64,000 nt of DNA, from positions 165,974,001-166,038,000 of the forward strand of contig NC_042998.1 in assembly GCF_006345805.1 (NCBI RefSeq). The letters are read 5' to 3'. Position 1 is the stretch's first letter. Each line of letters starts with the position of its first letter. A model generated the notes under the pieces. The model saw only the letters and a program-made list of their open reading frames with translations, was not told where the DNA came from and ran no database searches. Made by a program: the position numbers and the translations under genes. Positions 1-64,000 of the stretch are shown piece by piece. The DNA comes from Octopus sinensis (lineage: Eukaryota).

Positions 1-42
1 ACCCTGAAAAGGTTAACAAAACTGAAGGTGCATTATTTACAT

Positions 43-328
43 TAACACAACGTTTCGGCTGATATACCCTCCAAGCCTTCTTCAGGTGTCTTGGGGAAAT
101 TTCGAACCTGGGTTCTCATTCCCGAGGTATTTTTTGATGTTAATAATAATAATAATAATAATCACATCAAAAAATACCTTAGGAATGAGAACCCAAGTTC
201 GAAATTTCCCCAAGACACCTAAAGGGTATATCAGCCGAAACGGTGTGTTAACAACAAACAAGATGAAGACAAATATCCATTGAATGTAAATAATGCACAT
301 AATTCCTCATCTCTTAAATGTAGAACTG
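43..328. mobile_element. Penelope-like pseudo-LTR relic forming an inverted repeat around (TAA)n
   Basis: Arms about 43-140 and 164-250 are reverse complements. Carries the CTGAAGAAGGC...GCCGAAACG motif. A homologous copy lies at 23618-24068. Confidence 0.6.
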
Positions 329-2609
329 AAGTTGATAAGTAATTTTTATTTTTCTTCAAACAATTTATTAAAAATTGCAATAGTTAATGTTTACAGTTTC
401 ATTGATGTATGGATTGATTGTTCATGTAAAAGCTGGTTATATTCCTAGGAGATAGATCACCTTAAAGGTATGGAGCACTTTACAGAACCTGTAATGTACT
501 AAGAGATTTAATTCAATCTACAAAACGCTGGATATTACATATGTGTGAAGAGTAATGCTGACAAGCAGCCTTACAATTCGATATAAGCCTGATATTCTAA
601 ACAAACATTTAGATCAGTGCATATATGTTTGAGACTTGTGAAAAAAGCTGTTAGCACCACAATTTGTCATAGAGAAAAATCCAGCTCCAGGCAACAGGTG
701 TCAGAATACCAAGCCATCTCACAGTGTCTTCCAGTGGAATAATAAATGCATTTCAAACTGTTTGGTTATCATCTGCATGAAGTACAACAAGGGAGACAAC
801 TTAGAAATGACTGTGCTATGGCTTCTATAGAAAATCAGTATAAATTATAAAGTGATTAAATGCAATGCCAAATAGGCTAGAATAAAAAAAAAAATGTAGT
901 AGGCCAGAGGATGCCATAAGATGACTTGGTGTTTTGACACATATCGCTTAAAGTGAGATTTTTCTCCATGGCAAATTGCATTGGAAACAGGTGTTTTTAT
1001 AGGTCAGATATGTCTCAAAACATATTTCAACTGATCTAAATATTTGTTTAATTCACAATCCTACTTTCATATGCCTACTACATATCTGATATTCTGATTT
1101 TGAAATTCAATAAGACAATTTCAGATTCAGGGCAACCAAATATTACATGAGAAAATTAAAGAGGTGTGAGCTATGAGATAGCTAATGAGAAATTAAATAA
1201 AATGGAATATGAACCAGATGACATCAAAAGAAACAATTAGTTTTTTTTTTTTTTTTCTTTTTCTTTTTGTTACTGACCTCATATAGTTGCATACTTTGAT
1301 TTTCAACAGTCTAGCCAAACATCGAAGACAAACTAAATTGTTAAAAGACAGGTGTAAGTAGTTAACACATTAAAGCAAAATGCATGAACATTATTGATAT
1401 TTAATTAAAAATATAATTTAACTATTTATTTTTATAAAATGTTGAAAACCTTTTGGGTGTATATTTTTAAGAATATTTTATTTGTCTCCACCAAATATGA
1501 CAGTCATTGGTTGTTTGATATTTTCAACTCATAGAATTAACCAACAATGGTTTATTAAATCTATTGACATCACCAGGGGATATATATTATAGGAATAATT
1601 TGCTGTAGCAGCTTCCTGTTTCAAGCCAACAGGCACAGTGAAACTCTGTACTGCAAGCTAACAAAACATTGGTCAGTTATGAGTGTCCTTTAGGATATTT
1701 GGTGTTGAATTCAAGAGGTAAGGTGGTCGAATGTAGGTGAAGGGAAAGCAAAGAATGTTGATGGTGGGACAGATACGAGTTGGAGGGTTGGAGATCCTCT
1801 CAATAGTGCAGTGGCACCAATAGTTGGTTAGGAGTAGAGGATAGCAGATTTGGTATGAGTGAGGTTGGGATGAGATGGAACCTATGTAAGAGTTGGAGTC
1901 AGTAGGTGTATAAAAGGGCAGAAGTGTAAAGGCTGGTGTGCGCAACAGAGATAGAGATGTCCTAGAAGTTTACAGAGGTAGTGGAGACAATGGATATGAA
2001 ATCTAGCGGGGCAGAAAGATCCGATCCAAAGAGTCTTAACAGAAAAAAGCTCCCACAAAAAAACCACAGCAAAATAACATGCAAGTGTACAAAGTATATA
2101 ATTATGTTGTGAAGAAAGGACAGAAGGGCATTCAAGTATCCAGAAATGAAAGAAAATTAGGAAAAAATTATAGGAAAGGTAGTGTTATTTGTAAGGAAGG
2201 TGGCAATATGATGTATGAAAAGATAAAAGCAGAAAAGAAAGAGAGGAAAAGTGTATAGATGGGAAAATGAAATGATAAAGCTGACTTACATAGACACTAC
2301 TTCTGTGGCACTCAAGAGTTTTTAACTTTTTTTAATATTGACTTTAGAATAATTGATTCTTACACTGGTAAATGCCATGAAGTTGTGGGAAAGTTGCTAT
2401 AGTCAACTGCATTGGCCAGTAAACACTTCACTTATATTTAATCGACAATGACTAGATGACAAGTAAAATCAACTCTGACAGGGAAGCAAAAGCTGGAACT
2501 GAAGGGCTTTACCCTTTCATTAACAACCTGCCTAAAACCGCCCCCAAACTCTTTTGGTTCATCTTACCAAACCACACAAATTTGCCTGAAATGACCCATT
2601 CACATTTAA

Positions 2610-2830
2610 CCCTTTCATTACCAACCCGGCTGAAATCGCCTCTGGCTCTGTAGTACAAATGTCTTGTTTTCATAAGTTTTGAATTAAAATCTTCCACCAA
2701 ACCTTAGTCACAATTTATGTTCCTAACACTAGCTGAATGATAACTAAGTTATTTTACTAAATTCTTTGTTATATATAAAGTAACTAAAAGAAACACAGAG
2801 CATCTCAAAATAAATACAGTAATGAAAGGG
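2610..2830. mobile_element. piggyBac-like MITE
   Basis: TTAA|CCCTTTCATTAC...GTAATGAAAGGG|TTAA. Confidence 0.8.
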
Positions 2831-3185
2831 TTAAATGAGAATTTAAGTGCAAATCTCATTAACATATTCATGGAAACAAGTGATTTCACTATATAAACAA
2901 TTGGGTTACATTGTCCGACATAATTTTTCATAATATCTGAGCTCTGCAACATTTTGGAGATTTTTTTCCCCACATTTTTCCCTAATTCAATTTTCTGAAA
3001 CTTTTTACTATGGGTGAAAAATGAATACTGGTTTCATATTGTCAAGTAGCGAGTTTGAATTTGAAGGATTTTTGAAAGAAGCCAGAAAAATCTAGCAAAA
3101 TAAACGGCAAACATAAAAACCATATGTGTGATTATGAATCAGATATTTCAATTTCCAAAATTGAATGAAGATGTGTAATGGGTCA

Positions 3186-3702
3186 GAATGGAAATCGATC
3201 AATGGAAATTGCAGATGTGTTACCAGTGCCGGTGGCATGTCGAAACTCTACTTGTGAAGACCCGTTGAGGCAAGTGAGGATCAGAATGGAAATCGATCAA
3301 TGGAAATTGCAGATGTGTTACCAGTGCCGGTGGCATGTAAGAGAACCTTCCGTTTCACGACCGTTGCCAGCACCGCCCCGTTTCGTGTCCGTTGCCAGCA
3401 CCGCCCCGTTTCGTGTCCGTTGCCAGCCTCGCCTGGCCCTTGTGCCGGTGGCACATAAAAAGCACCATCCATTCGTGGCCGTTTGCCAGCTCTGTCTGGC
3501 ACCTGTGCAGGTGGCACGTAAAAAGCACCCACTACACTCACGGAGTGGTTGGCGTTAGGAAGGGCATCCAGCCGTAGAAACACTGCCAGATTTGACTGGG
3601 CCTGATGAAGCCTTCTGGCTTCACAGACCCCAGTAGAACCGTCCAACCCATGCTAGCATGGAAAACGGACGCTAAACGACGATGATGATGATGATGATGA
3701 AA
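3186..3702 (+). mobile_element. RTE 3' UTR fragment with duplicated 5' end and (GAT)n tail
   Basis: AGCACCCACTACACTCACGGAGTGGTTGGCGTTAGGAAGGGCATCC...(GAT)n. Segment 3186-3240 is repeated at 3283-3337. Confidence 0.8.
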
Positions 3703-5218
3703 TGATTTTGACAATAGATCCAATAGCGATAGAAAAAATTAATTGTAACTTTGCTACCATCTGTAAAATGGTTGTAGAGGAAAAGAAAAAGCAGAAATTA
3801 CATAGAGTGAGTAATGTAAATAATGAAAATACAAGAGGTGTAGTGAGATCACAGGTAAGGTAGACAGAGAAGATAAGACTTTATATGCAGCAGGTGTACT
3901 GGAGCAATACAACCTAAGAGCACCCGTGAAATAGATTCTCTCAAATGCTCAGACAGTTCCTAGAGCAGCTCATAGTTTTTATTACTAAATGACCAAATTA
4001 GCAGTGGGGGGTAGGGTTCTGAGAATGCAGTGATCAGAATCAGAAAAGGTTGAAAAAGTAGATTATATGATGCTTGTGTACAAAGTGCAATGCTGAAGGT
4101 ATTGAGACATGAACCTTGAATGCAGAGGAATGCAAAGATTAGAAAAGAAATGAAGTCACCATGCTTTACTGCATATGTAATGTTAGTGTACAAGAATTAC
4201 GGAGTACAAATGAAATGAAAGTAAAATGGATTATAAGAGGAACAAGGAATGATATGCAAGTGAAAAGTCTGATTTGATATGAGCATGTGATGTGTATGGA
4301 AGATATGAAAAAAAGAGCTGTATGCTCAAAGTGAATGGAACCAAAGTGATTGGAGCAAGAGAGAGACCAAGGGACAAAGTAGTGAAGACTGGTCTCACAT
4401 CACAAAGGAGATGATAAAAGACCATGATGATTGATGATAAATGATACTGGAGAAGATACATGCGTAGATATATCTATGCAAGCATAATAAAACATCTGCT
4501 AAAATGTAGGCAGTGATGGAGGCTGGGATATATAATATACATTTATACCTGAGTCTCCTATCTATTTTGTACTTACTAAGTCTCTATCTAATTACTCCTC
4601 TTGTCAATTTGATACCATCAAATCTCTCTATAATTCATCTTTCATTCACTGCACCATACTGCCTTCATACTCTCTTACTGCCAACCATTTCTGTAACTAC
4701 CCATTACACATCTCTTTCTTACCTGCATGCATGTAAGCTGCAACTAGCAACTGTCTCCCATCATGATGCCTGTATAACGAGGGTCTGCATCAGATCTAAT
4801 GATTTCCATTTACCCTTTTGTGCTGCTTGTCATCATTCCCTCTCAGCTCACTGTTTTTTATTGACATCGCACACTCTCTTGCAATTGTTATCTAAATTAT
4901 ACATCACTTGCACTCTACTAGTAAGATTATCTCCACCTTACAGCCAAGTTACTTATTACTGACATCCATCATACTCTCCATTTCTCCCTTTTTGTCATCT
5001 CTCCCTTTTCCTCTTTTACCTGCAAACATGTAGTGTATTTCTTTTCATGATTAAGATTTTAAACAATGAATAAAGGAAGCACAGAATATACAATATTTAA
5101 TATGGGAGCTAGCATACTTGATGTAGTGAACCAAGAAATCTGAATGAATATTATGAATAATGACATCCATTACACAAATGACTTTGATTAATGAGTGATT
5201 ATAATTGATGTTTTGATC

Positions 5219-5348
5219 TTATACATTGAATTTATCTGCACAAATGCTGTGTCCATATTCTTCATATTGATGCTTGGTGACAACCATAGATGAAAATTTA
5301 GGATCAGAAGCCAACTGTGCACCTCCATGCCAAGCATAAGTCTGTGGA
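5219..5348 (-). CDS. ACTR6: ACTR6 terminal coding exon 12 (PQTYAWHGGAQLASDPKFSSMVVTKHQYEEYGHSICADKFNV*)
   Basis: Acceptor tttcag, stop TAA at 5221-5219, 130 nt. Contains the AW.GG and YEE.G...C C-terminal motifs. The 12 exons sum to 1191 nt. Confidence 0.95.
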
Positions 5349-5922
5349 CTGAAAAGAAAATTGTGAAAATGAACAAAGTAATATAACATTTAGGAAAAGT
5401 AAAGAAAAAATTATTAAAACAATAAATAGATGAACATTAATATTCCTTATATCCTGATTTGTTTTTTATGGATGACGAGAAATGAACAGCATTGCTTTTA
5501 TGATGGTGATACTTACAGCTATCATGTGATGTTGAAACAAGTCTCACACACACACACATGATGGACTTCTTTCAGTTTCATCTACCAGATTCATTTACAA
5601 GGCTTTGGTCAGTCCAGGGTTATAGAAGATATCTGCCCAAGGTGCTGCACAGTGGGACTGAACTTGAGACCATATGCTTGGAAAGCAAGTTCATTAACCA
5701 CACAGTCATACCTGCCTAACCTCCTACTTTTTGTTTTTTCACTGTGTAACACCTTTTCTCCTGTGCTAACATGGATTAGATATTTCATATGGTTGAAATA
5801 TTTGTGTACACAACTCGATGTCTTTCTTGTCATAAGCAATTGAGTACAAGTGGAAATTTTGCCAACTTAGTAACCACTAAACAGATGTAGTAGTAAAGTT
5901 TGAAATATGAATTACTCATTAA

Positions 5923-6554
5923 TCTATATATATAAAGCTGAAGTTGTCTGTGTGCGTGTGTGTGGCAGGTTTGGTAGCCTTCAACTAACACTATCTCCTT
6001 GGAGACCCTGCAGTGCAAGTTGACCAAAATTGAGAGTATGATAGAAGAAGGCTTGCTCTTCATTCCGTAGAAGAAAAAATTCAAATCAGACCATGTTAAG
6101 ACCAAAAATTATTTACATCAAAAAGGTGCTTTTTCTATGAAAATCCCTATTTTTTACAATTTTTTTACTGCTGTGTCACCATTTTTCGGTGTATTTCAAC
6201 CAGAAAAATGTTCACTTAAAGAGAATAACAAGCTACATAATGCAAAATTTTTACTCTTCAAAAGTTCCAATTTTAAAGGGTCGAAAAGAATTTCTTTGTG
6301 GTGTCATTGGTTTTGAGTGAAAGACAGATCAACTGATCCAATGCAGAGGAGTAATGTTCGCTGCATGAATGCACTAATTTTCATGGTCGTCAGCTGCTAC
6401 ACCGTTGAGTAAAATTCAGCAATTTCAATCAATTTTTTGTGAGAAAAACCAATTGCTTTAGCGTAAGACAGAACGTTGTTAACGCGACATCAAAGTCTGC
6501 CGTTTTAAGCGCAACTAAAAAACAAACCCAAGCAACGCCGGACTTTACTGCTAG
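5923..6554 (+). mobile_element. Non-autonomous Helitron-like element
   Basis: A|TCTATATATATAAAG 5' end. 3' end CCCAAGCAACGCCGG (hairpin relic) followed by CTAG|T. Confidence 0.75.
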
Positions 6555-7109
6555 TATATATATATATATATATATTCTTTTACCTGTTTCAGTCATTTGA
6601 CTGTAGCCATGCTGGAGCACTGCCTTGAAGGGTTTTAGTCAAACAAATCAACCCCAGGACTTTTTTTTTAAAGCCTAATATTTATTCTATCAGTCTCTTT
6701 TGCTGAACTCTGAACTTCTAGGTTATGGGGACATAAATACTCCAACACTGGTTGTCAAGCAGTGATGGGGGTGGGGGATAAACAGAAAGACACACACACA
6801 TATATATAATCTTGAACATCTTCTCTTCTCCATCTTTAACAGTTTGTTGAGTTTCTATAGGATACTTGTTCTATAAATTCTCATAATACACTTTATACTT
6901 GTAGCATTTTCATATTCGCAAAATTCTTACAACAGTAAGCTACCAATGAAATAATGAAAAATCTTTATTAGAAATTGACCTTTGGAACCCTCCAAAGCAA
7001 AGGATGAAATAGAACTCAACCTTTTCTCATATATATATATATTAATATTATAACCCGATTTCATTCATGTCTGCTTGGGCCACATTTTAAAGATGAGGAA
7101 TTTTGCTCT

Positions 7110-7450
7110 AGAGGCCATGCCTTTCAATTGAACAAACTCAAAGTTGCCATGCAAACTCCCTAGCACTTTTAACACAGGTGTGCAAATTTTAAGGTCAATC
7201 TGACCAAGTTTACTAACACTTTTGCCAGCACAACTACTTGTGAGACAACGTCCCCGCTTTTCACAAAAAATAGTAGATTTGCCCAAGAGGCCACCCCTTT
7301 CAATTGAGCAAACTCAAAGTTGCCATTCAAACTCCCTGGCACTTTTAACATAGGTGTGCAGATATTCAGGTCAATCTGACCAAGTTTACTAACACTTTTG
7401 CCTGCACAACTGCTTGTGAGACAATGTCTGCCCTTTTCACAAATATATAG
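7110..7450. repeat. Tandem dimer of an about 176-bp unit
   Basis: AGAGGCC...TTTCAATTGA recurs at 7110 and 7286. Confidence 0.85.
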
Positions 7451-8469
7451 TAGATATATATACATACAACCAATTTCTTTCAGTTTCTGTCTACCAAATC
7501 CACTCACTAGGCTTTGGCTGTCTCAAGGCTATAGGAGAAGACACTTGCCCAAGGTGCTGTGCAATGGGACTGAACCAAGAACCATGTGAGTGGGAAGCAA
7601 GCTTCTTACTACACAGCCATGCCTGTGCTTATTAAGTAATAACTTCATAAACTCCTCCAAATTGATCAAAACGTCAGTGTAATCACTAATTAATAAACAT
7701 ACATCTTGGAGCAATTGTTAAATTATCGGTTTAATTTCTATATGATTGCAAAAATCGTTACTATCATCATTTAATGTTCACTTTCCATGCTGGCATGGAT
7801 TAGATGGTTTGACAGGAGCTGGCAAGCCAGAGGACAGAACCAAACTCAACTGTTAGCTTTGGAATGGTTTCTACAGTAACACAAATTTTGATATCAAATT
7901 CAAATACTGAAGCAGTTGGTATTCAGCTGGTTAATGTTCATAGTACTCACTATTTCAACCGTAAAACAGACAGAATACCTTTCGTTTTCAACTATACTGA
8001 CTGAGGAAGTAAAATAATATGCAAGAATATGAGTTCAAAATACTAACAGTAGTAATATAAAACTCCCTCATGAACACACAGGCAAACTGTCTCTTCACTC
8101 TACCGACTACATTGCTCCACAATGGCTCATATTCATCATGGGGGTGGGGGGTGGGGGCAATTGCATACCACCTCTATCTAGATCCAGCTCAAATACTCAT
8201 CTCTCTGCCTTTCTTCACTTATGCTGTGCCTGTCCTTGTCTTCTACACTAATTACAAAGTCCAATAGGTAATTTTTACAGAATGTCAACCCTCTGGAATT
8301 CCCTTCAAATAAACATAAACTGCATCAAATCTCATGGAGGACATCCAGCCATAGAAACCTAACCAAAGTAGACACTGGATTCCAATTCAATCCTCTAGCT
8401 AGTCAGGTCTTATCGTAATACCCAGCTCATGCTGACATGGAATATATACATTAAATGATGATGATGATG

Positions 8470-8822
8470 TTCTTTATCTTTTACTTGGTTCAGTCACTGG
8501 ACTGTACCATGCTGGGGCATTGCTTGGAAGGATTTAGTTTAACAAATCGACCCCAGTACTTACTTTTTAAGCCTGGTACTTATTCTATCAGTCTCTTTTG
8601 CAAAACTGTTAAGTCACAGAGACATAAGCAAACCAATGCCAGTTATCAAGTGTTGGTAAGGAACAAACATAATACATAAAATACATACCATCAACCAAAT
8701 ACACTCAAAAGGAATTGGCCAACCAAGGGTTATAGAAGACACTTGCCTAAGGTGCTGTGCAGTGGGATTGAAACTAGACCCACATGGTTGGGAAGTAAGC
8801 TTCATAACCACACAGCCATGCA
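8470..8822 (-). mobile_element. tRNA-derived CORE-like SINE
   Basis: Reverse complement of the same family. Further partial copies near 5545-5717, 6584-6800, 7470-7627, 11130-11400, 14146-14347, 17625-17960, 22010-22155, 27140-27300, 33620-33800 and 54890-55035. Confidence 0.75.
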
Positions 8823-8977
8823 ACTGTATATGTAATGGCTACAATGACATTCCCACATTCTAACCATTTCATTTTCCACACACAAAATCTCAAATTATGT
8901 CAGCTGCCAAGCAAATACAACTCTGAAGTAATGAAGCAATAGAGAAACAATTATATTACATAAATACATATCCTTAC

Positions 8978-9040
8978 TTGTCTGGCATGGTTACTTTGAG
9001 ATCATATTCAATGGGGATCATACTTCTCACTTCTTTTACA
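8978..9040 (-). CDS. ACTR6: ACTR6 coding exon 11 (VKEVRSMIPIEYDLKVTMPD)
   Basis: Acceptor tttcag, donor AA|GTAAGG, 63 nt. Phases fit the flanking exons. Confidence 0.9.
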
Positions 9041-9240
9041 CTGAAAAGCAATACAAATGGAAAATAAATAGAAACATCAAAATTTTATCTATTATTTAAT
9101 TAACGCAAAACTCTGTCTGTCTGTCCGGGACCCCAGTATCTCAGTCTACATTTGCTCTACATAGACATATTATATGTATTTGGAATCAGGATGATCCTGG
9201 ATTGAAAATCTGCCCTTCATTTGGTCCTTGAATATCCAAC

Positions 9241-9562
9241 ATGAATCAGCTGAGGAAGGAAAAGACCAGCCTAAGAAAGCGATGGAAATGTGCTACAGAA
9301 GACGAAAATCCTGGCCTCACACTGCTGTACAATGATTTGTACGTGCAATGACGTATCCGCCAATATGAGCGATGAAAGGAAAGTAAAAGGACTAGGCGTC
9401 ATTTTCTGAAGGACCAGTACAGGTTTACTAAGAAGCTGTTCACTGAACTGAAGAGTGGCACTTTATTGTGTACAAAAGAGGAATTGGACGCTCATATCAA
9501 AGAAACCTACAGCGATATACCCCGTAACCAGCCACTGCCACCTCTACATGGGCTAAAGCATC
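9241..9562 (+). mobile_element. HERO-like (restriction-endonuclease class) non-LTR element fragment
   Basis: Hand translation RRHFLKDQYRFTKKLFTELKSGTLLCTKEELDAHIKETYSD resembles the pre-RT region of these elements. Contains stops. Confidence 0.5.
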
Positions 9563-9936
9563 TCTGTTTGTTTTCACTGTCCTGTTTTTCTTACCAACTT
9601 TGACCCTCTGCAAAATCACAAATTTTATTTAATTTGCTTTGCAGGAGCAACTGCTTTGTCAAAAGCGCATCTTGTCGTGAATTGCTCGAAATATGGAGTA
9701 GAAAAACAGCTGACAACTGATGAAGGGTCGTTCTTTATGTTGCTTGTCTTGTTTTCCATTTGTTTCTTTTGTTGTTCGCAAAAAAAGTTTGTATTCCATG
9801 TTTTCGTATTTCACGTTGTTTCCATATTTCATGTTTACTTTCTGTGATGTCCTGAGCCCATATATGTGTATGTATATGCATATATATGTAAGTATGTACA
9901 TATATGTATGAATATATGTATATATTATTTATATTA

Positions 9937-9981
<45 letters not shown>

Positions 9982-10007
9982 CATATATATATATATCTTG
10001 GCTTCAC

Positions 10008-10235
10008 TTCACTGACAAATATTAGGAAGGCTGTTATCTACGTTATCTGTATGATCATTCATGGATAATAAGGCCGATGTGGGATCGACATATCCAATTG
10101 CAATGATCACAGAGGTATGGTTGTCCTGGGTCTGATGATGCAGCTGCATAATTTTTTCGCCTCTGACATTTGTCTTCAAGAGAGGCACTGCGAGAGAGCT
10201 CAAAGGAGGAAACAACATCGCTGAGCAATACCATA
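10008..10235 (-). mobile_element. RTE/BovB-like LINE C-terminal zinc-finger fragment
   Basis: EDKCQRRK...YLCDHCNWICRSHIGLIIH. Confidence 0.7.
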
Positions 10236-10434
10236 TATATTAATACACATACACACACACATACATATATTAATATATACAGACACACATACATACATAA
10301 ATACATATAGAGGCATGGGTAGACACTTTGGGCAAGTATCTTCTATTGTAGCCCAGAGATAACCAAAGCCTTGTGAGTAGATTTGGTAGATGGAAACTGA
10401 TGGATGTATGTACATATGTGTTCTTGTATGTACA

Positions 10435-10470
<36 letters not shown>

Positions 10471-10867
10471 GACAAACACATGCAATTTTATGTATTTTAT
10501 ATACACCTGCACAAATACATACATGCATCCACATGTGCGTGTATGCATGCTTACTTATAACCATAGATATAGTGTCACCCTGCCCCTGCCTACTTTCCTT
10601 CAACCATGCAACTGATTTCCTGTGCACCACATGGTCAATTTCTTGTTCAGCACGCAGTATTTTCCAAGTAATTGTTGTCGCTGAAATACCAACATCAAAC
10701 TGTGACACTGCATGACCTTTCTCGACCAATCGCAGTCCATCTATTGGTAATACCATCTGACTTTCTCCAACTGAGTTCTCATTCAGATTTCCAATGGCTG
10801 AAGATAAGCATTATCTTATGCTTTGAAACTTTAAGTACCACAGAATTTGAATCAAACTATTTTGATC

Positions 10868-10901
<34 letters not shown>

Positions 10902-11491
10902 AAAAAAATATATGGTGAAAGAATTTGGGATTTTCAATGTGTGTGAAAAGGAGATACCTCAGCAATTGACAACTGATTTGAAGAAGACAACGCTGGAAGT
11001 CTGCTTTGATCTGCAAGAAGCATTTGAAATCAAAGAAGGCATAATTTTTTTCTAATCTAATAACAAGGAAGAGAACATAGGTTTATCTTTGTGATCCAGA
11101 AATGAAGGCTCAGTCTACAGAATCATATCATATTGATCTTGGTACTTATCTTTTTTAATCTGGCATTTATTCTCAGACATAAACAAACCAACACCAGTTA
11201 TCAAGTGGTATGGGGGACAAACACTGACACACACACACACACACACAAATGTATATGACAGGCTTCTTTCAGTTTCCACCAAATTCACTTACTAAGTATT
11301 GGTTTACCCATGGCTATAGTGGAAGACACTTGCCCAAGGTGCCACACAGAGGGATTGAACTCAAAACCATGAGCACGCTTCCTATCCACACAGCCATGCA
11401 AAAGTTTCAATTTACAAACTCCAATGCATGTGAACAGTAACATTAGGTGAAAAATATAAAAGAAAATAATAATAATAAAATCCCAACTTAC

Positions 11492-11567
11492 AAACGTTCT
11501 TTGAAACCAGGAAGGAAGCAATTTCCACCAGTCAGTAGAATATTATTCAACAAATGAGGTTCCATTT
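11492..11567 (-). CDS. ACTR6: ACTR6 coding exon 10 (MEPHLLNNILLTGGNCFLPGFKER)
   Basis: Acceptor tatcag, donor TT|GTAAGT, 76 nt. Contains the NIxLTGGN..xPGF adenosine-binding motif. Confidence 0.95.
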
Positions 11568-11811
11568 CTGATAAGTAAATAATGACAATTCTTACTAATG
11601 AATGTACTAAAGATAGGTTTTTTTTAGAATTGATTCCAACTCTCGTGAGACTTCTAGTTATCCTGTTTTAAAATGAGCTAAATTATCAAGTTGTAACAAA
11701 AGTTCTGTCTGTTTTTTTTTAAGGATAATTATAAGACATGATTACACAAGTCTATGTTCTAAATGATATTAGTAGCTATCTAAATTACTAAAATGTTATT
11801 TCTACTTTCAG

Positions 11812-12352
11812 ATGACACAAATATACACTTCAAGTAAAGTGCACATATGGCATGTTTTACTATTTGAATTCCAGAAGGGGAATACAGCAAGTTCAGTAGC
11901 AAAATCACTCAAAAGCACTTATGGAAATGATGTGGTGAATGAAAGGACCTTCAAAAGAAAGGGTAACTTCAAAAAGGATGACTTCAGTCTAAAAGAAGAG
12001 AAGGACACAATTCTTAGGAATTGCAAGCTACTGTTGATGAAAATCCAACCATTACAACTAGGGAGCTGAGCAAGGAGTTTAATGTGAGTCATATGACCAT
12101 CTACTGTGAAATAATAGAAGGCTTGGTAAAGTCTCCAAGGCAGGAAGATGGATTCCACATGATCTGTCAAAAAACAATCACAAACAATGTGTGGACTGCT
12201 ATGTGTCATTGCATTCCCATGAACTTCAAACATCTTTTTTTTTTTTTAGACAGAATCATTACTAGAGATGAGAAGTGGATTCTCTACAATAATGTTAAGC
12301 TATAATTCAAGGCCTATCCAACAGCCTCAAAGTGGCCTGCATCCAAAGAGGT
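11812..12352 (+). pseudogene. Mariner transposase remnant
   Basis: HVLLFEFQKGNTA..., NPTITTRELSKEFNVSH, FLDRIITRDEKWILYNN. Frameshifted. Confidence 0.85.
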
Positions 12353-12464
12353 TCCTCTTTTTTCTCTCTCACACATACCTCTCTTTCTCTCCCCACTCCT
12401 TATCACACAACTCCTCTACCCTCTATCCTTGCCTTTTTCTCCATGATTGTTAGCACCCACTACA

Positions 12465-12620
12465 CTCTCGGAGTGGTTGGCGTTAGGAAGGGCATCCAGC
12501 TGTAGAAACTCTGCCAGATCAGACTGGAGCCTGGGGCAGCCATCTGGTTCACCAGTCCTCAGTCAAATCATCCAACCCATGCTAGCACGGAAAGTGGACA
12601 TTAAATGATGATGATGATGA
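12465..12620 (+). mobile_element. RTE 3' tail fragment
   Basis: Same tail motif and (GAT)n. Confidence 0.8.
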
Positions 12621-12919
12621 TTAATTATAATTGTATTCTTTGTTGGTTCTGCTTTGGCAGGTAGATTTTCACAATCCTATTTTTATTTCGCACTCTATAA
12701 CCTTCCAAAATAACACTTCCATATTGCTTTATTTTTACTGCCCTCATTAACAATAAAAATACTAGGTGCTAATCTCCTCAATGACATCCTGGTTTGTAAA
12801 TTCTCACTGCATTACAATTCAGGAATATTTCAGAACATTTACAAGCTTACTACTCTCAACTTCTTACCTAGTTGGAAGTACTTGACATCTTGCATCCCTA
12901 TCTAGCCTAGCTTTTATTA

Positions 12920-13135
12920 TTGATTTCAAATTTTTGCCACAAGGCCAACAATTTCGAGGGCGGGAGTAAATCAATTATATCAACCACAGTGTTCAACTGG
13001 TACTTATTTTATCAACTCTAAAAGGATGAAAGGCAAAGTGGACTGCAGCAGAATTTGAACTCAGAACATTAAAAGACGAAATGCCACTAAGCATTTTGCC
13101 AAGCACATTAATGATTCTGCCAGCTCACCACCTGT
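12920..13135 (-). mobile_element. tRNA-derived SINE with Nin/Deu-like central domain
   Basis: Minus strand TTTGCCTTTCATCCTTTTAGAGTTGATAAAATAAGTACC. Homologues at about 15990-16185 (+) and 37205-37380 (-). Confidence 0.6.
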
Positions 13136-13144
13136 TGTTAATGA

Positions 13145-13348
13145 CACATAAAAGGTACTCATACCAGTGACACATAAAAGACATACAGTACACTCTACGG
13201 AGTGGCTGGCATTAGGAAGGGCATCCAACTGTAGAAACCAAGCAAAAACAGATTGGAGCTTCGTGCAGCTCTCTAGCTTACCAGCTCCAGTGAAACCATC
13301 TTATGCATACCAACATGGAAAATGGATGCTAAATGATGATGATGATGA
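13145..13348 (+). mobile_element. RTE 3' tail fragment
   Basis: Same tail motif and (GAT)n. Confidence 0.75.
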
Positions 13349-13648
13349 AGCTAAAGTGCAGACACAGCGGTGTGGTTAAGAAATTTGCTTCTCAACTACA
13401 TGGTTTGGGGTTCCACTCTCACTGCATGGAACCTTGGGCAAGTGTCTTTTACTATAACCCCAGGCCAATCAAACAATTTTGGCTTGGGGTTATAGTAGAA
13501 GACACTGAACCCAGAGCAATGAGGTTGATACGCAAACTTCTCACACAGCCATGCTCAAGCCTTTGCGTAAAATAGTTTTTGAAAAAAAAAAACAACACTA
13601 AAATAAATCTAGACAATTAAATGTTATCACAAGATTTTTAAGAATTAA

Positions 13649-13858
13649 CCCTTTCATTACTGTATTTATTTTGAGATGCTCTGTGATTCTTTCAATTACT
13701 TTAAATATAACAAAGAATTTAGCAAAATAACTTAGTTGTCATTAGGAACATAAATTGTGACTAATGTTTGGTGGAAGATTTTAATTCAAAACTTATGAAA
13801 ATAAGACATTTGTACTACAGAGTCAGAGGAGGTTTCAGCCGGGTTGGTAACGAAAGGG
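13649..13858. mobile_element. piggyBac-like MITE, same family as 2610-2830, opposite orientation
   Basis: TTAA|CCCTTTC...GAAAGGG|TTAA. The internal sequence is the reverse complement of the 2610 copy. Confidence 0.8.
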
Positions 13859-13942
13859 TTAAATAACTTAACATCAAACTTATACAATTGTAAGACATAC
13901 AAACAAATATTAAACAAATGTTATTGATAATAGTAATCCAAC

Positions 13943-14066
13943 CTTTTGAAACAAGACTTAAAATATGTGCCACTGTTTCTGCAACTCCCATTTCTTCTAT
14001 TCCAACATTGGATGGGTGGAAAAGTATCTCGGGGACAGAAAACCGTTCGTTATTTACTCGGATTAA
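13943..14066 (-). CDS. ACTR6: ACTR6 coding exon 9 (LIRVNNERFSVPEILFHPSNVGIEEMGVAETVAHILSLVSK)
   Basis: Acceptor ttctag, donor G|GTTGGA, 124 nt. Contains the NERF.VPEILF.PS..GI.EMG motif. Confidence 0.95.
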
Positions 14067-15180
14067 CTAGAACAAGAAAATAGAGGAAAATAAACAAACA
14101 TTAATAATTGTGAAGTTAATAATAACATGAATATTGTTGTTATCTTTCATCTTTTACTTGTTTTTGTTATTAGACAGCAGCCATGCTGGAGCACTGCCTT
14201 GAAGGGTTCTGCCTGCCAAATTCATTCACAAGACATCAGTTATCCCAGGGTTATAGTAGAAGACACTTGCCTAAGGTACCAGGCAGTGGGACTAAACCTG
14301 AAACTATGTGGCTGCAAAGAGAGCTTCTTAACCACACAACCATGCCTGTTGAATTACTTTTTAAACTTTAAAGTATATTTAAAAGTATCAAACATACATA
14401 ATTTAGAGCACCAGCAATCAAGTAGAAACTGTTCAATAACAGAATGGTAGCAGAGGTGGCTATTAAATGGTAAAAGTAAAGAAAAGAAACTAAATAGAAA
14501 GAGAGGTAGATAGAGTGAGGTAGTGGAGATTTTAAGGATTGGCTATAGGATAAAGTAAGGTGCATATGTGTATGGTGTCTAAGAATTGTGTAGGGGGTAG
14601 CTAAGAAGATGAGAGGGAAGATGGGGAGGTAGAGGAAAATAGTGAAAAAAAATAGAGCCTAAGGACTCATGCTCTGGTTTCTATAACTTCAGAAAGTTGA
14701 ACTATGAACTTTTATGCTTCTTTTTCTCCTCTCTTTCCATCTCTTTACTCTTTTACTCCCTTCCTCTATGTTGTCATCTTATTGATATACACCATTCTCA
14801 TTTTCCATATTTTTCCTCCCTATTTGTCTCTGATGACAGAATATCCCTTACTTGGAGATATCCCAGAAGCAGCTGCAAGATTTTGAATTTCTTCCTATAA
14901 TGATATTGTATATGACTTGAGATGTTTGCCTCCTTGCCTTAATGTTTGACATCATGTTTAACAATTATGTGTGTGTATATATATATATGTATAGAAATTA
15001 AATATAAAATATAAATTACAAAGTGGGACAAGAACGCAAAAACACACAAGGAGACAACACAAAAAAACAGACGGGTCACTCGAAGCCTCTAATCTTCAGT
15101 TGGGAACCGGATCATCTTAGTAATTTCGGCTGTTTAATCTCGATATTACTCCGACCCGGCCAGCCCCAAGGAAAAACCAA

Positions 15181-15183
<3 letters not shown>

Positions 15184-15246
<63 letters not shown>

Positions 15247-15260
15247 AATAGAGAGAGAGG
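15184..15260. repeat. Compound (TA)n(GA)n microsatellite (one of dozens; also (CATA)n at 61005-61073, 62700-62755 and 63780-63853)
   Basis: Directly visible. Confidence 0.95.
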
Positions 15261-17038
15261 GAGCGAGACAGAGACAGACAGAGAACTGCTAAAATGCAAT
15301 AAAAGGTAATAGTCAGAATATATTTTCATATGTAAATTTTATCATAATTTATATTCTTTTTTGGTAAATCAGTCAAGGGAGAAGAGGAAAAGCAACACTT
15401 ATAACTTATAAAGGCCCTCCACCTTTTGGCGGGATTGTTGTGGCTAATGTCTCATCCTGAACATCTGCAGGTCAAAGTTCACTGGAAAAGTATGGGTGAG
15501 GAGTGAAATGTTGATCTAAATACCTGCAACAGTGTGACCTTCCCAACCATTATTAATGGCATGCAAGGACAATATGGTAGCATTAAGTCAGGTGGCATGT
15601 GAGGCCTGCCATTCATAGTTAAGATACAGAGAAACTACTAATCATATTGTGGTAGCATACACATAAAACTGACAACTACCAATTAAAAATAATGAAATAG
15701 CAGTTAAATGCTTTTGGTTTTGTTCTGTCCATCTTGTTTACTTGTGGACTAGTTTAAACAATGTAGATACAATTTCACAAGTGACAAGTTTACTAAGATA
15801 TAATTCACTGTTTTATAGTTATACTTAGATTTGCTTTGATCAACCTACTTTCTGGCTGTCTTCCAAATTCTCTCTCATTTGTTTTGTGTATGTCTCTCTC
15901 TCTCTCTCTCTCTTTCTCCCTCTCTCTTCTATAAGAGTGTAGGTATGGTTGTATCCTGGTGTTTAAGAAGCTCACTTCAAAACCATGTGGTTTCAAGTTT
16001 AATTCCATTGTGTTTTGTGTTGAAATGGCAAGCTGGTAGAATCATTATCACAAGAGATAAAATGCAAAACAACATTTCTTCCAGGAGTTTTATTCTGAGT
16101 TCAAACGTCATGGAGGTTGACTTTACCTTTTGTCCTTTCGGGATTAATAAAATAAGTACCAATTGAGCACTGGAGTCATTATAATTAACCCTTTAGCATT
16201 CAAATTATTTCAATAATGCCTGTCCAAGATATGTTTTGAAATATGATTTCAGAATTTTCAGAATTCATTACTTTTTTATAACATTCATGGCCTTCTTTAT
16301 CTATCAGTTTCTTCATTCTATATGATGAATGTTAAGCAGTCAGGCAGCTAAAGACATTCTGATTTTATTCTGTTGACATACAATTATCATATTTGCTTAT
16401 TATTTTATTTATATGTTACTGTTTACCTTTCCCCAGATTTGTTCCTTGGTTATCAAATTATGCATGGTCACCATTGCAAAGCTCTCACGCTCAGCCTTGC
16501 CTATCTGTATTTCTCTTGTAGTCTTGATTTAACCTTTCTCTCACATACCAAAGTCTATGAAGCTTATCAATTCGGGCTCCCTTAGCAATTAAACTATGTA
16601 GTCAAGCCATGTAAATATTCTTGTTCTCAACAGAAGGTATATCCTATGTCCCCTCTCCCTGACTTGTATCACATGTACTTTCTTCTTGCACTTTTACCTG
16701 TCCTCTTTTTTTACGCCACCTACACCTATCTTTATAATTCCATTCCTCATTTCCTACTAAACTATACAATATCAGAGCAGCCCTTTCATACTTTATTGAT
16801 GTATATCTGCCTTTTCTCGTTTCCTCTTTTTACTCTCTCACACATACCTCTCTTTCTCTACCCACTCCTTATCACACAACCCCTCTACCCTCTATCCACA
16901 TTCCCTTTTTTCTTGTATGACTGTCTCCTCTACCCCAGCTCTTTCTGTGTGTCCTTCTTTTACCCACTTCTCCTTCATACCCTCCCTCTCATCTCTCCTC
17001 CAGCTTTGACACACTGCAATCTACAACTGTAATTTCAA

Positions 17039-17261
17039 TCCTTTAATATTTAAACCAGCCAAATCCAGCCCAAAATATTTCATGTGTTTTATGTTCAAAC
17101 CACCCAGGTTCAGCATCTTTCACCTTCTCTACAATGTAATTCTAAAAGCAAACAATCATATCATTGAAATCTTGAAGCTATGAGATAATTCATGATTAAT
17201 ACAAATGATGGGAATGAATAAGAATTACATTTGACAGAGTAATCTGAATGCTAAAGAGTTA
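17039..17261. mobile_element. piggyBac-like MITE, second family
   Basis: Termini resemble CCCTTTAGCATT/AATGCTAAAGGG with TTAA at the right end. Homologous to 30888-31298. Confidence 0.65.
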
Positions 17262-17786
17262 AGCATTGTAGGCTGTCACTGAAAGTTTACACAAAAAAGA
17301 CATGGACTCCACAAGTAGCAGTGAAGGCAATGTATCCATGAGAACAAGAACTATGAAAAATTGTACAGAGACATGGATTCTGCAAACTAGACCCTTAGAC
17401 AATCCTACTGTCTGTCTAAGAGAAAGGAGAGTAATGACTCTAAATAAATACGTGCACAAAGGAAACATGGGCTCTGTGAATTGGAGTGAAGGCACCCACA
17501 TCCCTTGTCTAAGAGAGCCAATACTCTGAATAAATACTTATATGGAAGAGATGTGGATTCTACTAAGTCATAGTGAATACAACCCATCTGAAAGAATAGT
17601 AACTCCAAATAAAAATTGACATAGGCACAAATGTGGCTGTGTGGTTAAGAAGCTTGTTTCCCAACCATATGGGCTTGGGTTCAGTCCCACTGCATGACAC
17701 TTTCAGTGTCTTCTATTACCGGTATTATTACCAAGCTGACCAAAGACTTATGAGTGTATATGGTAAACAGAAACTGCAAGAAGCCC

Positions 17787-17832
<46 letters not shown>

Positions 17833-18471
17833 CGCGCGTGTGTGCATGCTTGTATGTATCCATGTCTAGATATCGTGATAGTTGTAAATGAGAATCACTG
17901 TTATACAAGCCAAGTTGTTCATTTCCAGTCTTCCAGCTATGGAAAAATATTACTTTGCCTGGAAACTGGTAAGTGTTAGTGAGAGAGAGAGAGAGAGCAT
18001 TTAGCCAAAAGAAAAATCTGCCTCAACAAATTCTGTCCAACTCATGCAAACAAGGAAAAGTAATCATTAAATGATGATGATAATGAAGATGCTAACATAG
18101 AAAGACACTTTATTCCTTGCAGACAACCTGCCTAGTGATGGTGGCATAATAAAATATACCTAGTCCATGCTTTGAAGTGGTTGATGATAGCAAAGGTATC
18201 TAGCCAGTAAAACAATACAAAGTTCATGAAAACTTCCAATATAAGAATCAGTGTAAATTTAGCAAATACTAAAGTATCAGTATAAGTAAGTAAGGAAACA
18301 GAGGTGCTTGATATAAAGCAAATGAGTCAGAAGAAATTCCACACTGTACTCAATGTAATGCATGGGTATATCAAATGTTCTGGGATCACAAACAGGCTTT
18401 GTATGTTAATTGCACAGGAGTAATTACCTGTCAGAGAATTAGTAAAATAAATTTTTCCTAATCTTTTATCT

Positions 18472-18850
18472 TTTCCTTGTTTCAGTCATTTGACAGCAGC
18501 CATGCTGGAGCACAGCCTTAAAGAATTTTAGTTGAACAAATCGACCCCTGGACTTGTTTTTTAAAGCTTGGTACTTATTCTATCAGTCTCTTTTGCTGAA
18601 CTGCTAAGTTAAAGGGATGTAAACACACTAACACCAGTTATCGAGTGGTGGGGAGACAAACACAGATAGAAGACATACATACACACATATATGACGAGCT
18701 TCTTCCAGTTTCCATCTATCAAATCCACTCACATGGCTTTGGTTGGCCTGAGGCTATAGTAGAAGATATTTGCCCAAGGTGCCATACAGTGGGACTCAAC
18801 CCTGAACCATGTGGTTGAGAAGCAAGATTCTTACCACAAAACCACACCTG
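18472..18850 (-). mobile_element. tRNA-derived CORE-like SINE
   Basis: Reverse complement of the same family. Confidence 0.8.
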
Positions 18851-19904
18851 CCCCTATAATGCTTAGAAAGCTCCATAGAAGCCATTAATAGCTTCTGCAG
18901 CTTGTGTGCCCCACTCAGTAACTGAGGAGGATGCACTAAAAGAATTAGGAGGTGAGGTTAGTCAGGAACTACTATCTCTGCTGACAATAGGCAGGTTCTC
19001 TCCTTGAGCAAAGGATTGACTGCATGATGCTTGTGTATGATCCATGGTGACTGGAAAGAAATGATGCAAGCATGCCCTGCCGGTTATGAATCATTAGCGT
19101 GTATGAATGAGAAGGCACAGTTGAGCTGAGAGAAATATTAGCAGTACAAGAAAATCAGAAGGAGAGTGCAAGTATGACAACTGTGTTGGTACAAACATAT
19201 AAATATGCCTGCATGATGACAGCCAAGTAAATAAGTGCCAAGGGATTCATGAGGAAAAAAAAAAAGAGAGAGACATAGGCAGAAGTGGAGGAAGCTGATC
19301 TCAGGATGCTGAATTTCAGAAAACAGAGGAATGCAGTAAGTGGTTGGTTGCTGTGTAGTAGAGTTCCCACTCAACCTAAGCGAACATTGAAAAGCAAATG
19401 TAAAATGGTGGTGGTGGTGGTGATAGTGGTGGGTGGGTGTGTGTGCATGTGCATACTCTATTATTTTTTTCACCAGTAGCAAGTTCCATTTTCAAAATAA
19501 GTCATGTAAGTTAATGTAAATAAACCATGTGAGCTAATGCTATTGCTTTCCTTAAGATGTATCATATAGATGTTGCCTATATCTCCTATCCCATCCACCC
19601 TGTCTCTTGCCCCTGCCATACACTCTTGTAAACCTCCACCCACACACACTGCTAGCTTCTGTCACCAGTCACTTCTACTTACCTAGTACCTTGAGGTGCC
19701 ACCTGGATACCTCATAACCACTGTTTATCTCATTGGAGATAGCACTGATTCATTTTCATTCTCTTCCCTAAACATGAGTAGTCATGTATCTCCTCTACAA
19801 GAACCTCTTGACCCCAAACCCTTCTCTCATACCTTAACCTCCATTTCCCATAAAGCACACCGTCACCCAGTTCCTCAGCTTTTGTAGACATACAAGCTGC
19901 ATGG

Positions 19905-20430
19905 GGACCTCACGAGTGCCAGTGGCACCAAAAAATTAACCCAGTACACACTGTAAAATAATTGCTGCAATGAAGGGAATCGAGTCGTAGAAATCATGCC
20001 AAAGCAGATGCAATGCAATCCTTGCACCCATCAGATCCTTCAAACCATTCAACAAGCATGGAACATGGAGATTAAATGATGATGTATGTATATATATATA
20101 TATATCATTATCATCATCATCATCATCATCATCGTTTAACGTCCATTCTCCATGCTAGCATGGGTTGGACGGTTCGACCGGGGATCTGGGAAGCCAGAAG
20201 GCTGCACCAGGCTCCGGTCTTATCTGGCAATGTTTCTACAGCTGGATGCCCTTCCTAACGCCAACCACTCCGTGAGTGTAGTGGGTGCTTTTTACGTGCC
20301 ACCTGCACTGGTGCCAAGCGAGGCTGGCATCGGCCACGGTCGGATTGGTGCATTTTACGTGCCACCTGCACGGAAGCCAGTCGAGGCGGCACTGGCTTCG
20401 GCCACGATTTGGATGGTGCTTTTTACGTGA
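19905..20430. mobile_element. Two tail-to-tail RTE 3' fragments (+ 19905-20082, - 20105-20430)
   Basis: (GAT)n and (CAT)n tails face each other across a TA microsatellite. Confidence 0.75.
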
Positions 20431-20549
20431 CACATGATAGCTTATAAGATTTAAGGCTTCAAAATATCATTATTATTATTTACAGAATTGTAAAAATTAA
20501 CACAGTTTACCAAAAACCATCATATATATATATACACACATACACACAC

Positions 20550-20607
<58 letters not shown>

Positions 20608-21289
20608 ATATTGACAGGGCAAGACTGCTAGGTAGTTGGTGGCATGCTAGAAATAGATCATCAACGATCAAACTACAAAGAAAGTTCTCTAGAGGAAAAA
20701 TTCAGCGATAGACTACTGGTTTTAAATTGATATTAAAATTAATATTAATTTATCTCCCTCATTATTTAAATATTGAAATATATATATATATATATATACA
20801 CATATATATATAAGCCTAGTACTTATTCTATCGGTCTCTTTTGCTGAACCGCTAAGTTATGGGCACATAAACACATATTTTATATTTTTGTAAATATATA
20901 TATATCAATCAAGCCTAAGTGTGTTTATCTGTATTACTACCTCCATATCAGCTTGATTTGAATTTCTATTAGAGTCATTTCTGACACTGTGGGCTTTGGC
21001 CTGGATAGAGAAGTCAGAGTTTAAGTTCAAGTTCATTCAAACACTACTATGTGGTTTATATACTAAGCTTATCTAGCTCTTACCTATTGAGCATATACAC
21101 ACACATATATAGTCATATATATCACTTAAAGTGGAGCGAAGTTGTAGAAGAGGGAGACCCTGGAAGGCATAGGATAAAGTATTGAAGGTCAATCTCAAAA
21201 CACTGAACCTTATGAAGGAGATGACAGAAAGCCAAGATATGTGGTGTATTGTTGACCTGCCCACCACAACAGAATTGAGATCCTAAAAA

Positions 21290-21998
21290 CAAATAGCCAC
21301 ATAGAAAGCATTGGTGTGGGTGCTGGTGCCATGTAAAAAGCACTGGTGATGGTGCCATATAAAAAGCACCTAGTACATTTTGTAAAGTGGTTGACATTAG
21401 GAATGGCATTCAGCCATAGAAACCAAGCCAAAACAGACTATGGAACTTGATGCGGTCCCTGGGCCTTGTCGATTCTTGTCAAGCTACCCAACTCATGGCA
21501 ACATGGAAAACTGACATATGATGATGGCTATGATATATACATATAGTGACCGAGACCTTTGGCAATATGCTGAGCTTGAGAGGACCTGTCAAGCTAAGTG
21601 TATCCCATGCTAGTGGCATGTAAAGGACACCTTTCGAGCATTGGGCCTCATGGAAGCAAAGTGGCTGAGTTCCTTTCAAGTGTTGGGCCTCACAGAGGCA
21701 ATGACTGAGACCTTTGGCATTATGTCATGCTTGAGAAGACCCATCAAGCCGAGCAAAATCGCAGTTGTGGCAGACACCGGAGTCATATAAAAGCGCCCTG
21801 GTGTTATGCAAATGGCACCTGTGCTGGCGGTAAGTAAAAGCACCCATTACACTCTCAGAGTGGTTGGCACTAGGAAGGGCATCCAGCCATAGAAAACCAT
21901 GCCAAATCAGACTGGAGTCTAGTGCAGCCTTCCAGCATGCCAGCCCGGTCAAAACATCCAACCCATGCCAGCTTGGACAACGGACATTAAATGATGAT
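21290..21998 (+). mobile_element. Tandem RTE 3' fragments
   Basis: Tail motifs ending GATGATG at about 21525 and 21998. Segment 21545-21840 is homologous to 27680-27925. Confidence 0.7.
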
Positions 21999-22666
21999 AC
22001 AAAAGCTTTCACACACTTTCCATCTACCAAATTTATTCACAAGACATTTGGTCAGCTTGGAGTTACAGTTGAACACACTTGCTCAGGATGCCATACAGTA
22101 GGACTGAACTCAAAACCATGTGGTTGCAAAGCAAGCTTCTTAACCACATAGCCACAAATGTAACAAACTAACCTATTACAAAAATATCAATGGTTTCACA
22201 GAATATATAGGCTTGACTTTAGCAATAAAATACATGTTCGCATAAAATTACTTGTACATTTGATACCATGCTTTTGTTCCAATTATTTAATGTTGTCACT
22301 GACTTTTAAAAGCCTTGCTAATTCAAGTGCCATGATTGTAGCTAGGTGGAAGGGGCTTGATTTTTCATATTTGTAAAAGCTATTACAAAAAGTAATAATC
22401 TCAGGAAAGTTACTTTAGTTCTCCATTCTTGTATATAATGCAACTGCACTAACTTTAACTCATTTCTTTAATATGTCATAGGGATTCCTCAAATTTCTCC
22501 CATAATGTCTCACTTATGTACTGCATGACTATATTCAATTACTAAACCAACTTTCTCAAATGCCCTTGCAAAGTTAGGTATACCACATAAGCATTTAAAT
22601 TACTATTTCAAGAAATATATGCAAAAAGTTCCCAAACAGGCATAGGAGTGGGTGTGTGGATAGGTG

Positions 22667-23060
22667 AAGGAGTGGCTGTGTGGTAAGTAGCTTGCTTATG
22701 AACCACATGGTTCTGGGTTCAGTCCCACTGTGTGGCACCTTGGGCAAGTGTCTTCTACTATAGCTTCGGACTGACCAAAGTCTTGTGAGTGGATTTGGTA
22801 GACGGAAACTGAAAGAAGCCCATCATATTTTTGTGTGTGTGTGTGTGTATGTTTGTGTGTCTGTGTTTGTCCCCCCAACATCGCTTGACAACCAATGCTG
22901 GTATGTTTACGCCCCCGTAACTTAGCTGTTTGGCAAAAGAGACCGATAGAATAAGTACTAGGCTTACAAAGAATAAGTCCTGGGGTTGATTTGCTCGACT
23001 AAACGCGGTGCTCCAGCACAGCCACAGTCAAATGACTAAAACAAGTAAAAGAGTAAAGAG
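22667..23060 (+). mobile_element. tRNA-derived CORE-like SINE
   Basis: Same family as 57491-57877. Confidence 0.85.
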
Positions 23061-23139
23061 TAAACTGAATGAAGGAAACAATAATTTGTAGACAAATGGC
23101 ATTTCTAACAAGAAAGAAAATAAAAAGTTAGATACTTAC

Positions 23140-23260
23140 TTGCTCATTTTCTTTAGACTTTCCAGTAGATTCTTCAAGTGTATTCATATAGCCACGGTGG
23201 ATGTTTGTGTAATCAGGTAATATATAATCTCGTCCAATGCTATTATCCTTTCTGTTTAAT
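23140..23260 (-). CDS. ACTR6: ACTR6 coding exon 8 (LNRKDNSIGRDYILPDYTNIHRGYMNTLEESTGKSKENEQ)
   Basis: Acceptor atgcag, donor CAA|GTAAGT, 121 nt. Contains the DYxLPD motif. Confidence 0.93.
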
Positions 23261-23617
23261 CTGCATAGTATAGATTATGAAGAACATAATCCTTAAACAG
23301 CCAAGGGAGATATTTAGCAAAAATCATCATTATTCATCATTACTTTGATATCTAATTTTCCATATTTTCATGGATCAGATAGGATTTGTTGAGGAACATT
23401 TTGCTATTGCCCAGATACTCTTTTTGTTACCAACCATCACTGGTTTCTGAGCAAAGTGATATTTCCAAATGGATAAAAATACTTCCACAGAAAATTGGAA
23501 ACGAAGGACACTGGTTTACAACTATCACGTGATGTCCAGACAAGGACACACACACACACACACTGGCACAGCTGCCATTTACATATACATATTATTTTTA
23601 AACAAGAAAGTTGTTTA

Positions 23618-24068
23618 TTATTTACATTATTTACATTCAATGGATATTTGTCCCCATCTTGTTTGTTGTTAACACACCGTTTCGGCTGATATACCCTCCA
23701 CCCTTCTTCAGGTGTCTTGGGGAAATTTTGAACCTGGGTTCTCATTCCTAAGGTATTTTTAGATGATGATGTTGTTGTTGTTATTATTATTATTATTATT
23801 ATTGTTCAAGTCAAGCAGTGACTTGAACAACAATAATAATAATAATAATAAAAATAACAACAACAATAATAATAATAACAATAACAACAGCAATATCGAA
23901 AAATACCTTAGGAATGAGAACCCCGGTTTGAAATTTCCCCAAGACATCTGAAGAAGGCAGGAGGGTATATCAGCTGAAATGTTGTGTTAACAACAAACAA
24001 GATGAGGACAAATATCCGTCGAATGTAAATAATGTACATAATTCCTCATCTCTTAAATATAGAACTGT
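23618..24068. mobile_element. Second Penelope-like fold-back (about 420-bp palindrome)
   Basis: Arms meet at TTGTTCAAGTCA-agcag-TGACTTGAACAA (23802-23830). It has the same right-hand tail as the copy at 43-328. Confidence 0.6.
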
Positions 24069-24299
24069 AAGAGAGTTGTTGACAGTGATTTTCACATTTT
24101 GGCCAGTTAAGCCATGGTCAGACTGCCAGTCCAACAATGGTTTAGCTGGTTGAAACTTCAAAGTCACTGTCAACAATATTCTTGTTTAAGAATAATAAAT
24201 TTGTACTCTACAAAAGTCTAGAGTAATCCACGAAATTAATGTAAAATTGTTTTTATCATAACTGAACATAAAAACAAACATTAATATATATATATACAC

Positions 24300-24635
24300 C
24301 AGCGCTGCCCCAACTGGCCCCTGTGCCGGTGGCACATAAAAAAAGACCATCCGAACGTTGCCAGCGCCGCCTTGGCTGGCTTCCGTGCCGCTGGCACGTT
24401 AAAAGCTCCAACCGATCGTGACCGATGCCGGACCTCCCCTGGCACCTGTGCAGGTGGCACGTAAAAAGCACCCACTACACTCGTGGAGTGGTTGGCGTTA
24501 GGAAGGGCATCCAGCCGTAGAAACTCTGCCAGATCAGACTGGAGCCTGGAGCAGCCCCTGGCTTCCCAGACCCCGGTCGAACCGTCCAACCCGTGCTAGC
24601 GCGGAAAACGGACGTTAAACGATGATGATGATGAT
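24300..24635 (+). mobile_element. RTE 3' UTR fragment
   Basis: GTGGCACGTAAAAAGCACC subrepeats and a (GAT)n tail. Confidence 0.8.
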
Positions 24636-24798
24636 GTCTATGTGTGTGTGTGTGCGCGCGCATGCATGTGTGTGTGTGTGTGCGTGCGCGCATGTGTGTG
24701 TGCATGCGTGCGCATGTGTGTGTGTGTAAATCTTACAAAATTGAAAACTATTGTTTATTTAGGAGAATCCATATATCTAAGCAAATAGTAATATTCAC

Positions 24799-24897
24799 CT
24801 TGCTTTTTCCATATCTTTGTTGAAGTCTTGAGATACAAAACAAACATCCTCTTTAAGCTGGTTGATAACATATGTCTCATCCATAACCATCAGCTGC
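24799..24897 (-). CDS. ACTR6: ACTR6 coding exon 7 (QLMVMDETYVINQLKEDVCFVSQDFNKDMEKA)
   Basis: Acceptor tggtag, donor AG|GTGAAT, 99 nt. Contains the MDET.VINQ.KED.C.VS motif. Confidence 0.95.
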
Positions 24898-25154
24898 CTA
24901 CCAACAAAAAGCAAAGACAAATTTAATCAGCAGTCAAAAAAATTTAACAGAGTACAATATATCTTGCATTTCATTTTTAATACAAGCAGACTGAAGTGAT
25001 AAAAAAATATCAGAAAAATACCATTTATTTCGACAGGAATAAAACACTAACTAAAAGAACTACCAACATATTTAGATAGGCAGTTTGTTAAAAAAAAAAA
25101 TCATTAAAACTTTATGGACATCCCAAAAAATGATATATTTATAAACATGCTTAC

Positions 25155-25211
25155 CGATAAGATATTATTTCTTTCAAATGATTTGTCAATATTTTCCCAC
25201 CAACATTAATC
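25155..25211 (-). CDS. ACTR6: ACTR6 coding exon 6 (INVGGKILTNHLKEIISY)
   Basis: Acceptor ttttag, donor CG|GTAAGC, 57 nt. Highly conserved ARP6 peptide. Confidence 0.95.
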
Positions 25212-26200
25212 CTAAAAACAAAAAAAACAAAAACAGAAAATGATGGAAAAATGAGAACAGAAAGGATGTAAAACAAATAAATTCATATTTTCAGTGTGCT
25301 TATCACAAAGCTTTTACACCTTTACCTGTACTGCCATAGTTTTTAAATGGTTCCAACTCACTGGCCGTGGCTGGCTCTAAATAACTGAACATGACTATAA
25401 ATATCTTCAGCCCTCTACTTCACCTACTCAATGTAGGTGGAGTAGAGGTCAATGTTCTGCTCCTGACACTTCTCCTGCAGCTGTCTAGCAGCAAACACCA
25501 TGTCAATAGTCCCACGCTCTTTCCAAAACCACACTAGCTCTCAGGTAGGAGACCTTGCTCTAGATGTGCAATGAGGCAGTTGAGCAAAACTCTAGCCAGG
25601 ATCCATGTGCCAAGTACAAGCATGGCTGTGTGGCTAAGAAGTTTGCTTCCTAACAGCATGGTGTTAGGTTCAGACTTCGACAATCACCCTGAGCCAACCA
25701 AAGCTTTGTGAGTGGATTTGGAAGGAGATGAAATAAGCCCTTCTTCATCGTCGTTGTAATCATCATCATCAACATCATCAAACATCCATTTTCCATGCTG
25801 GCATGGGTTGAATGGCTTGACAGGATCTGGCTTGGTTTCTACACCTGGATGATCTTCTTAATACCAACCACTCCAAAGATTGTATTGGGTGCATTTTACA
25901 GGGCATCATCACCACTGTTTTTTTACATGGCATCATCACCAATGCTTTTTATGTGGCACTAGCACCTTTTCCTTCCTAACTCTGTTAGATTCTGCCATGA
26001 GGGCAAGATCATCAGCATTTAGCAGTTCGCATGGGCTGCCAGTCTTAAATTTCTTGGTCCTGGCCTGTAAGACAATGATCAATAGATGGGGGCTGAGGAC
26101 CAAGCCTTGGTGAGCACCTACCCGTACACTAAATTCGTAACTAAGGAAAATTTACTTGTACACTGTACCCTCATGTGTGTATGTATATATATATATATAT

Positions 26201-27059
26201 TTAATCAATATAGGGTGGCAAGGAAAATTTTGTAGAATTTTATTGCCACCAGCGGCCCAGTAGGAAAAAATTAAATAGTCATAGACCATTTTTAAGTTCA
26301 ACATTAACAATTAAGGAACGGCCATAATAGGCCATTCACCCACTAGAAATAACAGCCAAGCTTCTACCGCAAATAAAGATTAATTCCGTAAACAGGAGAA
26401 AATTAAAAAAACATTTACCCTGTAATTTCTTGTACGGTATACCGTTTCATCCGCTGTTTAATGGTAAACTAACCTGATTAAATTAAATCAAGCCAATCAT
26501 CTTTATTTGCGGTAGAAGCTTTGGCTGTTATTTCTAGTGGGTGAATGGCCTATTATGGCCGTTCCTTAATGTTAATGTTGAACTTAAAAATGGTCTATGA
26601 CTATTTAATTTTTTCCTACTGGGCCGCTGGTGGCAATAAAATTCTACAAAATTTTCCTTGCCACCCTATATTGATTAATTATGAATTTTTTGGTTAATTC
26701 CGTAATGGAATCGACGGCTGATATTTATTTGCTGCCGATAAATTTGGCGCGAGTGCGACGATTTGAAATTTTAGGTCAGATATTGCCTTGGCTAGATTGG
26801 GTTTGCCTCGTGTAAATATCTGTTCCGACTTGAGCTATTTCTTGCTGAAGAATCCGAGGGCTTATGGATGATTGGCTTGATTTAATTTAATCAGGTTAGT
26901 TTACCATTAAACAGCGATGAAACGGTATACCGTACAAGAATTACAGGGTAAATGTTTTTTTAATTTTCTCCTGTTTACGGAATTAATCTTTATTTGCGGT
27001 AGAAGCTTTGGCTGTTATTTCTAGTGGGTGAATGGCCTATTATGGCCGTTCCTTAATTG

Positions 27060-27064
<5 letters not shown>
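26201..27064. repeat. Complex inverted/tandem duplication (A-B-A'-C-B'-partial A')
   Basis: 26201-26380 is the reverse complement of 26499-26678. 26301-26501 is the reverse complement of 26867-27064. Confidence 0.9.
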
Positions 27065-27096
<32 letters not shown>

Positions 27097-28530
27097 TAGC
27101 AGAGATACCCAGCCTTGCTCGGGATTAAAATGGCATAGATTTTTATTGCTTTACTTGATTCAGTCATATGACTGTGGCCATGCTGGAGCACCGCCGTTGG
27201 TTGAAGAAATCAACTACAGGTTTTATTCTTTATAAGTCTAGTACTCATTCAGTCAGTGTCTTTTACCAAACTGCTAAGTTACAGGAATGTAAACACAAAA
27301 TACTTGACTGGCTTCCATGCTGGTGGCACATAAAAAGCACCATCCGATTATGGCCGATGCCTGCTCCTCTGGCCCCGTGCCTCAATAGGTCTTCACAATT
27401 ATCAAGAAGACTCTGCCTGCCACTGATTTTCTTGTCTTTATGGGGTCAGTTTTAATTCATAGACTAGTTTATCAAATCCCTTGTATATCTAAGGCTGAGG
27501 GAACAGACGGCAGTATCTGTTAGGGGTAGGGCTGATGGAATAGACAGACATTCTAGTTGGTATAGTCATAAAAAATCAAGATTTATTATAAGCAATATCA
27601 TGAGGTTTAGTAAGGGAAAACTTAACACAAGATGTTAGCTGATAATTAAGGGGGTCGCCCATTAGCAGACTATTGATAATGAAACCTTTGGCAATGTGCT
27701 GTGCTTGAGAGGACTTATCAAGCTAAGTGCATCCCGTGCTAGTGGCATGTAAAGGATAACATTTGAGCATTGGGCCTCATGGAGGCAAAGTGTTTGAGTT
27801 CCTTTTGAGTGTTGGGTCTCACAGAGGCAATGACTGAGACCTTTGGCATTATGTCGTGCTTGAGAAGACGCATCAAGCCGAGCAAAATCGCAGTCGTGGC
27901 AGATACCGGTGTCATGTAAAAGCACCCTGTAAGCCTAGTCTTATCATATGGTACTATAGTTAAATATTTTAAATAATGTTGCTATGTATACCGTTAAAGT
28001 TTAGGGTTATTCAAAGGATTATTAAGAAGAATATTATAACAAAAGGATAGAAATTTATGAATACTTTTGAGTATATACTAAACTTCTTACCACAATAGAG
28101 GGAGGAAAAGAAATTATCCAGAAATAGTTTAATATTTATACATATTGTATACTTATATACTAACTCATCAGATGGTATCTGTGAATATTGATTAATTGGT
28201 ATATACTGGTATTAATAAAGGAGTATTGGGGTAAAGGAACATGCTAATTATACATTAATAAAATTTTAATCTAAGCAGTATTTTTTTTTATAAGTAGTGA
28301 ATTTACCAGTATAGTTTTATATAAGCTAAGTACAAATTTATAGAGATACAAAAATTTGGCCTTCTTTCTCCTCCTTCAGTAACTTCTCATAGTAACATTT
28401 CCAAGCCATGTTAGTAAGGACAAATGCACTGCTATCATACCATTTACACTTTTTACCCAAGCAACATCATGAAATATAATTCAAAAAAAGATACAGAAAA
28501 TGAAGAGAATTTTAATGTAATGTGGTTCAC

Positions 28531-28669
28531 CTTTTAACAGCATTTGTTATTTTTTCCCCCTTCATGTAGGGAACTAGATGGCTGAATGAATAACCAGAAT
28601 CAATAACCAAACTGCAGAGATTGTTGGTGCTTTGTTCTCGTCTTAGTTTGTAATCACTTAAATGGCTGG
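28531..28669 (-). CDS. ACTR6: ACTR6 coding exon 5 (SHLSDYKLRREQSTNNLCSLVIDSGYSFSHLVPYMKGEKITNAVK)
   Basis: Acceptor tttcag, donor AG|GTGAAC, 139 nt. Contains the actin-fold phosphate-2 motif IDSGYSFSH. Confidence 0.95.
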
Positions 28670-28929
28670 CTGAAATAAGGAAAAGAAAAAGGAGGTAGGA
28701 CAGGAAGGAGCACTTTGTAGGATTTAGGTTTAGAAAACTAAATATCCTCTACCAGATTATTTTATATTTCATCAGGAATTTTATGCCAATATAGCAATGG
28801 ATTAGTTAAAAAAAACTGAAGCTTTGCAATGATCTTGCTTAGACAATTGTTCTTTTTATAATATAACATGTTATTAAAAGAACAACCCTTGTAGCAATTA
28901 ATTACAATATCTGATTTTACAATACAACC

Positions 28930-30190
28930 ATCATCACCATTTAGCATCTGTTTTCCATGCTAGCATGGCCAAGATGGTTTGACTGGGGCCAGTAAGCCAA
29001 AGAGCTGCACCAGGTTCCATAGACTGTTTTGGCATGGTTTCTATGGCTGGATGCTCTTCCCAACTCCAACCACTCCATAGAGTGTACTGGGTGCTTTTGT
29101 GTCACTGGCATTGGCCATGACTATGATTTCACTTAGCCTGATGTGACTTCTCAAACACAGCAAATCGCCAAAGGTCTTGGTCACTTGTCATCACTTCCAT
29201 GAGACTCAACATCCAAAAATCATACTTCACCATCTTGTCCCACCTCTTCCGCAGGTTCCCTCCACAGCTGTCCTCATCCATACACATCACATGACCATAC
29301 CAGTGCAGTCTTCTCTATTGTACATTACATCTGATGCTTCTTATACCCAGTTTTTCTCTCAAGATGCTTACACACTGTTGTATGTACACACTGACTTATT
29401 AGATAAAACTTCTTTATATTACAAATGCTGGATTTCTATTTCACATTGAGAAAATATTTTAATTTCAGTTGCTCTTCTCTGACTCAGCTTTAAAATAGAA
29501 ATATATGCACCAATAAATGCACTTATTTTTATCACAGCCACATTTTCTAGGCAGCAATCAAAGAAAAAAACTGGTATGGTAACTCAGTAATATGTTGCAA
29601 CAAACAACATAGATATATGGTAGTCTGAAGTACATAGATAGATGGCACTTGTGTCCATGGCCATCATGTCCTAAGACTTAATCATTAAAACAAACTAATG
29701 TCAGAGATGACATACAAACCAATTTTAAAACTGTTTCTCTGTTTCCTCAACCACCACCAAAATAGCTGTCACATTCTCCCATCCTTGCCAATTCTGTTGG
29801 AATATTTGCCACCACCTGCATCTGATTCCATTTAATGAACATGTCTCATCTACTACCACCATCTTTACTGTGACTCATCATCATCAACATCCATTTTGCA
29901 TGCTAGCATGGGTTGGACAGTTTCACAGGAACTAGCAAGGCCAGGGACTGCATCAAGTTCCCTAGTCTGTTTTAACTTGGTCTCTATGGCTGGATGCCCT
30001 TCCTAATGCCAACCACTTTACAGAGTGTACTGGGTGCTTTTTACATGGTACCATTGCCAGTGTTTTTTATGTGGGACCAGCACCAGCACTTTTTATGTGG
30101 CGCTAGCACCCACACCAATGCTTCTTGTTTTTAGGATTTCAATTTTGTTGTGGTGAACGGGTTTTCTTGAGCACAGCAATGTGCCTAATA
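28930..30190 (-). mobile_element. Two RTE 3' fragments (about 28930-29345 and 29875-30190)
   Basis: (CAT)n-led reverse complements of the RTE tail. Confidence 0.7.
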
Positions 30191-30719
30191 CATATCCTTT
30201 ATTAAACACTTTTCCCAATACTTCCTTTTGAAGAACTGAGTATTTTATCACTCAACTAGCAACCAGCAACAGACAAATCCAGCATTGACTGTTATAACCT
30301 AAATCAGTCTTATTTATTCCTAAAAAGTTCTGAGAACATTACTTCCTTCTTGGGCTAATGAATAAAAAAAGAATTTTTTGAGTCAAATCTAGTGACACTA
30401 ACAAACATTGTTAGGTCAGATACTACACTTTAATATACAGGTATGCTTTGTGTTACTTAAGCATTGCACTCCTCAAAATCTTGCTATAATGTGAAGTTCT
30501 GAACTACAAAAAAAAAATATCCCCACTGACTTCCAGTCGATATGGAAGTCAACTGGGAAAATATGTTTCACATTACAGAACTCATGTTACAGTGAGGTTT
30601 TTTGAACACAACCCTTCCATTCTTCCATAATGTAGAGGATGCTTATACTAAGAAATAGCCTAGATAGATAGAAAATAAAATGTAAATTTTCTGTTGAAAA
30701 GACAATTTTTCTTTCTTAC

Positions 30720-30843
30720 CATTGGTTCTATAGATAGCTTGGAATTGGTAATCCTCAAAGAAAATTTCATTCATTGCTTCTTGAATGGATAAGAAGTTGA
30801 AGTGGGGTTCAGTGACAACAAGTGTTGTCTCACTAAAGTTCAC
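30720..30843 (-). CDS. ACTR6: ACTR6 coding exon 4 (VNFSETTLVVTEPHFNFLSIQEAMNEIFFEDYQFQAIYRTN)
   Basis: Lies inside ORF 30643..30849. Acceptor ttgcag, donor G|GTAAGA, 124 nt. Contains the TEPxFNF..IQExMNEI motif. Confidence 0.95.
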
Positions 30844-30887
30844 CTGCAAACAGTTGATAATAAATTATTTTTAAAAATGCCATATTT

Positions 30888-31298
30888 TAACCCCTTAGCA
30901 TTCAGATTATGCTTTTTCATTCACATCGTTTTTAAGTAATCATGCACTATCTCATAGCTTCAAAATTTTGATGATGTAATTGTATATTTCAAGAATGACA
31001 TGAAGGGTAGGTGTAATAGGGTGGATTTGGTTGGTTTGAACATATAATAGATAGCATATTTGGATATGGCTAGTTCAAATGCTAAAGGGTCAAACCAGCA
31101 ATATCCAGTCCAAATATTCCACCTGTTTTATGTTCAAACTTATCAGATACAGCCTTTCACACCTACCCTACAATGTCATTCTAAAAATAAACAATCACAT
31201 CTTCAAAATCTCAAAGGTAACAGTAATGCTTGATTAATTCAAAACAATGTGAATAAGTATCACATTTGACAGAATAATCTGAAAGCTAAAGGGCTAAA
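30888..31298. mobile_element. Two adjacent, oppositely oriented copies of the second piggyBac-like MITE family
   Basis: TTAACCCCTTAGCATTCAGATT...AATGCTAAAGGG, then an inverted copy ending AATCTGAAAGCTAAAGGG. Confidence 0.6.
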
Positions 31299-31509
31299 TA
31301 ATGATTATCATATTATAAAAGAAAATAAGTTACTGATGGCTTTGCATTATATCTGTTTAGTTTTATTCATTTTATTATTTTGGATTATCATTTTAGATAT
31401 CCACAGGATTTTGTATTAATCACTGAGATGACACTACATTCCATTTTGTAATAATCTACAATGTGTAGGCTCTCTAAACTATAAAAAAAAATTAGTAAGA
31501 TATATATAA

Positions 31510-32600
31510 TCATCATCATCATTCAGTGTTTTAAACTCAGGTTGGATAGTTTGACTGTGGACTGGCAAGCCAGTAGGCTGCAACAGGTTCCAATCTAAAA
31601 CTGCAACGTTTCTACAGCAGGATGCCCTTCCTAATGCCAACCACTCTGAGAGTGTAGTGGGTGCTTTTTATGTGCCACCGGCATGGGAGCTAGTCAAGTG
31701 GTACTGGCATCAACCACATTCGGATGGTGCTTTTTACATGCCACCAGCACAGGATCCAGTTGGGGGGAGACTGGCATTAACCACGTTCGGGTAGTGCTTT
31801 TTACATGCCACAAGCACAGGGAGCCAGTCAGGCGGCACTCACATCGACCCACGCATGAATGGTGCTTATTACATGCCACCAGCACAAGTGCCAGTTAGGC
31901 AGCACTGGCATTGGCCACATCTACAATTTCCAATTTGATTTCGATCTTGATTTGCATTTGATTTTGATATTTCTCAAGCGCAGCGTATTGCAATGATACA
32001 AGGGTGCTTTTAAATGGGCTGGTTATGTGACACTGGTATAGGCTACGGCTATGATCTCACTTTACTTGCAGGTTCTTCTCAATCACAGCATATTTCCAGA
32101 CGTCTTGGTCTCTTGTCATTGCCTCTGTGAGACCCAACGTTCAAAGGTCGTGCTTCACCACCTCATCCCATGTTTTCCTGGGTCTCCCTCTGCTATGGGT
32201 ACCTTCCACTGTTAGGGTGTGACACTTCTTCACACAGCTCTTCTCATCCATATGCAGAATGTGACCATACCAGTGCAGTCATCTCTCTTGTACACCACAT
32301 CTAATGCTTCTTATGTCCAACATTTCTCCCAGGGCGCTTACTCTCAGGGTGCACACTGACATTACACATCCAGCGGATCATACTAGCTTCATTTCTTTCA
32401 AGCCTATGTATGTCCTCAACAGTCATGGCCCATGTTTCACTGCTGTGTAGCATGGCTGTTTGCACACAAGCATCATAGTCTACTTTTCACTCTGGCAAGA
32501 GGCCCTTTGTTACCAGCAGAGGTAGGAGCTTTCTGAACTCTGCCCGGGCTATTCTTATTCTAGTGGCAATGTTCTCAGAGCATCGACCCCCACTACAGAC
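31510..32600 (-). mobile_element. RTE LINE 3' fragment with (GAT)n tail
   Basis: Reverse complement of the 3' part of 34745-36951 (RIRIARAEFRKLLPLLVTKG...). Confidence 0.85.
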
Positions 32601-33200
32601 TCTCTCTTGAGATTCCATCTGATGTACTGCAGTATGCCTTTGTTGATCTTGAGAAAGTCTCATCTCCCTTCTTTCTTGAGACTGTATTTGACATGCTGCA
32701 GCATGCGTTTGGTGATCTTTAGAAAGTGTCATGTCCCTTCTGTGTTGAGACTCCATCAGACGTGTTGCAGCATGCCTTTGCTGATGTTGAGAAACATAAA
32801 CATATTCACAGACACACACACATTCATGTAAAAAATGTGAGGATATGCACACATACACTCTCACATACAGACATACACATGTAGTAAGAGAGACACATAT
32901 AGACATACATTCACACGTGTAAGTCATCACGTGTATATGTACGTGTAGATGTTTGTGTGTGTTTAGTAGTGTACCTAACATGGAAACACACACACACTGT
33001 CAGAGAGACAGACACTCATAGGCCCCCACACACATACAGTCAGAGACACATACACACTCATATATGTGATGTCATGTTGGTGGTTTGAAATGTGCTTTAC
33101 TATCTCATACGCAAATACACACACAATAATGAAAGAATAAAAGTGAAGCAATATTACACAATAGTTTTCTATAGAGGGAGAAACATAAATAGTGTATTTA
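32600..33200 (-). mobile_element. Second, truncated copy of the STPR-bearing Helitron derivative, abutting an RTE fragment
   Basis: ORF 32487..32993 shows about three of the 23-aa repeats, fused to RTE C-terminal sequence. Confidence 0.6.
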
Positions 33201-33878
33201 AATAGACACACAGTCACAGACACATACATATATAAAATACATACACTCTCACAAACAGACCCATACATATAGTAAGAGAGACACCTACAAACATTTACAC
33301 AGATTTGGCTGTTATTTCTAGCACCTCCCAAGACAACCCTCCATATTTTTTTATCACTCACATGTATTGATGTTTTTTGATATTTTTCTTTCCATCTATA
33401 TATATAAAACAAAGGACGTCTGTATGTGTGTGTAATACATATGCATTTCTACAGTTTTCAACTGATTTTCACCAAACTTTACACACACATTACTTATGTG
33501 CCATGGATGGTCATGCACTATAACATTTTGCCCAGAACTCCTGTGTAATGCAACAAACCAACTGTGAAAAAAGTACTCCATCTATTTCAATACACTGCTT
33601 ACATTTCTCAATAGCGTACCAACTGGTGTTGGTGTATTTATATCCCTGTAATTTAGTGGTTCAGCAATAGGATAAGTACCAGACTTTAAAAAAATAAGTA
33701 CTGGGGTCAATACATCCAACCAAAAAAAAGTTCTTCAAAGCAATGCCCTAGCATGGCCACAGCCTAATGACGGAAACAAGTAAAAGATAAAAGAGAAAAG
33801 ATGCCTCAATATTTCATTAATTTCCATTCCATGAAACAGCTTACAACAGCAGCATCAGTAAAGAAATGAGTTGCTCAC

Positions 33879-33947
33879 CTTCAGAACATCTTTGCCGAAG
33901 AGATAATCCCATACTTGTTTCTCAATCTCCCAGTTTACTAGGTAACC
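33879..33947 (-). CDS. ACTR6: ACTR6 coding exon 3 (GYLVNWEIEKQVWDYLFGKDVLK)
   Basis: Acceptor taacag, donor AAG|GTGAGC, 69 nt. Contains the ARP6 GYLVNW..QVWDYLFG motif. Confidence 0.95.
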
Positions 33948-34429
33948 CTGTTAAATAAAAATTTAAAGGAATTTAAACAAAATTAAAAAAGAATTAAATG
34001 ATCCAATAGAACTGCATATTTTTAAACATAATTATGGAAAGTTAGTATCTACGAAAATAATATTTGAAATCATCACCATCAAAATCGTTTAATGTCTGTT
34101 TTCACATGTGGGATGTATCATCTATTACACCTCCAAATACTGGCTCACATAAGTAAAAATATCATCAGCTTAAAAAGCAAAGTTACAAAATTGTTCCACT
34201 ACTAGCTTGCTAGAATACAACAGAATGGGAGTATTCTCATCACTCTTCTCTTTAACTTCTCATGTCACCCCCTCTCAAGCTTGTCATTCTTCTTTAAATC
34301 ACTTTAACTATATTTCATCTCTCACATTTTAGCACTTTTGTCAAATCCTTTTCTGCAGAAATGGCAACCAAAAGACTCTCTCTCTCTCTCTGAGTGAAAG
34401 GAATGTATATGAGCAGTAATGCTACATGG

Positions 34430-34740
34430 TAGTGAGACATGTGCCGTAAATGCAGAAGACATGTGAAGACTAAAGAGGAACAATGCAAGTATGCTCCACT
34501 GGATGTGCAATGTCAGTATACATATGCGACGGAGCCCTAGTGTATTGAGAGAAAAACTAAGCATAAGAGGAATTAAATGTAGTGTGCAAGAGAGAAGACT
34601 GTGTTGGTTTGGTCATGTAATACATATGGATGTAGACAGTTGCAAACAGAAGTGCCAACCATTTAAAGTGGATGGAGCCTGCAGAAGAGGGAGGTCCAGG
34701 AAGACATGGGATGAAGTATTGAAGATCAATGTCAAGATTC
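34430..34740 (+). mobile_element. Older RTE C-terminal fragment in tandem upstream of the younger copy
   Basis: MLHWMCNVS...ERRLCWFGHV...GRSRKTWDEV. Confidence 0.75.
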
Positions 34741-34744
34741 TGCA

Positions 34745-36951
34745 AAGAAAGAGGCTTGGAGATGCCATTATGAAAGGCTGCTGAATGTGGAGAATGAATG
34801 GGAGGAGGAGAGCCTGCCAAATGTTGACCCAGTTGAGGGGCCTGAATCGATAGCACCATAGTAGATAAAGCAATTAAGGATACAAAGTCAGTAAAAGCCC
34901 CCAGCCCGTCAGGAATCACTGCTGAGATGCTTAAAATATCTGGTGGTGTGGGTTATGGTCTTATCACCCATATTGTAAATCAGGTAGTTCACGAAGGAGT
35001 CATACCCAATGACTGGTGTAGCAGCACAATAGTCAACTGCTACAAAGGTAAAGGTGATGCTTTAAATAGAAATAACTACAGGGGTATCAAACTGCTGGAT
35101 CAGGTGATGAAGGTCACAGAGAAGGTCATTGCCCAACTAATTAGGGAGAGAGTCAGTCTAGATGAGATGCAGTTCGGTTTTGTGCCAGGTAGAAGTACCA
35201 CTGACGCTATATTTCTGGTAAGGCAACTACAGGAGAAATACCTAACCAAAGATAAACCCCTGTACTTGGTTTTTGTTGACTTGGTGGGCGATGCAGAAAC
35301 TAGGGGTAGACGAGTGATTAGTAAGAGCTGTACAGGGATGCTGTCAGTAAGGTGAGGGTTGGCAACAAGTTTAGTGAAGAATTCCAGGTAGAAGTAGGGG
35401 TTCACCAAGGATCAGTCCTCAGCCCCCTTTTATTCAGACAATAACAGAGGAATTCAAGACAGGCTGTCCCTGGGAGCTTCACTATGCTGATGACCTTGCT
35501 CTCTGAATCACTACCAGAACTAGAGAAAAAATTTCAGGTGTGGAAGCAAAGTTTAGAATCGAAGTACCTTAGAGTCAATGTTGCAAAAACCAAAGTCCTA
35601 GTAAGTAGGAAGGCACACAAATCACAAACCCCTTCAGGTAGATGGCCCTGCTCGATCTGTAGCAAAGGTGTAGGTAGAAACTCCATAAGATGTACCCAGT
35701 GTAAGCTATGGACACATAAGAGGTGCAGCAACATCAAAGGAAAGTTAACCGGGATGATAGTTTTTGTGTGCGGTAGATGCACAGGGGCAATAAACACCGA
35801 AGATGTTCAGAAAACAGATTCCATCACATGCTAGGGGTAGAAACTAGAAGTAGTTGATAGCTTCTGCTACCTAGGTGACCAAGTCAGTAGTGGGGTCAAT
35901 GCTCTGAGAACATTGCCACTAGAATAAGAATAGCCTGGGCAAAGTTTAGAAAGCTCCTACCTCTGCTGGTAACAAAGGGCCTCTTGCTCAGAGTGAAAGG
36001 TAGACTGTATAATGCATGTGTCTGAACTGCCATGCTACAAGGCAGTGAAACATGGGCCATGACTGTTGAGGACATACACAGGCTTGAAAGAAATGAAGCT
36101 AGTATGATCCGCTGGATGCATAATGTCAGTGTGCATACATGACAGACTGTAAGCGCCCTGAGAGAAATGTTGGACATAAGAAGCATTAGATGTGGTGTAC
36201 AAGAGAGACGACTGTGCTGGTATGGTCATGTGCTGCATATGGATGAGAAAAGCTGTGTGAAGAAGTGTTAAACTCTAACAGTGAAAGAAACCCATAGAAA
36301 AGGGAGACCCAGGAAGACATGGGATAAGGTGGTGAAGCATGACCTTCAAATGTTGGGCTTCATAGAGGCAATGACAAGAGACCAAGACCTCTGGAGATAT
36401 GCTGTGATTAAGAAGACCCAGCAAGTAAAGTGAAATCACAGCTGTAACCTATACCAGTTTTGCATAACCAGCCTATTCAAAAAGTACCTTTGAATAATCA
36501 GGCGACACGCCATGCTTGAGGAGACCTATTGGGTCAAGTAAAATCAAAATCAAAATCACAGTTGGAATCTCAATCAAATCGAATTCAAATGGAAATTGTA
36601 GATGTGGCTGAAGCCAGTGCCACCTGACAGGCTCCCGTGCTGGTGGCACGCAATAAGCCACCATTCATGCGTAGGCCTATGTGAGTGTCGCCAGACTGGC
36701 TCCCTGTGCCTGTAGAACGTAAAAAGCACCATTTGAACATGGCCAATGCCAGTGCAGGCTGACTGGCTCCCATGCCAGTGGCATGTAAAAAGTTCTCTCA
36801 GAGTGGTTGGCATTAGGAAGGACATGCAGCTGTAGAAACCTTGCCAGATCAGACTAGAGCATGGTGCAGCCTCCTGGCTTGCCAGTCCCCAGTTAAACCG
36901 TCCAACCTATGCCAGCATGGATAACGGACGTTAAACGATGATGATGATGAT
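34745..36951 (+). mobile_element. 5'-truncated RTE-clade LINE (RT domain, 3' UTR, (GAT)n tail), antisense in ACTR6 intron 2
   Basis: NYRGIKLL, MQFGFVPGRSTTDAIFLVRQLQEKY, QGSVLSP and YADD-region motifs with frameshifts. The 3' UTR ends TTAAAC(GAT)n. Confidence 0.9.
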
Positions 36952-36994
36952 CTAGGGGGCATGTCATCCTCAGACAAAAATATAAAATAAAAAC

Positions 36995-37112
36995 CTTTTG
37001 AAATGGAAGAAGGTAATACAGTCCAGACAGGTCCTTGCAATCTTCAATCTGGTCACCAATGAATATTCGCGTTCGTACATTTTTGGCTTTGGAAACACAA
37101 TTTGGGACATTC
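36995..37112 (-). CDS. ACTR6: ACTR6 coding exon 2 (NVPNCVSKAKNVRTRIFIGDQIEDCKDLSGLYYLLPFQK)
   Basis: Acceptor tttcag, donor AAG|GTTTTT, 118 nt. Matches the ARP6 PNC...DLSGLxYxLPFQK region. Confidence 0.95.
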
Positions 37113-37204
37113 CTGAAATGACAAATTAATTAATTTTAAAACGGAAATAAAAACACTGATAGCATTAAAATTAAAAATTTAATTGGAAGAAATTTCATTA
37201 TATC

Positions 37205-37380
37205 TATTGGTTTCAAATTTTAACACAAGGCCAGCAATTTCGTGGGAGTTTGTAAGTCGATTACATCGACCCCAAAGGCAAAGTCATCCTCAGCGGAAAC
37301 TGAACTCAGCACTCAAAAAAAGACGAAATGCCGCTAAGCGTTATGTCTGACGTGCTAACTATTCTGCCATCTCGCTGCCT
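37205..37380 (-). mobile_element. tRNA-derived SINE with Nin/Deu-like domain (internally deleted)
   Basis: Same family as 12920-13135. Confidence 0.6.
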
Positions 37381-38223
37381 TATCTCATTTCGAACATGTG
37401 CAGCAATATTTTCCTTCAAACTTTTATACAAGTTTTACTTAAAATTACAACGTTACCGACGCCATAAGAACTTATAAAGTTTCACGAAAACATGAAATCA
37501 TTTTCTTGGAAACCCAATAGTTACATGCTATTGTTTATAGCTTCATGTGCTTCGCGATCCACTGTTTCAAAAAATTAAATTAGGGCATTTGCATATTGAA
37601 AGGTCGACACTAACGTTATTTTTCAACCTGGTTGCACAACAAATACCCAGTCACCCGCGACATTACTAATACCGTTAAGGACACAACGTTTAAAAGTTTA
37701 ATCCCTTAACTGAAGTAGCTACAGTAATGTCCCTTATATTCACAAAGAAAAACAACAATCGTATATTTCGAACTTCAAGAGAGCCACTGTTTACAGTTTA
37801 TAACATTAAATCTGGAACAATATATGTATACATCTCTCTCTCTCAAATGAAAGGAATATACAGTAAACAAAACGAAAAAATACACAACACACTTTAAAAT
37901 AGCGACAGAGCAAAGCTTAGCGTCGATATATTATTCGTCTGTCTTAACAGGTAGTAGAAAAATATATATATATATATATATATACCTATATATATATATA
38001 GACACACACACTCACGTGTGAGTGCGATAGATAAATTGATAGATAGATAGATAGATAGACAGACAGATGTAGATATAAACAAAAGACGATGAAGCCACGT
38101 GAGTGGATTTCAATTAGTGAACTCTAAATAATTTCGATTAATATAATACCAAGTTTGAGAAAAAAAAAGGGAAATGTAATGCACTGAATAAAATAAATGC
38201 ATGAAGTACTTTGGAGATATTAC

Positions 38224-38294
38224 CTTGGTTGTTCGTCAGTGGAAAATCCTATTTTGGAAAAACCGGCACCGTTGTCTAGAACAACTACCGCCAT
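38224..38294 (-). CDS. ACTR6: Actin-related protein 6, coding exon 1 (MAVVVLDNGAGFSKIGFSTDEQP)
   Basis: Hand translation gives the actin-fold N-terminal motif VLDNG..KIG. ATG at 38294-38292, donor AG|GTAATA, 71 nt, phase 2. Confidence 0.95.
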
Positions 38295-38695
38295 CGTGCC
38301 ATAAATCAAACTTAATGTCGTAAATAATAATATTTCTCTTTGTCTACAAAAACCGTTTAAATAGATTTTTAAAATTATTTGAAGAGTTTAAAACGTATTA
38401 AAGTTTTTTTATGTAATTTTTATTATTAATAACCAATCTGGAGGGAATTGTCGTAAACGAGTGTACGCCAGCAGACACGATACGATAGCTGGATCAGGTA
38501 TTTACATTTAAAATTCGTCGGACGTTGTTTTTTTTCACGATCAGTCAATAAATAAGTATAATATACCTATGTTAATTTAATGATTCCCTATTATTTTGTG
38601 AGCTAATGCTAAAGAAAGTTTTTAAATTCCTAGCAAACCAACCTTTTAAACTTTTTCAACATTCCATTATTTTCGGTTATATTTTATTTTTTATC

Positions 38696-39220
38696 TTTTA
38701 CTTGTTTGAGTCATTAGACTGCAGCCATTCTAGGGCACCGCCTTGAAGTTTTTTTCGGTCGATTTTCTTTCTAAAGTTTGGTACTTATTCTATCCATTTT
38801 TTGCCCAACCGCTAAGTTATGGTGACGTAAACACGCCAACACCGGTCGTCAATTAATATTGGAGACAAACACACAGACTCACATATGTGCATGTATGTAT
38901 ATATGGCGATGCTTCGATATAGGTACATACGTGACTTTGTTTACATTTCTAAAGATAACAGAACCCCCCTAAACCCCCCCCCCCCCATATAAAAAACACT
39001 TTCTTGAAATGTATCCTGTACTTCGGTACATATACCGAAGCTACGCCTGTATATATATATATATATGACGGGTTTCTTTCAGTTTCCATCTACCAAATCC
39101 ACTCACAAGGCTTTGACCGGCCCAAGACTATAGCAAAAGACTCTAGCCCAAGATGGCACGCAGTGAGACCGAACCAGGAACCATGTGGATGGGAAGCAAA
39201 CTTCTTACCACACACCCATG
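38696..39220 (-). mobile_element. tRNA-derived CORE-like SINE with expanded middle
   Basis: Reverse complement of the same family. Confidence 0.75.
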
Positions 39221-39686
39221 CTTAGAACCTTTTCTCTCTCTCTCTCTCTCTTTCTTTTTTAATGGCAAAGTCAAAGGAGGTAGTGTAGTGTCAATGACCC
39301 TATAGTGATTTGAACCCTAACCGCTAGATACTTAGGCATCACGAGTGAGCCACCTTTGTTTCACGTGAGTGATCTCTAAATCGGCCAATCAGCGAGGTAT
39401 CTTATGGCTTCTCAGATGTTCAAGAATTACCCTCGTTTTAACCGTTCGGCGCCTAACTCAACAGGCAGATGACCTACGGTATTTGACCAGACGGCTTCAG
39501 ATTTTAGCACAGATGACTTTGGGTACTCGGACAGACAGATTCTGAACGTTCACACGGTAACCCATAAGTAACTTTCTACTAACACGATGCAGTCTTCTCT
39601 CCTCCCAGCCGGCGTTTGTATTAGCATCTTTAAAGGTTCGTAAGTTTGCTTCAGTTATTCATGCAACCAACAACATTCCACATCAC

Positions 39687-39874
39687 GGTACTATTTAAGA
39701 AGAGTGGTCCCAGTGCGCGCACTCGCGCAAGCTAGTCGTGACTAGTCGATCCTACAACGACTACCTAGCAAAGTAAATAAAACGCAAAAACACAAAGTAA
39801 GGATCGACTAGTCACGACTAGCTAGCGCGGATGCGCGAGTGCGCGCACCGGGACCACTCTTCTTAAATAGTACC
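39687..39874. mobile_element. Mutator-like MITE (188 bp) with long TIRs and 9-bp TSD
   Basis: TIR GGTACTATTTAAGAAGAGTGGTCCC... (about 67-75 bp, one mismatch, one 8-nt indel). TSD CCACATCAC at 39678-39686 and 39875-39883. Confidence 0.8.
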
Positions 39875-40099
39875 CCACATCACTACTATACATTACTAAC
39901 AAGCACACCACAACAATGGCGATAAGGCTATCCACTGTGACAATGGCGCCTCAGACGTTCACAATATATTGTTATTGACCACCTCGATACAAGCGACAAA
40001 ACAGCTTCCACAACGACCCTTTTTCAGGCTAAAAGATGGTGTTAAAAAGGAGACAGATAAAGCCTGCTCGGTCCGAGCAGAAACGATCTTCCTGACAGT

Positions 40100-40740
40100 T
40101 TACCACAATTTCCTTGGTGGGACAACATAAACACAACCAAGTGTTTCATCTTTGAAAACGTTCAAATGACCTTCAACTTCTTTTCCTAGCTTTCTTCTTG
40201 CCACTCTTTTTTTGTTGCAACTGTTCCAAGTGAAATACATGGGTACTTCAACATAAAGTAATGTTTTTGCAAAGTCATCACTGATGTACAATGAAAAGAA
40301 TTCTGTAAATGTTGTTCTCATTTGTCGTTCATTGACAACCATATATATCCTCATTTTTTCTGAGCAATATTCTTTGTTCATCTGGTAGATGACTTGCAGC
40401 CTCACTATTGCATGGACTCTTTCATGAATTGAAAATCCTAAAATGGCCGGAACTGCATCGGATGGTTCAATATACCTACCCATTAGATATCGACTAATTT
40501 TGTTATCATTGTTTATTTGAACAGCAGCTTGGTCATTTCTTTTCAGCATGTACTTGATGACGTACTTAATTGACCTAATTGAGGCAATGATTTCAACATT
40601 TCAGTGGCATTTGAATGCTCTTAAGAGTTTCATTATAAGGTACAACCCATTTGTTGTTGCTTGTTTTTCCATTCTTATGAGATTCGACTCCTCCAATCGC
40701 AACTGATCTTCGTCTACAAAGAAATAGTTTCTCTGTTTTT
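40100..40740 (-). pseudogene. Degenerate Helitron Rep/helicase fragment
   Basis: ORF 40100..40549: GRYIEPSDAVPAILGFSIHER...TTFTEFF...FAKTLLYVEVPMYFTWN...LGCVYVV resembles Helitron RepHel. It is frameshifted. Confidence 0.8.
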
Positions 40741-40854
40741 CTGCCTTTTGATTAAAATGATAAAGGCTAATATTTTATTTTAAATAAAATAGTAATTTTC
40801 CCCTTTAAGAAAAACAAATCAAGTACTCGTGATACAAAAAAGTTGTATAAACGA

Positions 40855-41141
40855 CTAGCAGTATCGCCCGGCGTTGCTCGGGTTTAAATAAGGGAAATAA
40901 CTATACTTCCCTTATATAAACCGAGCAAAAAATGCATTAAAAAACGAAAAAATTATGGTAAATTTTTTTTTAAATCGTAGACTCATCGTAGACGCGCGCT
41001 AATACCCAGAAGGGCCTCGATATGAATCACGACTATAAGATACCCGCTTTTGGTTAAACCGCACCGCAAAATGTGGGAGTAGTTAGGAATCTAAAACAGA
41101 GGAGACAGACTCTCACACAACTTCAGTTTTATATATAAAGA
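40855..41141 (-). mobile_element. Non-autonomous Helitron-like element
   Basis: Minus strand A|TCTTTATATATAAAACTG ... CCCGAGCAACGCCGGG hairpin ... CTAG|T. Confidence 0.8.
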
Positions 41142-42545
41142 TTAAGGAAAGAAAAACAAAAATAAGAAAAAGGATGGGCGGCGTTATCTGCGACAACTCT
41201 TTGATTGCTGCCGCAAACCGACATTTTCAACTTCATTTGTTTTGTTTTACTTAAAGGGGGAAATGATTATTTTATTTGTAATCTTTATCATATTAATTAA
41301 AGGGCAGGAAAACAGACAGCCAAACTTTGAGATTTAGTATAATATATGGTGGGGTGCTTTATTTGCGCATAAGTTTGTGTGTATGAATAATTTACAAATA
41401 TATCTTCACCTCTGACGTTATATCACCTTACCGCTGCTCTTACACTGCCGCTCTTCTCTCCCCCCAACAAAACTTTAACTATCGTGCCTGTATATCTATT
41501 TGACGTTGTTTCCTTTTTCCATCTTACTCTCAGCATTACTTTAACATGTCATTTTAGCTGTATCGTTTATTGTGGGTTTTTCAAGGATGTAAGGATGTAT
41601 ATATTTTCTTGTCCAACTTTGACTATTGTCTTCCTCACCCACATACCACACCTCTTTCTTAGTATTTCCTCTCTCACTTAATCCGCCAACTTCAATTTTC
41701 CCACTATTTCATAATTTTCATATCAAGAGCCATAATGCGAAACATTTTCTACTCAGTAAACTTTACTATTCTTCAAAGCCTGTTGACGGATTTTTGTCGG
41801 CGCAGACCATCATCAGTTTCTTCGGATTTAGATGTAATCCTATTTTATTCCATATTATTAAATCATGTTGAGGCATCGTAAAGATATGGGTAAATTGATG
41901 ATAGTTCTGTAAACGTTAGTAAATGTATAGTATTGTGTTGAGTCTTTAGCGTGTCGAGTGTGTAGGAAAAGATGAAGGCTGTTTACCATAATAAATAAAT
42001 TTTATTTAGAAAGGATGGGACAAACACAGCTTTTGCATGATATGAAATCGAATATCCACGTGCCTTGACCCTCTTTTGAATGACAAGTAAGAGCTAATTA
42101 GCTGTTAGACAAAATTGTAAAGGTAACAGAAAAGTTAATGTGGTTTAGTCAGAAAATATATTCCGTTCACGGCTTGGACTTATTGTGTGACAGGTGCCAG
42201 CGAAGTTGGTAACGCTACAGCAAATTTCCTTGTGGAAATAGAATTAGTTGCTGAACAAGTCATCATGTTAAAACAGGAGAAAATGGTGGTCTGCAATCTA
42301 TTAAGTAGAAGTCATTGTAGCAATGGTGATAAGAAGTCGGCTTAGGCAGACGTCGTTAGAACGACGGTAATCGCATGGGGTCTGTAGCCATAGGCAGAAG
42401 AGAGATTAGTACTCCTTGGTTGAGAAATGGCGAGAGAGGAAGAGAGCGCAAAACGCTGGAACATATATGTGTCTGCTGCCACGCCACCTGGTGGACTTTT
42501 CCATCAAAGGGACGTAATTCACCTGTCTTCGCTATGCTACAAGTC

Positions 42546-43410
42546 AAAAGTTTTGCAATATTTTGGTAACTGCTTTATTCGTCAAGTTACAACAAAAACA
42601 GTCTAGCATTCAAAGTAGAGTCCATCATGATGCACCGTCTGAAGCCATTTTTCTGTAAGTTCTTTGATCCTATGCTGATACCAGTTCTTGTCCTTCGAGG
42701 CGAAGAACTTTACTGAAGCATCCACTTCAAATGTCGGAGCACAGGAAGTGAGTCACGGATCGGAACAAGTAATAATCCGAGGGAGATATTTTTCTGCAAT
42801 CCTGACGTGCATAAACTAGTGGTTAAGTAAGAACCAGTGGTTAAGCAAGAACGTGCCACCAAACACGAGCGTTTCGAACACAAGGGATGCTCTGAGTCTG
42901 GTGGAACTATGAGGGGACAAGTCATTATGAGTTCGTTCCGGGCGGTCGAACCATCAATGCCAACCTGTACTCCGAGCAGCTGGAGCGGATGTATGCTCTT
43001 GTGAGGCAAAAATACCCGGTATTGATTAAGAGAAAACGAGCTTTTCTGCAGCAAGACAACGCAAGACCCCATACCGCTCGAAGGACCTGGAATAATCTTC
43101 AGAAACTTGAGGAAATTGAATTGATTCCACACTCGGCACATGGTCCGGAACATATCCTTCGCATTATTGCTTATTCCGACCCAGGGCTCACTTCTGCGTT
43201 TGTGTTGCTTCATAAACTAAGAGGAGGTGGAAGCTCCAGTGAAGGAGTTCTTCACCTCGAAAGTTAAGAACTGGTATCAGTGTGGGATCAAAGAAATAGC
43301 AGAAAGATGAATTCAGACGGGACAACATAATAGCTTCTAATTTGAATGCTGGACTGCTTTCGTTGTAACTTGACGAATAAAGTAAATAAGTTATCTAAAT
43401 ATTGCAATAA
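42546..43410. mobile_element. Two mariner 3' remnants in inverted orientation (- about 42546-42790, + about 42880-43410)
   Basis: Plus strand WWNYEG...FLQQDNARPHTA. Segment 42550-42690 is a diverged reverse complement of 43265-43408. Confidence 0.8.
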
Positions 43411-43587
43411 TTGAAAGGATTGTCAATTGAAAACGGTTGTAGTGAGACTATTCATCATTCACCCGAATGTCGCGGTTCGCTGGAATGTTGCTCCCATGAA
43501 AATTGACTTCAGTGCATTTCAATTTTGTCGCGCGTAAATACTTTTGTCTTCTCGCTATTTGTACGTTCTCCCTACAACATTACTAAT

Positions 43588-43863
43588 TGTGGTGTGGTGA
43601 TGAGGGAGTGTGACAGAGAGGGAGGGAGCGGAAGTGGGTCTTGCAGGTCTCGCAGGGCGCATGCGCCGGCGGAAGCGGAAGCGAGAGACAGAACGCACGT
43701 GCGGCATCGACCAGGGCGGTCAGACTCGAGAACGACGCCAAGACGACAAGACGCTAGCAAGTTGGCTCAAGGCGAATCCGGCTTCATCTCTGCAGGTAAG
43801 ACCAAATTACACTTCTAATTCTTTTCCTTGTTCTGTTACGCTCCTTTCACCACACTTATCACA
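43588..43863 (+). repeat. 5' LTR (276 bp)
   Basis: TGTGGTGTGG...CTTATCACA. By eye identical to the 3' LTR except for one fewer GCGGAA unit. Confidence 0.97.
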
Positions 43864-43875
43864 AGCTATTTCGGC
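43864..43875 (+). promoter_or_regulatory. Atypical primer-binding site AGCTATTTCGGC, complementary to nt 1-12 of tRNA-Phe(GAA)
   Basis: Abuts the 5' LTR. Its reverse complement GCCGAAATAGCT is the 5' end of metazoan cytosolic tRNA-Phe as I recall it for human and Drosophila. Confidence 0.75.
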
Positions 43876-43916
43876 AAAATAATCACTCGGTTTCGTAAAA
43901 ATAAAAAATAAAAATT

Positions 43917-44672
43917 ATGCAGACTGCTATGATTTCACGCGACCCTATAACACCGTTTTGCGGCGACACCGACGTGGTCGCTTGGTTGAGGAGGGTGAAG
44001 TTGGTGGCGAAGCTACACGGCATAGCTGACCTGGCTAGTTTTATGCCGTTGTATTTGGATGGCCCGGCGTTGGCGTTATATCTGGAGATGGAGGAGACGG
44101 ACCAACGCAGCGCGGACAAGGTGGAGATCCGACTTATGGAGGCCTTCGCGGAAGGAATGTTCGAAGCGTACACTCGACTGGGTAGGATGAGGTGGACAGG
44201 ACAGCAGGTGGACGTGTTCGCCGGCGAGCTTAGAAGGTTGGCAAAACTTGCGGGATATGAGGGAGAGTCGCTAGAACGCACGGTCAGGTTAGCGTTCGTG
44301 ACCGGCTTTCCCGACATCATGTCGGTCGAGCTACAGAAGCTCCCGAACGTGCGTTCGATGCCGATGGCCGAGATTATATCGCGGGCACGTGTACTGGTGT
44401 CGTGCAGCAGGTTGACGTCGGTAGCAGCGACAGCAACGTCGAAAAGTGGCCCAGCTAGGAGCAACGGAGAGGGGCTGGGGAAAGAACGCGTGCGATCGTT
44501 TAACGGACAGTGTTTCCGGTGCCAGGGCCCACACATGGTCCGTGACTGCGCGTCGCCCAAGCCCGAGGTGATTTGCTACCGGTGTCGAGAGCCGGGGCAT
44601 GTGGCCAGCGAGTGTCTGCGGGGAAACGGACCGCGGGAGACTACTGCGCCGGTAGTTGTCCCTTTGGATTAG
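43917..44672 (+). CDS. gag: Retrotransposon Gag (251 aa) with two zinc knuckles
   Basis: ORF track. Knuckles CFRCQGPHMVRDC (CX2CX3HX4C) and CYRCREPGHVASEC (CX2CX4HX4C). Confidence 0.93.
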   Translation: MQTAMISRDPITPFCGDTDVVAWLRRVKLVAKLHGIADLASFMPLYLDGPALALYLEMEETDQRSADKVEIRLMEAFAEGMFEAYTRLGRMRWTGQQVDVFAGELRRLAKLAGYEGESLERTVRLAFVTGFPDIMSVELQKLPNVRSMPMAEIISRARVLVSCSRLTSVAATATSKSGPARSNGEGLGKERVRSFNGQCFRCQGPHMVRDCASPKPEVICYRCREPGHVASECLRGNGPRETTAPVVVPLD

Positions 44673-44682
44673 TAGCGGCGCG
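44621..44682 (+). promoter_or_regulatory. -1 ribosomal frameshift signal: G GGA AAC plus downstream pseudoknot
   Basis: The heptamer is phased to gag codons, with a 7-nt spacer. Stem 44635-44644/44652-44662; loop TGCGCC pairs with GGCGCG at 44677-44682. Confidence 0.8.
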
Positions 44683-47533
44683 TTTCTCATCGTTACCTGT
44701 GGTCGACATTCTGGTGAAGGGGAAGATGTCGCGAGCCCTGGTGGACACGGGCTGTACGACGACCCTGATGACCACAGAAGTGGCAGAGACGTGGAGTGGA
44801 GGAAGCAGTGTCAGGGCAGTCGACGGAAGAGAAGTGCACTGCGAAGGGGTTACGGATGCGCAGATTGTGGTGCAGGGACTGCAGCTGACGTTGCGAGCGA
44901 TTGTGGTCGGTCACTTGGTGGACGAGATCGACGTGGTGATGGGGATGGATGCGATCACCCGTCTGGGAGGTGTTACCGTCAACGAGGCTGGCGTAACGTT
45001 TGGGCTAGCAGGGAAGCCGTGTAGGGCGAGACCACGCACCGACGACAACCGTGAGGAAATGGATGCGGCGCACACCATTGAAGACCAGGATTTTCGGGCT
45101 GTCTTTGATGGCGAGAGGTGGACAGTGGAGTGGCACTGGAAGGGAGAGCCCCCGATGTTAAAGAACAAAGTGGGCTGCTATCAGCATACTCTAAAAGGAG
45201 ATGCCAGAAGTGAGTTCGAGGGGGAGGTGGAGCGGTGGATTAAGGAGGGCATACTGATCCCCTGGGAAAAAGAAGAGAGCGGAGTCCTGCCACTGATGGC
45301 GGTGATACAGCCCACAAAGCGTAAGGTCAGGCCAGTGCTCGACTTCCGAGAGCTGAATGACCACGTGTCGTGTCATACAGGCGGCGAGGCCACGGATGTC
45401 TGCGGAGACACCTTGCGAGAGTGGAGGCAGACGGCGGGGGCCTCCACGATTGTCGATTTAAAGTCGGCATACCTTCAGGTTCATGTGGCTGAGAAACTAT
45501 GGAGGTACCAGCTCGTCAGGTATAGGGGCCGGACGTACTGTCTGACCAGGTTGGGATTCGGGCTGAATTCAGCTCCGAAGATTATGGCAACAATTCTCAA
45601 GGCCGTCCTGGGGAAGGTGGACAGAGTAAAAAGGGCCACCAATTCATACATCGACGACATTCTGGTGGATGAAACCGTGATACCAGCAACGGAGGTCATA
45701 GGCCACCTGAAGAGTTTGGGACTGATCGCCAAGCCGCCAGAGGCTATGGAGGGAGGTGCTGCACTGGGCCTCAAGCTATGGAGAGACAAAGCCGGCGCCT
45801 TGGTGTTCCGGCGAGGGAATGAGATCCCTGAACTGGGCGCCAGCATGAGTAGACGGGAGCTGTTCTCTGTGTGTGGGAAGCTGGTGGGACACTACCCGAT
45901 TGCAGGCTGGCTCCGGACAGCATGCAGCTTCATCAAGAGACGAGCCGAAGGAGTGAAGTGGAATGATAAAGTGGGGGAGAGGACGATCGACATGATGCAG
46001 GAAGTCCTGGTCAGAGTAAGAGCAGAGGACCCGGTGAGGGGCAGCTGGTACGTTCCCAAATCAAAGAGCGGGATCGTATGGTGTGACGCCAGTAGCATCG
46101 CAATTGGGGTTGTCTTGGAAGTGGGAGGTGTCACGGTGGAAGATGCAGCCTGGCTCAGGAAGATGGATGACTGCAGTCACATCAACGTGGCGGAGTTGGA
46201 AGCCGTGCTGAAGGGGGTGAACCTAGCCTTGAAGTGGGGGTTGCACACCATAGAAATCAGGACTGATTCAGCCACTGTACTTGGTTGGGCGACGGCAGTC
46301 ATCACCGATGAGCGGAGGGTGCGGACCAAAGGGGCTGCAGAGATGCTGGTAAAGCGTCGATTGGGGATACTGCGTGAACTGACCACTGAGTTCAATCTGA
46401 AGCTGAGCGTGATCTTTGTGCCTTCCGAGAAGAACAGGGCAGACGTCCTGACCAGGGTTAAGCGAGCCTGGTTGCAAGTGCCAGAGGATGCGAAGCAGGA
46501 TGTAGCTGCAGTATGCCATCTGAGCGACTCGGAGTTGCGGAGACTGCACACCATGCATCACATGGGTGTGGACAGGACGTTGTTCCTGGCCAGAAAAGTC
46601 GACTCCGACGTAACAAGACAGAGCGTGCGGAGAGTGGTTAGCAGTTGTGACAGGTGCCAGTCCATCGACCCTGCTTCGGTCGTGCATGAAGCGGGAAGTA
46701 TTCCAGTGGACCAGGACTGGAGACGACTGGCGGTGGACATAACACACTACCGGCAGGGGACATACCTCTCAATGGTTGACTGCGGACCGGGGCGGTTCGC
46801 CATATGGAGGGAGATGAGGTCAGGAACCGCAGAAGAAATTGCGAAAGTGCTGAACGAGATATTCCTGGAACGAGGCCCCGTGGATGAACTGCTTCTGGAC
46901 AACGGCACTGCATTTCGCTCGGAGGCGCTGAGAGAAATGCTTGATGAGTGGAAGGTCAACCGCTTCTTCAGGGCGGCATACCGGCCAAGTGGAAACGGGG
47001 TGGTGGAAAGGCATCATCGTACCATCAAGGCCATGGCAGAGAGGGGTCACATTTCACCAGTCGAGGCCGTGTTTTGGTACAACATGTCGCCCAGATCAGG
47101 ACAGGCCGAGGAGTCGGTCCCACACAGGGCAATATTCAGGTACGAGTGGAGGCATCCGTGTACTACATCAATGCGACCCGGGGCAGAGGAAGAGCACGCC
47201 TTCGTGCAGGTCGGGGAGGAAGTCTGGGTGAAACCCCCGAACGCACGGTGTACATCGCAATGGGGAAAGGGGACAATAACCTCCGTAAATTCAAAGAATA
47301 ACATCTCGGTAGATGGTATGCCACGCCACGTTTTGGACATACGGAGGATTGTCCATGCCCCGGAGGATGGGACAAGCAACAGTGGGCAAGACGATAACAA
47401 CAGACAGGATGGCGAGGTCGGCAGCAACACGCCAGAAACAAGTCCTAGGGTCGCACTGCGACCACAGAGGGAGCGGCACCCTCCTCCCTGGTTGGCTGAC
47501 TACGAAACCAGTTTCAGGTGCGGGAGCGAGTGA
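44621..47533 (+). CDS. pol: Retrotransposon Pol (protease, RT, RNase H, integrase), probably expressed by -1 frameshift from gag
   Basis: ORF 44573..47533 lies in the -1 frame. Motifs: ALVDTG (PR); LDFRELN, DLKSAY, FGLNSAP, YIDD (RT); CDAS, ELEA, TDS, NRAD (RH); H-H-C-C zinc finger plus AVD / LDNG / VVER (IN). Confidence 0.95.
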   Translation, partial: GKRTAGDYCAGSCPFGLVAARFSSLPVVDILVKGKMSRALVDTGCTTTLMTTEVAETWSGGSSVRAVDGREVHCEGVTDAQIVVQGLQLTLRAIVVGHLVDEIDVVMGMDAITRLGGVTVNEAGVTFGLAGKPCRARPRTDDNREEMDAAHTIEDQDFRAVFDGERWTVEWHWKGEPPMLKNKVGCYQHTLKGDARSEFEGEVERWIKEGILIPWEKEESGVLPLMAVIQPTKRKVRPVLDFRELNDHVSCHTGGEATDVCGDTLREWRQTAGASTIVDLKSAYLQVHVAEKLWRYQLVRYRGRTYCLTRLGFGLNSAPKIMATILKAVLGKVDRVKRATNSYIDDILVDETVIPATEVIGHLKSLGLIAKPPEAMEGGAALGLKLWRDKAGALVFRRGNEIPELGASMSRRELFSVCGKLVGHYPIAGWLRTACSFIKRRAEGVKWNDKVGERTIDMMQEVLVRVRAEDPVRGSWYVPKSKSGIVWCDASSIAIGVVLEVGGVTVEDAAWLRKMDDCSHINVAELEAVLKGVNLALKWGLHTIEIRTDSATVLGWATAVITDERRVRTKGAAEMLVKRRLGILRELTTEFNLKLSVIFVPSEKNRADVLTRVKRAWLQVPEDAKQDVAAVCHLSDSELRRLHTMHHMGVDRTLFLARKVDSDVTRQSVRRVVSSCDRCQSIDPASVVHEAGSIPVDQDWRRLAVDITHYRQGTYLSMVDCGPGRFAIWREMRSGTAEEIAKVLNEIFLERGPVDELLLDNGTAFRSEALREMLDEWKVNRFFRAAYRPSGNGVVERHHRTIKAMAERGHISPVEAVFWYNMSPRSGQAEESVPHRAIFRYEWRHPCTTSMRPGAEEEHAFVQVGEEVWVKPPNARCTSQWGKGTITSVNSKNNISVDGMPRHVLDIRRIVHAPEDGTSNSGQDDNNRQDGEVGSNTPETSPRVALRPQRERHPPPWLADYETSFRCGSE

Positions 47534-47560
47534 GGAAGCCGGTTCAGTGATCTATAGATC

Positions 47561-47569
47561 AGGGGGGCG
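47561..47569 (+). promoter_or_regulatory. Polypurine tract AGGGGGG(CG)
   Basis: Immediately 5' of the 3' LTR. Confidence 0.8.
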
Positions 47570-47851
47570 TGTGGTGTGGTGATGAGGGAGTGTGACAGAG
47601 AGGGAGGGAGCGGAAGTGGGTCTTGCAGGTCTCGCAGGGCGCATGCGCCGGCGGAAGCGGAAGCGGAAGCGAGAGACAGAACGCACGTGCGGCATCGACC
47701 AGGGCGGTCAGACTCGAGAACGACGCCAAGACGACAAGACGCTAGCAAGTTGGCTCAAGGCGAATCCGGCTTCATCTCTGCAGGTAAGACCAAATTACAC
47801 TTCTAATTCTTTTCCTTGTTCTGTTACGCTCCTTTCACCACACTTATCACA
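47570..47851 (+). repeat. 3' LTR (282 bp)
   Basis: Direct repeat of the 5' LTR with three GCGGAA units, followed by TSD CTAAT. Confidence 0.97.
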
Positions 47852-47894
47852 CTAATTTTAAATTTTCTTCACTCCATCTATTTAAATTCACCAT

Positions 47895-48247
47895 TTACAT
47901 TTCTCCCTTCATCGAAAACCGTTGTGTAATATCCCTTCACTTTTATTCTTTCAATTTTGTGTGTGTGTTTATGCGTTCAATGTGCACAAGATAGTAAAGG
48001 ACATTTCAAACCACGACAACGACGACGTCTCATATATAAGTGTGTATGTGTCTCTGAGTGTATGTGTGCTTCCGCAAGAGGTATGTTATTAAACATACAC
48101 ACAGACATCTACACATACATATACACATGTGACGACTGACATGCATGAATGTATGTCTATATATGTCTCTCTTACCATATGTATGTGTCTGTATGTGAGA
48201 GTGTATGTGTGCGTATTGTCACATTTTTTTATATGACTGTTTGTCTG

Positions 48248-48287
<40 letters not shown>

Positions 48288-49226
48288 TTTGCGCGCCCGT
48301 TACCTACGTTATTAAACACACACAAACATCTACATAAACTCTAGAAAAAAATCAATTACGTGAAAGGTCTAAGTTATATAGAAAATACACATCTACCGTT
48401 CCATTAACAGTTCATAATTATCGCAGCAGTTGCAAGGTTGCAAAGTATTTACAATTTGCTTATATTTGGTTACTTTACACTGCATACAAAAATATAAACA
48501 AATTATATACATACAACTGCTTACAAAAATAGAGATTAATGTATATTTTTTCGGTGTAAATAATTTTTTGTTTAAGATATAGAAAAAATGCTTCCAAAGG
48601 TAAAAAGTAATCTGTCCAGAAACACATACAAAGCAAGGAAGAGTGCAGAAAATCGAAGGCGAGAGTCTCAAGAGATAAGGGACATGAGACTTTCTCAACA
48701 TCAGCAAATGCATGCTGCAGCAGGTCAAATACAGTCTCAAGAGATAAAGGAGCTGAGACTTTCTCAACATCAACTAAAGCGTGCTGCAACACGTCTGATG
48801 GAGTATGAAGACAGAAGAGACATGAGATTTTCTCAATATCAGCAAAGGCATGCCGCAGCACATCAAATTGAATCTCAAGACAGAAGGGAGATGAGACTTT
48901 CTCAAGATCAGCAAAGGCATGCTGCAGCATTTGATGCTGAATCATTAAAACAACGTTTAGCAAGCCTGATTACACAGAGGTCCAATAGAATAGCTCTCCG
49001 AAACAAACTACGTACAAATTCGTTCTTCACAAAACTTTGAGCTGCTTTCACATATGATCCATCCCATTCTTATAAAAATAATAATTCTGTCCAACTTGGT
49101 GTGCCAAACTCAAATTGTCGTTTATGCAATACACACATACACACACACACACACACAAACACGCACGCACACGCACAAACTACGCGGTTTTAATCCAGAG
49201 CAACGCCGGATATCTCTGCTACTTGG
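47895..49226 (+). mobile_element. Helitron-derived element carrying a short repeat-protein ORF
   Basis: 3' end TCCAGAGCAACGCCGGA...CTAC(T). Homologous in inverted orientation to about 32600-33200. Confidence 0.6.
48588..49040 (+). CDS. 150-aa ORF with four 23-aa tandem repeats (STPR-like DNA-binding repeats)
   Basis: ESQEIRDMRLSQHQQMHAAAGQI / QSQEIKELRLSQHQLKRAATRLM / EYEDRRDMRFSQYQQRHAAAHQI / ESQDRREMRLSQDQQRHAAAFDA. Expression is unknown. Confidence 0.5.
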   Translation: MLPKVKSNLSRNTYKARKSAENRRRESQEIRDMRLSQHQQMHAAAGQIQSQEIKELRLSQHQLKRAATRLMEYEDRRDMRFSQYQQRHAAAHQIESQDRREMRLSQDQQRHAAAFDAESLKQRLASLITQRSNRIALRNKLRTNSFFTKL

Positions 49227-49792
49227 AAATAAAATAGAATAAAGGACTATTTTGTATCAAATTCTCGTACAACTGGATCGTGAAACTCATCAAATATTGA
49301 TACATTTTACCCTTTTTAAAAACTTTTCTTATTCTGAAAGTATGAAAATGCAGGTTTACATTTTGCGATATATTATTTCAGAATCGCAAGATCATTCACC
49401 AGTAAACTATTTTATACTGTAAATGATTTTGTTGAGAGCTTGTAAGTTTTGCAATATAGATAGACACTTTTTCATTTTTTGAAATATAGAGACATTTCAC
49501 GAGCTTACTCATATACAGAGAGGTCATGCTAAAAATATTTTCCTGAGGTTTTTATTTCTATACTGAAGCTGAATGTTAAAATGAATAAAAGAGATAAAGT
49601 AACTGGAAGGTTATGTTGGTTATTGACCTACATATATAAATTATATCATAACCCTTTTATATAATGAGAAGTGCAAGTTGCCTTTCACCTCTATTTCAAC
49701 CGAGAGATTAGATCATTGATTTGAACATATATAGTATATAGCGTTCAAAGCATTAGTGATGAGATAGGAACATGTGTGTGTGTGTGTGTGTG

Positions 49793-49839
<47 letters not shown>

Positions 49840-51001
49840 AGTTAAATAGGTCAGTATTCTGTTAACTAAGCCACAAATCAAGTTTGGAAAGGAACAAAAA
49901 TCTGAAGACACATCTCACGCAATTGTTCAATGGCAATACTGATGGACATTTTTTTTTCAATGACGAACACTTTCAAAGTCATGTATTTGCATATATCTTG
50001 CTAAGCATATAACTTGAATCGGTAGAAAGTCAATATTAATTTCTTGTAAACGTTATGTAAATTGGCATTTTTTATGTATAAGAATATGTAACTTAGGTGC
50101 CACTTTAGCATACTGTCTAACTCTGACCTCTAACTTTAAACCCTAACCCAGGTTATCTCACAGTGTAGACTACGGATACTGCGGTAGAATGCACTCTAAA
50201 GTAGAGTATAACTTGTTTATTATTCGCTACATTCCGGTTCTATACCAAATGAATAAGATAGAAACTTTTGAATTAACGAAATAGATGTTGAGTTCACCAG
50301 AGAAATTTTTATCATAGTGTACAGTTTAGCAAAAAGAAATCGATGTTTGTCAGATATGGAAGAGACAAGAATGAAATCAATTTGGGAAACTTCAAACATT
50401 CACGATTTTTTTTCCAATTCTCATTGCAGAGTACATTACCAAATTGAAAAGAAATGAAAAATTCAGTAAAATTATGGAAAACGAACAGAAAATACGTTAC
50501 AGTTAATTTCAATGAGGTTTTATTTGTAATTTTTGTGTTCTGAAAGTTCTCAGAATCCGTTTGGCCATTCGCTTGCAAATTGCTACCATCTTGGTTGTAT
50601 GTACGTGAAACAAGGCGTCGTTGCTCATATCAATTTCCCGTCACGCACTATACTTAACTCTGGGATTTTGTGGTTGTTGCTGTTCCAAAGGCATGATGAG
50701 CGCGTGTGTGTGTGTGTAAGAGAGAGAGAGAGAGGGGGGAAGGAAAGAGAGAGAGAGAGGTGGGTAGAGATACCAACATTTAAACGACATGGATTTTAAA
50801 AATTCTTCTTTTAAAACAGTTTCTTTTCATTGTTTGGAAATGCGTGAAAAAAGCAAAGCGGAGGAAACCCCGACAGTTTCCAGTAAGAGTAGGTGGGGCA
50901 CAATGAGTAATATTTACTGGATTTTTGACTTTGAAGAAAATATATATTTTTAAAATGTTCACCACCTTGCCTAAGCTATATAGTCAGAACATAATGTAGG
51001 A

Positions 51002-52171
51002 GCCAGTCCTGATTTGATTAAACTTGAAGCTCCAAAATACTAGCAGGACACAATGTGTACAAATGGTCCTAATACCACGAAACGTGATTCTTAAGTATGC
51101 TTAGGTATGGATTAATTAATTATGAGATAATCAACTAGCCTAAATAACTAATTTAATTAGACTTTAAGCTCCAGTAATGAATTACATTGAATATTAGTCC
51201 TTAAACACAAGTGATACTTAAATGAAAACTTAAGAAAATTAGGAATTAGTTAGACTTTCTGCTCCAGCGTCAATTACTTCGCAGAAATGTTCACTAAACC
51301 CAACTGAATCTGTTCATGTCACTTAAGAACCATTTTAAGTATGGATTCCTAATTTAAGAAGCATTTTCTACTAATCACTATACACTAATTAAGAAGAAAC
51401 ATACAGAAAAACTGTTTTCAAGCTAAGTGATGAATGCAACATAGAAACATGTCTTAGACCCAGTTGACATGAAAGGAAGAAATTAAGAAACATCCCAGGT
51501 ATTGGAAGACAATAAGAAATCTTTAATTAGATCGTTAATTAGGTCTTAATTAGACTTTCTGCTCCGGTGTAAATTCTTCCACAAAAATATTCGGCTCGTC
51601 AAACTGAATATAATCATAGTATGTAAGAATGATAGGCATGAATCTCTAATTTAAGAAGCATTTTGACTAATTAACACATCCTCCTTTATTGAATATGGAA
51701 AAACCTTTAACTGAAAAAATGTTGATTTTCCATTGCATGGCATCGGAATCCTTCCTCCATTACTGATGCTGACTTCTGTCAACACATGATGCATGTCGCT
51801 TTCGTTCATTCGAATAAAATTAATTTTTAAAGCAGTAATTTTTCTCTTAAAGGTGACTTGTCCGTCACAAACTTCACAAAAATGGAAACTGTTACAATGA
51901 AAAAATGGATTAAAACTACAACAAAGGGCAACTTGCCCCTTGGACAAAAATGTCACATAAATGCAAACTGGCTATTAGAAACCAACGACTCGTTACTGGA
52001 GCTTAAAGGCTAATGAAATTAGTTATTTAGGCAAGTTGATTATCTCATAATTAATTAATCCATACCTAAGCATACTTAATAATCACGTTTCATGGTATTA
52101 GGACCATTTGTACACGTATTGTGCCTTGCCAGTATTTTGGAGCTTCAAGTCTAATCAAATCAGGACTGGCT
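51002..52171. mobile_element. Fold-back non-autonomous element with about 175-bp TIRs
   Basis: 51002-51178 is the reverse complement of 51994-52171. A partial direct copy lies at 53755-54388. Confidence 0.7.
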
Positions 52172-53754
52172 GTCAGTCTATAACGTTTGTTATAGGGTGT
52201 GGGTCTGAGGTTTGATTCATTGCAATTGATCAATTAAATGGCAGTGTAATATGTTAAATATTGAAAAAATTAATTTTCACGCTGAACCCTTCAAGGGTTG
52301 TTTGTTGCTGGTTCAAAAATATGTTTTCCATCATACATATTTAAACAAAACAGTCAAATTTGAAAAGTTTCTTGGTTAATGGTGGGGGTTGCATCCTCCC
52401 TATCCCCCCTCTGAATTCATCCCTGTTGTAGTGTAGTTACAGTATTACAATGGGTACATAACGCTAGGCGTAAACTTTGAGAGTAAACTTACCATACCAT
52501 GTCTCTGTACTGACGGTCCCACGAAACAAATTGGTAAGGTAGGTGAGTGCTGCCTTTTGTTAGTTTTACAGACGTGAGTGTGGGGTCATAACGGGAGACA
52601 GTCACGGTTAGCCAACGTAAGGGATAAAGCAAATAAGTATTAGACGAACAGCCAAAATAAATGCTAGGAACATTTTAAATGGCGTGCTGGAGGTTACAGT
52701 GATGTTTTGTGTTTTTTTCATTACATCTGTAAAGGTAACAAGACCCGAAGTGCCGGGACCTTATTTTTTATATTTTATTTATTTTTATTTATTTATTTAT
52801 TTTTTCAAATTTTTGTTTGTCAAAATTAGGGTGCATCCTCGAGGACGCAACGTTGGAAAATACGGTAGCTACCAGGAAAGGGTTAAGTACGTTACTTTGC
52901 CTCTAAATATTAAGTTTATGAGTCGTATGTTCTTAGATAGTTAAAAAGAGTGCACAGCTGCTTATGAACTCTCGAGACGACTTGCATTAGAATTTGTGTA
53001 CAGCCGTTTCCTCTTTTTATGTCCACGAACACACTGTAAATATCTATTGTTTAGATTCGTTGTTGCATACAGCATTGGGTAATAAATCAATAGGTATAGT
53101 CTGGAGTAACTTGTAACCAGGAATCAAAACGCTGTTACCGTAGTATATGCTGAGTATACACACGCACGCGCGCACACACACATATTTATATACACTCATA
53201 TATTTATGGATATATATGTACATATATACGTATATGTATTCATATATATATATATGCATATGTGTATTCCTATAGTATTATATATATGCGTGTGTGTATG
53301 TAGGTATGCATGCATGCATGCATGTATGTATGTATGCATGCATGCATGCATGTATGTATGTATGTATGCATGCATGCGCGCCCACCAATTTGTTTTTCTC
53401 ATTAAATTCCATTAATACTCATAATCTACTTCACCTGAAATGTATTTCTAGAATATTCTGTTTAAAGATATCCATTTTTCTGATAGTTATGAAGTAAGAA
53501 TTTTGGGAACACTTGTAAAGGTATGTCTAGAAATCTTTGGTTAAGGACACTGATCTTAGAGACTCTTACATATATGGGCAAGTTCCAGATGGGATGATTC
53601 GAAATGTTATCTTTTTGTTCTTTTACTTCCGGTAAATGTTAGCTTGTACTTCTAAATTTCCTATTGAAAATATCTTGCGTTACATAACTAACGACGTTTC
53701 TTGAACTTCGTAGTCAATAACTGTTAATATAACAATTCAAATCTGCAAATATCT

Positions 53755-54388
53755 ATTAATTATGAGATAATAAACTAGCCTAAATAACTATTTTAATTAG
53801 ACTTTAAGCTCCAGTAATGAATTACATTGAATATTAGTCCTTAAACACAAGTGATACTTAAATGAAAACTTAAGGAAAAAAAACGGGTATCTAAAGACAA
53901 ATTAAGAAGTTTCAATTAGACACGTAATTAGGAATTAGTTAGACTTTCTGCTCCAGCGTCAATTACTTCGCAGAAATGTTCACTAAACCCAACTGAATCT
54001 GTTCATGTCACTTAAGAACCATTTTAAGTATGGATTTCTAATTTAAGAAGCATTTTCTACTAATCACTATACACTAATTAAGAAGAAACATACAGAAAAA
54101 CTGTTTTCAAGCTAAGTGATGAATGCAACATAGAAACATGTCTTAGACCCAGTTGACATGGAAGGAAGAAATTAAGAAACATCCCAGGTATTGGAAGACA
54201 ATAAGAAATCTTTAATTAGATCGTTAATTAGGTCTTAATTAGACTTTCTGCTCCGGTGTAAATTCTTCCACAAAAATATTCGGCTCGTCAAACTGAATAT
54301 AATCATTGTATGTAAGAATGATAGGTATGAATCTCTAATTTAAGAAGCATTTTGACTAATTAACACATCCTCCTCTATTGAATATGGA
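53755..54388. repeat. Near-identical partial copy of 51114-51700 with an about 60-bp insertion
   Basis: Direct visual alignment. Confidence 0.85.
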
Positions 54389-55039
54389 ATATGCTCTCTA
54401 CTACAATCTGTAGATAATCCATAGTTATGCTCTACAGTACAATAGAACATTATTGCAAAGAAAGGAAACACCATTAATTCAATGTTTGGTCTCACTAATT
54501 TTTGGGAAACAATATTTAATGACCTGCATTTTTCTGTCGCGATTCCATCATCACCTGCCTGAGCGCATATTTTAATTCGTCGCAAACTATGTACATCGGG
54601 ATGTGGTTACATTCCATTTTACTGGGCAGGAAAAATGAGTTTAAATCACCAACTAATAATCCATTACCATTCTTTTACTTCTTCTTTTTCCTTTTGTGCT
54701 TCTGATCAGGCAACCTAACTAAAGAAAATTTCGCAAATACAATTATACTTTTTCACTGTATATTGACAACATAAAATGGTCTAATATTAGGGTATATAAA
54801 CTTGGACGTAGGCATTTGTAAATAGGATTATAATTCTTTTTAACAAAATTTTCACTCGCTACCATTTCTTAACTTGTGCATAATTTGCACATCTTTACAT
54901 GACAACCGATGTTGGTTTGTTCATGTCTCCGTAGCTTAGCGGTTCGGCAAAAAGAAATGATAGAATACGTACGAGGCTTAAAATAAGTAGTAGGCTTTGT
55001 TTCTTCAAGTAAACCCATCAAAGCGGTGCTCCGACGTAG

Positions 55040-55372
55040 CCGCGAAGGCGGAGGTATTGTTTCAGTCGTGTTTGTTTGATTGTTTGTCCGTGAACAAGAT
55101 ATCACAAGAACCGCTGGATGGATTCGGCTGAAATTTTCAGGGATGTTTGGTCTCATTACTGGAACCAACTGATTAGATTTTGGGATCGGTCTAGGACCAG
55201 ATTTTCCCGGTTTTATTTACTTAATTTTTGAGAGCGGTCGGGTTAATTTTTAGTATTCCCGTTTGTGAGAGCAGTCGAGTTTATTTCAGATATTCTCATT
55301 TTAAAAATCAACTGCTAACCGTTGAGAGGACGTTGCTTTGGCAGAGGTTTGCGCTCTCTGTGTGCTCTTGTT
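55040..55372 (+). mobile_element. DINE-1/HINE-like non-autonomous element
   Basis: GGCGGAGGT 5' motif, (GTTT)n, and a 3' GGCAGAGGTTTGCGCTCTCTGTGTGC end. Confidence 0.4.
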
Positions 55373-55447
55373 TTAATTTGAAAAGGTTTATATATTTTTA
55401 TTAATTGACATTTTTATGTTTCAGTTTCCATATGTGACTGTTTAATC

Positions 55448-56525
55448 ATGTCACGTACAAAGAAGCTTTGGAACTATTTGAATTTCAAAGAGGCCGTATT
55501 GTTAGTCAATCTGAAAGTGGATTTAGCGTAAAATCGCAGAAAACCTTGGGATTCCGCTTTCGGCAGTTAATAGAGTGATTGTGCCATTCATCAGAGAATG
55601 GAAGGAGTCCATATCACCTCACCCAGGTCGCCCAGGGCCCTTTGTTAAGAGAAGTGTGGAGGATAATCCTTGTTGCAAGGCCTCTGACATAGCAGAACAA
55701 ATTGATGTCAGTCCCAGAAAAGCTGACAGATATCTCCACAAACTTGGCTACTATGGCAGAGCAGCAAGAAACAAGCCATTTCTTCCACAAGCCAATATCA
55801 AGCGGAGAAAAGATTGGACTAGGGAGATGGTGGAGAGGCCACTAGCATTCTGGGACACTGTCATATTCTCTGATGAGTCCAGATTTGCTGTATTTTCTTA
55901 CAATGGTTGAGCATGGGTCTGGAGATTGATCAAGAATTTGATGTGAAAAGTTTGCAGGCAACAATGAAACACAGTGGCTATTCTGTGATGGTCTGGGGAG
56001 AAATTTGGAAAAATGGTCGATCAGAGCTGGTAGAGTGTGAGGGAAACATAAACTTAGATAAAAATGTGTCCATATTGCAGAAAGGACTCCTTCCAACCTT
56101 CTCTAGTGGTGAAATGATTAAAGAAGACTATTTATGGAAGATGGAGCTCCTTGTCACACAGCTAAAAGGACCCAAGATTGGTTGGAAGAGAATGGCATTG
56201 AAGAGCTTCCATGGCCAAGTAGTTACAAGATAAGAACCTATTGAACACCTCTGGGGTAAAAAAAAAAACACAAGAAAGCATCCTCAAAGCTAGATCTTTT
56301 GAGATTACTGCATGAAACTTAGCAAGAAATTCCTCAAGAGAATATTCGTCATCTGATCAGTAGCATGCCTAATTGGGTCCTTGCATTGAAAACTGCAAAG
56401 GGTTTGTCTGCTAAATTTTAGATGTTCACATTATGATAATTAATAAACAATGTGAATATATAATTTCAGATTTAAAGAAATTTTAACTATTATAAGGGTG
56501 TCTATTTACTTCTGTCATGTCTGTG
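55448..56525 (+). pseudogene. Degenerate Tc1-like transposase with right terminus
   Basis: FQRGRIV, GRAARNKPFL, WDTVIFSDESRF, SVMVWG, EDGAPCHTA and IEHLWG motifs. The probable TIR ends CTGTG|TA. No left TIR was found. Confidence 0.85.
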
Positions 56526-56531
56526 TACATA

Positions 56532-56690
56532 CAGGAGTGGCTGTATGGTAAGTAGCTTGCTTACCAACCACATGGTTTCGGGTTCATTCCCACTGCGTGG
56601 CACCTTGGGCAAGTATCTTCTACTATAGCCTCGGGCCGACCAAAGCCTTGTGAGTGGATTTGGTAGACGGAAACCGAAAGAAGCCTGTTG

Positions 56691-56723
<33 letters not shown>

Positions 56724-56732
56724 TTGTGTGTG

Positions 56733-56765
<33 letters not shown>

Positions 56766-56968
56766 TTGTGTGTCTGTGTTTGTCTCTCACCCAACATCGT
56801 TTGACAACCGATGGTGGTATGTTTACGTCCCCGTAACTTAGCGGTTCGGCAAAAGAGACCGATGGAATAAGTACTAGGCTTACAAAGAATAAGTCCTGGG
56901 GTTGATGTGCTCGACTAAAAGCAGTGATCCAGCATGGCCACAGTCAAAATGACTGAAACAAGTAAAAG
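56532..56968 (+). mobile_element. tRNA-derived CORE-like SINE
   Basis: Same family as 57491-57877, with a long (TG)n. Confidence 0.85.
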
Positions 56969-57490
56969 GGTAATATGGATGCGCTTCATTATTCTGCTTT
57001 CATTAACTTTCACTTGAAATAAGCTACAAAAGAGAACAATGCTCTTATCATCTCAGTAAGTATAATTTCTTTGTGAACATGGATATATATATAGTGTGTT
57101 ATCTCTCCACCCCGTCCGCTTGTAACACATGTCTTTTTGTACCTAAAAATCATAATCGTTACAACTCTGCCTATTTAACTGTTTGTCACACCTAAAAATG
57201 TTGGACCTAGGCATGCCGCATTCAGACGGGTATCAATAAAGACACATTCAGTCTAATTTAAAATGAAAAAGCTAATTTCTAGCTGAACAAAGGAAAGAAA
57301 GGCAAAAAAATGAGGCAACATCAGCCATAGCTATTAATGCAAAAGAGAATTGTATTTTAGTATAACTCACTAACAAATTAATAAAACTATACTGTTGCCT
57401 ACATAAAATCGTTATACATACACACACGCACATGCACTCATGCATACATATCTATAGAATTTCGTAATAAATAGTTAACAATTGTTAATA

Positions 57491-57877
57491 GGCGCAGGAG
57501 TGGCTGTGTGGTAAGTAGCTTGTTTACCAACCACATAGCTCCGTGTTCAGTCCCACTGCGTGGCACCTTGGGCAAGTGTCTTCTACTATAGCCTCGGGCC
57601 GACCAAAGCCTTGTGAGTGGATTTGGTAGACGGAAACTGAAAGAAGCCCGTCGTATATATGTATATATATATATATGGGTGTGTGTGTTTGTCCCCCTAG
57701 CATTGCTTGACAACCGGTGCTGGTGTGTTTATGTCCCCGTCACTTAGCGGTTCGGCAAAAGAGACCGATAGAATAAGTATTGGGCTTACAAAAGAATAAG
57801 TCCCGGGGTCGAGTTGCTCGATTAAAGGCGGTGCTCCAGCATGGCCGCAGTCAAATGACTGAAACAAGTAAAAAGAG
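57491..57877 (+). mobile_element. tRNA-derived CORE-like SINE, full length (representative of more than 15 copies in the window)
   Basis: A-box-like TGGCTGTGTGG, B-box-like GTTCAGTCC, core CCTTGGGCAAGT, internal TA/TG microsatellite, tail GACTGAAACAAGTAAAA. Confidence 0.85.
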
Positions 57878-59639
57878 AAAGAGAATTGTAAGGAATTCGG
57901 TTATACAAATGAGTACAAACAGAGAAAGGGCGAACAGCTGAATACACATTTTGATTCTTTTCGAGAATTTTTTGAAGTGGTACACGAATCGTTAAGTATT
58001 TACAAACACACCTTATTAAAGGTACAAAGATTGTATAGTAAATGGATAGGCCAGTATGCATATTTAACACCCCAACCATTTTCTATTCACGCTTATATTG
58101 CATAGAGAAATTGCTATAGTTATGCTCTCTACTACAATCTGTAGATAATCCATAGTTATGCTCTACAGTACAGTAGAACATTATTGCAAAGAAAGGAAAC
58201 ACCATTAATTCAATGTTTGGTCTCACTGTCAAGAAAGTGTTACATATGGTCAATGAACTCTATTTTAACATCTGATTTTAAAGGGTTTATAAGCAATGTG
58301 TTTATGTATAGTTAACAATGATACACAGCTCCTGATGAAGACTTCAAAAATAATTGAAAAGTATGTGCAGCTGTTCCCTGCAATTTTTTCTGTCTGCACA
58401 TATATTGAAGAATTGTTTACAATTTCGTGACACAAAATTGTTGGTTTAAGAAAATGTGAAGGTGGGGTTGGGGCATATAGCCGGTTTCTACTTCAGTTTG
58501 AACTCGGGTTGTTTTCTCCAGTTCGTAAAACTTTCATACAAATTATAAAGCCTTTTTTAAAAAGTAAATATTTCCTGGAGAAGGTTGACGCTAGATTCAA
58601 GTTGCTTGAAGTAAATCAGTTAATTTGGGCGCGCACGCTCTCAGCTCGATGCGCGAAGGGGATTGTGGGTTTTTTCGCCGTCGAGGATCCGGTCAGGTTA
58701 CGCCGCTGACTTTGTGTCGCATTGCCGCTGGCGCGACGGGCGGGCTAGTTTAAATAAACTAAGTCAGAGGAAGAGACAGAATGGGTCTGAGAGAAGACAG
58801 AGAGCACCGAGAGCAGACATCAGAACAAACAGGATATAGTTATACGTTTGTTAGACTTTATTCAATATCAATGTTGACAACTATACTCACCAAATATGAA
58901 GTCTCTGCAACATGAACGACCTAACTCCTATTAGCTAACGGTTAAGGACTGTACTGGTAGCTGACAGTGATATTTCATCTCTCTCTTTCTCTCACTCTCA
59001 ATTCTGCACATCACAATAGAACCTGCTTAACCAAACCTTTTGCATGAAAACAACTCTCCTACAGTAATATAGCTCCTCACCGATGATCGTGTCCGATACG
59101 ATTTTTAACAATAAACATATGACTGGAAACAATGACATCTCATCCATTCATCAAACTTTCCATTAGCCTCATTGTTAATATGCCACATACGTTTATCTAT
59201 ATGTAAATCTGGTGAACGCTAAATTTCGCCTAATTCCATTCCATATATTAAAAAAATCTATAGATACACTCTATAATACATTATAGCAACAAAATCAAAC
59301 TCAATTAAAACACCAATAATTTCATGTTTGATCTCACAGTCATGAAATTGTCAAATGTGGAAATTGGTCTGTCTAATTTACTTTAATCTTTAATGTAAGC
59401 AATTGTTTATAATAGTTAGAACAAAGACCCCCAAACGTACAAACAGCTGTTCTCCCCCTTTTCTGTCCGCTCACATAGTGCACAGAGGAATTGTTTTACA
59501 ATTATCGTAATACATAGTGCTGGTTAAATAATAAGCTATGTAAACGTACATTATAGCAGCGAAACGAAACACTGTTAACACATCAGTTATACATGCACAC
59601 ATACAATTATGAACCCATATAGCAACATTTATATCAGTA

Positions 59640-60750
59640 GCTATCAACTATTTTGCCAATATCGGAAGGAAAATGTTGCAGGTGTTTACGGATGGAATCC
59701 ATAACAAGCAACGCAAAATTTAGCGCACAAAACTTTCCACGTACAACAAATCAAGAGTCCACAATATGTTTGCTGTAGCAGTATTCATGTCAGCATTTGA
59801 GCTTCCTTGGCAGTATATGAGGTCCGGACTAATGTTAAAGCCCAAAAATTGTTAACTAATAGCAGAAATTTCCACATCAACAGTGATGTAGACAGTTTCT
59901 ATCAAAGCAGAAGAATCTTAGACTCTGAATATCATATCATATCTCTTAGAAAAACTTATAAACTACTACATGTCAAAATTCACCCATGGATCAACTCAGC
60001 ATGATGGTTGGAAAGGAGCTTCTTAGAAAGTATTACTTGATTCTACGTATATATATCCCTGACTAGGGATATATACACAGAGAAGCCTCACAATCTTACT
60101 GGAATATACGAATGGATATATTTCCAGAAAAGACCGAAGTTACAGCAATACTAATAACCAAGGTAATCTGTCTGAGATATTTGCTCTCAGGTTTGGGGAT
60201 AAGCTTTTGCAATACAGGAGCAGGCAATAATAACAAAATACATAATGTACAAAAAGGGTGGGTAAACCATCTAGATGCGTTAACCGATTACAGGCTTTGT
60301 GGAATTAACACTGGGAATGGCACCCATATCAAAAGTACACATCCGAAAATGTCACCACAAAATTTACCTAAATGATGTAGCTGAAGCATTTTGCAACGAA
60401 ATCGGTAGAAAAGATAATTTTGAGGTGGCAAATAAAAGAAACTATAGTGATGCAGGAATATAAAAACACTTAATATGAAAGAATACAGCTGAAGTGTCCC
60501 TATCGCGATTTCGATAAAATGCAAGCATTACAGACCAGACCGAATGATCTGGGACAGAAAGAAGAAATTAGACATAGCAGTTGCAATCAGCTGCCTATCA
60601 AATGATAACATAATGTAAAAGATTAATGGAAAAGAAAATATCTGTATCAAACTGATAAAAAATATGCCGTAACTATATTGGAATTATAGCTTTAGATTAG
60701 AGTGTTGGGACACGTGACTGTCTCAGTACCAATTTTGAAAAGTTGGTTTC
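59640..60750 (+). mobile_element. Highly degenerate R4/Dong-like non-LTR C-terminal region
   Basis: Across frames: FAIQEQAI.TKYIM ... RLCG..TG.GTHI.S..PKMS, a decayed CCHC knuckle. Confidence 0.45.
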
Positions 60751-61004
60751 AGACAAAAAAGAAAACACGCTTATTCAGGAAATTACTGCTACAAATGCTG
60801 TCAAAATATGTTGAACGATCAAGACGTTTAACATATAAGTGCACATACAAGCATATATCTGTGTACACATCCAAATGTCAAAACATACAAATCCACATAT
60901 ATGACATCCAATCCTTACCGATGTACGTGTATGTACGTACATAGGAATATATGTATGCATACTATTACATACAAATACATAAATACATATATATACAGAC
61001 ATGG

Positions 61005-62700
61005 ATACATACATACATACATACATACATACATACATACATACATACATACATACATACATACATACATACATGGTGGTTGTATACTCCTTATGCAGAG
61101 TCTGACCACCCCCTGTACCTACACCTTAGAACCATCATGGCATCTAAAGTGGCTTTTTAAACCAGACAATGTTCTGAAAAAGACCCCACATAAATTGCAC
61201 ACCCAATTTGGACCACCAAGTTAAGTTCTGATCTTTGTGAATCTTAAAATGTCTTTTGAGGCCTCCATTGGATTTGCAAACCTTCTGGCATGCATTGCAT
61301 TCAAAGGCGTGCACAGACATATAGGCAGAGTAGTTGGTAGAGGTTCGTTTTCCATGAGTTCGCAAATGAGATTTGAGCCCAGCAAAAGAAAGGTATGGTC
61401 TGTCACAAACTGTGCACACAAAAAGGTCATTGTGATTTACCTTCTCGATTGTAACATTCTTCTTTAAATCTCTTATGAGCGTTGCATGCGTTATCTTGGA
61501 CTCTTCAAACGCTTTCAATCCACTCCACACTTTTGTTCGCCATCCAGCTCGATCAGAAGTAAGGGTTTCTATGTCCTCTGGATCCATTCCAAATGACTTC
61601 ATAGTAGTCCTTACGCCATCCTTAAACCTTTTTTTAGGTTTATACCAATATCGTTTCCCCCTGCATAAAAGAGCTGTTTGGACATGCGTTCGAACAATAT
61701 GGCCACACCATCTCATTTGGTTTCTCAAAATCATCGCTTTAATTGAGGTAATGCCTGTAGATGCAAGGACATCTGTGTTTGGGGTAAAAGAACTCCATTT
61801 AATGTTCAAAATGCGATGAAGCATTTTTGGTGGAATTGTTCTGACAATTTTAAATGCCTTTCGTAACAAGTCAATCTTTCACAAGAATACAACAGGAATG
61901 GCAAGACAAATGATTTGTAAAGAGACAGCTTTGTATTGCTATTTATATGCCACTAGCACCAAATGCGTGACTCGAAGCCACCAAATGCTTTTGCCCTTTA
62001 AATTCGCAGATGTATTTCTGTATCAAGTTTTCCATCATTTTGTACAGAGCTTCCAAGGTAAATAAGCGAATCGACAACGTCAAGTAACTTACCCTTAACA
62101 AAAATTTTAGTGGGATTACAAACAGCACCACACGCAGGTTGATGCATTACAACTGTTTTTTTTCCTTCAAGTTGATGGTCAAGCCAAAATCATCACAAGC
62201 TGATCGTCAAATGCAGATACAAGAGATTGCAGACCTGTTTCAGAATGACTGACAATATTGCAAACGTCAGCATACAAAAATTCCCTAATGAGTGAAGTAA
62301 AAACCTTCGTTTTAAATTTCAGTCTGGTCAGGTTAAAAACATTCCCTGTTGTTCGATATTTTATGTAAATACTCTCCTCAGAGTTTTGAAAAGCATGTGA
62401 CAACACAACAGCAAAGTATATTGCAAAGAGGGTGGGTGCATCAAAGTCTCCTTGCTTTACTCCATTTTCCACGGAAAAAGATTGAGAGAGCCTACCGCCA
62501 AATTTAACTCTAGCCGTCATATCTTGATGCAATGCCCTGATCATGCTTACAAATTTTTCTGGACAACCTATTTTCCTTAGAATTAGCCATAAAGCATTTC
62601 GATTAACAGCATCGAATGCTTTGCTCAAAGCAATGATATTGGACAAGATTCTGTTCAATGCATTTTCTTGCAATTGTCTGATAGTAAAGATACAATCACA
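61005..62700 (-). mobile_element. Degenerate RTE/BovB-like LINE with C-terminal C2H2 fingers and (TATG)n tail
   Basis: SKAFDAVNR, GVKQG..APTLF, FLYAD and MRWCGHIVR motifs. Frameshifted; stop at 61121-61119. Confidence 0.85.
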
Positions 62701-62984
62701 CATACATACATACATACATACATACATACATACATACATACATACATACATACATAATGGCTGCAAACTCGTGTTCGAGTATTGCCATCACCCGATCGAA
62801 AATCCTAACCATGCGAATACTACAACCAGCCATTTTTGTGATAGATATTACGTTTTTTCAAGCGATGCTTGTGCATGATGATTTTTTATAGCGGGGAAAA
62901 GATTAGCACAAATCCAATTCCACTCTCTGAACATGGACAGCATAAACTCGAAAAGAAGAACTAGTCTACATCATTGAATATTGT

Positions 62985-63780
62985 CTGTGTCGCAGGTTTT
63001 CTCTCAGAGTTTCCCTCTCCTAGAGAGATGTTGTGACAACAACAGAGGGGCCTCCCACTCCTAGTGGGCCAAACGTGCGCCTGAACACCAACCCAGGAAT
63101 TTCCATGCCCCCCGCGCATACCTACATGCAAACATACACATGTATACATATTGATGGATGGCCGTTGACCGCTCACGAACTCTTCGGCCCATACATATAT
63201 ACATCGATACATACATCGATACATGGTGGCTGCCCCCTCGTTATCGAGTATGGCCATTGCACGAAGCCTAATCAATGTTGTCATCGTGCAATGCCTGTGC
63301 AAGAAGATTTTTTTAAAGTGAGGAAAGGCTGTGCACTGAGTCAATCCCACTCACTAAGCAACAGCAGCCATAATCCGAAAAGAAGAACAAGTCAACATCA
63401 TCGGTAACCACTGAGCCGCAGGTTTTCTGTCGGAGTTATCCCAGTTACCTGAGTTACCTTCTCCTAGAAGGATGCCCTAACAAAGGCTAGGAGTCCTTCA
63501 CTCCCAATAGTTTAACCGCGCGATCGGGTATTCAGTCCGATTATTTCTATGTCCCCGCACATGATACAGTCTTAAGACATTTATTGGATGGCCGTTGACT
63601 CTCAAGAGTTCCTCCGCCCTTTGACGGGTTTTGCTTTTCATCCCGCAGGGTGTCCAATAAACACCCTCCTCACCAAGCAAGCTTGGTGGGGTTGCCGGTT
63701 TAATCGCCGACAACCCGACCATGCAACAGGTTGTACTGGCTTACATGTTACCAGTAGCACTCGAAAGTGACCTACATCGA
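62985..63780 (-). mobile_element. Probable RTE-type LINE 5' UTR, two diverged tandem copies
   Basis: CTAGGAGA(A/G)GG.AACTC...AAAACCTGCG and GTCAACGGCCATCC each occur twice, upstream of and co-oriented with the LINE at 61005-62700. Confidence 0.5.
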
Positions 63781-64000
63781 TACATACATGCATACATACA
63801 TACATACATACATACATACATACATACATACATACATACATACATACATACATCCATACATATATGATGGCTGTCTTATCTTGTCAGATGATAGCCGTTT
63901 CAAATTTGATAGTGAGATTACTGTACGTCATTGGATTTAAGTGACAAAAGCTTGTACAGCACTTTTGCCACTCTCTCGGTCACTATAGTAGTTCTAGTCA

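What the first reader, a model, noticed from the sequence alone, without database searches (positions are those of the whole stretch)
43864..43875. LTR retrotransposon whose primer-binding site matches the 5' end (nt 1-12) of tRNA-Phe
Seen: the 12 nt directly after the 5' LTR are AGCTATTTCGGC. They lack the TGG needed to pair with a tRNA CCA end, and their complement is absent from the LTR, so Tf1-type self-priming does not fit. Established (recalled): metazoan tRNA-Phe(GAA) starts GCCGAAAUAGCUCAG, so the site is the exact complement of nt 1-12, and pairing stops exactly at the LTR edge. A chance 12-mer at a fixed position against about 50 tRNA 5' ends is roughly 3 in a million. Inference: the primer would be a 12-nt 5' tRNA fragment, made by a host nuclease or by the element's RNase H after invading the acceptor stem. 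Known non-standard primers are anticodon-cleaved tRNAiMet halves (copia, Ty5) and the 11-nt self-primer of Tf1. This would resemble the Tf1 mechanism but use a host tRNA in trans. I cannot verify whether it has been described.
Basis: partly seen in the sequence, partly recalled or inferred. Interest (0 to 1): 0.92.

Follow-up and report, generated by a model that had tools for sequence, protein, structure and literature searches.

The report
Retrotransposon primed by tRNA-Phe 5' end
A young, intact jumping gene in what is probably an octopus genome, like all 35 of its relatives examined from other invertebrates and environmental samples, carries next to its left repeat a 12-base site that matches the first 12 bases of phenylalanine tRNA instead of the tRNA tail that such elements normally use to start copying themselves.

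Summary
Window 43588-47851 is an intact LTR retrotransposon: LTRs identical except for one 6-nt indel, a 5-bp target duplication, gag, a -1 frameshift and PR-RT-RNaseH-IN. AGCTATTTCGGC (43864-43875) abuts the 5' LTR with no spacer. It is the exact complement of nt 1-12 of human and Drosophila tRNA-Phe(GAA).

The site is not a one-off. AGCTAT-NNN-GGC is present in 33 of 35 relatives anchored without reference to the motif, and the other two differ by 1-2 nt. It touches the LTR in all 7 copies that have both LTRs. Several gag ATGs follow it directly.

Only the middle triplet varies (TTC, CGC, CAC, CCC, CCG, CTA). Four of the six variants complement real eukaryote-type tRNA-Phe genes found in independent scans. 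Among 84 tRNA genes from eukaryotic clusters, only Phe or Phe-derived genes match 12/12. The triplet follows the sample rather than the pol phylogeny. No relative has a Tf1-type self-complement or a TGG-type site.

Best reading: tRNA-Phe pairs through its 5' end and is cut after U12 to give the minus-strand primer. The cut and the enzyme are inferred. No host tRNA-Phe could be read. Ten literature searches found no prior description. I rate it a new variant of a known kind, interest about 0.8.

The parts
43583..43587 (+). 5' copy of the target-site duplication, CTAAT
   Evidence: The same 5 nt follow the 3' LTR at 47852-47856.
43588..43863 (+). 5' LTR, 276 nt, TGTGG...ATCACA
   Evidence: MAFFT alignment with the 3' LTR shows all columns identical except one 6-nt GCGGAA indel.
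43794..43802 (+). 5'-splice-donor-like CAGGTAAGA inside the LTR; function unknown and not part of the priming argument
   Evidence: GGTRAG lies 70-150 nt before the LTR end in the window's own subclade (L077, L078, L080, L081). Other subclades carry AATAAA there instead.
43864..43875 (+). Primer-binding site AGCTATTTCGGC, the complement of tRNA-Phe(GAA) nt 1-12 (GCCGAAAUAGCU)
   Evidence: conservation; tRNA-Phe sequence; only Phe-type genes match; 12-bp duplex, -18.7 kcal/mol; region unstructured.
43917..44672 (+). gag ORF, 251 aa, with two CCHC-type knuckle sequences in the translation (one matched by Pfam zf-CCHC)
   Evidence: ORF list; Pfam zf-CCHC.
44659..44665 (+). Putative -1 frameshift heptamer C CCU UUG, just before the gag stop
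   Evidence: It fits X XXY YYZ in the gag frame, and a -1 slip reads ...PFGLVAARF..., which is the pol ORF. Inferred.
44573..47533 (+). pol ORF (986 aa as listed): protease (DTG, aa 58-60), RT (YIDD, aa 359-362), connection (Pfam DUF7047, aa 426-483), RNase H (D505, E541, D565, D624), integrase (HHCC, then D722, D776, E812)
   Evidence: Pfam; residues invariant in 34 homologues; AlphaFold2 model and Foldseek.
47561..47567 (+). Polypurine tract AGGGGGG, 2 nt before the 3' LTR
   Evidence: The same TCA(G/A)G(A/G)GGG context precedes the 3' LTR in L001 and L077.
47570..47851 (+). 3' LTR, 282 nt
47852..47856 (+). 3' copy of the target-site duplication, CTAAT

Best explanation
Window 43588-47851 is a recently inserted, apparently functional LTR retrotransposon. 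It belongs to an unclassified lineage whose Pol looks retrovirus-like. Its minus-strand primer-binding site is the 12 nt directly after the 5' LTR. That site pairs with the 5'-terminal 12 nt of host cytoplasmic tRNA-Phe(GAA): the 5' strand of the acceptor stem (nt 1-7), then U8, A9 and G10-U12 of the D stem. It does not pair with the 3' CCA end.

Proposed course:
1. The Gag zinc-knuckle chaperone opens the acceptor and D stems, and the 12-bp RNA duplex forms.
2. The tRNA is cut between U12 and C13, at the edge of the duplex. The element's own RNase H most likely makes the cut, as in Tf1. A host nuclease that makes a short 5' tRNA fragment is the alternative.
3. The 3'-OH of U12 primes minus-strand strong-stop DNA. 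Its first added base copies the last base of U5, which explains the zero spacer.
4. Plus-strand strong-stop synthesis later copies the 12-nt RNA and runs off its 5' end. This would fix the site's length at exactly 12.

Shown: the anatomy, the family-wide conservation, the exact tRNA-Phe complementarity, the match of variants to natural tRNA-Phe genes, and the absence of alternatives. Inferred: steps 1-4.
For: Anatomy:
- Intact young element, with all catalytic residues invariant across 34 homologues.
- The site abuts the LTR in 7 of 7 copies that have both LTRs: the window, L001, L077, L078, L079, L081 and L082.

Conservation:
- 33 of 35 gag-anchored relatives carry AGCTATNNNGGC, and the other two differ by 1-2 nt.
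- Conservation stops sharply after the twelfth base, which is where tRNA nt 1 would pair.
- In L019, L030, L038 and L054 the gag ATG follows the site directly, leaving no room for another PBS.

Identity of the partner:
- TTC is the exact complement of human and Drosophila tRNA-Phe.
- Scans of viral and prokaryote-genome collections recovered eukaryote-type tRNA-Phe(GAA) genes starting GCC-GAA, GCC-GCG, GCC-GTG and GCC-TAG. These complement four of the six site variants; hypergeometric P = 0.006.
- Among 84 tRNA genes from eukaryotic clusters, the only 12/12 matches are Phe or Phe-derived genes, always at offset 0. Conventional 3'-end sites match no better than 2-5 mismatches.

Host dependence:
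- The triplet changes at least 10 times on the pol tree while its flanks never change.
- Elements under 60% identical in pol that come from the same sample series share the site class in 14 of 14 pairs (CAC and CGC merged). The figure is 31% for pairs from different samples.

Feasibility:
- Duplex energies are -18.7 to -23.5 kcal/mol, and the site lies in unstructured RNA.
- The RNase H has an intact DEDD set within a retrovirus-like RT-connection-RNase H fold.
Against: - No host tRNA-Phe was read for any genome that carries the element. There are no tRNA genes in the window or in the element loci, apart from one tRNA-Val.
- The CTA variant occurs in two crustacean genomes (L001, L078) and three unnamed relatives. 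It needs GCCUAGAUAGCU, whereas Drosophila, the only arthropod checked, has GCCGAAAUAGCU. The only tRNA-Phe gene found with UAG sits on a giant-virus-like contig.
- No tRNA-Phe with GGG was found for the CCC variant. CCG equals tRNA-Lys3, not a known eukaryotic Phe.
- The tRNA-Phe variants and the elements were never seen in the same genome.
- No cleavage of a tRNA after nt 12 is known to me from the literature. The nuclease is a guess by analogy with Tf1.
- The pairs in the sample test are not independent.
Confidence: 0.7

Rival explanations
1. The site is a genuine primer-binding site, but the primer is some other host RNA whose 3' end, natural or processed, reads ...GCCNNNAUAGCU. The likeness to tRNA-Phe would then be coincidental or reflect shared ancestry.
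For: The host tRNA-Phe was never read. The CTA variant in crustaceans disagrees with the only arthropod tRNA-Phe checked. CCG equals tRNA-Lys3, so the partner need not always be Phe.
Against: - Four of six variants equal real tRNA-Phe 5' ends 12/12, and no other tRNA type among 84 does.
- Conservation ends exactly where tRNA nt 1 would pair. A longer RNA would not explain that.
- The invariant AUAGCU equals the conserved U8-U12 of tRNA.
- From my own knowledge, no abundant RNA ends in AUAGCU.
Confidence: 0.12
2. The 12-mer is a conserved cis-element with another role, such as packaging, dimerisation or tRNA recruitment as a scaffold. Priming happens elsewhere or by another route, for example protein priming.
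For: No biochemical evidence for priming exists. The L001 variant contains the palindrome TAGGCCTA. Ty3 shows that a tRNA can contact a genome at sites other than the extension site (established knowledge).
Against: - In the standard LTR replication scheme, the U5 boundary is set by the primer's 3' end, and the motif abuts the LTR in 7 of 7 copies.
- In several relatives the gag ATG follows at once, so there is no other place for a PBS.
- No TGG-type site lies within -3 to +40.
- The palindrome is not conserved across variants.
Confidence: 0.08
3. Tf1-type self-priming: the first 11-12 nt of the element's own transcript fold back on the site and are cut by RNase H.
For: The site length (12 against 11 nt), the absence of TGG and a likely RNase H-dependent cut all resemble Tf1 (established knowledge).
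Against: The complement of the 12-mer is absent from the LTR and from the whole locus in the window and in about 45 relatives; the best matches have 3-5 mismatches, which is chance. The variable triplet has no co-varying partner inside the elements.
Confidence: 0.03
4. Conventional priming by the 3' CCA end of a tRNA at a degenerate or displaced site, with the 12-mer a chance match.
For: This is the default for LTR elements.
Against: No TGG follows the LTR. The best match to any of 84 tRNA 3'-end sites within -3 to +40 has 2-5 mismatches across 40 contexts. The 12-mer is conserved in 33 of 35 relatives.
Confidence: 0.01

Closest known systems
Tf1/sushi-group self-primed LTR retrotransposons (Schizosaccharomyces pombe Tf1; Levin 1995, 1996)
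   Same: Both have a short primer (11 against 12 nt) paired to a site that abuts the LTR and lacks TGG. In both, the primer must be released by an endonucleolytic cut at the edge of an RNA-RNA duplex, which Tf1 does with its own RNase H. In both, the plus strand can copy the primer to its 5' end.
   Different: In Tf1 the primer is the 5' end of the element's own mRNA. Here no self-complement exists, and the partner is a host tRNA acting in trans. Tf1 is a Ty3/gypsy chromovirus. This Pol has no gypsy-type RNase H or chromodomain Pfam match and folds like retroviral PR-RT.
Hemivirus-type priming (Drosophila copia, yeast Ty5, Candida Tca2/pCal): a 5' fragment of a tRNA cut in the anticodon stem
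   Same: A host tRNA is used after internal cleavage, and the 5' fragment supplies the 3'-OH. There is no TGG in the site.
   Different: Those sites pair with the anticodon stem-loop region of initiator tRNA-Met (or tRNA-Arg), and the primer is about 39 nt. Here pairing is with nt 1-12 of tRNA-Phe and the cut would fall in the D stem. Those elements are Ty1/copia, with the order PR-IN-RT-RH. This one is PR-RT-RH-IN.
Conventional retroviral and LTR-retrotransposon sites (8-18 nt complementary to a tRNA 3' end including CCA)
   Same: The position next to U5 is the same. A host tRNA is used, and the site tracks the host tRNA sequence.
   Different: The opposite end of the tRNA is used, so a cut is required. 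Standard site finders, which test only 3' ends (for example the method described in PMC13524379), would report no PBS.
Retroviral PR-RT-connection-RNase H polymerases (foamy virus PR-RT, HIV-1 RT p66)
   Same: These are the best structural matches to the AlphaFold2 model of this Pol, across RT, connection and RNase H. The best sequence matches in the PDB are retroviral integrases and MLV RT.
   Different: There is no env gene. The element is 4.26 kb, lives in invertebrate hosts and shares only 11-15% sequence identity. The lineage is marked by Pfam DUF7047 and has no name that I could find.

Membership tests
LTR retrotransposon (order PR-RT-RH-IN) | Two direct long terminal repeats with TG...CA ends, flanked by a short target-site duplication | tested here: met
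   LTRs of 276 and 282 nt, identical but for one indel, with the 5-bp duplication CTAAT.
LTR retrotransposon (order PR-RT-RH-IN) | gag plus pol encoding protease, reverse transcriptase, RNase H and integrase, with catalytic residues | tested here: met
   Pfam hits. DTG, YIDD, DEDD, HHCC and DDE are invariant in 34 homologues. Fold.
LTR retrotransposon (order PR-RT-RH-IN) | Polypurine tract before the 3' LTR and a primer-binding site after the 5' LTR | tested here: met
   AGGGGGG at 47561-67. A conserved 12-mer at 43864-75 sits in the PBS position. Its sequence is unconventional.
Conventional tRNA 3'-end priming | Site begins TGG and complements the 3' end, including CCA, of a host tRNA | tested here: not met
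   No TGG. The best of 84 tRNA 3'-end 12-mers has 2-5 mismatches anywhere from -3 to +40 in 40 family contexts.
Tf1/sushi self-priming | Site complementary to the first ~11 nt of the element's own transcript (start of R in the LTR) | tested here: not met
   The best complement in the LTR or locus has 3-5 mismatches in about 45 elements.
Tf1/sushi self-priming | Primer released by the element's RNase H cutting an RNA-RNA duplex | not testable with these tools
   The RNase H active site is intact. Activity needs biochemistry.
Hemivirus (copia/Ty5) half-tRNA priming | Site complementary to the anticodon stem-loop region of initiator tRNA-Met, with Ty1/copia gene order PR-IN-RT-RH | tested here: not met
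   The site complements nt 1-12 of tRNA-Phe. Integrase is C-terminal.
Priming by the 5'-terminal 12 nt of tRNA-Phe (proposed here) | Site is the exact complement of nt 1-12 of tRNA-Phe(GAA) and of no other tRNA type | tested here: met
   It is 12/12 to human and Drosophila tRNA-Phe. Only Phe or Phe-derived genes match 12/12 among 84 tRNAs.
Priming by the 5'-terminal 12 nt of tRNA-Phe (proposed here) | Site co-varies with the tRNA-Phe of the same host genome | tested here: inconclusive
   Four of six variants equal natural tRNA-Phe 5' ends, and the site follows the sample rather than phylogeny. An element and a tRNA-Phe gene were never read from one genome.
Priming by the 5'-terminal 12 nt of tRNA-Phe (proposed here) | A 12-nt tRNA-Phe fragment is covalently joined to minus-strand strong-stop DNA | not testable with these tools
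   Needs sequencing of cDNA-RNA junctions.
BEL/Pao (Belpaoviridae) | Pfam Peptidase_A17, DUF1758, DUF1759 or DUF5641 signatures | tested here: not met
   None appears even at E <= 10.
Ty3/gypsy (Metaviridae) | Gypsy-type RT_RNaseH (PF17917/PF17919) and Integrase_H2C2 | tested here: inconclusive
   No RT_RNaseH hit. H2C2 is weak (E = 0.0025, below the cutoff). RNase H matches the cellular/retroviral models PF00075 and PF13456. No reference phylogeny was run.
Retroviridae | env gene, and a retroviral RT-connection-RNase H architecture | tested here: not met
   The architecture resembles foamy virus and HIV PR-RT. But there is no third ORF, and only 36 nt lie between the pol stop and the 3' LTR.

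The most novel reading that the evidence does not exclude
A large, unnamed, retrovirus-like lineage of about 4.2-kb LTR retrotransposons is marked by Pfam DUF7047, with 699 homologues found. It occurs in cephalopods, crustaceans and many uncultured eukaryotes from soil and water. The whole lineage starts reverse transcription from the 5'-terminal 12 nt of tRNA-Phe, released by a cut in the D stem. That would be a third way of using a tRNA as primer, beside the 3' end and the copia-type anticodon-stem cut, and a trans version of Tf1 self-priming. Its primer site evolves in step with the acceptor stem of each host's tRNA-Phe. It is invisible to standard PBS annotation.
Probability: 0.55. Interest if true: 0.87.

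Novelty: new variant of a known kind. Interest (0 to 1): 0.8.

Why it matters
Only a handful of exceptions to priming by the 3' end of a tRNA are known: copia, Ty5 and Tca2 (half-tRNAs), Tf1 (self-priming) and DIRS.

If this reading is right:
- It adds a new mode that joins two of those exceptions: a host tRNA, as in copia, and a 12-nt 5'-terminal primer cut at a duplex edge, as in Tf1.
- It identifies a whole overlooked lineage with retrovirus-like Pol architecture in invertebrates.
- It predicts a new activity, RNase H or a host nuclease cutting tRNA-Phe after U12.
- It predicts a new class of target for 5' tRNA fragments. Such fragments could silence these elements, much as 3' tRNA fragments target conventional sites.
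- Annotation pipelines that test only tRNA 3' ends will call these elements "PBS-less".
- The site triplet could serve as a read-out of host tRNA-Phe evolution or of host switches.

The key prediction can be tested at once by running tRNAscan-SE on three public genomes.

Tried and rejected
- **Host tRNA-Phe.** ARAGORN and Rfam found no tRNA in the window and none in 83 element loci apart from one tRNA-Val. Extending the Oratosquilla locus to 22 kb added nothing. Eukaryotic genomes cannot be scanned by DNA pattern with these tools, so same-genome co-variation stayed untested.
- **First metagenome scan.** The single protein query found nothing. The alignment query worked.
- **Self-priming.** Rejected.
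- **A displaced conventional tRNA-Phe 3'-end site (TGGTGCCGAAA).** Only a 2-mismatch chance hit inside gag.
- **A structured U5-PBS region.** None found; z = +1.2.
- **Classification.** No BEL/Pao or gypsy-specific Pfam domains. BLASTP against BEL-like and gypsy-like neighbours in L081 was uninformative. PDB sequence and fold searches point to retroviral enzymes but do not place the lineage. No reference RT phylogeny was built.
- **Literature.** None returned a description of a 5'-end tRNA site. The review by Schorn and Martienssen (2018) was not held. Older subscription literature and Repbase Reports were not searchable.
- **My recollection that nematode tRNA-Phe starts GCCUCGA.** One contaminant contig (L184) carries such a gene. 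I did not use it as evidence.

Full report
**1. What is at the coordinates**

The 12-mer AGCTATTTCGGC lies at 43864-43875 and is the only exact copy in the window.

A repeat search and a MAFFT alignment define two LTRs, 43588-43863 (276 nt) and 47570-47851 (282 nt). Both run TGTGG...ATCACA. They are identical in every aligned column except one GCGGAA indel. They are flanked by the 5-bp duplication CTAAT, at 43583-87 and 47852-56. The 12-mer therefore starts at the first base after the 5' LTR.

Inside the element:
- A 251-aa gag with CCHC knuckles (43917-44672).
- An overlapping 986-aa pol in the -1 frame (44573-47533).
- A C CCU UUG heptamer at 44659-65, just before the gag stop, which fits a -1 slippery site.
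- An AGGGGGG polypurine tract 2 nt before the 3' LTR.

Pfam finds an aspartic protease, RVT_1, DUF7047, RNase_H/RVT_3 and rve. In an alignment of 34 homologues, these residues are invariant or nearly so: the protease DTG, the RT DD, the RNase H residues D505, E541, D565 and D624, the integrase HHCC, and D722, D776, E812. So this is a young, apparently competent element 4,264 bp long.

**2. Host**

The window holds no tRNA or Rfam match and no clear host gene. A LINE-like ORF at 61147-61869(-) has named relatives only in Octopus vulgaris, at 55-82% identity. The nearest pol relative sits in the octopod Argonauta hians. The host is therefore probably an octopod cephalopod. This is inferred, not shown.

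**3. Is the tRNA-Phe match real?**

Northern probes published for Drosophila tRNA-Phe(GAA) read ...CTGAGCTATTTCGGC, so that tRNA starts GCCGAAATAGCTCAG (PMC7038984 and PMC6542536). The same 15-mer appears in papers on human tRNA-Phe. The 12-mer is thus the exact complement of nt 1-12.

There is no TGG after the LTR. The complement of the 12-mer is absent from the LTR, with a best match of 4 mismatches.

**4. Relatives**

The pol has 699 homologues in the protein collection. Named ones come from Argonauta hians, the crab Petrolisthes manimaculis and the mantis shrimp Oratosquilla oratoria. Most others sit on roughly 4-kb contigs from sequencing-run and metagenome assemblies.

I fetched 75 metagenome loci with an alignment query. 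I also fetched eight loci by exact protein: L001 and L077-L083, where L083 is a longer re-fetch of the Oratosquilla locus L078.

Anchoring only on the gag N-terminus gave 35 non-identical loci with enough upstream sequence. Of these, 33 carry AGCTATNNNGGC within 350 nt, where chance predicts about 0.0013 per locus. The other two carry AGCTATTTCGTC and AGCTATCACGCG.

In all seven copies with two LTRs, the motif starts at the first base after the LTR. Those copies are the window, L001, L077, L078, L079, L081 and L082.

Conservation falls to background immediately after the twelfth base. In L019, L030, L038 and L054 the gag ATG follows directly. The 12-mer is therefore the whole non-coding element between LTR and gag.

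**5. The pattern of variation**

AGCTAT and GGC never change. The middle triplet is TTC, CGC, CAC, CCC, CCG or CTA.
- TTC: the window, Argonauta and about 15 metagenome loci.
- CTA: both crustacean genomes, plus L080, L081 and L082.

On a maximum-likelihood tree of the pol core, the triplet changes at least 10 times.

The triplet does follow the sample. Among pairs of elements under 60% identical in the pol core, same-sample-series pairs share the site class in 14 of 14 cases when CAC and CGC are merged, because both can pair with G-U-G. The figure for pairs from different samples is 31%. Unmerged, the figures are 8 of 14 against 22%. The pairs are not independent, so this is an indication and not a test.

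**6. Which RNA?**

Under a tRNA reading, the invariant part pairs with G1-C3 and A7-U12, and the triplet pairs with acceptor-stem positions 4-6.

I scanned the viral and prokaryote-genome collections for eukaryote-type tRNA-Phe genes with the pattern GCCNNNATAGCTCAGTTGGGAGAGC...AGACTGAAGATC. The hits were giant-virus contigs, Thermoplasmata archaea and eukaryotic tRNA-gene arrays misbinned into bacterial MAGs. They show that tRNA-Phe acceptor stems vary widely, and they include these starts:
- GCC-GAA, in many hits.
- GCC-GCG, in L134 and L171.
- GCC-GTG, in L142, L144, L166 and L168, with a metazoan-type anticodon arm.
- GCC-TAG, in L094.

Four of the six site variants therefore have a natural tRNA-Phe partner. 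With 11 of 64 possible triplets seen in tRNA-Phe genes, an overlap of four or more has P = 0.006.

As a specificity control, I took 84 tRNA genes from those eukaryotic clusters. L168 alone has 24 genes of 19 specificities in 4.4 kb. Results:
- The only 12/12 matches to any site variant are tRNA-Phe or Phe-derived genes, always at offset 0.
- tRNA-Lys comes next, with one mismatch.
- Conventional 3'-end+CCA sites match no better than 2-5 mismatches anywhere from -3 to +40.

CCG equals the 5' end of tRNA-Lys3. No partner was found for CCC.

The GUG-type tRNA-Phe has a U5-G68 wobble, so its own 3' strand reads UCGCGGC. That is the CGC site variant. It would explain why CAC and CGC alternate between sister elements and co-occur in one sample.

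**7. Alternatives**

- Tf1-type self-priming fails. None of about 45 elements has the complement of its own site in the LTR or anywhere in the locus.
- A conventional site is excluded.
- Another cis-function is unlikely. In the standard scheme the U5 boundary is set by the primer's 3' end, and in several relatives there is no other room for a PBS.
- A different host RNA ending in ...AUAGCU cannot be formally excluded. It would not explain why conservation stops at tRNA nt 1, or why the variants equal tRNA-Phe genes.

**8. Mechanism**

This part is inferred.

The site RNA is unstructured (z = +1.2). The 12-bp duplexes are worth -18.7 to -23.5 kcal/mol. Tf1 manages with 11 bp (established knowledge).

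For U12 to prime, the tRNA must be cut between U12 and C13. By analogy with Tf1, whose RNase H cuts its RNA-RNA duplex at the edge, the element's own RNase H is the best candidate. Its DEDD set is intact. I put that at about 0.4. A host nuclease is the alternative.

To my knowledge, nt 1-12 of eukaryotic tRNA-Phe carry no modification that blocks Watson-Crick pairing, since m2G10 still pairs. Plus-strand synthesis could then copy the primer to its 5' end, which would fix the site at 12 nt.

**9. The lineage**

No BEL/Pao, copia or gypsy-specific Pfam domain is found. The closest solved sequences are retroviral integrases and MLV RT.

An AlphaFold2 model (mean pLDDT 75) best matches foamy-virus PR-RT and HIV-1 RT p66, across RT, connection and RNase H. 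DUF7047 falls in the connection region.

There is no env. The lineage seems to be unnamed: no paper mentions DUF7047.

**10. Novelty**

None found a description of a site complementary to a tRNA 5' end. A recent large survey of metazoan elements looked only for tRNA 3' ends (PMC13524379), so such sites would be missed.

I cannot exclude an older description in subscription journals or Repbase Reports.

Priming from a cleaved tRNA (copia, Ty5) and from a 5'-terminal 11-mer cut by RNase H (Tf1) are both known. I therefore rate this as a new variant of a known kind, supported by comparative evidence but not by experiment.

**11. Weak points**

- No element and tRNA-Phe gene were read from the same genome.
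- The crustacean CTA variant predicts a tRNA-Phe (or another tRNA) starting GCCUAGA, which differs from Drosophila.
- CCC has no partner yet.
- The cut and its enzyme are conjecture.

The first three would all be settled by running tRNAscan-SE on three public assemblies.

Noticed in passing
window 43794-43802; L077, L078, L080, L081, L082 LTRs: A 5'-splice-donor-like GGTRAG, followed by a pyrimidine-rich stretch, lies 70-150 nt before the LTR 3' end in the window's own subclade. Other subclades carry AATAAA 35-80 nt before the LTR end instead. It could be a short intron, or a U1 site that controls polyadenylation.
   Followed up: partly
L037, about 1845-1940: One relative has a degenerate tRNA-like insert of about 75 nt between the primer site and the gag ATG. 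ARAGORN does not call it.
   Followed up: no
L078 1095-1167 (= L083 8095-8167): In Oratosquilla oratoria, a tRNA-Val(CAC) gene lies about 200 bp upstream of the element's 5' LTR. This is a single case, so no claim about target preference can be made.
   Followed up: partly
window 51115-51592 / 53755-54281; 54390-54496 / 58121-58227; 56532-56886 / 57495-57792: Several other near-identical direct repeat pairs lie downstream of the element. They are probably other transposable elements or segmental repeats. The 2-mismatch look-alikes of the 12-mer (AGTTATTTAGGC) sit in them.
   Followed up: no
window 48639-48914 and 32487-32993: A 69-nt tandem array carries long ORFs on both strands (a Q/R/H-rich repeat peptide). 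A related ORF lies 16 kb upstream.
   Followed up: no
window 42989-43267: A mariner-like transposase remnant (...QQDNARPHTA...) lies just upstream of the LTR element.
   Followed up: no
window 61147-61869 (-): The only named relatives of this LINE-like ORF are in Octopus vulgaris. This suggests a cephalopod host.
   Followed up: yes
L134, L136, L147, L152, L168 (GTDB bacterial MAG contigs): Dense eukaryotic tRNA-gene arrays, for example 24 genes in 4.4 kb or tandem 3.7-kb units, are binned into bacterial MAGs (Gracilimonas, Denitrobaculum, Pseudomonadota). They are evidently host contamination.
   Followed up: partly
L094 2329-2403 (-): A giant-virus-like, AT-rich contig carries a cluster of Thr, Ser, Phe and Ser tRNA genes. 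Its eukaryote-type tRNA-Phe starts GCCTAGATAGCT, the partner of the crustacean CTA site variant.
   Followed up: partly
L077 1625-1975: The target duplication TCAGT shows that the Argonauta copy's LTR ends ...CAAG, not ...CA. The final G extends complementarity to tRNA-Phe to 13 nt.
   Followed up: partly
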